Source: Centroscyllium fabricii | Lineage: Eukaryota | Direction: 5' to 3' | Assembly (NCBI GenBank): GCA_051313645.2 | Contig: JBNRSN020000011.1 | Span: 15,500,001-15,564,000, forward strand | Length of the DNA stretch: 64,000 nucleotides | Part shown: positions 1-64,000 of the stretch, piece after piece | Layout: every line of letters begins with the position of its first letter | Position numbering within the stretch: the first letter of the stretch is position 1 | Position numbers and translations under genes: made by a program | The notes under the pieces: model-generated | The model's input: the letters and a program-made list of their open reading frames with translations, nothing else | Database searches by the model: none | Told to the model about the DNA's origin: nothing

Positions 1-165
1 CTTCACACACAGTAAACTGTCTCACTGACCCTTCACACATAGTAGCCTGGCTCACTGACACGTCGCACACAGTAATCTGTCTCACGGACTCGTCACACAC
101 AGTAACCAGTCTCACTGACTCTTTACACACAGTAACCTGTCTCACTGACCCTTCACACACAGTGC
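1..165. repeat. Minisatellite, ~29-bp unit (CACACAGTAACCTGTCTCACTGACCCTTC-like), ~5.5 copies, continues off the left edge
   Basis: Direct repetition of cacacagtaa..tgtctcactgac at about 29-bp period. Confidence 0.9.
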
Positions 166-269
166 CTGATTTGATTCCCTCCCTTTGCTGGGCTGCATAC
201 TCTGAAGGTACTCATCTGGCCTTACTCTCTGCAGGGTAGAGAGTTGAATAACCAGCTCAGGTCCCAACT

Positions 270-2510
270 GGTAACAAGTCCCCTGGTCCAGATGGCCTGC
301 ATCCCAGGGTCTTAGAAATTGGCTGCAGAGATAGTGCATGCATTGTTTGCAATGTACCAAAATTCCCTGGAATCTGGAGAGGTCCCAACGGATTGGAAAA
401 CCGCAAATGTAACGCCCCTATTTAAGAAAGGAGGGAGACAGAAAGCAGGAAGCTATAGACCAATTTGCCTAACCTCTGTCATTGGGAATATGCTGGAGTC
501 CTTCATTAAGGAAGCAGTAGCAGGGCATTTGGAAAATTTTAATGCAGTCAACAGAGTCAGCATGGTTTTATGAAAGGGAAATCGTTTAACAAACTTGCTG
601 GAATTCTTTGAGGAGGAAATGAGCAGGGTGGATAAAGGGAAGCCAGTAGATGTCATGTATTTGGATTTCCAGAAGGCATTCGATAAGGTGCCACATAAAA
701 GGTTACTGTGTAAGATAAGAGCTCACAGAATTGGGGGTAATACATTAGCATGGACAGAGAATTGGCTAACTAACAGAAAGCAGAGAGTCGAGATAAATAC
801 GTAATTTTCCGGTTGCCAAACGGTAGCTTGTGGGGTGCCACAGCGATCAGTGCTGGGGCCTCAACTATTTACAATCTACATTAATGACTTGGATGAAGGG
901 ACCGAGTGTAATGTAACCAAGTTTGCGGATGATACAAAGGTGGATATGAAAGCAAGTTGTGCAGAGGACTCAAAGAACCTGCAAAGGGATATAGACAGAC
1001 TAAGTGAGTGGGCAAATATTTGGCAGATGGAGTATAATGTGGGAAAGTGTGAGGTTATACACTTGGGCAGGAAAAATAAAAAAGCAAATTATTATTTAAA
1101 TGGAGAGAGATTACAAAATGCTACACTTCAGAGAGACCCGGCGATCCTTGTACATGAAACACAAAAAGTTATCATGCAGGTACAGCAAGTAATCAAAAAG
1201 GCAAATGGAATGTTGACCTTTATTTCAAAGGGTTTGGAGTATAAAAGCAGAAAAGTCCTGCTACAACTGTACAAGGTATTGTTGAGACCACACCTTGAGT
1301 ACTGCGTACAGTTTTGGTCTCCTTATTTAAGGAAGGATATATTTGCATTGGAGGCAGTTCAGAGACAATTCACTAGGTTAATTCCAGAGATGAGGGGGTT
1401 GACTTATGAGGAAAGGTTGAGGAGGCTGGGCCTATACTCATTGGAATTTAGAAGAATGAGAGGTGATCTTATTGAAACATAGAAGATACTGAGGGGGCTC
1501 AACAAGGTAGATGCAGAGAGGATGTTTCCCCTTGCAGGGAAATCTAGAACTCAATTTCAATTTTATCTGTCACATGTACTAAATACAACAAGTGTAATCT
1601 AGACAGTGAAATGCTTTTTTCACGGTTCGAACGCACCGCGCAACAAAGAACACTATGCTGCTCGACACGCCCGGAGCCCGTGAGATGGCAGCCGCCTCAC
1701 CAGCGCCATCAATCACAAGTCCCATTCTCGTACCGCTCCGGCCTCTCCTGCACGCAAAGTTCTTAAAGTCCTTTCTGTTGTTTCACTCACTGTCCTTCTT
1801 GCCGCATACGAAGACCTGGGCGTACGAAGACCTGGGCCTACCCTGGTCCGACACCATGCCGATGTTTTCCCTGTAGCTCGTCTCTCGATGTTTCCCTGTA
1901 GTTCCTCTCTCGATGTTTCCCTGTAGCTCCTCTCTCACCCTGTAGCTCCTTCGATGCTTCCCCGGGTTACCCGGGCCCACGCATCTCTCTCCACAGCCCG
2001 GGCCCACGCTTCTCTCTCCACAGCCCGGGCCCACGCATCTCTTTCTCCTCCCCGAGTCCTCCGGGCTCCCTGCTCGCTCCCGGCCATCTTCCCTCATCCT
2101 ACTGTCCACGCCGTGCTCCTCATGGACAACAGATGGCAGCCGATTCAACTTTACCTCGAGGAGGAGGTCTCCTCCATGGCGGCCGATGCAGCTGGAACCG
2201 GAACTCGAGGGAATAGTTTTAGAATAAAGGGTCGCCCTTTTAGAACTGAGATGAGGAGGAATTTCTTCTCTCAGAGTGTCGTAAATCTGTGGAATTCTCT
2301 GCCCCAGAGAGCTGTAGAGGCTGGGTGATTAAATATATTTAAGGTGGAGATCGACAGATTTTTACAAGATAAGGGAGTGAAGAGTTATGGGGAGCAGGCG
2401 GGGAAGTGGCTTTGAGCCCAAGGTCAGCCATTACCTTATTGAATGGTGGAGCAGGCTCGAGGGGCCAAGTTACCTATTCCTGCTCTTATTTCTTATGTTC
2501 TTATGTAATG
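270..2510 (+). mobile_element. 5'-truncated, decayed CR1-clade LINE (RT region plus 3' UTR), interrupted by a 648-bp insertion at 1553-2200
   Basis: Broken ORFs with CR1 RT motifs: WKTANVTPLFKKG, YRPICLTS, YLDFQKAFDKVPH, PQRSVLGPQLFTIYINDL, KFADDTK, RPHLEYCVQFWSP, RNFFSQSVVNLWNSLP. 3' tail ...cttatgttcttatg. Confidence 0.93.
1553..2200 (-). mobile_element. Non-coding, GC/CpG-rich retroposed insertion with a LINE-like 3' tail, nested in the CR1
   Basis: 6-bp TSD GAACTC at 1547-1552 and 2201-2206. The minus strand ends ...ACATGTGACAGATAAAATTGAAATT. Internal 15-, ~25- and 27-bp tandem repeats. Confidence 0.7.
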
Positions 2511-2629
2511 TTCAACTGCTGACTGTTGCCCATCCAGTCCTGCCTGGAAGTACACATGTGTGGATGCTGGATGAGAAGAGAATCGGGCCCAACATGGTTT
2601 CACTCCATGGTTGAATACCCTGCTGACAC

Positions 2630-3150
2630 TCACTGTCTGACACACTCATCCAAAACTCTACTGTCTGTATCCTAACTCGCACCAAGTCCCATTCACCCAT
2701 CATCCCTGTGCTCACTGATCTATACTGGCTCCCAGTCCAGCAATACCTCGATTTTAAAATTCTCGTTCTTGTGTTCATATCCCTCCATGACCTCGCCCCT
2801 TCCTATCTCTGTACACTCCTCCAGCCCTACAACCCTCTGTGATATCTGCACTGTTCCAATTCTGGCCTCTTGTGCGCATCCCCAATTTTCATCACTCCAC
2901 CATTGGTGGCTGTGCTTTCAGCTGCCGAGGCCCTAAGCTCTGGAATTCCCTCCCTAAATTTCCCTGCCACTCTCTCCTCCTTTAAGGCACACCTTTTAAA
3001 CCTACTTCTTTGACCAAGCTTTTGATCATCTGTCCCAATACCTTCTTATGTGGCTCGGTGTCAATTCTTGTTTGATAATCACTCCTGTAAAGTATCTTGG
3101 AACGTTTTACTACTTTAAAGATGCTACATAAATGCAAGTTGTTGTTGTTA
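2630..3150 (+). mobile_element. L2-clade LINE 3' fragment
   Basis: Decayed ORF2 C-terminus (IQNS..CILTRTKSHSPIIPVLTDLYWLPVQQYLDFKIL) and tail ...AAATGCAAGTTGTTGTTGTT. Confidence 0.8.
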
Positions 3151-4247
3151 TCTGGGCTCACACATGCAGAATGGCCCTTTGTCTAAGTTACAGGTGGGCT
3201 GCCTTCTCTATCAACCTCCACCCCACCTACAGACCCCCCTCCCCCGTCTTCCCCCCTGTGGGCTGTAGCCCACGAAGGGAGTCAGCAACTCCTGGAGAGT
3301 AGGCGAAGCAAGCGGAGAATAAATTAATGCTGAGTGTAAACCTGGATGGCTCAAAGGCCCTGACTACCCGCTGTCAGTCTACAGTGCAAACACTGCAGTC
3401 TATCAGCCACCCTTTCCACTCACCACTATTATCATTCGTCATTGGTCCAATACCCGAGGTAAATCGGGCTGCAACCACGGAGATTGTGATGGTCTCATTT
3501 TCACTGCCTCTTTCACATGACCCAGCATAACCGGGGAGATTTTAAATAATTTACAGAACACGCTTCCTATCTGCTGGTAGATAAATGCAACATTGGAACA
3601 TTGGACTGGTTACCAAGGCAGGTACCAGAAGCCTATAAAAAGAACTGATTATCACTCTGCCTGTTATGTAATAACACCCCCGCAACAAGTGGCCAATAAC
3701 ATTTCAGCATATCACACCCAAAAGCACAGCCCACCAGAGAGCTTGTTTCCACTGTTTATTTAGCTTTCATCTTTAAAACACTGACGATTATGAAAGGGAG
3801 AGAGGGGCTGGCAGGGAAACAGCTTCCAAGCGAAATATAGTGGGTTTTATCTTAATCTTCCTCAACTCCTTGAAAATGAACTTACACAAAGGAGCCTTTC
3901 AATCAAAACCAGTGCCATGCAGCAGATCTCTTTTGTTACAGTTATTACCTGTTTCTACGGCGATGGATTTCCGTGCTCCAACTATGAAAGTTGAAGCGTT
4001 GCCTATGACCTCCTAAGACCCCATTTGTAGCCCGCTGAATGCCCGACAAAAGAGTCAGAGGAGGTAATGACTGTAGATCATTGTTTTCAGGCAGGATTTT
4101 TCCGACCTCCTGGTCCTTGTGGAGCCGGGGAGTGTACAGTATATTTGCACTACTTTCTAAATTATATTTTGTCCATGGAGGAGTTGTGGGGGGGGGGGGG
4201 GGGGGAGTAAAGATATGGGGGTGGGGGAGGGATGGGGGGCGGTGGCT

Positions 4248-5370
4248 GGGTTGCCAAACCTCTAGGATTCTCCTGGAGTCTCCAGGAATAAAAGATTGAT
4301 CTCCAGGACATTGCTGCAAGTGACCCGGGAAGAGATGTCACAGGGGAATGAAAAAGAATGTGTGTGTATTTTTTTCATTTTCTTTAAACACTTTGGGGGC
4401 GAAATTCGGCATGTTAGCGCCCCCAGTTCGTGCCTGGCAGGGCTGCTAATGGGGCGCTCAAGCAGTAGCGCTGCAGTGGAGCAAATCCTGCACCGCACGG
4501 CAAATTCTCCGGCCCCGTAGCGCCAGCGATAACAGTTCGCGCCTCGGCACCTTTTGCCATGCTGTTCGTGACATCAGCAAGTGTGCAACGCTTGCTGGGC
4601 GCCTGATCTGCAAACTTCAGATGCACCCACTGCCTTACCACCTCACGCCGACAGCACCAGGGAGTGCAGGCGTGAACCAACCGCTGGCGGATGTTACTTA
4701 AAGGGATGCGCCCTAGTTGCCAAGGAGCTTCCGTTCCAAAGGTCAGAGATGAGTGCCAGAGAGCGCAGGATGTATCTGCAGCCAAATAAAGTCTGCTTAG
4801 TCCCCGGAGTGTTGCAGGCCGTCAAAAGACTCTGCATTTCATCCCACAGCGTATCGTCGTTCTGCACGCCCCCGAATCATTGGGGGCTGGTGTGCAGAGT
4901 CCAGTGACCCACCCCGTTAATGGCTGCAAGGCGCCTTCGCCAATGCTCACTCCCGATTACACAACACCTGATACTCGGTATCACTTGGAGCCTAATGCTA
5001 CTCACCTTCACCATTAGTGCCTGATTTAGCACTCCCCTGCATTCTGTGAGCACTGAGACTAAATTTAGTGGGCAGTGAGATTGATTAGCACCTGGTGTTA
5101 AACTTCCAACTTCTCAAATCTTAGTGTCCCTTCCTGGACGTGACTGAATTTCTCCCCCTTTAACTTATTAGTTATCAGAATATTGGGTATAAGGGAAAAC
5201 GCTGTTAGACTGACAGTCAAGAATCGTCCAATCACTAACGAGGAGTCTCTTCACTTTCCAGTTGCCGTGGGAAGGCGATGAGCCTCGAGGGGTACCCAAT
5301 GACGGGATAGTGGGGGAGGGACGGTCAGGTGAAGAAACCTCCCAGAGGTAACAAGGTGTCCGGTCTCTGA
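4248..5370 (-). mobile_element. Decayed hAT-type MITE (GGGTTGCCA terminus), interrupted by a Harbinger-type MITE
   Basis: 4248-4310 is the reverse complement of 7410-7482. 5205-5275 matches 6637-6710 of the related copy. Confidence 0.6.
4395..5158. mobile_element. PIF/Harbinger-type MITE
   Basis: TIR GGGGGCGAAATTC ... GAATTTCTCCCCC; 3-bp TSD TTT. Confidence 0.8.
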
Positions 5371-5731
5371 TATGGGACTGGCTGGCATGGTGAGTAAGAA
5401 AGCTGCTCTTTCACTCCTGCATTATGAGTTTGCACTTAGTAAGACAGAACAAAGATCTCCTCTCTCTGATAAGAATACATTACCATTTAGCAACTGGAAA
5501 AGCAGGCCGTGCCTTTCTGATAGATCGCTGTCACATATCTCACCGTATCCCTCATCCCCTTCTCTCTCTAGAAACACTTACAGTTACCACTTGAACCCAT
5601 TTGCACTCTGATGGCAGATTGGCAGGCAGTGTCAGTTAGGGAATGACCTTTCACTTCTGCAACCCAGATTGGATCCAGCTGGGTTGAGAGAAAGTTATAA
5701 GAGTATCAGGTAATATCGTATGTGACAGTTC

Positions 5732-6320
5732 CAGGGCCGGCCTTACAGGTGGGCGACATGGGCGACTGCCCAGGGCACCGTGGTCAGGGAAACGCCATGG
5801 TCACAAGGGTCTGATGTTAATGGTGGCGATCTCTGTGAAAAACCTGGCTATCTCCAAAGTCTGCTTCCAATGGACTGTCGTGCTCCTCAAGAAGAGCAAA
5901 CTTCAAGTTTCAAGAGCAAAGTTCCCAAACACATGGATAGCACTCAGGATCCTGTTAACTATGCCCGTATCGGTGGCGAGCAGTGAACAAAGCTTCTCGA
6001 AGTTGAAGCTCATAAAAACATATTTGCGATCGACCATGGGAGACGACAGGTTATCTCCATTGGCCATTCCATCGAGAATGATGTAGCTCAAAATATCTTG
6101 AACAAAGTTTTTTATTTGTTATTTATTAGTTTTGTGTTTAATTTAATGTTTAGTATATTTGTCACTTAGCTATAATGTTATTTTTTACGATTTATATCAT
6201 TTATTATTTAAATTATAAAAAACTTAGGAGATTTCAGCTTTATTTCTGAAACTTTCGCTAATACTACTACATTCTTAAACTCAAAGAATGGGCGCCAAAA
6301 TACAAGTTCACCCAGTACTG
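5732..6320 (+). mobile_element. Internally deleted hAT transposon retaining the C-terminal dimerisation-domain coding fragment
   Basis: Begins CAGGGCCGGC (hAT-type end). ORF 5814-6086 contains FPNTWIALRILLTMPVSVASSEQSFSKLKLIKTYLRSTMGDDRLSPLAI, the hATC motif. The right end is not resolved. Confidence 0.85.
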
Positions 6321-6488
6321 TCCTTTCACCTAGAGGGTTTCAATACAGACCTAGTGAAAACAAACCTCCCGCTTCTGTTGGGAGTTGAATGTGGTGTTGT
6401 GGGTTCTTTCAATCATACTCTGAAACATGCTGCAACAAATGGGTGAGTTTTTAGTAACACAAAAAAGGACTTCCTGCTACACATACAG

Positions 6489-7482
6489 TAGGGTTGCCAA
6501 TTCTGATTGGATGTATTCCTGAAGGTTTCATCACATGACCTCCTGACTGCAACTGCCCCGCTGCCACATCCCTGCCATTGGTCGCCCAACACGCCCATCC
6601 TTGCAATGCCCCACCTTCCCATGCCCATTGGAAACAAGGAGTCTCTTCATTTTCCAGTTGCCGTGGGAAGGTGATTACCCAATTAGATGATTCTTGACTG
6701 TCAGTCAAACAACCTCCCCCCCCCCCCCCCCCGCCACACACCGTTACCAATACCTCTATCACTGTGTGCAGTTTTGGTCGCCTCATCTGAGGAAGGATGT
6801 TCTTGCCATGGAAGGAGTGCAGCGGCGATTCACCAGGCTGATACCAGGAATGGCAGGAATGACCTATGAGGAGAGACTATGTAGTTTGGGGATGTACACA
6901 CTGGAGTTTAGAAGATTGAGAGGGGATCTCATAGAAACATATAAAATTCTGACAGGCCTGGACAGACTAGATGCAGAAGGAATGTTTCCGATGGCAGGAG
7001 AGTATAGAACTAGGGGACACAGTTTAAGGATAAGGGCTAAACCATTTAGGACAGAGATGAGGAGGAATTTCTTCACCCAGAGAGTGGTGAACCTGTGGAA
7101 CTCACTGCCACAGAGGGCAGTGGACGCCAGCTCATTAAACATATTTAAGAGGGAATTAGATATATTTCTGCAGGCAAAAGGGGTTAAAGGTTACGGAGAG
7201 AAGGCAGGGACGGGATACTGAACTGAAGGATCAGCCATGATCTCATTGAATGGCGGAGCAGGCTCGAAGGGCCGAATGGCCTACTCCTGCTCCTATCATC
7301 TATGTATCTATGTATCTATGTATCACCAATATCACCATGATCTCTATAACAAATACACAGAACTGTTCACTGAAAATGAAAGAAAACACCATTTCTTTTA
7401 ATGCCCCTATGATCTTCAAGGCCTGGAAAATCTATGCCATTCCTGGAGACTCCAGGACAATCCTGGAGGGTTGGCAACCCTA
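6489..7482. mobile_element. hAT-type MITE containing a CR1 3' fragment
   Basis: TIR TAGGGTTGCCAA ... TTGGCAACCCTA. Degenerate 8-bp TSD ACATACAG / CTATACAG once the adjacent TA-targeted MITE is removed. Confidence 0.75.
6760..7322 (+). mobile_element. CR1 LINE 3' fragment with an open ORF2 C-terminus
   Basis: CVQFWSPHLRKDVLAMEGVQRRFTRLIPGM...RNFFTQRVVNLWNSLP...GYGEKAGTGY*; tail (TATGTATC)n. Confidence 0.92.
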
Positions 7483-7485
7483 CTA

Positions 7486-8213
7486 CAGGTGGAACTTCAT
7501 TGATCCGGCAGGGTCGGGACCAGGCCTGTGCCGGAATACTGAAAAAAATGAACGAATGAAGGTGTCCCGAGAGCATGCGCGGACCATTCAAAATGGCCAC
7601 GCGCATGCGCAGAACATTCAAAATGGCTGCAGCACGCGCAGACCAGTGCAGGTGGCCGCAGCGCGTGGGTGGAGACAGAGCACGGGGCGATTTCCGGGTG
7701 GAGCAGTACAACTCCCCGTGACTCGCGGGTGGAACAGAGCAGAGTACGGGGCGGGGGGGGGCACGCTGCAAGATGGAGCTGTGTAGCTCGCCGGTAAAGA
7801 AGTCTGTGAGGCCTCAGTGGATTGGAGCACTCGATGGGGACACACCCCAGAAGGTCAGGCATGGTTGTGGACATGCCCCAGAAGGTCGGGTGCTGCTGAA
7901 GCCACGCCGTCGGGACACGCCCCGGAAGTTCAGGTGCGGCTGAAGCCACGCCGTCGGGACCAGTGCGCATTCGGGAAAGGCCCCAGGAGGGAGCCCGGTC
8001 CAACACTTCATGGGGCCTGAGCTTCATGTCAGGTACGGGGGGGGTTTTGTAAAGCGCAGGAAGCGTCGAAGAGCGCCGCTGCGCATGCGCTAGCCAGTCG
8101 GGGATTGCGGACGGTGAGGAGCACCACTGCGCATGCGCCGACCACTCGGGCTATCTGTGCCGGACGTCTGAAGCTGCCGGTTTTTCGGGTGCCGGATCAA
8201 CGAAGTTCAACTG
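7486..8213. mobile_element. Tc1/mariner (pogo/Tigger-like) MITE, CpG-rich
   Basis: TIR CAG(G)TGGAACTTCATTGATCCGGCA vs TGCCGGATCAACGAAGTTCAACTG; TA on both flanks. Confidence 0.85.
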
Positions 8214-10274
8214 TATACAGTTCCGTGCTTGTCGGATCCTAACTCCCTACTGGAAGCGGTAACCCTTCTACTTTTTGTGACCCACGAGCCAACATATTGT
8301 ACGTGCATAGTCTGCACTGAAGAACCCAAGAGAAAAGTGTCTCCTTCACAAAACTGCCCTTAGAATTTTCAGCAAAAATATACTGAATTGCAGATTTCTT
8401 TGTCAAGTACTTTTATTTCTGGCGAGCTTTAAAAGCACATGTTAAATGTACCCTTTGTGAAACCTGACCAGGGTAGAGCAAGCTACTGTGTGCTTAAAGA
8501 CCTTCATCCCCTCTGGGTCAAAAGTCAGACCTGGATTCAAGCCAAGGTCCCAGAGTGTCGGGTGCATTTCAATTAAATTCTTTAAAATCTCATTTCTCCT
8601 TCCTTTCTTCAATGCAGAGTAAGTGTTGTATAATGAACGGTAAATATATATTCAAAAGCAGGCTTTCCAGCACTTCCCCTCACCGCCGCCCCCCGCCCCA
8701 AAAAAACGAAAGAGCATTTTGTTCCCCAAAGTTATTTACGAATTGGTTTTCGTCAGAACAATATTTGCTTGTTTACAGATTCTCAGGTGGATTTGTGCAG
8801 TGTTTTTTGGAGAGCCTGGACAATAGGTGCATTGTGGAGAGCGAAACGTGAGGCCTGACTTGCTCGCTGGAGCTCAGCTGTGTGCCACAGACTTTGGAAA
8901 GACAATATGGCCTGCTTAAACAAGCCTGCATGGCTCAAATGACACCGCCGCTCGTTACTTTTTAATGCCGCTGCTCGGCAGGGTTGTGGCTCTTGTGTGC
9001 GGAGTGCATTGTCTGGTGAAAGCAGGTTCTGTGTCACCTGTTCCGCAGGCCTGCGGAGGGAGCAGGGGGGTCTGTGTTTACAAACACACACTGTGTGTAA
9101 GACCCCAGTCACTGACACCACAGTGCCTTTTCTTGATTTCACTGACAGACTGATTGAAGACAATGTAAGCTTTGCAATAAATCACTTTTTAATAGATTTA
9201 GTAGTTTCGCACAAGGTTCTGTCTGTTCAAGATGATATTGTGTTGGGGGTGACCTTTTGTTTTGTCTTTTGTTATGGGTGAGGGTTTATCCTCCTCCCTG
9301 GTCCTTCATGATCACTCGCCACTATTTGTGGGCAAGTGGGTGATTCACTCTCCAGAACCCCCCCCCACTAGTCCCTCTCTTTATATTGGCCATTGGAGGG
9401 TGCATGAGAGGCCCAGGAATGACTTTCCTTCTGACCATTCCTTCCTTCCCTCTCTCTTTGTTGGGAGGCTGCTGGTTTCCGTTCATGGTAGTAAGACTGA
9501 GATCAGGAATTTGTGGATGGATGTCAGGCATGAACCATTTACCCAATACTCTGTGATGCCGTACATTTGTACATTAACAGGAGGCCACAGCAAAATACTC
9601 TTACATTACAACAGTGACTACACTTCAAAAGTACTTAATTGGCTGTCAAGTGCTTTGGGATGTCCTGAGATTGCGAAAGGCGCTGTGTAAATGCAAGTTT
9701 GTTATTTCCTTCTCTCTACATCTCGGAGTCTCACCCGGTAGCATTTGCTTCTTTTATCGGCTCAACATGGACACACAACTAATGAGCATAACTAGCCCAA
9801 CTCCTCGTCTCCCCCTCTGCTCCCCATCCTCACACACACACGCACACATTTTCTCTATTTCTCAATGGAATGTTACTAATACTATTCCATGAATACAAAA
9901 TTTAGCTGGGTGAGGAGTCCAACTCCCATGTGACTTCGTCACAGAGTAGGAATGATCCCATTGGTATCTTAGATGGGGCAGAATTGGATTATTTGAGTCT
10001 GAGTATCAACTTATGTCAAGACTCATAGTTTTGAGCATCTTCCTGACTCCTACGTCCTATAAGTACCTCCAACATCTTCTATCCTATAAGGGCATATCTG
10101 ATGAAAGCAACATTTTTACCCCCAGCCTTCAATAGGTTATTCAAGCATTCATTACTCATTTGCTTCTCTGATGTTCCATTGATTGTGTCAAATCAATCTA
10201 CCCTGTTTGTACCAAGTATGATTTTGGATATACTTGTTCCATAATGGTACCTTTCTGTGGCGTAATTTCTAGCA

Positions 10275-10560
10275 CTGTTTAGGTGGACATGAAAGATCCC
10301 ACGGCACTATTTGAAGAAGAGCAGGAGAGTTTTCCTGTGGTCCTGGCCAACATTGTTCTCTGAACCATCACCACCAAAACAGATTAATTGGCCATTTATC
10401 TCATTACCAATTGCGGGACCTTGTTGTGCACAAATTGGCAACCATTGACTACATAGCAACAGTAACTACACTTTAAAAAAAAAAAAAAAAATTGGCTGCG
10501 AAGCATTGAGAGAGCCTGTGGATGTGAAAGGTGTTAAATAAATATATGTCTTCCTTTCTT
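10275..10560 (+). mobile_element. Deu-domain SINE (SacSINE1-like), 3' half
   Basis: aggtggacatgaaagatcccacggcactatttgaagaagagcagg... matches the other copies in the window. Confidence 0.75.
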
Positions 10561-10623
10561 TTCAGTGCTGGACACTGTGCTCTTATCAAAATAAAACTTT
10601 TGCCTGAGCTTTTGACACTCTTT

Positions 10624-11461
10624 GGGGGGGGATTTTCCTCGGTCCGTGGGGGCGCTGATCCGGCGGGGCGGGGCCTAAAACTGCGGAACCGGAGGCCCGG
10701 GACCCCCCCGCCCCGCCGAGGTCACGACCGCCCCCCCCCCCCCCCCCCCCCGCCGGATCCCCGCCGGCTTGTAAGTTTCGGGCGGCATGTCCCGCCGTCC
10801 CAAAACTTTCCCGCCCGCTGCCGGCGGAGATGCTCGTTAAAGTAATTGAGGGCCCTTAATTGGTCTGCATAATGCCATTTTAAATGCCCTCACCTATTTT
10901 ACACCCCTTCCCACACAAACCCCGCCATCCTGAAACCCCGCTGGTGAAACCCAGCGGGAGCACAGTGACCTTGGTCACTTTCTCCTTCAAGGTATTGAAG
11001 GACCTAGAGCAGAATGCTTTCCAGGCCTTCAATACCCTGGAAGTGTAAGTGACTCCCTTGGGTGAAGACCAGCTGTGGAAAAAAACCTTAAAAATCTTAC
11101 CTTGCCAGCTCCATTGACAGACGCTCCCTAGCTCTCAAAGATTTTCAGCCCGCCCGTCCACCTGTCAGTCAAAGCACTTGGCATTTCCGATTGGTTGCGC
11201 TCCACTGTGATGTCACAGTAGAGTGTTTCCATGGGAACTGTCAACAAACAGTCCCTGGAACTGTCTGTCAAGCTGCTCAATCCCCGTTGGAGCTCCCTGA
11301 TTGTCAACTCGATTGAGGCAATTACCAGGGGCTCCCCTTACGCGGGGATTTAATTGATTAATTTAAGGAAACTTTCGTCGGGTTTCCAGGCCCTTGGGCG
11401 GGCAGGACAGAAACCCGACCAATCCCCACCAGCTTCCCGCATCTCCGGGAAAATCCCCCCC
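10624..11461. mobile_element. Harbinger-type MITE with internal inverted symmetry
   Basis: TIR GGGGGGGATTTTCC ... GGAAAATCCCCCCC. The interior resembles 12800-13317 (opposite orientation) and 32450-33186. Confidence 0.75.
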
Positions 11462-12169
11462 AAAATCTCTGAATGGCCTATTTACAGTCATTTTCCTTCA
11501 TAGGCAGATTGACTCTTATTCTCCTGCCCATGAATAGTTTCACTGACAAAACCTCCAATAGGGCCTCCATAATATCTCATTCCCACTGTCCCATGACTTT
11601 ATTTATCAGATTCTTTGCAATCGGCATGAGTCCATTCAAAATGAATGAAATCCTGTTATTTGGCAAACTTAACTATTTTCCGGTACCCTGGAACATCTGG
11701 GGAGCAACCTTATTTTACTTGTGGCCATTCCTCCATTACTGCTTCTCTGAGAGTCTCAAAGGCCTCATCCTTTTTATTGTCTCAGTTCTGATTGACTTCA
11801 TCTTCAAGCCAGATACTGGCACAGCCAAAATAACCGTGACAATGTAAACTTGACTCCACTCACGCCTTTGCATTCTGTTCCACTGCTGTCGACTGTGCAT
11901 TAGCAGTGTACAGAAATTTGCCTAGTTGTATAGGACATCTTTAGGTCATACCCTTGGAGCCTGATCATCACTCTTTGGGGTTGATTTTCCTCAAGGGTTG
12001 GTGAATTGGTGGGTTCCGCGCTGATCACTTTTTGTTCCTGCTTTCTGAAGGGTGTGGGAGCCCCAAGCAATTTTGGTTCAATTGGCCAATTAAATTCCAG
12101 ATTGTGGGAAGTCCCTGTCAATTGATTGATTTTAGATAGAAAGCTGGCAGGCTTCCCAATGTGTAAGCA

Positions 12170-13317
12170 GCAGAGCCAATGATTGACAGCTCTAAGTGGT
12201 CTGGTGTGTTTGTTTCTGTGGTTTCAGTGCATTGTGACGTCACAATCCACTGTCAACAGAATGTAACTGAAAGTCGATGATTGACAGCTCTAAGTCATCT
12301 GGTCTGTTTGTTTCTGTGGTTTCAGTGGATTCATAGAATCATCATAGAATCCCTACAGTGCAAATAGAGGCCATTTCAGCCCATCGAGCCTGCACCAACA
12401 CATATCCCACCCTATCCCCATAACCCCACATATTTAATCCCCCTAACACTAAGGGTCAATTTATCCTGGCCAATCAACCTAACCCACACATCTTTGGACT
12501 GTGGGAGGAAACCGGAGCACCCGGAGGAAACCCATGCAGACATGGGGAGAATGTGTAAACTCCACACAGATAGTCACCTGAGACCGGATTTGAACCCAGG
12601 CCCCTGACGATGTGAGGCAACAGTATTAACCACTATGCCACCGTGCCGCCCGACGTCACAATCCACTGTCAACAGAATGTAACCACAAATCGATGATTGA
12701 CAGCTCTCAGTGGTCTGGTCTGTTTGTTTCTGTGGTTTCAGTGGATTTTGACATCACAATCCACTGTCAACAGAAAGTAACCGCAAGTCGATGATTGACA
12801 GCTGTAAGTGCTTTGTTTCACTGGCAGGCTCCTGACAGCTATGGAACACCTATCTGTCAAGCACTAGGAAGCAGCTGGAAGTTAAGTTTTTTAAAGGTTT
12901 TTTCCCACTAATCTTGGGAACCCTAGGGAGACAGTTAGACCTCCAGCATGCTGGAGGCCAGGAAGCCATTTTGCAGCAGGTGCTTCAATGCCTTGAAGGT
13001 GGAAGTCACCAAGCCAATTGTGTCTCCGCCAGGTTTCAATGATAGTGTTCCCACCAGGCAGGTTTTGCATGGGAAAAGCCTCAACATAGCTATGGGCCCT
13101 TAAAATGGCATTACAGATGCCAATTAAGGGCCCCTAATGAGCCTAATGACCATCCCTGCCGATGCCGGGTGGGACTGAAGCGGGCCGATCGGATAAGCTG
13201 GGTGAAACTGACAAGCTGGCGGGAAACCGGTGGGAGGGGTCAAGACCCCCCATTTTAGCAATTTGCCCTCCCCGGCTGCCGAAAAAGCCGCCTGCCGGCT
13301 CCATGAAAATTGACCTC
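12170..13317. mobile_element. Related Harbinger-type element fragment with an internal ~98-bp tandem repeat, interrupted by an HE1 SINE
   Basis: Units start with GATTGACAGCT at ~12181, 12279, 12695 and 12793. Right end ...CCATGAAAATTGACC. Reverse similarity to 10640-11130. Confidence 0.6.
12332..12651 (-). mobile_element. HE1-type (V-domain, tRNA-derived) SINE
   Basis: Reverse complement reads GGCGGCACGGTGGCATAGTGGTT...GGGTTCAAATCC...GGGTTTCCTCCGGGTGCTCCGGTTTCCTCCCACAGTCCAAAGATGTG, with a CR1-like tail. Confidence 0.9.
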
Positions 13318-13901
13318 TTTGTATTTACAAAGAACAGATCATTGTAAGATTTCACAAATAAACAGTTTATCGACAAGTGATCCATTTCCAAGAAATGGTG
13401 TGGTCATATATAAACTGATTGAAACTTTCACAAGCAGACACTATGCTGAAAAGCCACTTTGCAATCTCTGCACAGCTTGGCCCTGTATCAGTCAATGAAT
13501 GTGATGGAGAAGTGACAACTTGCCACTGATCCTCGTACTTTTGTAGTAGCCCATCATCGTGCCCTGTCTGTGGTGATTCATTGCAGTTCACATCTGGCTC
13601 TTTCATTAGTAGCTCCTTTAGTTTCCAATATTGCTTCCTGCTCATGATTCCAGCACCATTAAAACAACTTTCTTAAAAGGCGATACTTTTACCAAAAGGT
13701 TTCTAAAATGTTTTGCTTAGCAAATATTTTGAAGGCTTGAAATGCTCCCATTTAGTAGCCCTGATTAGATGTCTGGAGCCATTGCAAATTCACAATTTAC
13801 CATTCTTCTTGCTAACAAATATTAACAAATATTAATGAATCCATCCATTTTGTCAGTTCATCTATATTTTTTTGTCAATCATACTCCATTTAAAAAATAT
13901 T

Positions 13902-14650
13902 GGGGGGAAAATTGGGTGGCTTGCACCAGCCGTTAGCGCCCTACGGGGGCTGCTAATGGGGCGCAAGGCACCTAGTGCCTGGGCTGGCGTCTCCCGTGAT
14001 ATTCAGCAGGGTGCTGGCAGCGGCAGCCATTAGCGGCTCATGGCGCTGCACCGCCAGCGATGACATCACCACCGTGCGCAGCGCCTCACTCGCGCCCCGG
14101 CCGCGAACTTTAGTCGCACGCCTTGACTTAGCGCTGGGCGCTGTCTCTGACAGTGTCAGGGGGACGCAGTTGCAGCCGGGCCAGTGCTATTTAAAGGGGA
14201 GGTGGCGGGTGGCCATTTTTCTTGCTGGCCGCCTGCCAGCACCTACCCCCTCTGCCATCCCCGCCTTCCCCGATGCCCCCCCCCCCCGCGGAGTGCTGGC
14301 TGTGCTCCATGAGCCTGGCACTTCCCTCGAGTTCCAGGCTCCTTTGCCAGCACTCCGATCCCCGGCGGTCCAGCGGGGCTCTGGGCCGTGCCGCGCTAGG
14401 CCACTCCCCTTTAAGAAGGAGAGGGAGGCCTGCAGTACCGCAGTGTGGCGCGCTGCAGAGCATGGCGCAGCGACAGACAATGGCCCGAACTTCAGTTGTT
14501 GCGTCCAAGGAACGAGGTGGGGTGCTTGCAGTAGCGCCCCACCTCCTACTTGGGGCGCTAAAACCCAATGTACGGCGGAACGCGCTACCTTTTCGGGGCG
14601 CTACTTTCCAAGGTTAGTGCCCCAAATGGGGCGCAACCCACTTTTTCCCC
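13902..14650. mobile_element. PIF/Harbinger-type MITE, GC/CpG-rich
   Basis: TIR GGGGGGAAAATTGGGT ... ACCCACTTTTTCCCC; TSD ATT on both sides. Confidence 0.8.
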
Positions 14651-14759
14651 ATTCAGTGCAAATGACACTTTTCTACACGGGTGCATGAATCATGTAACTT
14701 GTTTATCAGTTATGATCCGATGTTCCCGTGAAGAGAATCCAATTGTTGACATGGATCCC

Positions 14760-15228
14760 ATGGTGCCAGCTTGGCTCAGTTGGTAGCACTCTTGCCTCTG
14801 AGCCACAAGATTGTGGGTTCAAGCCCAACTCCACAATGGGTGCACATAATCTAGGCTGACACTTCAGTGCAGTACTGAGGGAGTGCTGCACTGTCGGAGG
14901 CGTCGTATTTTGGAAGAAACAGCAAACCGAGGTTTTGCTTGGTGTTTCAGTAGGGCATAACAGATCCCGTGACACTTTTCAAAGAGGAGCAGGGAGGTCT
15001 TTGAGTGTCCTGATCAACATTCCTCCCTCAGCCAACATCACGAAAAGCAGATGAACTGGTTATTCATCTCAGTTCCTGTTTGTAGGAGGTTATTGTGTGC
15101 AGATTAGCTGTTGCATTTACCAACATAACAAAAGTGGCTACAGTTCAAAATCATCGGTTGTGAAGAACATTTTGGGATGTTCTGAAGGCGCCATAAAGTG
15201 CTTTATAAATGCAAGTTCTTTCTTTCTT
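14760..15228 (+). mobile_element. Deu-domain SINE (SacSINE1-like)
   Basis: tRNA-like head GGCTCAGTTGGTAGCAC...GGGTTCAAGCCC; body CAGTGCAGTACTGAGGGAGTGCTGCACTGTCGGAGG; tail ATAAATGCAAGTTCTTTCTT. Confidence 0.85.
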
Positions 15229-15389
15229 TATTCCATGGTAAGTGTTTCACACCCTGTGTCAATTTTAGTCTTTACTGAGAGGGTCCCTTTTTCTATATCT
15301 AAATTTTCACAAGAGATCAGACATATAATCAGCTGGTTATCCATCAACACCAATACACTTGTACTTTGTGTCCTTTAGAGTAATACAAG

Positions 15390-15810
15390 AAACAAAGACT
15401 TGCATTTACAATCGCGACTTTCACGACATACCAAAGTGCTTTACAGCCATTGAAGCACTTTTGAAGTGTAATCACTGTTGTAATATAGGAGCAAGCTCCC
15501 ACAAACATAATGTGATAACAACCAGATAATCTGTTTTAGTGATGTTGCTAGAGGGATAAATATTGGCCAGGACACTGGGAATAACTCTTTTCCATAATGC
15601 TCTTCTCCAAAATCGCATCATGGGATCTTTTACGTCCACCTGAGAGAGCAGACAGGGCCTCGGTTTCACGTCTCACCCAAAAGACGGCACTTCCGACATT
15701 GCAATACTCCCTCAGCCTAGGTCTTTGCGCTCAAGGGACTGGAGTAGGACTTGAACCCACAACCTTCTGACTCAAGAGGCGAGAGTGCGACCAACTGAGC
15801 CATGGCTGAC
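15390..15810 (-). mobile_element. Deu-domain SINE (SacSINE1-like), tail-to-tail with the preceding copy
   Basis: Reverse complement of the same head (GGCTCAGTTGGTCGCAC...GGGTTCAAGTCC), body and tail. Confidence 0.85.
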
Positions 15811-16646
15811 ACTGCTGCCAATGCTGCCTACACATCTTTCTTTCATTGTTATGTCTTCTCCCAGATGACCAGTCACATTTAATTGAGCCTCCTGCAATTT
15901 AGGTAAGGTCTGCAATCTTGCTCAGACTTGTGCTCCTGTGTCCAACTTAAAATGTTTAACTATTTCCATTCACTACCAATAGCAGTATCCAATCTCGCCC
16001 ACTCACTTAATTGGCAGTTCCTACGCTCAAATAAAGTTTCTCAGGTAGCTTTTCTTCCCCACAGGATACAATTGATTACACCTGTTCAGTGATCTACAAC
16101 GCCTTGAACAGTGCTACCTGTATACATGCTTTCCTAAAGGCTGGAAAATCATGGCTCAATGCAGTGTTCCACATCTTTACTGCATACCTATCTCTGCCAC
16201 TTCATTTAAGCTGAGCTGTTGCTCCCATGCCAGGCTTTCTCCCGAGGATCACCTGGTATTCCACAAGTTATTCTGTCCTTTGTTACTGATCCTGTTTGCT
16301 TCACCAAATTCGCAGGTCTTACTATGTGTTCTTAATTCAGTTACATACTGATGAATGGGTTTCTCCTGTTTTCTGCACACATGTAAAAAAGTGTGCCTTC
16401 CATTTAGATTTCTAGTGTCACTCAAACTTATCTATTATTACATCCAGCACCAGATCCTCTCCTTCCTTGAAGTTGAAATTATGATAAATATTTAATGCTT
16501 CTTTGCCAATAACATATAAAAAATAGATGCCTTCACCTTCGCATCTTTTTATTTGTTTCACTAGTTGATTAAAACAAAACACTTTGAACCATTGTTAAAT
16601 TTCTGCAAGATTTCCCATTTTTACATCTTTTAATTCACTGTATGTG

Positions 16647-17407
16647 TAGGGTGACCATATTTTCTTCCCTGAATCCGGGGACACACAGGGTGGGAGCACA
16701 GCAAAGTAGCCAGGATGGAAAATGTAGGTTGTGCAGTGCAGCGAGACAAAAATTGTTACTTTGATGCAAACTGAATCTTCAAAAAGCAGGGCCAGAATGT
16801 CCTGCCTGAATAACGCGGCCGCTGTACACGGCATCTGCCGGCTGCAATCATCGGCTCCTCTCCCTCCTCCCAGCCTGACACTCACCCACTACATCCGAGG
16901 CCATGGAGCGTGCTCTGATCTGGTTCCCGGGACATCCACACGGCCAGGCTCCAGCCACCGCTCATTCATCGGGTTACCAGCGCCCGCCCCCCGCACCACC
17001 ACTGTTACGCAGACATTTTGGCTCCAAGGTCGATTTCTCTTCAACCGAATTTCACAGGACTATCCAAAAATTCGGTGGGGTGTGGGGGGGCGTTGAGGCA
17101 GAGCAAGCATACTGCGGCCACAGAACACTATCACTGCATAAGTTAAAGTCTCTCAGTGAGTCCACCCCTTCTACTGGTTGAAAACAGGAGACCAACATCA
17201 CTCCCACCAATTGGAACTCGCCCCGCCACACAGCCCCGCCCACTTTATTGACCGTAGCTCAAGATCAAGTTGCTCCTGATTTAAGCCCAGGCGTATTCAG
17301 GGGCGAGTTTCCTGAACCGGAGACTCTTCCAGGGACACTGTTTGCCCAGGGACACAGTCCCTCATCCAGGCCTGTCCCTGGAAAACAGGAGTGTGTGGGT
17401 CACCCCA
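16647..17407. mobile_element. hAT (Blackjack-like) MITE
   Basis: TIR TAGGGTGACC ... GGTCACCCCA. Flanks TGTATGTG / TGTACATG, both derivable from the 8-bp TSD TGTACGTG by CpG decay. Confidence 0.8.
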
Positions 17408-17955
17408 TGTACATGGCTTTATACCTTCTCTGAGTTACTGTGATTCTTCACTTCCACTTTCCTTTTCTCATTCAGCAGTTCCAACAGCGAGTATTGTGCA
17501 AATAATGCAATGTTAAATAACGAAGGAAGAACAACTATAATGCGATTTTAAACAACTTCACTTTCACAACAGTGCACATTCTGCTCATACCCTCCATCTT
17601 GCAGATTGACTGGCTTCTCCAGGCTCCATCCAACTGGTTGCTTAATTGCAGCATTAATGCAGAGTTTATTGGTCTTAAGGGAGCATCTATAAATTCTCAC
17701 ACTCAAGCTGATAACATTATTATAACCACCGGTCACAAGCTGCTTGACTTATGCAAACGACTTTTCCACCCCATTCTCCACACAGGTTGTAAACAGCGGA
17801 AAAAGGCCTGCACAGCAGACATGTGGCAGGAATCTGTGTTCTCCACGCTGGTTCTACACACGCACTGTAAAAATAGCTTGAGGTGTGCTCTTGATCACCA
17901 AGCCTAAACGCTGACCATTGTCAATGACCACATCACAACCGTTAATTACAATACA

Positions 17956-18765
17956 GGCATGGAGTTTCTGCTAGGGGCGCAATCGATAAACTACACCCAG
18001 AATGTGCTGGAAATCGTGCTGGTTTTGACGAGGTAAAGTTACTTTGAGGTGCCGTGCAAACTCATTAGCTTAAGCCTGAACATAAAATCTCCCATGAATC
18101 AGCGCTATCAAGCAGCGTGATCGATGGTAATCGATTTGTGACTGGAACAGGGCATCCTTCAGCATTAGAGCGAGGAGCGGGATTGCCAAGAAATTAACCA
18201 TTTTTCACTTGATTGATTTCATGTTCTTGGTCTTACTTTTTAATTGGATTCAATTGACTGCTTTGATCTGTCATTGGCACATAAGACCTGTGACCAGCAG
18301 TCAATTGAAGCCACACAGGTGTGTCCTGCTCTGTTGTAATTGACTGAATTTAGACTAATTTAAACTGAATTAAATATAATTTAAAGTATTGCAGCAAGCA
18401 GCACGAGGAGGAGAAACACAAGGACAGGCTTCAATTGACTGCCGGTCACTGCAGCTACGGGAAATTAACCCTGGATTCATGTGACTATGGGCGCCTGTGT
18501 GCCCGAGTATCTGGACGCAATGTGATGAACAACCTTGAACGATCGCAATGGGGGGAAACTCATCATTCCGATCTGGGGGATGTGGTGTTGTGGGCAGGGA
18601 CTGCTTCGGGAGAACCAGCATAAAAGGTCACAGATACTTGGACGTAACGTATTTATGGGCACAATTCACTTACATTTAAAATTTCGGGACCTTTAACGCT
18701 ATTTCACTCGATTCTGCTCAGATTACGCTGCTATCTGGGTGGAAATCATATGGGAACTCCAGGCC
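17956..18765. mobile_element. Old Harbinger-type MITE
   Basis: Imperfect TIR GGCATGGAGTTTC ... GGAACTCCAGGCC; TSD not preserved. Confidence 0.55.
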
Positions 18766-19401
18766 GCGGCGTACGTTGGAAACTGCCTCACGCTCTGGAG
18801 TAAGAAATGCCTGAAACAGTCACAGAAAAAATATTTAGAGGTGCGAAGGTGATTTCAAGATGAGGTTTTTGTCAGAACGAGGAAGAGACGGGGTAAAAAT
18901 TTCCACCGTGTTCTCCCACCGTAACTTCGGCAGAAACCCCGGACAAAGGGCATAAGCAGCCGGTGAGAGCTTGGGAGGAGCCCAGTGCAAATTCCAAGTG
19001 GTGATGCCCACAAGTCATTATGTTCCTGGTTTCACCCGTCCACCCCTGGCTGCCACCCAATACAGCTCCATTCACGAAGGCTGATACCAGTCTCCGCTGC
19101 TAAATGCACAACCCTTTATATCTGGGTATTAATTAAAAACTACACAATGCATACAATTCTGACAGTCAGCCACACACTCGTTGGATACACCAGCTTAGAT
19201 TTAAAGGGACAAAATGGGGTATCTCATTTCAAACAAAAATCAATCATGTTTATTCTGCAGTACAAACATTTATGTGGATCTTTACACAGCTCAGCACATG
19301 TATGTATATCTCAGGTAAAAGCCCAAATGCATACAGATATACAGGAGCGTAGAGGACAGCGCGTCTGACACAGCTATTGCTCACAGTGTCTTTTGTGAGT
19401 G

Positions 19402-19800
19402 ATGTGGAGGTGCCGGTGTTGGACTGGGCTGGACAAATGCAAGAAGTCACACAACACCAGGTTATAGTCCAACAGTTTTATTTTAAATCACAAGCTGTCG
19501 GAGCGTCTGCCCCTTCGTCAGGTGAAAGAGAAGCTGACTTAAAGAACGCACATATGGGAGGAAGAGAGAAATCTGATCTCCCACATCATCAGACTGATGT
19601 GTTAAAATATGTTAATATGCCTTTGTGTGCTCTGTCTATCTCTGCTAAGGTGAGATGTGGGAGATCAGATTTCTCTCTCTCTTCCATATGTGCGTTCTTT
19701 AAGTCAGCTTCTCTTTCACCTGACGAAGGGGCAGACGCTCCAAAAGCTTGTGATTTAAAATAAAACTGTTGGACTATAACCTGGTGTTGTGTGACTTCTT
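19402..19800. mobile_element. Penelope-like fold-back element with 147-bp inverted arms, each with a hammerhead-like motif
   Basis: Arms 19441-19587 and 19654-19800 are near-perfect reverse complements. 13-bp TSD TCTTTTGTGAGTG (19389-19401, 19801-19813). Motif TCAC-CTGACGA-A-GGGGC agac GCTCC-[G]AAA-GCTT-GTGA. Confidence 0.8.
19716..19753 (+). ncRNA. Minimal type I hammerhead ribozyme relic (GAAA core mutated to AAAA); mirror copy on the minus strand at ~19488-19525 (GAAA to GACA)
   Basis: CUGACGA core, stem II GGGGC/GCUCC, stem I UCAC/GUGA, short palindromic stem III AAGCUU. Confidence 0.6.
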
Positions 19801-20285
19801 TCTTTTGTGAGTGTTACTCCCCCCAACTTTGATTTAAAAACCAAAGGTATATTCTCAAAATTAAGGTGCCAGAATACACCTAGAATCGCAGAAAGTACAG
19901 CTCAGTAGGAGGTTATTCAGCCCATTCTGCCAATACAGGCTCTGCAACTGAATCTATTCCTTCAAATTCAATTTCCCTGCCTTTTTTGCTATGGCCTTTT
20001 ACATTATTCCCTTTCAAATACTCGTAAGACTCTCTCCCAAACTTTGGTGTCACCTGCAACTCTTTTACGTTGTACACACCATAACCAGCAGTTGCTTGAG
20101 CATAGGTTAAGTTGTATAAAATCGCTTGCCTGTTGATTCGTAGCATCCAACATGTTGTGAAGCCGTTGTCCTGCTCACAGCTGTCTCTGGTTTCATCCTC
20201 CACTATCTCGCCCAAGTGACTATGGTTGAAATAAATGCTGGAAAAACTTAGCCGTTCAGGCAACATCCGTGAAGAGAGAAATGAG

Positions 20286-20320
20286 AGTCAATGTTTCGGG
20301 TCGGGACCCTTTATCAAGAC
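20286..20320 (-). ncRNA. Minimal hammerhead-like motif with a U3-A8 core variant
   Basis: Minus strand reads GUC-UUGAUAA-A-GGGUC cc GACCC-GAAAC-AUU-GACU. Confidence 0.55.
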
Positions 20321-20491
20321 ACTCTGCAGTAAGAAACGCCTCAAACAGTCACAGAAAAAATATTTAGAGGTGCGAAGGTGATGTCAAGATGAGGTTTTTG
20401 TCAGAACGAGGAAGAGACGGGGTAAAACTCCACCGTGTTCTCCCACCGTAACTTCGGCAGAAACCCCGGACAAAGGGCATAAGCAGCTATT

Positions 20492-21317
20492 GGGCCAGAA
20501 ATTGCAGTCTGCCGTTTCGTGCGGGTGCACGGCCATGCGGACCCCTAACGCAGCGCACCAGAATCTTGCCGTTTTAGCGGTGAAACATTCCAGTATTTTT
20601 TTTTGCATTCCTGGGCTGCGTAACAGTGCAGCCACGCTAGGTGCGCTAAATATGCGTTGCCGTGGTGCGTGTGCTAGTGTGATGCCCCGCCCACGAAGGT
20701 CTCATTTAAATGGACACGCCCCCTGATGTGCACACAGAATCAGCAGGGAGCAAGGGCGGGCAGCATCACATTGGCAACGAAGGTAAGTCTTTGATTTTCA
20801 GCGATTTTTTTTGCTAACTTTTTTAAACAAAGAAAGACTTTTAAATTTCGGATGAAAAACTTTAGAAACAAACAATTTTGTACAAAAAATAGGGTGATAA
20901 AAAATTGAAAAGCCGATTTTTTACATTTTTCAAAACAATTCAAAATCCACAAAAAATAGTAGTTAACTGCCCACATAAATCATAAAAGTCAATTAAAATT
21001 GCTAAAACTTTAAATTAAATGCTAAAAAAGTCACTTACCGTCTTCAAAACGCACTGCTCTTCCTAACGCACGGTTAACGACTCCTTTTTTCCCGTGCAAC
21101 TCCAAGCCCAGTTGCCCACAGATTAGCGCACAGAATCACACCCATTTACATCGGGATTTTTGGGTGTTATTCTTTTGTGCGTTGGATGCTGAAGCCTCTT
21201 CTGTCTCAGCATCGGAAAGCCCGGATTCCTGCGCATGCCCCGTGCGATAGCTAGCACGGGGAATTAGGCGCCACTCCTGCGGGTGCTAAGCGTGCGATGG
21301 ACTGGAATTTCTGGCCC
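20492..21317. mobile_element. PIF/Harbinger-type MITE
   Basis: 18-bp TIR GGGCCAGAAATT(G/C)CAGTC with one mismatch; TSD ATT. Confidence 0.88.
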
Positions 21318-21728
21318 ATTATTTTGGATTTTTTCGGATTTCCTGCATCTGCAGTATTTTGCTATCATGACTATGGTTGAGTCTGATTGTCTTCGTCTCC
21401 CTAGGCTAGTATCCCATCACTGCACCAGCGGAGATTATTTAACGGTGCTCTTACATCGCAGCCTCAGTTTCAGGAGACTGGTGCTCTCTATACAGGTCTA
21501 TACAAGCTAAATCAGGCAGCTTATATTTATTTCTAACTGCAGCTGTTGGGCCTATTATTTTTATATGCTTGCTGAAATCATGAACAATAAGAGTATAGTT
21601 TGAAATGCTCTCTGGTATACCTTTTTATTCTGGAGAGTGTGTACAAGAATTCATCGATGCATTTAAGGGTAAGCTGGACAAGTACACGAGGGAGAAAGGA
21701 CTAGAAGGATCTGCTGATAGGGTGAGAT

Positions 21729-22110
21729 AGAAACATAGAAGATAGGAGCAGGAGTAGGTCATTCGAGCCTGCTCCGCCATTCAATGAGATCATGGCTGAT
21801 CATCCAAACCCAGTACCCCGCTCCTACCCTCTCCCCATATCCCTCTCGAGCCTGCACGGACACATATCCCACCCTATCCCCGTAACCCCACATATTCAAT
21901 CCCCCTAACACTAAGGGTCAATTTATCCTGGCCAATCAACCTAACCCGCACATCTTTGGACTGTGGGAGGAAACCGGAGCACCCGGAGGAAACCCACGCA
22001 GACACGGGGAGAATGTGCAAACTCCACACAGATAGTACCGAGGCTGGATTTGAACCCGGGTCTCCAGTGCTGTGAGACAACAGTGCTAACCGCTGTGCCA
22101 CCGTGCCGCC
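21729..22110 (-). mobile_element. HE1-type SINE inserted in an older CR1 3' fragment (~21640-22195)
   Basis: Full head, V-domain and tail in reverse complement; the flanks join into a CR1 3' end with a TTCTATGT tail. Confidence 0.88.
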
Positions 22111-22460
22111 AGATGAAGTAAGGTGGGACACCAGCATAGACCTGTTGGCCGAATGGCCTGTTTCTGTGCTGTACATTTTCTGTAATTCTATGTAATTCCA
22201 AGAACGTAATTATTTTGCTTTCTCATTTTGTTGCGTTCCTGTTAATAGTGAATTTGGCTAAGGGAGGTGACAAAGAATGGAAGCAAATGGTGATAGGAGA
22301 AGCTGGCCGCAGCCTCTGTGTGGGAGCGGATTGGCTCTCACTGTTCTGTAACTTCACAACTGTGACATGCCACATGACTTTAGCAGTGGGCTGCGATGAA
22401 CATTTCCAGTTTGATACTGAAGCAATTACTTTGCGTATCTATATTTCACGTAAAATATTT

Positions 22461-22649
22461 GGGGTGAAATTGGTCTCGGGCATTAACACAAAACGGGCGA
22501 CCGTGAATCAGCAGCCCACTTTACACCCCGCCCGACTCCCTCTTCCACCAGTGAGGTCAATGGAAATGAAGGTCAGGCGGGGTGTAAAACAGGCTGCTGA
22601 TTCACTATCGCCCATTTTGGCACTACCGCCCGATTCCAATTTCACCGCC
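22461..22649. mobile_element. Short palindromic MITE (Harbinger-type ends)
   Basis: GGGGTGAAATTGG ... CCAATTTCACCGCC; internal arms GTGAATCAGCAGCC..TTTACACCCCGCC / GGCGGGGTGTAAA..GGCTGCTGATTCAC. Confidence 0.8.
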
Positions 22650-24366
22650 AATGGTGTCTAACGCACGCTCATCACAGTTCAAATTGTCACACTTGATTGG
22701 TTCCAAATATCATTTTCATATAAGAGCAACAAATCGCAACTGAACAGGGAGCCCACCAAATAGCAAGTGGCATTTTTGAAAGAAAGATGAAAAGAAGAGA
22801 AAGAAAGCCAGTCATTTCATGCTGGTTTCTTCTGACCTGGAGTCAGCCATTTACAATCAGCTGCCGACATTCCTCAGTAGCAATTAGCCTTTAATTGACC
22901 TCAGTAGGTGCCTAATTACAGCAATTAGGCTTTGTGGCCTTAAAGGTGCAGACCAATTAAAGCCATTCTTAGCAGCACAATAATACATTACGTGTTGCAT
23001 GATGTAATGCTCCTGCCATTATAAAACAGTGCATCACCCGAGTTACTGTACACAATGCCACCGGAGGTCTGCTAGTATTGTAATGTGTAGAGGTTAATGC
23101 ATTTGACATCAAAAGCCAGGAGAGAGGAGCACTGAGAACTACAGCCTTGAAGTGCACTCCTGTGTACATCACACTCTTTACAACTGTTCACAATACTAAT
23201 AGTGAGCAACATTGACCAACATTACTGTTAGATCACATTCCATGCAGCTGTGCTTGCTGTACCATACTATCTCACACTCCCTGCACCTGTGCACACAACA
23301 CTTGGTGTATTGCCAGTGAATTTGCACCACTATTCCATAGACCCGGACACTGTGTTCAGAACTATACCATTAATAAATAATCTGCACCAACGTTAATACT
23401 GTTTCATACTCACCATATTATTTGCGATCAAGTGCTAGTATTTCATGCATCCCATGGATGTTTTCACATGTCATTAGTGAGTAAATGCAGCAATATTACT
23501 ATCATCTTAAATTGTCCATAGTTATGTTCACCATACCAGGAGTGAACAATATGAACCATTGTTTTGCAATTCCTGTAGTTCTGTTCAAAATATCATTAGC
23601 AAACAACGTGTACCAACACTGACATTATTTCACACTCCGTGTAGCTATGCTCACCATACTCTTAGCGAACAATACTGTTTCACAACACCTATAATTCCGT
23701 TCACAATATTGTAAGTCACCAACTTGCACCAATATTGGTGTTAGGCCACAGTCTCCACAGCTGCATCAACTGCACATTTTTATTAGATTTTTCACAGTCA
23801 GGTTATCCACATCAGGGTTTTTGCTGCAAACATAACATTTCTCAAACTCAGTACATAGCACAGCAACAAACATGACGTTCCTGACTCCTGTTGGGAGCCT
23901 CACTCCCGTTTTTAAACCCAGGTACGGGTTGTACACGGTAATAATTCCTTCACATGTTTGACTCTGTACACTGTCTAGCAAGGTAATTACTTCTCATCAC
24001 ATTTTACGGTACTGTTTGTGGTACTGACTGTGTGAAGTACTTAGCGTGGAACCACAGAGAGGGGTAGGTAGGACACAGTACATGCCCACAATTTACTCCA
24101 TCTCAGGCGTGTCATCCACTTCTCTCCCAGAGAGAGAGGAACAATGGGAGAGGAGTCACTCCCTTTGAGGCTGCTGTCAGCCGTGGTTCAAGCGAGGCAC
24201 TGAGAGAGACCTAGCAACAGATGGTCTGCCTGTTCTTCTTGATCTGGCAACAGTATGTGGAGATGGGGCGCACAGAAACATGGGAACAGAAGTCCATTTT
24301 AATGGGGTGGGGGGGGGGGGTCAGTACATTTTACATTATTTAATGAGATGATTGTTTCGCACTTAC

Positions 24367-24553
24367 TTTTCGTAGTCGTGTTTGCAGTAAAGCTTCTTGT
24401 CTCTGTAGTAGCAAGTGGTGGCGAGGGGCTCCCGGCACCCAGCACATTGAACGCACTGCTCATGCCAGAAGCTGTCATTCACCCTCAGCAGAAATCGGTC
24501 TAAGATCACCCTGTCACAGCCTTCACACACCGCCCTTTCCTTTCCACTGGGCC
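24367..24553 (-). CDS. LMX1A: LMX1A coding exon 2 (LIM domain 1), 187 nt, phase 1 in, phase 2 out
   Basis: Encodes (G)[62 protein letters not shown], a complete LIM zinc-finger pattern. [21 protein letters not shown] and DYEK favour LMX1A over LMX1B. Acceptor ctgttttttctctccAG, donor GTAAGT. Confidence 0.95.
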
Positions 24554-24759
24554 CTGGAGAGAAAAAACAGGAGGAATCCGTGAAGCTGTTTATACCACAA
24601 GCTCCACCATCTGTCAGGTAACACCTCTGAGATCCCATTTTCACTTTGTGTCAATATATCGGAACTTACCCACAGATCGGATGGGGTATGTATGTATAGA
24701 GTGTCGGATGCAACAATGAAAGAATGAGCTGAGGAGATGGAGAGGGGTGGTTAAAGGAA

Positions 24760-24763
24760 ATAG

Positions 24764-24827
<64 letters not shown>
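24760..24827. repeat. (GATA)n microsatellite, ~16 units
   Basis: Perfect tetranucleotide run. Confidence 0.97.
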
Positions 24828-25269
24828 GTGGAGAAAGAGAGCTAAATGAGTAGAGGTTGGGATGAATGCATCAATGAAAGGCGAGGTTGAGACACATGAA
24901 TAGACAGGAAGAAATAGAGAGCTGAAGGAATGGAGGGCTGTACAGATAGAGGAATGGAGGGACGGAGTTCTGAATGAAGGGATGGGTGGACATCTCCTTG
25001 GTGGGGAGCGAGGGTATATAATGCTTTTAATACACATCCACAAGTAAACATTGTATTCTTTTGAGACTGTCTTCTATAGAGTTATCATATGCCTAATTAT
25101 AAAACGTGGACACATCATACATTCAACAAAAGCACGCTCTACTCTTCGACACTGTGCGCAATGAAGGTTCTTCTACTTTGCTCTCTGCCTCAGGAGATGA
25201 GCCGCTACTGCGCATTTCATTCCCCACACCAGCCAAGCTCATTGCTGCTTTGAATAAGATTATCAATTT

Positions 25270-25560
25270 AAGAACGAATTTGCATTTATATAGCACCTTT
25301 CACGATCTCTGGCCAGCCAAAAGAGCTTCGCAGCCAATGAAGCATTTTTGAAGTGTAGTCGCTGTTGTAATGTAGGAAAATGCGGCCGCCAATTTGCGCA
25401 CAGCAAGGTCCCACAAATAGCAATGAGATAAATGGCAAGGTAATCTTTTTTAGTGATGCTGGTTTGAGGGATAAGAACTGCCCAGGACACTGGGAGAGCT
25501 CCCCTGCTCTTCTTCGAATAGTGGTGTGGAGTATTTTACATCCACCTGAGAAGGCAGATA
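25270..25560 (-). mobile_element. Deu-domain SINE 3' half
   Basis: ttgcatttatatagcacctttcacg...tttacatccacctgag is the reverse complement of the SINE body and tail. Confidence 0.8.
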
Positions 25561-26119
25561 AAAGACATTTGTGCTGAATTATAGGCGGTTTTGTGCTGCG
25601 GAGCAGCATCTGCTAGGAACTGGGATGAGACTTATGCGACTTACAGCCAGCAGAGAGGGGAGACTTTCATCCAATCATTTGGGCTGGATTCAAAGCCAAG
25701 TCTCAGAGATGAAAATTCAATCATGTTTATTCTGCAGTACAAATACTTATGTGGATCTTTACACAGCTCAATAATTAAACACATGTATGTATATCTCAGG
25801 TAAAAGCCCGCACAAATATAGATATATAGGAGCACAGATAAAGAGAGTTCAGCATGTTTGACACAGCTATTGCTTACAGTGTCCTTTGCAGGTGTTACTC
25901 CTCCAACTTTGATTTATAAACCAAAGGAAATTCTCAACAGCAAAGAGTCCACACAAGATACCAGTGGGAAAACTTCATACACCTAGAATCACGGAAATTG
26001 CAGCACGGGAGGAGGCCATTCGGCCCATCCTGCTGTCTCTTCATCTGAATCTGTCCCTTCAAATTCAATTTCCCTACCTGTGTCCTTTTGCATTCTTCCC
26101 TTTCAAATACTTACCCAAT

Positions 26120-26700
26120 TCATAGAAACAGAGGAAGAGATGTGGACCATTCAGCCCCTCCAGCCTGTTCCACTATTCAATTAGATCCTGGCTGATCTGT
26201 ATCTTAACTCCATCTACCCGCCTTGGTTCCATAACCCTTAGTACTCTTGCCTGACAAACATCTGTCAATCTCAGTTTTGACCCCCAGCCTCAACAGCTTT
26301 TTTGGGGGGAGAGAGTTCCAGATTTCCACTACCCTTTGTGTGAAGAAATGCTTCCTGACATCATTCCTGAATGGCCTAGTTCTAATTTTAAGGGTATTCT
26401 CCCTTTAACGAAATCACCCACCAGAGGAAATAGTTTCTCTCTATCAACTTTTTAAATCAACTTAAACACTTCAATTAGATCACCCCGAATCTTCTAAACT
26501 CAAAGGAATACAAGCCTAGTCTATGCAAGCTGTCCTCATAAGTTAACCCTTTTAGCCCAGGTATCCTTCTGGTGAATCTGCGCTGTTATCCTTCTTGGGG
26601 TGCAGTGCCTAGAACTGAACGCAGTACTCTAGATGAGGTCTAACCAGATCGTTATATAACTGTAACATAACTTCCACCCCGTTGTACTCTAGCCCCTGTG
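26120..26700 (-). mobile_element. Old CR1 LINE 3' fragment
   Basis: Reverse complement of CR1 3' ORF2 and UTR (LEYCVQF.., AGTGGAAATCTGGAACTCTC). Confidence 0.8.
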
Positions 26701-27423
26701 ATCAGCTAATGAAGCACGGACCAGGGACTGAAGCTAGGACCATCCTGATATGTACAGACCATCATATAAAGAATGGGTCAGGTTCAGTTTCGACTGCTAT
26801 TAAGAGGTGACTGACATGCTGCCACCTGGTGAGGTGAAGCATGGTGATCTCCTTGGGCAGTGCATGGTCAATGTGGACACATTGGGCTGCAATGCTTTGT
26901 TGGTGATGTACACGGGGCACCATAATCAGGTATTGGAGGTTGTTAAGGGTACCAGCAGTGCAGCAGCAGCAAAAGATGGAGACCACAAAGGACAAGCAGC
27001 AATTGAGGTTGTAGAGGAAGGTGACAGCAGCTAAAATGGTATGAAGAGGGGAAGATAAGGTGGTTTGTTGATTGTTGTGACAGACTGGAAACTGACCGCA
27101 GACATTAGGTGACATGCTCTTGCCCGCTACAAATAAGTAGCAAAACTCTGAGGCCAGTAAGGTGTTACGATCAGAGCAGATAAGGAGTGTACATTCGATG
27201 CATCTGACGTTCCATAGGAGAGGAGGCTAGAGGAAACGTAGGAAAGGAAACTGCTGAAACATACAGAACTTAGTGCAGATAATTAGCAAGTGAGGTACGT
27301 GTGGGGGAAATGCGGTGCTGAGATTCATAAGAAGACTGTAGATGAAGGGGCACAGGCCGATAATGTGGCGAAGAGGACTGCGGGCACAGCAGAAAGGCAT
27401 AGGGTTGGACTGCTGACTCTCAC

Positions 27424-27850
27424 AGCCGTGGCTCAGTACGTAGCACTCCCACATCTGGGTCAGAAGGTTCTGAGTTCAACTCCGGAGACTTGCGCATAAA
27501 ATCTGGGCAAATACTCCACTGCAGTACAAAGGGAGTGCTGCACAGTCGGAGGTGAAATCTTTTGGATGAGATGTTAAACCGAAGCCACATTTGCCCTCTC
27601 AGGTGGACGTAAAATATCCCATGGGACTATTTGAAGAACAGGGGAGTTCTCCCTTTGCAAATATTTATCCCTCAATCAACATCACTAAAACCATTAACTG
27701 GTCATTGCCACAGTGCTGTTTATGGAACCTTGCTGTGCAAAGTTGGCTGCTGCATTTCCTACATTACAACAGTGTTTCATTGGTTGTAAATGCTTTGGGG
27801 TGTCCTGAGGTCACAAAAGACGCTATAGAAATGCAAGTTATTTCTTTATT
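27424..27850 (+). mobile_element. Deu-domain SINE (SacSINE1-like)
   Basis: GCCGTGGCTCAGT...GAGTTCAACTCC head; GGGAGTGCTGCACAGTCGGAGG body; AAATGCAAGT tail. Confidence 0.85.
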
Positions 27851-28259
27851 TGCATTTATGATTTCATTGCAAAAAATGACATAAGGGTGTGGACCTGGTA
27901 GGAGTTGGTAGAAATGGAGGCTGTGGGTTAAGCACTAGCAACACTTCATGAGCTCCATGGTGGGAAAGCAGTTTCTTGGCGGGGGGGGGGGGGGGGGGGG
28001 CGGTTGTGTTGCACTTGCTTAAAAATATTTCAACCAATTGTATAAACAGAATATATCACAGCCAACACCATGTGCTGATAGCTATCTCTATTCCTGAGCT
28101 TGTTCATGGATCGCAAGGCTCAAGACAAGACCCTCCTGAGTTATCTGGTCAGCCTCACTTGTGGAGATACTTATCACATCTCTGTGCTTCTTTCCCCCAT
28201 ACTCGAGTATTACTGCACTGTTACCATTGGCCACGAGGTCATTTTAATGTTGTATTGCT

Positions 28260-28517
28260 ATTGCTTTGCCTCAGCCACTTCTATCTGTTGCTGTAATTTT
28301 CCTCGTCTATCTCCTCCATTCCTGTCTTGTAGATAGCTGCAAATAGATTTTAATATAATTCCTACAGAGAAGATGACCCAGCACCCTACTGTCCTTCTTA
28401 TCGGTTTCATTTCAGTCTTGCTAAAGGGTCCCCACCCGAAACGTTGATTCTTGTTTCTCTCTTCACGGATGTTGACTGAACTGCTGAGTTTTTCCAGCAT
28501 TTTCTGTTGTTATTTTA
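28260..28517 (+). mobile_element. Penelope-like 3' fragment with a degenerate hammerhead motif (28414-28449)
   Basis: AGTC-TTGCTAA-A-GGGT cccc ACCC-GAAAC-GTT-GATT followed by ...CTGCTGAGTTTTTCCAGCATTTTCTG. Confidence 0.65.
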
Positions 28518-28940
28518 GAGAAGATCACTTGCCCCATAGCTGCATGAGAAGATTGGAGTGTACATCTTTGAGCGTCACAATATAATTAATTAGTAGGGTT
28601 CAGTGTTCCGTGTACTCACTTGCGGGTACCAGCTAACTAAAACTCTGGCCGGAATTTTCCTTACCAAGCCGGATTGGCTGTGTGTGGGCTGAGTGTCAGG
28701 TCGGAACTGCATTGTTCTTATCATCCTGCTCCTCAGAGCAACTTTCAGTTAATGGCGCCTATTTAGGCAGGCCCGCGCATTTCCAGGCCCTAGTAAATGG
28801 TGCAGGTCTGGCGACATCAGCAATGACTCATTTCCAGCGGGAATATTTAAAGCAGCCTTGACCACATCACATTTAAAGGTTCATCTCAGAGTATGCAGCG
28901 AGGATATATCACGATCTGGTTATTGCTCAGACTTGCAAAG

Positions 28941-30785
28941 ATGGCGTCACAAAGACAGAGGGCTGCACCCAGGTTGTCAGATGACGTCCTACATATTCTT
29001 GTGGAGGGAGTCAGAGCACACAGGGAGGTCCTCGCCCCTGCTGATGGGCAGAAGAGACCTCTCCAGGAGACAAAACGAGCCTGGCTCCAAATTGGAGAGG
29101 AAGTGAACAGCAGGGATGTGGTGAGAAGGACTTGGGTGCAGTGCCGGAAATGCTTCAATGATCTCATTAGATCAGGAAAGGTGAGGACAAAGCCACACTC
29201 ACATCCCCATCACTCTGTCTTCCCAAGCCTGCTCCAGCACATCATTACTCACACCAACATACCTTGCACGTCCACCCATCCCTCTCTCTCTATGTACTTA
29301 CTCACATCTCCCTTTGACTAACCATCCCTCACATTCACCCTCATCGTAATGCAATCATACCAAATACCACCACACAAGATGGCCATCTGGCGCTGGCACT
29401 TTTGCATTGGCACCACATTCCCTCATAGTCACCCTCTACAGATGTAACCCACACATTCCTTACACACATGCCAGCACTTTCACTCAAACTTCTCTTCTTT
29501 CCCTCCTTGCAGGAGAAACAAGCCCACAACAACAGGGAGAGGGAGAGAACCAGAGGTGGCCCTCCATCCTTTGCCACTTTGGCAGCAGCAGAGGAGGTCA
29601 TCCTGGAGTTGTCCGGAGTTGTGGAGCAGCTGGCAGTGGGAGACGGAGAGAGAGGGAACCTCTCAGCAATCTGGTGACAGAATTACATCACATACCGCCA
29701 CATGGCATACAGCAGTCACTCATATGGGGACTGATGTCAGCAGCCAGTGAATGTTCATCATGTGTATAATGGTATTGTTACCCATTCTTAATGTAACATT
29801 TCTAAATCATCTCTTTACACTCCCACAGGTCCATCAAGAAACGCCCCCCCCCCCCACCCCCGCTGTTGTCCAGGAGGAAGAGGAAGACGACTCCTCAGAA
29901 GAGCCTCCAGCCTCTAGGCGCACCATCACCAGACATAAGCTCACCTGGCACTAGCGCAGATACGCACACCTTGGTGGAGTCCCATGTAAGTTAGAGTAGT
30001 GTTGTCATCTGATGTCTCACAAGTCACAAGTGAGCTAAAGGAGATGGTTGAGACAGGGACAGCAATGGAGACTCCTCGCCAGAGTGTGCAGGAAGCTCCA
30101 AGCTCTGCTCAGATGCTTGCAGACACTGAGCCTTGAGGGCCATTGAAAACGTGGACAATCCTGGAGGTGCAGGAAGAGGTGCAGGAGGCTCTGGCAGGTT
30201 TTGCAGTCACAATGTCTGCAAATGTGCAGAGAATGGAGGAGTCCATCTCCAACATGAGCACCACAATCTCGTAGGTGATGGGGATGGTATGCTCTTCCAT
30301 GGAAAGGATGACCACCTGCATGGAGCAGCTAATGCACCACTCACAGGAGTAAATGCTGTCTATGGGCAACAGATGACAGAGGCTCATAGACCTCCTCACT
30401 GGAGGGATGAAAACAGAAATTTGGGTCCTCATGGCCCCGCTGCTGTGCCGGGAAGTGTGCGTAGCCCATGAGAGGGATGATGGTGAGAAGGGACAGGGAA
30501 GCAGGTGCCCCTCTCAAAGCACTCACACCTCTCACCAATTGCCCCACTCCTCAGTCAAAGTCCCAGTTGCCTCCTGGGACTGCGATGGCCGAGTCTGCCC
30601 CTGCACAGTTGCAGAAGGAGCAGACTTTGGCGGAGCCATCACAGGCTGCAAAACCCAGAGGACGTCCACCAAACGTGTCTATGCAGTCGCAGCAGGGAAG
30701 TGAGCAGGCTGCTTCTACCTCTGCTGAAGCCACAGGGTTTGCACCTTGTAGAGGCACGCATAAACGAATACTGACACAGAAGTAG
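28941..30785 (+). pseudogene. Harbinger accessory Myb/SANT-like (MSANTD/NAIF1-type) DNA-binding gene, three exons, decayed
   Basis: Exon 1 28941-29180 MASQRQRAAPRLSDDVLHILVEGVRAHREVL...KRAWLQIGEEVNSRDVVRRTWVQCRKCFNDLIRSGK|GTGAGG. Exon 2 from 29513 (ttgcAG|EKQAHNNRERERTRGGPP...). Exon 3 from ~29829 has frameshifts and stops. Confidence 0.82.
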
Positions 30786-31065
30786 ATGCACATGGGTGTT
30801 TAAAGTGGTATGATTGTTAAAGTTCTGTTAATGTTATGACACATATTAAACTATTCATTTTCACCACTTTCACCACATGCCTATTTGTTTATGCTACTTT
30901 GGAAGTGGCTTACTGAGTTGCTGTGAATGCTGAGACATAACGTTACCTCCAGCAATGGGGGTCAGTGTGAAAGGAATGGCTTTGTCATTGCAGCGATGCT
31001 TTATGGTGTTGTTGCCAGGGAAACTGGCACAGCATGTGGTCGCCATATGGGTGTAATGCAGGGAG

Positions 31066-32236
31066 TTAAGTAAATTTGGCCATGATGAGGCCATCCCTGG
31101 CCTCCCGGGCAGCGGTGTGCTCCGGTGCTGCTGGCAACTGGAACTCAGATTCTTCCTGTTCCTCCTCCTTCTCTTCCACCTGCTCTGAAGAAAGAGGCTG
31201 TGCGCTCTGCGCCTGACTCCTCATGCAGTGCTAATCCTCGCTGCCTTGCCATGTTGTGTAGGGCGCAGCAGACAACGATGATTCTGGAGACCCCGGCTGG
31301 TGCGTACTGAAGGGCACCTCCAGATCTGTCAAGGCATCTGAAGCTATCTTCAGCATGCCTATCGTTTGCTGGACATGTGGCTTTCATTATATCTCTCCTG
31401 GGCCTCAGTACTTGGCCTCCTCAAGGGTGTCATGAGCTACATCTTCAGTGGATAGCACTTGTCTCCAAGCAGCCAGCCGGAAAGTCTGTTTGGAGGTGTG
31501 AACAGCTGAGGGAAGGTGGACTGGTGAAGAACAAAAAAGTCATGGCAGCTGCCAGGGAATCTGGCACACACATGCATAATCATCTTCCTATGGTTGGAGA
31601 CGAGCTGCACATTGAGGGAGTGGAAGCCCTTGCAGTTCACAAACACTCCTGGGTGATGTGAGGGTGCCTTGATGGCCACACGTGTGCAGTTGATGATGAC
31701 CTGCATCCATGGGAAGCCAGCCAGAGTGGCAAAGCCGAGTGCCCGCTCAGTAACACTGGCTTCATCAGTGGCAAAGCTGACATAATTGGCTGACTTGTCC
31801 AACATGACATCGGTGACCTGTGTGAAGCATCTCTGGGCAGCTGACTGTGAGATGCAGCAAATGTCTGCTGCAGAACCCTGGAAAGAGCCTGAGACGAAGA
31901 AGTTGAGGGCGCTGGTGACTTTGACAGCGACTGGTAAGGCATGCCCACCCGTTCCTCTGGGCTGCAGGTCTTGCTCCAGCAAACTGCAAATGTCTGTGAT
32001 GACCTGAGCCTCCTTTGGCATTGCTGCTCAGTCATGTTGAGAATGCTTATCTCCTGCCTGTATACCCTGTGTTGGGTGTATTGCCTCTGGCGTGGGGGAG
32101 CTCTACGCTGATGCCCTCTGTCCTGTGGAGCATAAGGTCATTGAGGAGAAGGCTGCTGTTGTTGTTGCTGCGGGTGTTGGGATTCATCCTGGTCCAATTC
32201 TGAGGACCAAGGTGACACAATTTAAGCAGAACCCAT
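31066..32236 (-). pseudogene. Harbinger (HARBI1-like) DDE transposase pseudogene
   Basis: Motifs [41 protein letters not shown] (the canonical IDCTH Asp reads Asn), [53 protein letters not shown]; several frameshifts. Confidence 0.92.
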
Positions 32237-33389
32237 GCTAATATAATAGATAGCAGGTCAAGTAGAGATCAGAGGAGCAATCTGTCAATGTTCTGATAAT
32301 TAGTAGCAATGAGGACAGAGTGGCTTCCAAGGTTGCAGAAAAACTTGCAGACTCTAGGAGCTGGACTTTCATTCAGGAATTGGGTGGAAGGCGGAACTAC
32401 AACTTTCGGGGTTGTAGTCACGCCTCCATCGATATGTGGTCAATCCACATGATCTTAACTTGATTGACCTTGTTCAGCCCACCCAGCAGGCTCAGCAGGC
32501 CAATTAAGGGCCACCCAGCAGCAGGTGATGTCACAGACTGAAATGTCATCTGTCAAGAGGTTTTGACAGATGAAATATCAGTGTTTCACAGCTGTTTGAA
32601 GCTGTCAAACACTGACAGTCTTAATTCTAACCTGAGTCTGTCTCCACAGACTCAGTTAGAAATCTCTCCTGCACAGAAAGCTGCAGGCTGTCACTTTTGA
32701 CAGTTCGCAGCCATTCTGCTTTCTGTGCCGGTGAGATGAGGGAACTCCCAAGACCTAAAGGAAGGAAGGCTGAAAAGGTAAGAAAAGGTCATTTAAACTT
32801 CTTTAATCACTTTAGACACACCAAACACACTTACCTTTGCACTCATGCACGCATCACTCACCTGAACACTGACATCTTGACCCCTCCAGTCCTTCAACCC
32901 GACGGCCCGCCTCGCTAACTTAGCGTGGTTTGGAGCCATCGGGAATCCCACACTTAAGCATTAAAAATAGGGATTAGGCTAAACTGCCTGTTAACAGGCA
33001 GTTAATTGGCACTAATCCCTTCCCGCCTTGGGTAGGTGGGTCCCAGTGCGGGGCGGGTACCCGCTTCCTTTGAAACTGGCATGGAGGCGGGTTGGGTGCA
33101 GGATGGGGTTGGGACCCCTGATTTCGGGATTTTAACCTCCCACATGTCTCCAATCCCGACTCCATGGCCCAATGAAAATCCAGCCCCAAACACCTAAATC
33201 TGTGCTCAAAATGGAATGAGCAACAACCTTTCCCTTAGACTAGTAATGAGGTGTCATTTGGGAGTATTTATTGGGATTCCCATGCTCTACATTAACAACC
33301 TCGTTCAATGGCCACTGAGCCTCTGCCTCAGGTTGACAGATGTGGTTCCCGAACTGCGTGATTCCCGTGGTCATGCAGTGAAATTCAAA

Positions 33390-33620
33390 ACACAGAAACA
33401 CAGAAGATAGGAGCAGGAGTAGGCCATTCGGCCCTTCGAGCCTGCTCCGCCATTTTTGATGAGATCATGGCTGATCATCCAAACCCAGCACCCCCCTCCT
33501 ACCCTCTCCCCATGCCCCCCGACACCCCCAACTCTAGAACTATATCTCACACACATACACATGGCCAATTTTTTTTTTGTATCTCCAATGCACCTAACGT
33601 GCATGTCTTTGGGTCTGGTT
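33390..33620 (-). mobile_element. SINE/CR1-type 3' tail fragment
   Basis: agaagataggagcaggagtaggccattcggcccttcgagcctgctccgcc..., the same tail as the HE1 and CR1 copies. Confidence 0.75.
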
Positions 33621-36600
33621 AAAAACACTGTTAAGTGTCTGACAACAAGGTTTTAATAAGCTTAATTAGGTCAGCTGCCTCTGCCGTTTGGATCCGTGCC
33701 ACACTGGAAAACGCGCCCGAGTTAAAGGCGCGAGGAGGCGCGATGACGGCGGGTTCCCAATTCACTCCAGTGCATTTTCAGTGACTTTTACTGCTGACCC
33801 GCCTCCAAACAGAAAAGCACGCCAGCGGGAAAATTCCAGCCTGTCTTTAATTGTTAGCCATGAATCTTGAAATGTTGCTGCAGTTCTGACGCAGATTTCT
33901 GTGTATTTATTTAATGCAACATTACCTTACGAACAGTATCTTACATAGACTAATAGAAGGAATACTGTGGTTGAAACAAAAAAAATCAGTTTATTTTCTG
34001 AATAGTGACAGAAATCTGGCCCACTTGGTTGTTCTCTGACCCTTAACTGATTTAATAGGTTCCCTTCGATCAAGCTGAACGCAACTCCCATATCATTCCT
34101 GGACTGCTGGAGTTTGTTTGAGGGGAAATTGAGCCATCTCAGTCCAGGGCCATATTTCAACACATGCAAAAATGTGCAATATACAGACAAATATAATAAT
34201 AATAATAAAAATCAAATGGCAAGTGTCACTTTTGAGATAGTTTATTGGTCAATAGAAACCACATGGCCATACCAATTTTTTTTAGCCATCATATTGGTCG
34301 TTGTTAATCACATGACTGTCAAATGTGTTGCTTTCTAACAAGCTGATTGGCTGCTGATAAACATGACCATTTTACTTACCAGCATTCCAAAGTCTGCTAT
34401 TATTCGATAGCAACCTGTTTCTAGCGGGCTTCTTCAAAGATTTCATTGATCCTTTGTCCAGATACCAAGGACTTGTTGAAGCAAATGTTTCATTTAATTT
34501 ATATTCTATGGTAAAATTCATTTTACTTATTTTCAGACATTTGATCGTTAATTTATGTTTTTAGTCAGCAGTCCCATGTTTTCATGCCCTGGATCTTTAA
34601 TTTGAGTGTATTCACTTACCATGTTTTTATTTTACCCAGGTTTATATTTAGAGAGAGATTTTATTCTTTCTATACATTTGGGAGCTTTGTCGAGCTGAGG
34701 TAAGCACAGCAAAAAAAAAAAATTTATATACTGGCAAATCTCCCGTAACATTGCTTGCAGATTTTATAACAATTGGCTGGCTGCTAACAAAGAGTGAGGG
34801 GAAAGTGTTACAGAAAGTAAGTGTGACTCTTGCAGGAAGTCTACATAATACAGAAGACTTGTAATATATAATTAGGAATCTACCATGACACTGCTTGCCG
34901 TAAGTCACTATTTAATAGCTATAAGTTATGAACAAAATGTGATGGGAAAAGTATTACAGGGAGCAAGTATGACATGTTGGAGGTGTGTGTTATACACAAG
35001 ACATTTAATATATTGTATTGTATGTATTACTAGTTCATCTCCCATGGCATTGCACATGGCAAGTTGGAGAATATGCTCTCTCTTACCAGTATGTGCAGTC
35101 TCAGTGTTATTAGTTCTCTCTCTGACTTTCATCTTCTGCTTTTGTCTCTCCCTTTTGATTTTCTCTGTCCTCTTCTGAATTTCTCTCTCTCACTTTCTTC
35201 TTTCCTTTTGAGTAGGGGGTGGTGTTCTGACATATTGTTGTGGAGAAAGGAACTGCCAACCTGCAGGCTGCCTTTGGATAGTGGTTGCAGGGGAAATGTG
35301 CCCCTCCACAACATCCCTTCCAATACCCTCCAACATTAACTCATGCTTCCCCCTCCCTTTTTCCCATAGTGTCCCATACCACTTTACTTTCCACTACCGC
35401 CTCACTCTCATAACAGCCCCTCTCAACCTTAGTGCCCTTTCCCTTGCTCCACTGCTACTCACTGCACTCTTAACCCTCCATCAACTCATAACTGCCCCCC
35501 ACCCAGAGTAGTGGCAAGAGGCAAGATGCCTTTCACCCTCAACCTGTTGCCCCTCCCTTCCAATCTGTTTCCTTTAGAAGCTTTGTTTTCTTTCAGAATG
35601 CATCTTACTTGCTCTTTAAAAAAATCAAATTAGAATGAGAAAAGCTACCCTGCCTCTCTTTCTCTCTCTAAGTGTTAAAAAGTTAGAATACTTTTTCTCA
35701 CAGATGGAAGAAAATAGCATTTACCTTTTCTAACTGTCAAAACAAAGGTGAGATAATTAGATGGCTTCAAAATTCAACTTTAAAAAGAACTGAACTAGCA
35801 GCAGGAAGACATTCTCTCAACCGTTCCTGTCAAATCTGTCTCTCTCCTTCAGCTTAATACACTTTCTGATGTTTATAAAACACAAAACAAAAACTACAAC
35901 AGGTGTGTAATCAGTGTGCTTCAGTTTTTCTCACTTGGATACACACACACATAATCACCCTTTCTGTTTTAAAAACCACACTCAATATATGCTTTACTTG
36001 AACAAAGATTTTCTTCAAATAATTTTGAAAACAAACTGAGTAGTAACTGCTGGAAGCTGAAGAAAAATATTCCATCAGTAGAACAGAATGAATGCTACTG
36101 CTGCAACCTGGGCAATTGGGTGCACGGCACATACTTATACTGCTAGATCCAAATTCGACTCACAACACATCTTGCAACAAAACTGTCAAGTCCAAGCCCA
36201 GGTTTTTGGAAGAGGTTGAAGTCTTTGAATGTTTTGATAATGTTATTATGAAATGTGCATTAAAATCAATTTTATTTTGTTTAAACCCTTATTTGAGCAT
36301 AACACATTTCTGTTACTGAGGAAAAAATGGTAGATCAAAACCTTTCAAGTGAAAAATATTCAGAAAGCATTTTGAGTGATTTTTGGGGCTAAAACCATCC
36401 AGTGGCCAGATTGTGTAATTACAGGGTGATGTGTTTACATAGTTCATTCCCATTATAAATGACATATAAACTTATGGTGGAAAAGAATTGACACACAAGT
36501 GTGCCAAAAAGACTAATGGCAGAAAGTAAGATTGTGTAGACAGGAGGTGTTCGTAGATATAAGATTACTGATAAAATATAGAGTTATTTCAGAAGCTAAG

Positions 36601-36934
36601 TTAGACAGGGATCACTGTTGGTCAGGCTCCATTTAAAAACATTTTCTGCACTTTTACATGGCTTTCTTATTTATCTTCAATTTATCCAAGGAGGACATTT
36701 AATTTATCTTTGACCTATCAGATCCTAAGAGGCTGAGTCCATTGCATATATACTATTAATAAAGCATAACGTGGTCATTACTCCTTAATTTATCCACGAA
36801 TCTTAACTGATCTATTTTGTGCCATTCAGGTAAAATTGATTGACAATGAGTAAGGACTTATTTTCTTTTGATCTGTGAACAACCCGGCATGAAATCACCT
36901 AATATCAGTTTAGTGTGTTTGGTAGGAATCCTAG

Positions 36935-37345
36935 TCAGCAGGTTGTGTGTGTTTGAGTCCCGCTGTGGAATGTGAGATTTACACTCGAGCCTGACGCGCA
37001 GTACAGTGCTAAGGGAGTGCTGCATTATCTGACCTGCTCTCCGACAGGTGAAACGTTCAAACCAAGACCTAGTCTGGCTCTTTCAGGGGTTCGGCTCGTT
37101 TAAGATCCCACGGCGCTCTTCAAAGAAAAGCAGAGGTTATCCAGGTGTCCTGACCAATATTCTTCCCTCAACCACCACTATCGAAATCAGATTACCCGCC
37201 ATTTATCGCATTGTTGTTTGTGGGATTGTGCTGTACCCAAAATGCCTCCCTATTGACTAACTCCACTTCAAAGTAACTCAATGTCATGTGAAACACGTTG
37301 AGCCTTTCTGAGAAATGTGACGAGGTGCTATATAAATGCTTCTAC
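36935..37345 (+). mobile_element. Diverged Deu-domain SINE
   Basis: cagtacagtgctaagggagtgctgcatt...aagatcccacggcgctcttcaaag...tatataaatgc. Confidence 0.7.
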
Positions 37346-37670
37346 TTAATAATCCCGTACCCTCTCGTTTTGCTTTTAACAGCCTGCGTCGATTTAATGT
37401 TCCGGATTTTTTTAAGTGATTTTTATAATTTGTTGTTCGAAATATTTTATTTATAGCAGTTTCTTTATGGCGGAGGCAACAGGTTTCAACAAAATTCGAC
37501 AAATTACGACGTTAAACGTAAAATCGTTGTCACGAAACCGGTAAAGCATCGAAAATGCTCTTTCATTTTAAAAATAGATATTTTACAAATGATCTGGGCA
37601 AGAATGGCTCGCAATATTTCCAAATAATCGGTGCTTCCCTTAAGACGAGAATGGCACGGAGCAAGTTTCT

Positions 37671-38066
37671 ACACGGTGGCATAGTGGTTAGCACTGTTGT
37701 CTCACAGCACTAAAGACCCGGGTTCAAATCCGTCCTCGGGTACTATCTGTGTGGAGTTTGCACATTCTCCCCGTGTCTGCGTGGGTTTCCTCCGGGTGCT
37801 CCGGTTTCCTCCCACAGTCCAAAGATGTGCGGGTTAGGTTGATTGGCCAGGATAAATTGACCCTTAGTGTTAGGGGGATTAAATATGTGGGGTTACGGGG
37901 ATAGGGTGGGATATGTGTCGGTGCAGGCTCGATAGGGATCGAGGGATATGGGGAGAGGGCAGGGGTGGGGTGCTGGGTTTGGATGATCAGCCATGATCTC
38001 ATTGAATGGGGAGCAGGCTCGAAGGGCCGAATGGCCTACTCCTGCTCCTAGTTTCTATGTTTCTAT
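37671..38066 (+). mobile_element. HE1-type SINE
   Basis: CACGGTGGCATAGTGGTTAGCAC...GGGTTCAAATCC (A/B boxes), V-domain, tail TTTCTATGTTTCTA. Confidence 0.9.
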
Positions 38067-39294
38067 TAGCCCTGAATTCTCCAAGAGATCAAGTTAGAGA
38101 ATATATTAAAAACTGCCGATCGATCATCAAAGGTACGGAAGATCCGTTTAATGGTGCCCTCTCTCTACTCGAGTCTGAGGGTAGATCAGTCCCATCGTGT
38201 GTGTGTGTAAATCAGTCTGAATTAAAATCTACTAAATTCCGTGATTCCTTCATCCACTTGCTGTGCTTCTATCTTCAGACCTGGGGTCCAGGACACAAAG
38301 TGCCCCCTACCCGCCATCTCAGCCAGATTCCAATGGGTGAACGCTGCAACCAGCGGCCTCGCTGCAGGAGTCCTTTTAGTGGAGACACTATGTAGAACTG
38401 CAGTGAGCAGATGGGTAAACTCAGGGCGACCGCGTTTGTCTCAGCATCGCCGAGATTTCGGCCTAACGGCGTTTCCACCATAGGCATTCCACCCCCTCCC
38501 TTTAAACGGTATGTGTTCAAGTTTCTACACCAATCTAAGGAGACACCCCGCAGCTGGTGCGGTAATACTGACCGCCTCCGGTCTACCTAACTCCTTCCTT
38601 CATTTGCTCAATTAAAAAAATCTATGCAAGTTGTTTGAACAGCCTAGTGTGATGATTGGGGCTGGTTAAAGAGAAGTGAAACAAACAGAATCAATTACTG
38701 GCAAACGTCAGGTATTTTAAACACAGCTCCGATACATTAGAGGTGTATCTTCAACTTCTTGCATAAATGTGCAAGCACACATATGAAGATATAGATGTTT
38801 GCGCACAAGACACAACGATCCTTGTGTTAAACTATGTGACAAGCCCCCGCGTCCAGTGTGCCAGTTTCTCCCGAACGGACAGTGAACCGGGAGGAAATCA
38901 CTTCAATCGTTTTCCTCCGGGAATCCTGCATTCAGATCCCTGTTTACCATGTGGCTCGATCTCTCCCGGGAATTCTCGCAGGGCTTTGTTAATATAGGAT
39001 AGCCCTGAAATCAAGCAAACAACCGGGTAGACGACCCTAACAATAATAATAACCTGCACTGAGATGGTTAGGAATGATCAGAAAGAGAGCTGGGCTCGAG
39101 GTGTTCACAGTTCGGAAGTGCTGCGAAATTCGTGCATTTTACACCAGTTAAGAAGGAACCCAGGTTGGGACCCGAAGTTTATTGCTGTTGAACGAGCGCC
39201 CTATTAAAAAACAATTTAAGTTGCGTGTTAATTTGCAAAGTCGACTTATTTATTTGTATTGCCATCTATGTACGTTATATGTGCAATACATACA

Positions 39295-40785
39295 AAGCAT
39301 TGCTGATCATCTTCCAAAATTCAATAGACTCTGGAACAGTACCCATGGATTGGAGGGTAGCTAATTTCACCCCATTATTCAAAAAGGTAGTAGAGAGAAA
39401 ACCGGGAATTATAGACTGGTAAGTGGGGAAAATGCTAGAGTCCATTATAAAAGATGTAATAGCAGAGCACTTGAAAAACAGTGACTGGATCGACAAAGTC
39501 AACATCGATTTACAAAAGGGGAAGTCATGCTTGACTATTGGACTGGATTTTTTTGATGATGTAACTGGTAAAATAGATAAGGGATAACCAGTGGATGTGG
39601 TGTATTTGGACTTTCAAAAGGTGTTCGATAAGGTCCCGCATAAGAGATTAGCATGTAAAGTTAAGGCACGATTGGGGACAAGGTACTGACTTGGATAGAG
39701 AACTGGTTGGCAGACAGAAAGCAAAGAGTTGGAATAAACGGGTCTTTTCCCGAGTGGCAGGCAGTGACTAGTTGGGTACCGCAGGGATCGGTCCTTGGAC
39801 CCCAACTATTCACAATAGATATTAATGATCTAGATGAGGGTACTAGATGTAATATCTCCAAGTTTGCAGACGACTCAAAGCTGGGTGGGTGTGTGTGCTG
39901 TAGGGAGGATGCCAAAAAACTCCAGTATGATTTGGACAGGTTGGGTCATTGGGCAGAAGCATGGCAGATGCAATATAATGTGGATAAATGCGAGGTTATC
40001 CACTTTGGTGTCAAAAACAGGAAGGCAAATTATTATCTGAATGGCAATAGATTGGGAGAAGGGGAAGTGTAACGAGACCTGGGTGACCTTGTGCACCAGT
40101 CACTGAAGGTATGCATGCAGGTGCAGCAGGCGGTTAAGAAGGCAAATGGTATGTTGGGCTTCGTAGCGAGAGGGTTTGAGTACAGGAACAAGGATGTGTT
40201 GCTGCAGTTGTACAGGACCTTGGTGAGACCACATCTTGAGTATTGTGTGCAGTTTTGGTCACCTCATCTGAGGAAGGATGTTCTTGCCATGGAGGGAGTG
40301 CAGCGAAGATTCACCAGGCTGATACCAGGGATGGCAGGAATGATGTATGAGGAGAGATTGGGTCAATTAGGCTTATACTCGCTGGAGTTTAGCAGAATGA
40401 GAGGGGATCTCATTGAAACATGTAACACTCTAAAAAGACTAGACAGACTAGATGCAGGAAGGATGTTCCCGATGGCGGGGGAGTCCAGAACCAGGGGTCA
40501 CAGTCTAAGGATAAGGGGTAAGCCATTTAGGACAGAGATGAGGAGGAACCTCTTCACCCAGAGAGTGGTGAACCTGTGGAATTCTCTACCACAGAAGACC
40601 ATAGAGGCCAATTCATTTAATATGTTCAAGCAGGAGTTGGATATATGTCTTAAGCCTAAAGGGATATGGGGAGAAGGCAGGGACAGGGTACTGAATTTGG
40701 ATGATCATCCATGATCTCATTGAATGGTGGAGAAGGCTTGAGGGGCCGAATGGCCTACTCCTGCTCTTATCTTCTATGTTTCTAA
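39295..40785 (+). mobile_element. 5'-truncated CR1 LINE (RT region to 3' tail), decayed
   Basis: DWRVANFTPLFKK, YLDFQKVFDKVPH, VPQGSVLGPQLF, KFADDSK, RPHLEYCVQFWSP; tail TCTATGTTTCT. Confidence 0.93.
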
Positions 40786-41320
40786 AGTACATATGTATGT
40801 GCAACTTGCTTGTACAGTTAGCGGTACACTATATATGTAATTGCGTGTGTAAATATGCATGTGAGTGTAAGATAAGTCTACATATGGATTTTTAGAAGTG
40901 TGTATATATATATATCTGTGCATCTATATAAACACACATACAAACAAATAGGCATACCTTCAAATATTCCGCAGATAGAAAATCAGATGCACAGAGAGGC
41001 GCTGACATTCGAGCAAAAAATGTTACTTCAAATATTTAGTACAACATTCCTAGGTATCTTCCTCTGTATGTGCACGTGCGTGAATATAGGTATCTGCGTA
41101 GGTAAGGGTGGGTACAAGCAGGTATGTGTGGGGGTGGACATGTATGGGGGGACATGTGTATGCATGTCAGAATTTGTGTATATATGCATGTGTGTGACCG
41201 TGGGTGTGTGGCTACAGCCACTTTGTCTATACTTGGGGATCTATGTATGTGTAGGTATGTACATCTATGTAACTATCTGTATATGTAGGTGTACGTGTGT
41301 GCATGTTGTGTGTCCATTTT
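40786..41320. repeat. Low-complexity TG/TA-rich tract
   Basis: Degenerate (TG)/(TA) dinucleotide sequence. Confidence 0.7.
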
Positions 41321-43170
41321 GGCAATCTATTAATACTCCCCTTCACATTAATACGAGCTGATTTCATATTAGAAAGTGAATATGCCAGACACGGCTCAGT
41401 ATAATGTATTATCTTAAATCCAAATAATTTTAAAATGTAGAACAATTTGAAAAACATTCGCTTCAAGGAGATTTTAAAACGGAATACATTTGATTCTTTA
41501 TATAGAATAAAATTGCTGGGTGTATTTTAAACCGCTATGATTCGGATCCTTTTAAATAAATCCTTGTCCCGAAATATGCCCCCTTTGCCCCCCAGCTCCA
41601 CGTCTCTTTGCCGTTAACGAACTGCTGTGTTCTGTGATATTACAGAGGAGAAAGGCCCGCGTTCACATTCCTGTCGACAGCGAGCCCCTGGTAACCCGAA
41701 TAAACCCACCGACAAATGGGTGATTCGCTTAGGCACGACTATCAGAGGAAAGAACGCAATGCAATAAGTAAAGACAGAAAATATCACTGGTTCCTTCTGA
41801 AGGGCCTGGGCTTTTAAATACCACCGAAATAACCGAAGCTGTGCCTTGTTTTTTCGATTGTTTCAAAATAATTTACCCGTTAAAGAATTGGTAATTATTT
41901 ATGTCTGGTATTTGTGTTAATCTTCTGATTAAAAGAAACGCGAAAGTTAATTCTTGGGCGGGCTGTAGTTTGGAAAATATCGAAGGAACCGTTTTTCTGA
42001 TCATTTATTTGCAACAGGTCTGGCAGAAATGGTTTGGATCCCTTTAAATTAAATATGAGTCAGAAAGGGGGAAATAATGAAGAACCCTAAAATCAGCCCG
42101 TGTGTGTGTGTGCATCTGTGGATGGCTGTGTGAGTGCCCGCCTCTGTATGTGTGTCCCAGTGCTGATCCAGATCACAGCATAGATTCAAAGCATTCATTT
42201 TAACAGGCTAAGCAGCCGGAAGAATAACTTTACTGAAGGGTGTAAGCGACTGCGTTGCTAGGCCTTGCGATTAGTAATTACGTCGATACCGGTCTCTTTA
42301 TAATAATTATGGCAATCTACATTTTTTTCGTAATCCTCCTAAACTTTTAAATAACTCGCATATCTAAAGCGGTTTCACAGTGATGTTACGTGTGATTCCT
42401 CTCTCGGCAGCATGTGGTTTTGTTCAGAACACATTAAAAGAGACCGAGAGATTTAAAATCGGAAAACATGAGAATATGAATTAGCACCTGGAAGACTACT
42501 GCAAGGACGAAACAAATCTTGGCTTTGTTTTTGAAGACACAAATGGACAGACAACTCCTGACACCCAGAGAAAGGATTGGGAAAAGTCCGCCTAACCGTC
42601 CATGCAACGCGTCACAAAGTCCCAGATCAGTATTTCAACCCTCTGCTCTCTCGTCCCTTTTCTGTCCCATCTCCTCTCCTATTGTTATTGCATCTCAGTG
42701 TCTGCCTCCAATATTTGTTTGCTACCTCTCTACACGCAGACTCAAACTCTCTGTCCTGTGTGTGCCTCTCTCTCCGGTATTAATGTGTTACCTACTATCT
42801 ATACACACACTCTGTGTGTGTCTTTGCTTTCGAGCTCTGTCTTCCAGGCCCTCTGTCCTGTCTGTCCCCATCCCTCTCCTGTCATTGTATCGAGCTGTGT
42901 ATTTCTCTCCCACTAATATCGGTCAGCTACCCACTATCCACACACTCCATGCTTGACACGTTTCCTTAAATCCTGTATAAAGTATTGTGTGAGGAAATAA
43001 GGCATCGACAAGCAGTCAATGTATGTCAAAATAAAGACCTGCTACCCTATTAATTGACCAGGAACACACTTCTTGTGAGTGTAAATGTTTTACTTGAAGA
43101 CTTTTTATCCATTGTTTAAACTTGTCACTTTTTTTGGAGGGGTGAGGGTAAAATTAAAGTTATTTATGTT

Positions 43171-43307
43171 AGAAGTCACACAACACCAGGTTATAGTCCA
43201 ACAGTTTTATTTGAAGTTTCAAATAAAACTGTTGGACTATAACCTGGTGTTGTGTGACTTCTTATATTTGTCCACCCCAGTCCAACACCGGCACCTCCAC
43301 ATCACAG
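43171..43307. mobile_element. Minimal Penelope-like hairpin insertion (same family as 19402-19800)
   Basis: Perfect 45-bp inverted arms 43171-43215 / 43218-43262 with a 2-nt loop; 45-bp unpaired tail; 10-bp TSD TATTTATGTT (43161-43170, 43308-43317). Confidence 0.85.
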
Positions 43308-44159
43308 TATTTATGTTGCTCTCGGAGTGGTTTAAGAAATATTTGTAGTGCCCCGGTGTATTTGACGGCACTGTCTATGAAACGCCCTGAACCCCGCTCT
43401 CCGAGCAGGGCCTTTAACTGGCTGCATGTCTAATATAATCATGGATATATGGAATTATGGCCGCGGCACTTCGGCGGCGTTCTTTAACACACATTTCAAA
43501 CTGTTCAACTTTCTTGCGATTTACTTGATCGTTTTACAGAGAGCGCGCACGGGAGCAGCCCTGATCCTCACAGGCGGTCGGCGACAGGATTTATTTTTAT
43601 ATCATGAAAAAGGCAGATCAACGGACATTTCTAAACTACAAATACTCGAGATAAATCCCAGTCAACGGATTCGCATTAATCTCCTAGGATAATGTAAAGG
43701 GATATGTTTTCCAGCCGAGGCTATTTTTCAGAAATAGTTTGGTGTAAGTATATCTGGGAGTGGATTTTTTGGGAGGTTTCTGCTGAGTGCAGAATTCAAT
43801 GGTAAATTCAGAGTATGGGAAAGTCCTCCCCGGGCATATCTTAATTTCACCTCATGCCTCGCTCTCTGCGTCGCTCCTCGGTTTAAACGCAGCAAGTCCG
43901 AGTTAAGGTATTCGTATATCTGGGGTTTGATTTAGGGGCAGTAGATTTTTATACTGTAATCAGAAGTCTACAGGGTGGCGTTTGGCACTGCGCGGGCAAT
44001 TTAATGTTGCGGTGGAATTCATCGGAATTTGAAAATTTTCAGATAAAAGCCCAGAATCAGGGGACAAACATTAACTTGATTGACTGTCGGGGCATCATAC
44101 TAATTTACAGGCATCACTCTTCATCAGATGTGTAATGATTTCAACGTGTGTTTTAAGCT

Positions 44160-44830
44160 TTTGTCAATGTGTATATATAATTTATGTTTAGATACATACG
44201 TACATATACATAAGATCGATGAATGGATATATGTATATTTATACATTATATATACACGCGTGTATACATCGGCTCTGCATATAGATGTAAAATATATGTA
44301 TATGATCTGTGTGCATAATGTTTGGGCATATATGTGCGTTCATTGGAATCTATACGTGTGTACATAATATGCATGTATATATAACATGGGTGGACATCGA
44401 GTTGTGTGAATAATTATGTAGCAGTTGATGTATATTCAGTGGGAGCACCCACGCCGCGTGTATACATTCTGTGTGTGTGTATGTGTATTGCACATACTGT
44501 ATTTATGTATTTAAATAGTGTATCTACGTTACATATACCCTGTATAACATAGTGTTGATTTTGTTTACAACATATATTGTAATGTGTATTTATCTTGCAC
44601 ACATTGTGCATTGTTGCATATTTATTTTGCATATATATAATATACATTATGCATTTATTGCACTTATTGCACATACTATGTATGTATTGTGTATTTATTT
44701 TGTGTATTGTATATGCTGACTATAATATGCATTGTGTATATTTCACATTCTGTATAATATGCATTGGGCATTTATTTTGTGTATGTATATTATTTTACAC
44801 ATTCTGTAACCATGTTGCTCATAGCTGTAC
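44160..44830. repeat. Low-complexity AT/TG-rich tract
   Basis: Degenerate TATG/TGTA repeats. Confidence 0.75.
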
Positions 44831-45014
44831 AAGCATCAACACGCAAGTTATGAGGAATCGAGTTATACAAACCACATGTGAACGAGCTGTTCAAATTAAA
44901 AAAGACCCACAACCAAAATAAAAAGGGCGAGGTAAAAAAAAATCTAAAGAAAAAGACAGGGAGATTAATTCTGAGATTTAATATACAAAACGAAACTGGG
45001 AATAAAAAACTCAC

Positions 45015-45081
45015 CAAGAAGGGAGGCGGGTGTCTGAGCAGAGTGCTGCAAACTTGCTTCCATTTTCAGTCCGTCCAACAT
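45015..45081 (-). CDS. LMX1A: LMX1A first coding exon (coding part; the exon probably spans 45015-45101)
   Basis: GAGATCATG start; encodes MLDGLKMEASLQHSAQTPASLL+G, matching the LMX1A N-terminus MLDGLKME. Donor G|GTGAGT in phase 1 matches the LIM1 exon. Upstream acceptor ctctgctctcttcatttAG at 45102-45103 implies a non-coding exon further upstream. Confidence 0.9.
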
Positions 45082-47659
45082 GATCTCGGGGAAAGCGGCA
45101 CCTAAATGAAGAGAGCAGAGCTTGTCAGCTCGGCCGACCCTTCCACACACAAATACCAAATCGCTAGCTCGCAGGGGTTGACTTCTGTCAAACACCCAGC
45201 CTCGGATCCTTTAAGCAGCGCCCGATCTGATTGCTGTTGGGCTCGGCACATGGGAGAGCAGAGGGACCGTCGGCCACCGTCAGGGAGAGGTCGACAGAAC
45301 TTCCCCCCCTTCTCCTGCTCTCCTCCTTCCCCCACCCCCTCCCCTCCCCAAAGTTACCGATCTCCACCAGCACACTGGGAAGCAGTCTGTGCGGAATGAT
45401 AAATCCGACAGGCTGGTTGTCGCATGGGTCTGCGGACGGACATGCAAATTACGGCTCAAATTAGGAAATAAACGCAACAGGGATTCGGTTCAAATCTCAG
45501 CGTTTAACCCAGGATTTCTGCAAACATTTACAAAGATAAAACATTCAAAACATTAATAAGAGGCAATAACAAACGTGTTGCTTGCAATATTTTATTTTAA
45601 TTTAATTTACTTAAATTTCCCCCCCCCCCCCAACAATATTTCTTTCTAACGTTGAAACTGAATGAATGGTTCCCCTCACTAATATATAGAGATTTCTTCT
45701 GACTGGCAGGGAGCTAACGGTTAAAGGGACCGCAAAAACAGTTAATTTCTGAAACTCGTGGCCACCAGGAACATTAATTTCCTGTGAAATGAGTTCTGAA
45801 ATTGGTGAGGAGGTGGCCGGGAAAAGGGGGTGATAACTCATCTATCTATTTCTCCCATCAGGTTAACACGCAGTTCGGCCCAGGACAGAGGCGCCGGATT
45901 AATTTCACACCTCCGTCCAGAACAACTGATCAGAATTTTTGCCAAGATCCGCTCCCTCCCTCTGTAGTCAATTGGACAACGCTCTACTTATATAAAAAAT
46001 AAAAGGCAAAAAAAAGTTTGTTTAAAAAAAACTATTTTAAAAAGGTCTGTGTAATTAATGTTAATTTCAAGAAGAGGTGTGACTGGATTTGACAAAGCCA
46101 CGCATAATATTTTACATTCAATTGTAATTAATATTTGAACAACTCCAAAACACCACGTTACCAATGTACTGCCCAAATTGGAGTTTTGCGTGATTTCACG
46201 CCGAGTTTTATATCTGTCTGCACAGATCTATATATATTATATAAATGTCAATGCTGGAATTGCTTTGCATTAAACAAAGCGCTGTCTCGTTCAACGCAGT
46301 CTCCAAATATCCCGCTTCGAATAAATAATGACATTTCCCGTTTTATTTTTTTTCAAAAAATTAAAAATAAAACAAGATTTGTAAATCTGAAATAAATTGG
46401 CCTGGTTAAATAATGCAGAAAGGATATAGGGAGTTAGTTGAGTGGAACTGGGATGGGGAGCGCGGGTTATAAATTACAACCAGCAAGATTTGTTTAAAAT
46501 AAATACAATACGAATAGAGACGGTGTGTAAACATGATACACGCGCCTTTCGTGCTCGCCGACCTGAGAAGTGTTTTTAGAATCAAATATTCAAACAAATA
46601 AAAAAGCTGCAGGTAACTTTAAAAGTTGTGTGAAAAATTAATAATTAACCATCTTCGATAGAATGAGTAGCAAATGGGGCTGGAAATTGGACTCTTTTTT
46701 GATATCTGTTCACGATTGCAAATACTACACAAATAGGTATTTGAAGAAAGGCGGCTGATTGGAAGTGATTTAAAGAACTCCGGGAGACGCCAATCGTGCG
46801 GATCCCGAGCAAAAATGTGTACTTGTTCTTTTGTTAAAATAACTTTTAAATAAAGTTAAAGGCTGGGCACTCCCCGTCAGCCAGTGCTGCTTTTTTGTCA
46901 ATTTAATCACAAAATACATGCATAGACATCGCTGAGAGTGCTCGGTTAATTAGCTCGCTATCACTGTTGTACGCTCTACAATGCAACTCACCGCTATGAC
47001 AGGGACCACAGTCACTCGTATGAGGGGACAGATTTAACTTAAGGGTTTGGCGGGCTGCTCAAAACCGACGTACAGAAGCAGATCACAGCCCCCTGTCCCC
47101 AGCCAGACTCTGTGCAGGTACCTGTGTCCCAGAGCTAATCGACAGATCCGAGAGCCCGTCCCAGGTATCGTGAAGTTCCTCTTTCAGTCCAATGATCCCA
47201 GCACGCCCCAAATCCAACTCCCAAAGTCCTGGCTGTAATTAACGTTGGTGGGATTTAGCTCTGTCTGTTGGGGGAAGGGAGAGGGAAGACAGAGGAAACG
47301 GCTGTCTGATCCCGACTGGGTTTGAGAGCTTCCTAATCCCAAACTTTTCTCCCCGGGAATCACACACTTTCTCTGCGAGTCACCTCCAGCCTGAACCTTG
47401 GGAGCCAGCCCCTCCGATTCCTCCGCGCCAGTCAGAGGGCACTGGGCGGAGGAACAGTCGACTCTCAGTCGGGTACAAAAGAATCCTGGCTCAGGGAGAC
47501 CAACGCGTTTCAGCAAAACCCCAAACAGTGAGGGCAATGGTGGCACCGAACGAAAAACCACACAACACAAAGATCCTAATTCACACATACACACTCCAGC
47601 ATGAAATGACAGCGAGAGAAAATGAGAAGGAAATCGCCTCGGCTGCTTTGGCTCGCTCC

Positions 47660-47940
47660 ATCATATATTAAATATATTATACACGCATTCTATTATTATA
47701 TTACATACATATACACATTATATATGTACACATATATACACACACATACATAACACATTTAATAACATTATACACACATATATAAGATATTTAATAACAT
47801 TATACACATATATAAAAACACATTTATAACATTTTACACACATTTTCCATATATGTGTGTGCACACATTTTCTTATGTGAATGAACATATTCGATGTTAT
47901 ATATGTGTGAGTGTGTGTATTTTTTTAATCTTAATATAGC
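47660..47940. repeat. Low-complexity TA/CA-rich tract
   Basis: Degenerate ACAT/ATAT repeats. Confidence 0.75.
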
Positions 47941-50900
47941 CATGAGTCTGCGGCTCCTCTGATAGTTTATCCCCAAAATATTTCCGTTCTCATTCAAAGG
48001 TTTCTTAAAATGACACGGCGTTAAACAGTCTGTATATTAATAACAATAAAACAAGTCCCTTGATGTGTATTCATCAAATCCAGCCAGGGCCACTTGTTCA
48101 GGCAGGAGGAGATGGTTATATTCTGATCGGCTTTACCGAATTTTCCGAACTTTCTCCCCGCTTTGAGTTAACTATGAGCAGTTTCCAGGGTCCCCGAGGA
48201 CCGAGCCCTCTGGCTTGGAGACTTGCCCTTTTTTGCTGTCTAAGTGCACATTTAAACATTTCTATGTTATCAGAATTAATGTAATATTCCGTCCGCTCTT
48301 AGTTCGACATCTTTTCGTTTCCTTCGCTTTTTCGTTTGTGCCGTGCAAGGTTCCAGGGATCTGGGTAAGTGCATCCTCGCTCTATCTCTCAGTCTCTCTC
48401 ATACATCCCCAGCTTTCTGTATTACAATCACCCATTGTGTCTATCTTTGCCTCTCCCCCCGCTCCGTGCTGTGTGTTGCACCCGACCTGTCACCTGCACC
48501 GTTTACTGATCACAGTCCTGACCGACCCGTGTGTCAGCCCCGGGAACGGCATTCCGCTCAGCGACTCGCTCCCTCCCTGCCGTCTCATTCCATGTCGTGT
48601 CTCTCAGTTCACCGGCTCCAGCAATTTCACCCGAGACTGAGGGCAGCAGCTCCGGGAGAGAGAGAAATAAAATCAAGCTGGGGAGCTTCGGAAATGAAAG
48701 GGAAAAATCAACACAAGGGGTTTACCTCGAGCTAGCAGCAAGCGCGGGGCCCGCTCCCCATTTCACCCCTTCAAGTTGTTGCTTTTTCCCCATCTAATTT
48801 TATTCCCAATTGCTCCTTTTCTCCCCCCGATCCCTCTCGCCTTTTTAATGCCCCTCTTTCCCGGAGTTCTCAGTAAAATCACACTCTAATATAATGAAAG
48901 CCTGTTTCTTTTCAAACACACGGGGGTGGTGGTGGGTGGTGAGGGCTGTGTGCTACCTGAGTGACGACCTCCACTTCACTCGCAGGCAAGACCCCCGGGT
49001 CAGAGCCTACAGCTCCCCTCCCACACACACAGACTCCAAACTAGCATCAGCTTGATTCTTTTTAAAGTCGGGTTAGATAGGGAAAGGAAACAACTGAAAA
49101 TCTAGTTTTTTTAAAGTCCTTACAGCCTGTAATAAGTTCACAAGCGTGCAAAACTCTGCAGCGATTGTTGCTGCACGTTGGCCTAATTCGCAATCACTTT
49201 CGCTTCACAGTCCCGACACACACAGAACGCATGAGGTTTCTCGAGTGGGTTCAGACCCCCTCAAAGCTTCGCGAATTCAACCAGCCCCCCGGCCCCCCGG
49301 CCCCCCGCCCTCTCTATCGCCCCCGCGGTCACAGAACAGTCTGTTATTAGATGAGATCTCGGTGTGTGTGTGTCTGAGGGGGAGAACCTGTCACCGGCCG
49401 CGGCTCCCCCCCCCCCCCCCCCGCTTTGCCTGTCTACCCACCGAACTCCCTGCTCCAGAACTCGCCGTTTGATGCAGCGTGGGTCGGTGGGGAAAATAAA
49501 TATCCGAGTGACAGCAACTGCCAGGTATTTGATTCCAGAAAGATTCCACATTATGCCACTTCTAAATGATATGTGTCTATCTATTACCAGTGTGTGTGTG
49601 TTTGCGTGCATAAATAAATATATATACATATATTACTGAAAGTGCTGCCAATACCAGGTGCCCAGAAGACATTTCGAGCAGATCTTATTTGCCTGAATTA
49701 TTTCCATCCACCGTGTAAAGCAGCACACAGCACTGGAGCTCCAGGCCCGCAGAGTGTTGCCTCTCACATTCTACACAGGCAGCATTACGCGGCTATTTAA
49801 TTCACTGCCTGGTTGCACCAGTACAAATAGATAAATCCTCGCATTACCATTAGCACGGGGTTCCTGGTTCGCATTCCGCCCGAAATTGCTGCGCGCTGTT
49901 ATTACCCATTTCAGAGAGCAGTTACATATTTTTAGTGCTAGGGTTTTGGAAATGTATCGGAAGCGCTGTAAAGGGCCAGTCCGTGTGCGTGTACAGGGAA
50001 TGTCACACATTAATGGCATTCTCAGGAATTATCATTGACATACATTTACAGGGCTGCAATATCGCTGTCAATTGTTGTGTATATGGGCATGTAATATATA
50101 AATACACAAGTACTGAGAGGTCATATTAACACGTACAGAACTGCAATATCGCGGGTCAATTAATGCGTATAACCCCATATATTATTACATATATATTCAG
50201 AGGAAATTACATATTTATATACACATACCGGACTACAATTTATCTGTGTGTCGGAAGTGTAATAATTATATATATTAGTAAGTGACATTTATATACACAC
50301 ACAAAAGAGAGATGTGATACGTCTGTATATAGGCAGGTACAATCATGTTTACCCGTGTTTTTAACATTAAATATTAAACACGAGGAACACGAATCTCTTC
50401 GATAATAAAAGCTGACCAATTTGTACAAATTAAACGGGTGAATCTTGTGGATTTTAAATAAATTACAATTGGCGCTTTGACAAGTTAATGGCATAAATAA
50501 AACGGGGGGTTGCCTGGCCGGGACGTCAGTCCGTTTTGAAAGTTTTTTTTAACATTCTGTGCAAACAGGAAGAATTTTAACGAGAAACGATGTTTTCTAA
50601 AAAAAAACGAGGATTGAAACTGGCAACCGCAGTTCCTTAAATCTGCATAAATTGCTAATGTTTGACGTCCCACAGTCACAGGACTGCCTTGTCATGCCCA
50701 GCCCGTTATTACCGTCATCCCTTTAAGAGCTCTTCAGAGAGGATTAATATTTCCTTATCGATTTTTCCTTTTGAATATAATTATCTTTCTTGTTATCTTG
50801 AAGGAATCAGCGGGCACTTTCGACAATAATTTGATAAGAGCTCATTAGCGCTGGCTTAGCTCGGGGGCACTTGTTATTACAAATCTCACTCAGAGAGGCT

Positions 50901-53409
50901 CCTATTATTAAACGAACGCAGTCACTGCCAGGAGAACAGTGCAAGTGGCCGAGGGGCGAGGCAACGGCGCACACATCTCCCAGGTCTAAAGTATAATTGT
51001 TTAAAAAATTACCTGCAATTTAAAACTGCGGAGACAGGGGAAGGGGAGAGTGAAGAACCGAGGAGTAATTCCATCATTTTTAGATTCACTGGGAAATGTG
51101 TTAAATGCAGACTAACAGCTAATGCAGCGATATTTCTAAACGTAGCTTATTTTAACAGCGCATGTTCAATTAAGTATCCACCCTACATTAGTGTATAAGC
51201 AAACGGTGTCTTAGAGATAACTCGTTGTATCTAAAATTATATTTTTATTACCAGAACCGTGGGGCAGGTTCGTTCTTGGGTGTCAGTAACACCTTAATTC
51301 ACCGTTTTATCTCTAGCCCTGGTGTGTTGCTGCTGCATTTCATAGTGTGAAAACTGTTTCCATTGAACGGGGATCAATTTGACAGATAAATTGCCCCTTT
51401 CATGAACGCGAGACGTGGGCGTTCACAGTCGCCACTGAGTTTCGTTTCGGTGCTGTTGGGAGAGGTGAAGTTTTGTTTCTGTTCCTTCGCTAACTGGGCC
51501 GAGAGGCGGGGGAATGAGGGAGCAATCGACAGCCTCGACAGAGATTGGGGCTATCAGGACCAGAGTCCGGCTGTGGAGGCCGGGGGAGGAAGGCAAGCGG
51601 GCCACTGCCCGGCTTATGTAACAGCCCAACTCCCAGACCGAGTCGCTTCGAACGGATCGATGCGGACAAAATACATTCGTGTAACGTAAACGTCAGTGTT
51701 TATCGAAATCAAAGAGCAGGTGATGTTATCAAACATTCCAGACACAGATATATAAAATGCTTCCCTTGATTAGATTCGAATTCTGATAATTCTGATGTGT
51801 ATCTTTCAGATATTTTGTGTCGCTTCGGGTGTCCATTCCACTTTGATGGGGATGAGGGGAACATTTTAAACAAATGATTAAAAGCTCGACAATGTTTAAC
51901 GGACACTAATTTAATTGAAAAGTGATTCAACAAATTAAAGGGGAAAGGAGAGGATGTAGAGAGGGACGAGTTGGAATTAGGCTGGAGTAAGTGTGGCTGT
52001 GATTTAAGTGCGGGCAGGAAGAGCTCAGAATGCGGGATGCAATCTGGAGCTCCTAAACACGCCTAAAACTGGATTCAGACCGTACAGCTCCAACATACAT
52101 TTAAAATAAAGTGTGCAGCCGATGGGACATGTTCTCAATGGAAGGGTTTTAAAACCCTGCCCGAATTCTACACGTTTACAAATTGGGACGTCGGGTTATT
52201 TCACCTCAAACACAAATCAAACCACCAACCTCCCAAAGTTATCAGTTCGAACCACGGAGACCCCGTTTAAACAAATTAATGCACGCTTTGAAACAAAATA
52301 AATGTCAAGCCGTCGATCGTGTAGCTACTGTCTGTGCTCCTACTCACCTATGCAGCCAGTTCCCAAGAAAGCACTTACACAGCCTGGAAGAGGGGAAAAG
52401 AAAAATGAAAGATTGCCAAATATTTCACGTCCTTCATTGAGCTATAAAACTCTGTCACAATATGACCGCCGACACCGACTCCACTGAATTGTATTCAGGG
52501 TGCCTGTAGAGTTAATGAACTGCTTGTGGCTCAGGGGCTGGAGAATGAGGGAAGCACAGCAACAGACGACTTTACAAGTTAAAACAGAAAGTTTGGGACT
52601 GCTTCGCTGTCATCGTCTACCTTTTTATTGCCAAATGTCCTCTAGCCTTGATGGCCGAATCCTCCCCGATCTGGCCTCTCAGGCACCGATCCGTCTACCC
52701 CAAAAAGTGAACACTATTACATCACTTTATTTTATAGAAACGGTGAACTCCAGGGACTGGCAATCGGAACACGATCCCAAACTGTATACATCTCGCCGTA
52801 TACCATTTAATGTGGAATACTGACATGGGTAGACAATGCGATGCCCTTTCATTGACTGCAACATTATACAATCCCCCGGGATTTGACTGTATTCTACATG
52901 AACCTCGCCTCACTCAAATATCCACCAGTGAGGCTGCGACAAAAGGCGGCGTCAAACCGCCTGGTCAGGGTCCCTTTAAACCCTGGGGAGGAACTGGTAC
53001 TTAAACAACCCCCCCCCCCCCCCCCCCCACCACCCCCCGCCTCCTCAACCCCCCCCCCCCCCCCCCCATCCTTTTATTGAACTGTTTCAACAATAAGGCA
53101 TTGAGAGAGTAGATTTTCACCAGTTTGTACCCCTGGCACCGAGTTGGCACGGAGTTTATCGGGTCACACAGGATTGGCTTTCCATTAGCTTTAATAGATG
53201 GAAGATTCTGCCAGGCTCCTTCCGCTTGCCCCACGAGTTCCCAATGTGCAGGTACGCTCTGAGGCGGGAGCGCGACTCCCTCTTTGGCAATACAACTTAG
53301 GTGTCCCTTTTTCTTACCTGAGTCTGACTGCAAGAAGCTATTACATGGGTTCTAATGATTTATCGATAGTGTATACTGGGTACCTTGGAGTAGGCTGCAA
53401 AGTGATAAT

Positions 53410-53765
53410 ATAATAGAAAGGTATAAAATAATAACTACATGAGAGTTACAGGCTGGAAACTGATCAAAGGTTCATTAAAACAATATATAATTAGATTGCA
53501 TACTTGGCAGCGATTGCAACTTTGCGACCTAGATGATCAGTTTAGTTGGCTGATGTATAGAATCATGGATGTCTGGCAATGAGGTTATAAACTAAAATCT
53601 AATGCTGGAATTCGAATGTTTTCTATGTAGAATTGTGGATACCCGGGAGTGAGTTGCAGGCTGAAATCTAATCGAGGTTTATATACAGAATAGATGCCCA
53701 AGAATGAATTACAGACCGGAGTCGAATCGAGGGCTTCCGAGGGTTTATATATAAAACTGGTGTAT
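53410..53765 (+). repeat. Degenerate copies of the 69-bp satellite
   Basis: gagagttacaggctggaa, gatacccgggagtgagttgcaggctgaaatctaatcgagg, ggtttatatata. Confidence 0.75.
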
Positions 53766-54589
53766 CTTCAGCAGATCTGGTCCTGGGTTCGAGGCTGAGA
53801 CCTGCTTGTGTTAGTTTTCTGCTCCATGCCTGTCCACCTCGCTGTCTGGCCGGACTTGTCACTGTGTCCATCTCACAGTGTCTGACTGACTGACCCCAGC
53901 TGCTGCCACCACTTTGTCCCTTATGTTCTCCCTGTCTAATAAAACAAACCTCAGCACATGTTCTGCCCACAGTATCAGAACTGGAGGGGGTGGGGGAGAT
54001 GGTGTCGCCCATTGTAATGCAGGCGTTGCAACAGTTTCCCCACAAACACTCAAAATCTGACATGTAGGGTGGTTCCAAATGGTAGGGACTCCTCACCTGG
54101 GGAAGGTGGGCTTATAACATCGACTTTCATTATAGACGCCGGTCTAATGATTACAGAATGTCAGATTAATGAACATTCGTGCAATTTACTGTCATTATAG
54201 GGCAACGCTTAACCTACCCCACCCGTCTGGTCTGCCCTTACGCGCATTGATCTTGAGCTTTGTGTCAATCAAACATGGCTAATAAGATTGCTGGAAAGCA
54301 GCACTGACAGTGGGAGTGGTGTCGTGGATCCTTTAGGCCAATGAGATTCTTAGACAGTCATGAGATTACTGTCTGCCAATCAGACGGCTCAAAAGTGATA
54401 CCACCATTTTTGTTTAATAACTGTTATGGATACCTGGGAATGAGACCTGGCTGCAATTTGAGATGTTGTAATGATTTATAAACGATGAGAGCTAAGTTCC
54501 AGTGCTTTAAAATGGTCATCTGATCCCCAAAATTCTTTCACTGACTTATGATCTCGTTCTTATTGCTTTACTGTATATTAAAGAAGAAA

Positions 54590-55020
54590 AAAGGCTTACA
54601 CCTATTTGGTACCTTTCACATCCTCAGAATGTCTCAAAGTACTTCATAGTCAATTATTGAAGAGTAGTCACTGTTGTTTTGTGAGCAAAAGCTGCAACCG
54701 TTTTGTGCACAACAAGGTCCCACAAATTGCAATGAAGTCATAGTCATAGAGTTTTACAGCACAGAAAGAGGCCCTTCGGCCCATCATGTCCGCACCGGCC
54801 ATCAAGCCCTGTCTATTCTAATCCCATTTTCCAGCATTTGGTCCGTAGCCTTGTATGCTATGGCATTTCAAGTGCTCATCTAAATGCTTCTTGAATGTTG
54901 TGAGGGTTCCTGCCTCTACCACCCTTTCAGGCAGTGAGTTCCAGATTCCAACCTGAGGTAAATGACGAGATAATCCTGTTTTGGTGCTGTTGGATGAGGG
55001 AACAATATTGACCAGGCAAC
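54590..55020 (-). mobile_element. Deu-SINE fragment interrupted by a CR1 3' fragment (~54737-54952)
   Basis: gtcatagtcatagagttttacagcacagaaagaggccc... is the reverse complement of 61490-61715. Confidence 0.75.
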
Positions 55021-55094
55021 TGATTGTATATATTGCACCTAGAATCGGTCAATGTCGAGGATATGCATCATGAACTAGAGGTTATGCAAAATAA

Positions 55095-55334
55095 TCATAG
55101 AATCATAGAATCCCTACAGTGCAGATAGAGGCCATTTCGGCCCATCGAGCCTGCACCGACACATATCCCACCCTATCCCCGTAACCCCCACATATTTAAT
55201 CCCCCTAACACTAAGGGTCAATTTATCCTGGCCAATCAACCTAACCCGCACATCTTTGGGCTGTGGGAGGATTTGAACCCGGGCCCCTAGCGCTGTAAGG
55301 CAACAGTGCTAACCACTATGCCACCGTGCCGCCC
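55095..55334 (-). mobile_element. HE1-type SINE with an internal deletion of the V-domain
   Basis: ctgtgggagg is joined directly to atttgaacccggg (compare 12500-12600). Confidence 0.85.
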
Positions 55335-55349
55335 ACGTCCATAATCTGC

Positions 55350-55690
55350 GGATCAAATTGTTTTCAAATCATTCCATGGCCTCACTCCTCCCTGTCTCTG
55401 TAATCTCCTCCAGCCCCCAAACCCTTCGAGATATCTGCACTCCTCTGAGAATCTCCGATTTTAATCGGTCCACCACCGGTCAGAAATGTTCTCCCTAAAC
55501 CTCTCTGCCTCTCTTTCCTCCTTTAAGACGCTCCTTAAAACCTACTTCTTTGACCAAGCTTTCGGTCATTTTCCCAAGTAGCTCCTTATGTGGCTCGCTG
55601 TCAAATGTCCATTTTATAATGCTCTTGTGAAGCGCCTTGAATTGTTTCACTATGTTAAAGGCGCTGTACAAATGCAAGTTGTTGTTGATG
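55350..55690 (+). mobile_element. L2-clade LINE 3' fragment
   Basis: Homologous to 2770-3150; tail AAATGCAAGTTGTTGTTG. Confidence 0.8.
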
Positions 55691-57297
55691 ATGATGCTCC
55701 CGTGAGCGCCTGGGGTAAATTAAAAGCTGCACCACAGATATTTCTACACTGATCCCCAAATACATATTTTATTATACAGTATTTTCAAAATGTAAAAGGG
55801 CATTTTTTCTGGAGAATGCCAATAGGTTTTACCCTTTTTTTGTTTCGCAACCATGAAAAAAAATTAAATGTTCCAACAGTTAACATCAATACAGTTCATG
55901 AGGAGTGGGTGGTTATCAGAAAATTAAACCATCCCTATCCACGTGACTTGAAGCAAAGCAAGTTCCAGTGGTGGTGCCGGGGAACAGAGCATAATCCGCT
56001 GGTAACCAGGCGTGTGAAAGGAGGGCGTGGGCCACGCAGGACATTGTTAAGGGGACTGCACAGCTCACAAGTGACCAAGCCACAATTAATACATGTCTCC
56101 TTCATAAGTATTCACAGTCAGCAACATCCCGGGCACCATTCTATTTCCACAGCCTTAACGTTCTGGTTCCATGTTATTTTGTTACAGATAAAAATTCCTT
56201 CCAATGGCGGTGCTTTGGTCCTGAAATGATGATCTTTCCTCACGAGCTAGTCATGCAATTTGGGGGCGGGTTATTGGGTCACAGATATGCACCCGCGACG
56301 CACCCTCAAACTACTGGCTTTGCAAATTAAATCCACTCTCAGCGAGAATCAAATCTCCCCAGGTTAGGTTTATGGTTAATTTATTTCGGGGGCGATTTTT
56401 ATTTCGTTGAAGGGGCAAGTTTATTTTGGGGATTGGGATGAAGGCTCTGTTCTGGGATGGATGTATAGGGAACGCTCTGTGTTGAGGTGAATTCCACGGG
56501 TGCGAGATCTAACCCAGGGCAGGATAGATTTGGTTATATCTGCAGCTCACACAACAGTCGTTCTGGTTCGGTTACTTCATGTATGTAGAATACATTCTGG
56601 AGCCCATATATATGTGATAATGAGCATGAATCATGTATGATGTACCAATCAACACTTCCCGAGGACAGAAATTCAGAGTATTGTAAAACAATGATACAAT
56701 AATATTTTTAATTAATCTGTACCTTTCAGCTGTGCTACAAGGGCCGCGTTCAGTCTGGATTCCTTTCCCTCTCACCGAGCTGGGGTTGCCCTTGAAACTT
56801 TTAATGAGTTCTTCCACTTTTAATAATAATTGACATCTCTGCCTGACAGCTACAGTCAACGATGACGTGTCGTGTCGTGTCTAATAGCGTCTGGTAAGAA
56901 AGAAAAGATGACCTTGCAATAACTGAACAACGTTTTGCATACCAAATTAAACCATGCCAAAATTCAGCTTTAAAACTATATTAAAACAAGCTAAAGTAGC
57001 AGCAAGGCTTGCACTTTTCACTTTGGCAGACGTTGTTGCAAAATCGTTGGCCTCACCCACAAATCCCTCCGTAGTCTCGCCCCACCGTCCCCCCTGCAAC
57101 CCCGAACGCGGCACCCATTCAACTCTGGTCTAAAAATCAATCGGATTTTGTGAACTAAGGGTATCAAGGCAGGTGAATTGAGTTGAGGTGCGGGTCAGTC
57201 CTGATCTTATTGAATGGCCCAGGTGCTGAATGGCCTCCTCCTGTTCCTAATGTTCCTGTGTCCTGCACACCTCCTCACTCTGCTTCAGCCCAGAAGC

Positions 57298-57778
57298 TGC
57301 ACAATAGAAAGCATACTGACAAGCTGCATCACTGTCTGGTATGGTAATTGCACCATCTCGGACCCGAAAACCCTGTAGCGGGTAGTCAAAACTGCCCAAC
57401 GAATTACCGGTACACAGCTACCGTCAATGGAAAGCATCTACCTCAAACGCTGCTCACGGAGGTCTCTGAACATTATTAAAGACCCCACACACCCCAGCCA
57501 CAGTCTGTTCGCCCCCCTGCCCTCCGGGAGACGCTACAGAGCAATTTGCACCCGCAGGACTAGATTTCAGAACAGCTTCTTCCCCAGGGCTGTCAGCCTC
57601 CTGAACTCTAAAAAGAAACTCCGGTACCTGCACGCCTGATAATGTACTTTACTGTATGCATTTTGCATGTAATTTATTTATTTTATTTGCACTACTCTCG
57701 GGAGAGTCGAGTCTTCGTCTAGTTGTATTGTACTAGTACTCTGCAATGACAATAAAACTTGAATTGAATTGAATTGAA
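57298..57778 (+). mobile_element. Rex1/Babar LINE 3' fragment
   Basis: TIESILTSCITVWYGNC...IIKDPTHPSHSLFAPLPSGRRYRAICTRRTRFQNSFFPRAVSLLN; tail AATAAAAC(TTGAA)n. Confidence 0.88.
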
Positions 57779-58188
57779 TCTTTGTAAAACCCTCCACCTT
57801 GTTGCAGCATACCCAACCTTCAAAAGCCTCTTTAAAAACTCTGTCTCCAATTTCACTCACCTTACCCGCAACTTCATTCCTATCCTTCACTTGGCCTCCA
57901 TGTCCTGCCCCCCTTTCTGTGAAGCACTATTAAGTTGCCATAGGTCATTTTGGTGAAATCATAAGCCAATTCTTTATAAACTGTTAATAAAAACTCCATT
58001 CAACACACAATCTTCCCCCGTGGTGTCTAAAAGTTTTGATCATCAATGACTAATTGAGGGACAATGTTGCACAGTACATTTTGCACAGGATAATTTTTGA
58101 CAGGAATGTTAGGCCTTTTGCTATGTAGCAAATATTAGCAAAAATAATACACACCGATTGTGAAGTAAACAGAACAGCTACTCTTAAC

Positions 58189-58351
58189 GGGGGTAATTTT
58201 AACCCAACCCGCCCGATATCGGGTGCAACGCTGGGTTCGCACCTCTCCCGATTTCACTCTCCGTGGACGTCAATGGACAGCAATATTGGGCGGGGTGTAA
58301 AAGTGGCGTTCCGTCAGTTTCCCGACAGGCTGGTTAAGTTAAAATTGCCCC
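58189..58351. mobile_element. Short palindromic MITE related to 22461-22649
   Basis: GGGGTAATTTTAAC ... GTTAAAATTGCCCC; shares GGCGGGGTGTAAAA. Confidence 0.7.
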
Positions 58352-58891
58352 GGGTCAGAGAGACGCGAGTGTTATATGATGTACTTCTGTGGATTTCTTT
58401 CATCAACGTTTAAAATAATTATTACCGTAGTATTTTGAAACCTTTCCCCTTCCCCTGAAGGTTTCAAAGATTAAAAAAACATTAATTGCAAATGAAAGTT
58501 TGTTCAATGTATGGAAGTCACTAACCTGCGGCAAACCTTTCCGGGGAAAAAACAAAGACTACAGAGAGGGAGGAAGTGCACTCACACTCCGAGGTCAGTA
58601 TTTGCTCGTAAAAATCAATGCAGTAAAATGATTATTGATTCAAGCAGCGCTATACCTGGATGGATCGGCTCTGAAAGGAAGTGCAATCCTTAAGCAGAGC
58701 CTGCCCCCATGTGGTAACAATAGAAATGGGCTTTTTCAACTTTTTCAAAGAATTTTTTTTTTGTCAACAACTTTAGTTCATCAACAACAGTACTTTTCCG
58801 ATTAGATAGAGTATAAAAAAAATACCTGGGAGTGAGTTACAGGTTGGTATCTAATCGAGGGGTTCAGGTGGTTTATATATAGAATCTAGTG

Positions 58892-59415
58892 GTCGAAAAA
58901 GGCAGACACAGAAAGACTTGGCTGCCCAGAGAGGAAAGGATGTGCTCCCACTGCAGTCAGGGAGTGGTGGAGACAGAGCTGCACTTCCTCACAACTTGCG
59001 AAAATTATCAGGGAATAAGGGGAAATTTCTTCCCAAAATTTGCAACAGCATGCCCTGAATTCAAAAATTTGACCGACCACCAGAAACTCCCATACCTACT
59101 AGGGGAACAGAGGGAATGTATAAAACTTGCGGCAAACTACGTCACAGCTTGCCATAAGCAGAGGGACAACCAGTGGCCATTGACATTGAAGCTAGGATGA
59201 GCATACAAGCTCTATATGCGGGTATAAATGTACATGTGTGCGTAACTAATGTACGGTTGTCAATAAGTCTACTAATGTATTATTCTATGTAGTACGTCTA
59301 CTAATGTATTATTCTTATGTATGTTAAAATGTTTTACTAATGTAATATTCTTATGTATGTTGCACTGCTTTGGCAACAACGGTTGATACCATTCATGCCA
59401 ATAAAGCCTTTTGAA
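58892..59415 (+). mobile_element. Non-LTR retrotransposon 3' end with a C-terminal C-x2-C...H-x4-C zinc finger (RTE-X-like)
   Basis: Open frame VEKGRHRKTWLPREERMCSHCSQGVVETELHFLTTCENYQGIR...; 3' end CATGCCAATAAAGCCTTTTGAA; possible TSD TAGTG. The clade assignment is from memory. Confidence 0.7.
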
Positions 59416-61715
59416 TAGTGAATAATAGTGGTGTACCACAGGAATCGGTGCTGGGTCCTTTGCTGTTTGTAGTGTACATTAATGATTTAGATATGAATGT
59501 AACAGGTATGATCAGTAAGTTTGCAGATGACACGAAAGTTAGTGGAGTGGTAAATAGCGAGGAAGGTAGCCTCAGTCTACAGGATGATATAGACAAGTTG
59601 GTTAGATGGGCAGAACAGTGGCAAATGGAATTTAACCCTGAAAAGTGTGAGGTGATGCATTTTGGGAGGACTAACAAGGCAAGGGAATACACAATGGCCC
59701 AGAAATTAGAGTCCGGTGTTTGCTGCGAGTACAAGCCCCCGCGTTTTTGCGCTGGAACTTTCCGTTTTTTAAATTTGCTCCCTGGGCTGCGTTTCACGTC
59801 AGGCAGCCCAGGAGCGCAGCGTGTGCGATGCCGTGGTGCGGGTGCAAGTCCGAGGCCCCGCCCACGAAGGTCAAATTTGAATCGACACGCCCCCTGCAGC
59901 TGACAGATTTGAACAGAGCCCGGCCTCATATAGTGCTGAGCTCTGTGGAACAGGGGATGCAGCAATCGGTGTGAAATATCTAGCTGAAGCCGCTAACACG
60001 GTTTCTGACTCCTGATGAGATGGAGTTCTAACACATTTTTCTCGGTTATTTCCCAGTTGCACCCAGTCAGATCACCATTCTTGTGCGGCTGATAATAAAC
60101 ATTAAAAGAGTCAGATGTACAACTCGGTACCAAATAGCCCGACATGAGAAATCAGTACTCAAGATTGGGATAGGTTTATTATTTGGTGTTGCTGGCAGCG
60201 CCTTCAAATTCCAGTGATAACATTCGCTGTTACACAGGCAAGACATGCAAATGGTGTTAGTCAAGAAGGAGTTCTTTGACATTGACAGGAAAAGGCTCGT
60301 GGCACTATTGATTTCCAAAGTTTGAAAACACTGTATTCAAAATATAAATATTTACTAACGGATAGAATGTCATTGTACAACTCATAATGGTGCACAGTAT
60401 ATGGTAAATGTGAGGATGTAGCTAGTATATAGACTTTTTCGAACTTTCCATGACTTCTAACTTGTCAAGACGCCGGCGAGTTATGTTGTCGGATTGTAAA
60501 GACCATCCTCCTTGCTTGTTGAGAAGTAAATGCACATCTTTGTGTGACGTGGATTTTGCGCTGATTCCTCGATCGTTCCAAGCAGCTGTTTTATATCTAG
60601 CGGTCATTTGTGTAAATAGTATTTGGTATGTATTTTTGAAAACGCCAATAATTGCCCTTCAATCGATTTTCTCCACTACCCTCATTAAAAGTTCTGAAAG
60701 TTCAATTGAAACAATTGTGCTTTTCCTTACGGAGGCTTTACTCCTCCATTTTTTCATGTGCAACTGGAAGAGCAGTTACAGACAGATGAACGCACAGAAT
60801 CCCCCCCGACCTACCTCGGAAAGTATCGGTGCAAATCACTCCATGCGTCCGAGACTCCGGCCTCGAATGGCTGGGTCTCAGAAAGGAGCATTCCGTGCGC
60901 ATGCTCCGTGCGTGCGCATACCCGGTACTTTCCGCACGCTACCTGCGGGAGTACCGGGTGCGATCACACTCTAATTTCTGGCCCAATAAATGGTAGGACC
61001 CTAGGCAGGACAGAGGATCAGAGGGACCTTGGTGTGCATGTACATAGATCCCTGAAGGCAGCAGGAGAGGTAGATAAGGTGGTTAAAAAGGCATATGGGA
61101 TACTTGCCTTCATTAGCCGAGCAGGGAGGTTATGATGGAGCTGTACAATATGCTAGTTAGGCCACAGCTGGAATACTGTGTGTAGTTCTAGTCACCACAA
61201 TATAGGAGGGATGTGATTGCATTGGAAAGGGTGCAGAGGAGATTCACCAGGATGTTACCTGGGCTGGGGCGCTTCAGCTATGAAGACTGGGCAGGCTGGG
61301 GTTGTTTTCCTTGGAGCAGAGAAGACTGAGGGGGGACCTGCTTGAGGTGTACAACATTATGAGGGGAATAGATAGGGTAGATAGAAAGGAACTTTTTCCC
61401 TTAGTAGAGGGGTCAATAACCAGGGGGCATAGTTTCAAAGTAAGGGGCAGGAGGTTTAGAGGGGATTTGAGGAAAAACGTTGTCACCCAGAGGGTGGTTG
61501 GAATCTGGAACTCACTGCCTGAAAGGGTGGTCGAGGCAGGAACCCTCACATCATTCAAGAAGCATTTAGATGAGCACTTGAAATGCCATAGCATACAAGG
61601 CTACAGACTAAGTGCTGGAAAATCGGATTAGAATAGATAGAGCTTGATGGCTGGTGTGGACACGATGGGCTGAAGGGCCTCTTTCTGTGCTGTATAACTG
61701 TATGACTCTATGACT
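59416..61715 (+). mobile_element. CR1 LINE 3' part split by a Harbinger-type element
   Basis: SGVPQESVLGPLLFVVYINDL, KFADDTK, EKCEVMHFGRTN; resumes at 60985; tail TATGACTCTATGACT. Confidence 0.92.
59696..60984. mobile_element. PIF/Harbinger-type non-autonomous element (1289 bp)
   Basis: 17-bp TIR GG(C/G)CCAGAAATTAGAGT; TSD AAT; removing it restores the CR1 frame (EYT-INGRTLG). Confidence 0.9.
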
Positions 61716-62468
61716 AATAACAGATATCCGGAAATGAGTTACAGGCTGGAATCTAATCGAGGGATTCGGGTGATTTATATATAGAATGACAGATACCCGG
61801 GAGTGAGTGACAGGCTGGAATCTAATCGAGGGGTTCGGGTGGTTGATATATATAACAAATACCTGGGAGTGAGTTACAGGCTGGAACCTAATGGAGGGTG
61901 GGGTTTGGGTAGTTTATATATAAAACAACAGATACCCGGGAGTGAATTACAGGCTGGAATCTAATTGAGGGGTTCGGGTGGTTTATATATAGAATAACAG
62001 ATACCCGGGATTGAGTTACAAGCTGGAATCTAATCGAGGAGTTCGAGTAGTTTATATATGGAACAACAGATACCCGGGAGTGAGTTACAGGCTGGAATCT
62101 AATCGAGGGGTTCGGGTGGTTTATTTATAGAATAACAGATATGCGGGAGTGATTTACAGGCTGGAATCTAATCGAGGGGTTCGGGTGATTTATACACAGA
62201 AGACCAGATGCCCGGGAGTTAGTTACAAGCTGGAATCTAATCGAGGGGTTTGGTGGTTTATACATAGAACAGATGTCCGGGAGTTAGTTACAGGCTGGAA
62301 TCTAATCGAGGGGTTCGGTGGTTTATATATAGAATAACAGATACCCGGGAGTGAGTTACAGGCTAGAATCTAACCTAGGGGTTCGGGTGGTTTATATATA
62401 GAATAACAGATACCCGGGAGTGAGTTACAGGCTGGAATCCAATTGGGGGGTTCAGGTGGATTATATTT
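61716..62468 (+). repeat. 69-bp tandem satellite, ~11 copies, plus a detached monomer at 58820-58885
   Basis: Unit AATAACAGATACCCGGGAGTGAGTTACAGGCTGGAATCTAATCGAGGGGTTCGGGTGGTTTATATATAG. Confidence 0.95.
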
Positions 62469-62729
62469 AAATTCATGAATAGCTGGGAATAAAATCTAAC
62501 TGAGGCAGCCCAATGACCTCATAAACCATGATGTTGAGTCTTTGACCTCAGATAGAGGGAACTGAGGACCATCATTCAATACGAGGATTCGGTTGCACTC
62601 TACAGAAATTCAATTGTCATCAGGGCTCCTTATTTGTTCACTGTTCCCTCATCAGTATCCATGATCCTATATGTTACACTCAAATACAAAATCCACAAAA
62701 GGCCGAAAACACACTTTCAATATTTTAAA

Positions 62730-63140
62730 GCAGAACCACAGAAACTAGGAGCAGGAGTAGGCCATTCGGCCACTCGAGCCTATTCCACCATTCAATATGA
62801 TCATGGCTGATCATCCAAATTCAGTACCCTGTCCCTACTTTCTCCCCATATCCCTTGATCCCTTTAGCCTTAAGAAATATATTTAACTCCTTCTGGAATA
62901 TATTTAATGAATTGGCCTCAACTGCCTTCTGTGGTAGAGAATTCCACAGGTTCACCACTCTCATTCCTTCTCATTCCTCCACATCTCAGTCCTAAATGGC
63001 GTACCCCTCATGTGAACACTGGTTCTGGACTCCCCGGCCATCGGGAACATCCTTCCTGCATCTCGTCTGTCCAGTCCTGTTAGAATTTTATAAGTTTCAA
63101 TGAGATCCCCTCTCATTCTTCTAAACTCTAGTGAATATAA
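62730..63140 (-). mobile_element. CR1 LINE 3' fragment
   Basis: LYSLEFRRMRGDLIETYKILTGLDR... on the minus strand, plus tail. Confidence 0.88.
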
Positions 63141-63945
63141 GGGTGGCACGGTAGCATAGTGGTTAGCACTGTTGCCTTACAGCACGAGAGACCCGGGTTC
63201 AAATCCAGCCTTGGGTACTATCTGTGTGGAATTTGCACATTCTCCCCAGGTCTGCGTGGGTTTCCTCCGGGTGCTCCGGTTTCCTCCCACAGTCCAAAGA
63301 TGTGCGGGTTAGGTTGATTGGCCACGATAAATTGACCCTTAGTGTTAGGGGGATTGAATCTGTGGGGTTACGGGGATAGGGTGGGATATAGAAACATAGA
63401 AACATAGAAACTAGGAGCAGGAGTAGGCCATTCAGCCCTTCGAGCCTGCTCCGCCATTCAACGAGATCATAGCTGATCATCCAAACCCAGTATCCCACCC
63501 CTGCCCTCTCCCCATATCGCTCGATCCCTATCGAGCCTGCATCAACACATATCCCACCCTATCCCCGTAACCCCACATATTTAATCCCCATAATACTAAG
63601 GGTCAATTTATCCTGGCCAATCTACCTAACCCGCACATCTTTGGACTGTGGGAGGAAACCGGAGCACCCGGAGGAAACCCACGCAGACACGGGGAGAATG
63701 TGCAAACTCCACACAGATAGTACCCGAGGCTGGATTTGAACCCGGGTCTCCAGTGCTGTGAGGCAACAATGCTACCCACTGTGCCACCGTGCCGCCCATA
63801 TGTATCAGTGCAGGCTCGAGAAGGATATGGGGACAAGGCGGGGACGGAGTACTGGGTTTGGATGATCAGCCATGATCTCATTGAATGGCGGAGCAGGCTC
63901 GAAGGGCCGAATGGCCTACTCCTGCTCCTATCTTCTATGTTTCTA
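63141..63945. mobile_element. Cluster of HE1-type SINEs: + copy 63141-63388, - copy 63389-63797, + tail fragment 63798-63945
   Basis: Head and V-domain sequence present in both orientations. Confidence 0.88.
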
Positions 63946-64000
63946 TAATCGACTTAATCTCTCTTCATACGTCATTCATGCCATCCCAGGTATCAGTCTG

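Follow-up and report, generated by a model that had tools for sequence, protein, structure and literature searches.

A head-to-head pair of Penelope-like terminal repeats with mutated hammerhead motifs in an LMX1A intron of Centroscyllium fabricii

Results

The insertion and its host gene

The window, that is, the whole stretch of 64,000 nt analysed here (Centroscyllium fabricii, assembly GCA_051313645.2, contig JBNRSN020000011.1, positions 15,500,001 to 15,564,000), holds two coding exons of LMX1A on its minus strand and, 4.55 kb into the intron that follows the LIM1 exon, a fold-back insertion flanked by a target site duplication (TSD). This intron measures about 730 kb (G000:C113:14,794,400-15,524,365), with the next LMX1A exon near G000:C113:14,794,400, and the gene spans about 826 kb. 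The features are as follows.

19389..19401, no strand: left copy of the TSD, 13 bp, its last 2 nt also matching the family tail (sequence comparison)
19402..19440, minus: Penelope tail, a 3' extension between the short and the long family 3' ends, ending beside the start codon of the parent ORF (family copies; PMC11167929, available part of PMC8557442)
19441..19587, minus: left arm, a 5'-truncated copy of the terminal repeat (pLTR), tail-bearing, 5'-shorter and LMX1A-sense, starting at about -187 from the family ATG
19488..19525, minus: minimal type I hammerhead motif with GACA in place of GAAA (change at 19497), which the predicted fold pairs into the long hairpin
19588..19653, plus: spacer, with one extra A (19588) within the word ATCTCA, then additional 5' pLTR sequence of the plus arm
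19654..19800, plus: right arm, a pLTR copy with the short 3' end and no tail, LMX1A-antisense
19716..19753, plus: minimal type I hammerhead motif with AAAA in place of GAAA (CpG transition at 19742)
19801..19813, no strand: right copy of the TSD, 13 bp (sequence comparison)
24366..24554, minus: LMX1A LIM1 exon, 95% identical to skate LMX1A
45013..45081, minus: LMX1A first coding exon

The original prediction had described a fold-back with 147-bp arms, a 66-bp spacer, a 39-bp unpaired end and a 13-bp TSD, and all of its coordinates hold. Sequence comparison within the window confirmed the 13-bp TSD TCTTTTGTGAGTG at 19389-19401 and 19801-19813, and the two direct repeats enclose 399 nt. The inverted arms (19441-19587 and 19654-19800, 147 nt each) differ by 5 mismatches, of which a TC-rich tract accounts for three and the GAAA box for the other two (G>A at 19742 on the plus strand; A>C at 19497 read on the minus strand); the spacer occupies 19588-19653 (66 nt) and the unpaired left end 19402-19440 (39 nt). 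In other copies of the family the 39-nt end comes directly after the arm and the 66-nt spacer sequence precedes it, so that the insertion consists of two copies of one family end placed head to head. Judged by these copies, the two segments are family sequence and not foreign DNA, namely the 3' tail and, for the plus arm, its longer 5' part; the length given for the unpaired end stood, but the end itself is the known Penelope tail and the spacer is more of the family sequence. The junction reads ATC-A-TCA, and the continuations of both arms have in common the 6-nt word ATCTCA, which was read by eye. No ORF is present at the locus itself. Two samples (X1 and X2) of a single study, which may be the source individual, yielded contigs that span both junctions with 0 differences (18950-19425 and 19779-20250), and no empty-site joint occurred among the joints listed from the sequencing runs (427 further joints fall outside that list).

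Because LMX1A lies on the minus strand, only the left arm with its GACA motif is in the sense of the pre-mRNA, and the AAAA arm is antisense. The GACA motif is transcribed after its complement, and in predicted folds of the nascent minus-strand RNA its core was paired upstream with probability 1.0 and helix II formed with probability 0.0 at all four lengths tried; the sense hammerhead is thus predicted to be sequestered in the 147-bp hairpin anyway.

Several other features were seen in the vicinity. A second, smaller fold-back of the same family is located in LMX1A intron 1 (43171-43304), with the tail on its plus arm, the short end on its minus arm, a TSD of about 10 bp and both arms beginning downstream of the hammerhead core. 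At 20283-20320 on the minus strand, LMX1A-sense and 470 nt from the fold-back, lies a degenerate hammerhead-like motif of a different repeat family (UUGAUAA core, helix II GGGUC/GACCC, GAAAC), which may be linked to another Penelope family. A direct repeat of about 170 nt (18790-18960 and 20319-20487, 95-97% identical, 1.53 kb apart) flanks the insertion region and probably marks the two ends of a further mobile element or a short repeat present twice. The fragments at 805-1479, 6691-7218, 39665-40711 and 59415-59900, at 28851-29318 with 31440-32027, and at 5688-6083 are presumably pieces of a CR1/L2-type LINE reverse transcriptase, a Harbinger-type transposase with a Myb/SANT-like partner and a hAT C-terminus.

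The parent element

A Penelope-like origin, proposed in the original prediction, was borne out by three loci (L061-L063) in which an ORF for reverse transcriptase (RT) and GIY-YIG endonuclease (EN) lies directly upstream of the same terminal repeat. This parent ORF of about 2.85 kb matches RVT_1 (E 2e-10 and 7e-6), and its GIY-YIG match is weak (E 0.0017, 19.1 bits, under the Pfam cut-off of 22.6), with the motif VVYLIRC-x3-C-x3-WYIGET present; in L063, RT and EN fall within one open stretch of 524 aa. The motifs KPADKGG (DKG) and PCHSNLCKTC (a CX4CxxC linker between RT and EN) are found in L061-L064. The near-full-length parent copies extend over L061 451-4420, L062 3183-6339 and L063 478-4289, with ORF regions broken by stops, frameshifts or insertions, and their pLTRs are arranged in partial tandem in L062 and inverted in L061 and L063; L061 also carries LTR-type element fragments (5636-6999). 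In the protein databases, the nearest matches belong to several sharks and share 79-87% identity, and relatives in turtle and alligator reach 42-49%.

A single ORF with RT and C-terminal GIY-YIG, a pLTR with an optional 30-40-bp tail, and a TSD, all seen here, define EN+ Penelope-like elements (PLEs), and the CX2-5CxxC linker together with the DKG motif defines Neptune, these features being common to Nematis as well (definitions in the available part of PMC8557442). The internal cysteines of the GIY-YIG domain are likewise those of Neptune and Nematis elements. By these definitions and on its sequence motifs, the parent is a canonical EN+ element of Neptune or Nematis type, both clades fitting an assignment by motifs. 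We found no paper on shark Neptune elements in the open-access literature.

The family 3' ends fall into two classes, near the ORF ATG (0) and about 36 nt before it (-36), and the parent start codon sits right at the end of the tail. The Anolis Poseidon element PAc also has two 3' end classes about 36 nt apart that bound the tail, as well as a hammerhead in its terminal repeat (PMC11167929). However, the ORF of PAc begins inside the hammerhead, with start sites 111-118 nt into the ORF, whereas in the shark family the start codon, at which the tail ends, lies about 85 nt 3' of the hammerhead.

The hammerhead motifs

Hammerhead motifs on both strands had been predicted and are seen in both arms, which read UCAC-CUGACGA-A-GGGGC(AGAC)GCUCC-[AAAA or GACA]-GCUU-GUGA, with AAAA on the plus and GACA on the minus strand. 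Positions follow the hammerhead numbering, and the bases of the GAAA box have a catalytic role. Folded in isolation, both motifs are predicted to form helix I (4 bp) and helix II (5 bp), and neither retains an intact core at this locus.

Searching the 7.2-Gb genome with the 32-nt motif gave 13,652 exact matches, against 0 for the reversed control, so the motif is not a chance one. The core box is GAAA in 12,943 of these copies (94.8%), AAAA in 514, G[B]AA in 43 and GA[B]A in 53, of which 17 are GACA. The core CUGANGA ... GAAA ... UH and both helices, I and II, of the minimal type I hammerhead are thus present in the family, as originally predicted, and the counts support GAAA as the ancestral state of the family motif and agree with its presence in the inserted ancestor. 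We based core-state frequencies on these genome pattern counts and dropped a DNA similarity search as biased, since it returned mostly AAAA copies because the query carried AAAA. Subfamily variants retain pairs by one-sided changes (G-U/A-U in helix II; C-G/U-G and A-U/G-U in helix I), N7 varies, and no double compensatory change occurs among them, in counts that include loci taken twice.

A search for minimal hammerheads had been suggested in the original prediction. The Rfam hammerhead families had no match up to E=10 in 17000-22000, where only hairpin-driven miRNA matches below gathering scores appeared, and six sense copies in LMX1A passed the full minimal hammerhead descriptor. The motif call accordingly rests on the descriptor in the available part of PMC4209133 and on our own scan. 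As in the metazoan PLE hammerheads described there, the motif has CUGANGA, an extra base between 9 and 10.1, a helix II of 5 bp, a short helix I and a palindromic AGCU in place of helix III, and such motifs are mostly single and dispersed; the two motifs of the fold-back differ in that each has lost one GAAA base. Dual motifs on opposite strands, 100-700 bp apart, are known from the same source, the available part of which names no shark family with a minimal hammerhead. We infer that the predicted hammerheads were carried along in the insertion as part of the terminal repeat.

Mutation of the hammerhead cores

The original prediction had suggested that a self-cleaving hammerhead in LMX1A pre-mRNA would be harmful, so that core-mutant alleles would be favoured. 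Consistent with this, the GAAA box is hit in both arms while the remainder of the arms is near-identical, the only two differences outside the TC tract being both in GAAA; the GACA on the sense strand is a rare non-CpG transversion (17 of 13,652 copies); and copies without GAAA cluster near the 5' end of the intron, where all five 32-mer matches in the 172 kb ending at the window locus have lost it. However, four of these five are antisense, and no AAAA copy of the cluster, the AAAA arm included, is in the sense of LMX1A; the one motif in sense is predicted to be fully sequestered in the hairpin.

Scanning 864 kb of LMX1A yielded 34 family matches, 24 of which span both core halves, with no depletion by orientation (12 sense, 12 antisense). 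Intact cores were found in 9/12 sense and 6/12 antisense copies (6/11 with a local duplicate counted once; Fisher p=0.40), which, in a test of one gene and 23 copies, runs opposite to the direction that selection predicts. Of the six sense copies that pass the descriptor, five lie outside head-to-head fold-backs. Moreover, single minimal hammerheads showed no detectable cleavage in vitro (PMC4209133, available part), and the Anolis hammerhead requires its protein for cleavage (PMC11167929). Selection on LMX1A is therefore very unlikely to account for the core hits.

The plus-strand change is a CpG transition, as had been noted originally. A CpG that lies outside the core, at a distance of five bases, has undergone the identical G>A change in 420 copies against 514 at the core CpG, so the core CpG decays at about the non-core rate. 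Given core hits in 5.2% of copies and 13 pairs per 100 matches, extrapolated from contig C1, about 5 fold-backs per genome are expected to be hit in both cores by chance. The density of AAAA cores near the window locus is high, four in 172 kb compared with a genome-wide figure of about one per 14 Mb; CpG decay affects 10/32 near the cluster against 19/89 further down the intron, and the local excess of GAAA-less copies can only partly be ascribed to it. Both damaged motifs, one by a CpG transition and one by a transversion, likely reflect ordinary random decay and not protection of LMX1A, even though the pairing of GACA with AAAA is rare.

The four AAAA-core copies, three of them independent and all on the plus strand, are at G000:C113:15,347,507; 15,455,457; 15,458,599; and 15,519,728. 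Local copying as the source of this cluster (C113:15.35-15.52 Mb) was considered and rejected, as the CpG change is the only derived one that the copies have in common, and two of them form a tandem duplicate, a local duplication of about 3.1 kb with two identical family copies (G000:C113:15,455,303-15,458,715).

Pair structure across the family

Thirteen head-to-head pairs occurred among the first 100 listed motif matches, which extrapolates to roughly 1,800 fold-backs of this family in the genome. We assembled 47 pairs from fetched loci and the LMX1A region, leaving out six duplicate loci, and dropped one edge pair for the tail analysis; the loci were chosen by similarity or motif match, not at random. 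A TSD of 10-16 bp was present in 41/47 pairs. In nine very short fold-backs (L033, L049, L053, L054, L059, L068, L070, L071 and L074), both arms start near family -115 to -135, the 5' edge of the hammerhead.

It is hardly credible that the fold-back moves as an independent MITE-like or retrozyme-like unit, or that it serves as a functional siRNA or miRNA hairpin. The hairpin is very stable in the predicted fold (about -280 kcal/mol) and Rfam miRNA models match it by shape, but their scores are far under the gathering thresholds, arm lengths and junctions vary between pairs, no second copy with the window junction was found among 30 loci from the 40 best DNA matches, and 11 fold-backs of this family lie in LMX1A alone. 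Any siRNAs, which the original prediction thought that the hairpin could yield, would for that reason hardly set this locus apart from the others. In addition, non-LTR retrozymes are defined by tandem head-to-tail hammerhead units (available part of bioRxiv 10.64898/2026.07.22.740005), and here two copies stand head to head in one TSD.

The tail was found on exactly one arm in 41/46 pairs (40/45 by a second method), on neither arm in four, two of which have partial tails, and on both in one, in which one arm continues into the ORF. Since 31/54 single copies carry the tail, one-tailed pairs would be expected at 49%, far from the 41/46 observed (p ~1e-8). Where the arms of a one-tail pair are directly joined (28 pairs), the arm with the tail is the 5'-shorter of the two in 14 cases and the longer in 8, the arms being equal in 6. 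The idea that every insertion is two-armed was rejected, as a micro-arm within 80 nt accompanies only 4/54 single copies.

These counts bear on how the second arm is made. One tail per pair, often on the 5'-shorter arm, fits priming at two nicks from two start sites and disfavours self-priming by fold-back, whether of a single cDNA or an antisense template, a reading that has been offered for Adineta Penelope. Self-priming would agree with the subfamily markers, at which the arms of a pair match at 123/135 sites against 51% for random copies, with an overlap of 1-7 nt at several junctions and with the published argument from palindromic junctions (PMC3846280, available part). Yet a strand copied from the first cDNA has to be 5'-shorter, and it cannot gain a tail that this cDNA lacks, which excludes simple cDNA self-priming for those 14 of 28 pairs, the window locus included; an antisense template spanning the tail would be compatible with the pair counts. 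Furthermore, the arms differ at two or more markers in 3/21 informative pairs (L011, L028 and the window locus). At the window locus they differ at 2/5 marker sites, making two templates likelier than one here. Taken together, we consider self-priming improbable as the source of the inverted arm.

Discussion

The locus is a real, non-coding feature and an ordinary dead copy. With a probability of roughly 80%, we read it as two 5'-truncated terminal repeats of a high-copy PLE, set head to head within one TSD, likely made in a single integration and likely decaying neutrally since. Inverted pLTRs, a one-sided tail and a TSD have been described before for complex insertions of EN+ PLEs (PMC3846280 and PMC8557442, available parts), and the present insertion shares with these the head-to-head inverted repeat, the 5' truncation, the 30-40-bp tail at one end and the short TSD. 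It differs in that both copies are pLTR-only stubs of about 190 and 250 nt, and the family TSDs are mostly 10-16 bp long against 8-10 bp in the Adineta examples from the same sources.

A Penelope protein assayed in vitro cuts both strands and extends them, with two start sites that delimit the tail; the protein is predicted to form a dimer (PMC11167929). The simplest account that we can propose here is that the GIY-YIG/RT protein of the shark element nicked both target strands about 13 bp apart and that each nick primed reverse transcription, one at the distal start site, giving the tail arm, and the other about 36 nt further in, giving the tailless arm. Both cDNAs would have stopped early, at about 190 and 250 nt, and been joined at a short shared word; later, each hammerhead lost a core base, one by a CpG transition and the other by a transversion. 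For the family as a whole, we place at about even odds a model in which Penelope integration is a coordinated double priming, with the two nicked strands assigned to different RT start sites and usually served by one RNA or source, so that each two-armed insertion would have exactly one tail and the fold-backs would be fossils of the process, a minority, including the window locus, having drawn on two templates. We found no earlier twin-priming account of Penelope in print within the open-access literature.

With regard to the host, LMX1A, a developmental gene, tolerates many intact minimal hammerheads in sense within its introns, which is in line with these motifs being inert alone. With regard to the elements, the one-tail rule joins two published facts, namely that tails are one-sided and that two start sites operate in vitro with both strands extended. 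It can serve as a prediction for the Anolis in vitro system and bears on the way in which the inverted ends of Penelope elements arise.

Follow-up and report, generated by a model that had tools for sequence, protein, structure and literature searches.

A Penelope-like element insertion with a filler copied from nearby DNA between its two arms

How does a Penelope-like element (PLE) insertion come to hold, between its two ends, a segment of DNA that also resides little more than a kilobase away? The question is raised by a locus in a 64,000-nucleotide stretch of Centroscyllium fabricii DNA (hereafter the window; contig JBNRSN020000011.1, positions 15,500,001 to 15,564,000). An initial annotation had proposed that the reverse transcriptase (RT) or the repair machinery switched template to neighboring chromosomal DNA during integration. 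This proposal is now supported by the presence of only two copies of the segment in the genome, by an empty insertion site in a relative, and by a second insertion of similar construction.

The insertion is bounded by two exact copies of a 13-bp target site duplication (TSD), TGACTATGGTTGA, a sequence that occurs in the window only at 20217-20229 and 21368-21380 (plus strand). Immediately inside the left copy is an inverted PLE arm on the minus strand (20230-20321), which appears to have been primed at the short 3′ end of the family and which stops just outside stem I of a hammerhead-like motif. It is followed by the filler (20322-20487, plus strand), a 166-nt direct copy of a source segment at 18793-18960. 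All of these features had been recognized correctly in the initial annotation. The 3′ tail had been placed at 21321-21367, and a tail arm is indeed present there, but it begins at 20488 rather than 21321. Specifically, its first bases (20488-20491, plus strand) precede a younger insertion, beyond which the arm continues from 21318 to 21367 with the full 3′ end of the family and a roughly 10-nt tandem repeat near the junction (21321-21340). The source lies to the left of the insertion, 1,256 bp from the TSD and 1,529 bp from the filler when measured start to start.

The element that interrupts the tail arm is an 826-bp Harbinger-like MITE (20492-21317) of very high depth, with inverted 5′-GGGC ends and a 3-bp ATT duplication. 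The left ATT lies within the first bases of the tail arm, and the right ATT starts its continuation at 21318. The MITE carries a duplication of its own and most likely arrived later than the PLE. Among the six copies of this MITE that were found, three have a perfect 3-bp duplication; the other three, in L075, L085 and L192, are flanked by AAT/ATT pairs in place of identical 3-mers. Remains of a Harbinger-type transposon are also located in the window at 28851-32027, with a Myb/SANT ORF on the plus strand and a DDE_Tnp_4 domain on the minus strand, and a comparison of the MITE with these remains yielded no match. A further insertion at 19392-19803 is a fold-back element from another hammerhead-type family, with 155-nt arms and a 66-nt spacer.

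Since the same layout is found in family members and in published PLE structures, we take the inverted piece and the 3′ tail to be the two ordinary arms of the family. In a sample of 50 tail-bearing copies taken without selection, in order along one contig, 17 read as TSD, inverted arm, junction, arm with tail, and TSD. Insertions of EN+ PLEs are described as carrying an inverted pLTR, a one-sided tail of 30-40 bp and a TSD (PMC3846280, PMC8557442, PMC11167929). Like these elements, the present family has an inverted 5′-truncated arm, a one-sided tail and a short TSD, along with a predicted hammerhead-like motif and, upstream, the end of a putative GIY-YIG-type ORF. TSDs similar in length to the 13 bp seen here are present at many family loci, and at least 11,276 exact copies of the tail occur in the genome. 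The closest relatives of the window arm, read at 29 other loci, are 95-97% identical to it and reveal two 3′ ends about 34 nt apart.

The family is known here from terminal sequences and upstream ORF ends. Upstream, longer copies (L175 and L153, which lead into the terminal region of the family) continue into the end of an ORF that carries a GIY-YIG-like motif. For L175 the Pfam GIY-YIG match is weak (E=6e-4; 20.5 bits, under the curated 22.6), and the ORF of L153 has the same motif with no Pfam match. Folding of the minus strand of the window arm predicts a minimal hammerhead-like motif comprising stem I, a U3-A8 variant core, stem II and GAAAC (z -1.55), and an Rfam scan of the window gave nothing at gathering score, this motif included. 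The point at which the arm ends is a frequent one: the break falls within a few bases of 20321 in 9 of the 29 close relatives, although the query slightly favors such copies. This stop lies just outside stem I, about 30 nt before the predicted hammerhead-like cleavage site, and 170 exact copies carry a non-native base at this stop, some of them merely as point variants. L111/L132 has a tail-only plus arm layout like that of the window locus, with a 15-nt filler. Short repeated copies of the arm ends are present at many family junctions, which suggests stop-and-restart synthesis.

The two arms of one insertion can also differ. A subfamily marker disagrees between the arms in 11 of 98 classified pairs (including L064, L069, L096, L107, L108, L115 and L211), about four of which are probably separate elements, whereas 48% would be expected if the arms were independent. 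A minority of two-armed copies may thus derive from two RNA molecules, as judged from this one marker. In addition, L164 and L063 share a short non-arm sequence, which is found between tandem ends in the former and between inverted arms in the latter and possibly represents an internal piece of this element or of one from a related family.

If the arms are ordinary, then what is the segment between them? Filler and source are 166 and 168 nt long, and an alignment of 20319-20487 with 18790-18960 gives 95% identity, with five substitutions and one 2-nt gap. Two nucleotides of microhomology (AC) are present at the arm side of the filler, and none is evident at the tail side. A segment of this kind could be a normal part of the PLE family, a dispersed repeat, or a product of misassembly. 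However, a search of the whole 7.2-Gb genome with the 166-bp segment gave two matches from two candidates, exactly as local capture predicts, and the segment has no match in 89 other junction loci of the family. This genome search skips very common words, which leaves some room for a repeat. A wider query (18560-19120) did recover an old repeat, whose near edge is some 20 bp to the left of the source; among the 40 matches scored from its 86 candidates, the remaining 38 stop short of the copied part and give no third copy of it. Three runs show elevated depth over 18890-19004, which also favors a repeat, and part of this bin therefore resembles a low-copy repeat.

The history of the locus can be read from contigs of four sequencing runs compared over 18200-21620, one of which (X6) represents a relative that is about 6% diverged. 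A single 1,384-nt X6 contig covers 18735-19391, 19804-20216 and 21368-21620 with zero letters between the pieces, and differs from the window at 82 of 1,322 places. It carries the source once and one copy of the TSD, and the PLE is absent, which is the orthologous empty site that the initial annotation had anticipated. The fold-back element is missing from this contig as well. At 18808, 18813 and 18854, three of the five sites at which filler and source are substituted (among the 26 of 38 differences listed for that piece), X6 has the base of the filler and not that of the source; at 18835 and 18848 its base is unlike both. The agreement at three sites indicates that the source changed after it was copied, and thus that filler and source form an old duplication rather than an assembly slip.

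Contigs from two other runs, X11 and X12, which may represent the assembly's own material, cross the left outer junction without differences and cover 21339-21620 likewise. They break at 18814-18843, the point where source and filler turn identical, and show one substitution and two gap letters, with X11 carrying the filler's variant at 18899. None among the contigs listed spans the two inner junctions. Considered together, the empty site, the shared bases and the behavior of these contigs make an assembly error very unlikely, and we find it scarcely credible that the segment is a family part, a repeat or an artifact. The best reading is that the filler sits exactly where two separately primed cDNAs were joined.

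A survey of other insertions for fillers of local origin, of the kind that the initial annotation had suggested, yielded one clear example, L187. Four sets were assembled. The first drew on 61 copies in which both arms are full and covered 50 of them, 40 together with 5-kb flanks and 10 short ones by their listed sequence. The second added 35 new loci among 39 copies, with junctions judged by eye and some flanks of only 1.5 kb. The third was drawn from 90 of the 170 copies broken at the same base as the window arm; 28 were two-armed as determined by script, and 24 of these were new, including the window locus. The fourth comprised the 17 two-armed copies of the unselected sample, bringing the total to about 126. 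Fillers were delimited by k-mer masking, and a source beyond the flanks covered would be missed.

The clear local captures among these roughly 126 two-armed copies are the window locus and L187. With the window locus set aside, the rate is one or two in about 125, and in the unselected set it is 0 of 17. In L187, which has no MITE, a TSD encloses a tail arm, a filler of 126 nt, and an arm whose break falls at the same base as that of the window arm. Its filler is a mosaic of two inverted pieces whose best genome-wide matches lie 0.3 kb (70 nt at 96% identity) and 2.9 kb (52-55 nt at 88-89%) from the insertion, although part of the nearer piece also matches a site 27 kb away. Microhomology amounts to 3 nt at the tail arm, and there is none at the other switch point. 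In a control with random flanks, 3 of 600 70-mers had a private local near-copy, none of which was enclosed by element arms and a TSD.

A third candidate, L067, holds a 147-nt LINE piece. A copy in the same orientation 0.6 kb away is 90% alike, and distant copies reach 95%, such that its standing as a local capture is ambiguous on sequence grounds. Several other candidates were rejected. The spacer of L083/L114 resembles an LTR-type element that inserted later and is flanked by a short duplication of its own; the long spacers of L115, L208, L250, L251, L260, L278 and L279 contain later repeats; and the fillers of L056 and L066 are pieces of dispersed repeats with no local source. Neither the 50-nt filler of L097 nor fillers of 15-35 nt had a local match above the control. 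A 214-nt filler between the two arms of L072 (4892-5105) has no close source in the assembly, where its only match (82%) is on another small contig.

Could the filler have been added only after integration, by repair of a later break at the arm junction that was possibly linked to arrival of the MITE? The MITE lies only 1-4 bp from the end of the filler, and later insertions inside elements are known at L083, L115, L208, L250, L251, L278 and L279. Against this, the filler shows no separate duplication and fills exactly the space between the arms, a position that it shares with the filler of L187, which is free of the MITE. Furthermore, the arms are not mirror images and would offer no hairpin to break, and the filler differs from its source by about 3%, a distance comparable to the one between the arm and its closest relatives. 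We consider repair after integration to be quite improbable.

We favor, as the probable explanation, a two-armed PLE insertion in which a host end-joining polymerase copied a local template while the cDNAs were being joined. This reading builds on the TSD, the empty site, two arms in opposite orientation that reach one 3′ end of the family each, a source that is local and unique, and a filler exactly between the arms. The PLE protein would cut both strands 13 bp apart, and each end would prime one cDNA, the one from the short site measuring about 92 nt and the one from the tail site about 40-50 nt. The latter, shorter cDNA likely anneals to a single-stranded flank bared by resection, where a host end-joining polymerase similar to polymerase theta likely copies 166 nt before the end joins the other arm. 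The MITE would arrive later, 1-4 bp from the junction of filler and tail arm.

The geometry of the templates bears on which enzyme did the copying. Seen from the tail arm, the window filler is a direct copy from the far end, and the L187 pieces were copied in inverted orientation from the arm's own end. With the tail arm as primer, the strand left single-stranded by 5′ resection would be the template at both loci; with the other arm as primer, the resected strand would be needed at each. We favor a host end-joining polymerase over the PLE's own RT because extension from the tail arm would, in these two cases, use a strand that resection exposes.

Alternatively, the RT itself might have left the element RNA for single-stranded DNA close by, or for a local transcript, and copied 166 nt there before its product was joined to the other arm. 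In accord with a jump, the filler begins at a frequent cDNA stop point of the family. Template jumps are proposed for PLE inserts in Adineta (PMC3846280), and pairing of growing cDNA with nearby DNA is proposed for L1 (10.1101/2024.08.27.596794). However, a host end-joining polymerase would account at least equally well for the two pieces in the L187 filler and for the short repeated copies at junctions. Pfam searches with 31 of the 48 long ORFs of the window returned transposon domains only and no host gene, which argues against a jump and provides no evidence for the intronic source that the initial annotation had envisioned. A jump by the RT seems unlikely.

Several points also weigh against the host polymerase. 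Sequence alone cannot name the enzyme, microhomology is restricted to 2 nt on one side of the filler, and the templates are 1.3-2.9 kb away, farther than the 15 bp typical of templated insertions at L1. The absence of local fillers from the unselected two-armed copies and the local duplication of a few random 70-mers count against it as well, as do the ambiguity of L067 and the lack of an inner-junction crossing among the contigs listed. An origin of the filler from a splice junction, suggested by an acceptor-like break point and a donor-like GTGAGG in the source, was rejected; the junction has one base beyond what splicing would give, and that base is retained in most copies with this break.

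Synthesis-dependent microhomology-mediated end joining (MMEJ) by polymerase theta uses short microhomologies, repeated rounds of copying, and templates near the break in either orientation. Compared with the usual products of this pathway, the fillers described here are longer and their templates more distant.

A copying slip of similar kind is already known for human L1. Segments of less than 250 bp, typically from within 15 bp, were found duplicated in 22 rare instances among about 3,600 insertions (10.1101/2024.08.27.596794), and three templated insertions are described in a second study (PMC11702581). The PLE fillers resemble these events in that a non-element genomic segment of less than 250 bp (166 nt here, 70 and 55 nt in L187) is duplicated inside the TSD. 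They differ in that the host element is a PLE, the insertion is in the germ line and common to at least two samples, and the filler lies between two cDNA arms. Likewise, the template is 1.26 kb away here and about 0.3 and 2.9 kb away in L187, whereas at L1 it is typically no more than 15 bp distant. There is also a likeness to L1 twin priming, in which both DNA ends prime cDNA and the middle is joined with small losses or gains while the TSD is kept. Unlike twin priming, the PLE insertions have no poly(A), and both primings occur at fixed sites at the PLE end rather than one at a chance internal site.

For PLEs themselves, a PLE protein is reported to cleave and extend both strands, with two start sites that lie one tail apart (PMC11167929), and unrelated DNA captured between PLE ends is mentioned for Adineta (PMC3846280). 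Unlike in the accessible portions of reports on EN+ PLEs, the captured DNA is traced here to the neighborhood of the insertion and dated against a relative. Fillers of PLEs with a local template did not come up in a literature search, with subscription journals outside its coverage, and the available part of an animal retrozyme preprint has nothing on such fillers.

The initial annotation also viewed the event as a route for local duplication. This route is real but rare, with one or two further cases in about 125 copies. Given at least 11,276 tail copies, of which a third are two-armed and about 1% of those carry a local filler, some tens of small local duplications might be present in the genome, a rough figure extrapolated from one or two cases. 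No function is indicated for the window locus. Fillers at the arm junction record the last step of PLE integration, in which two separately primed cDNAs are united while DNA as far as 3 kb off is within reach. The duplications are a minor but testable origin of variation, and models of PLE integration could draw on them as a natural data set.

The filler copy is likely a dead-end by-product, with no sign that the cargo moved again. A more far-reaching idea is that integration of a PLE passes through a long-lived break, resected over kilobases and bearing two free cDNA ends, such that local DNA is regularly packed and copied onward with its carrier ("Pack-PLE"); we judge this to be rather improbable. 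One hint of onward copying, for which gene conversion could also be the cause, comes from L054 (G000:C113:169471575) and L133 (170248184). These two insertions are separated by 776 kb, their flanks are unrelated and their TSDs differ, yet they have in common a 20-nt spacer (one mismatch) that occurs nowhere else by exact pattern, along with two variants on the adjoining arm.
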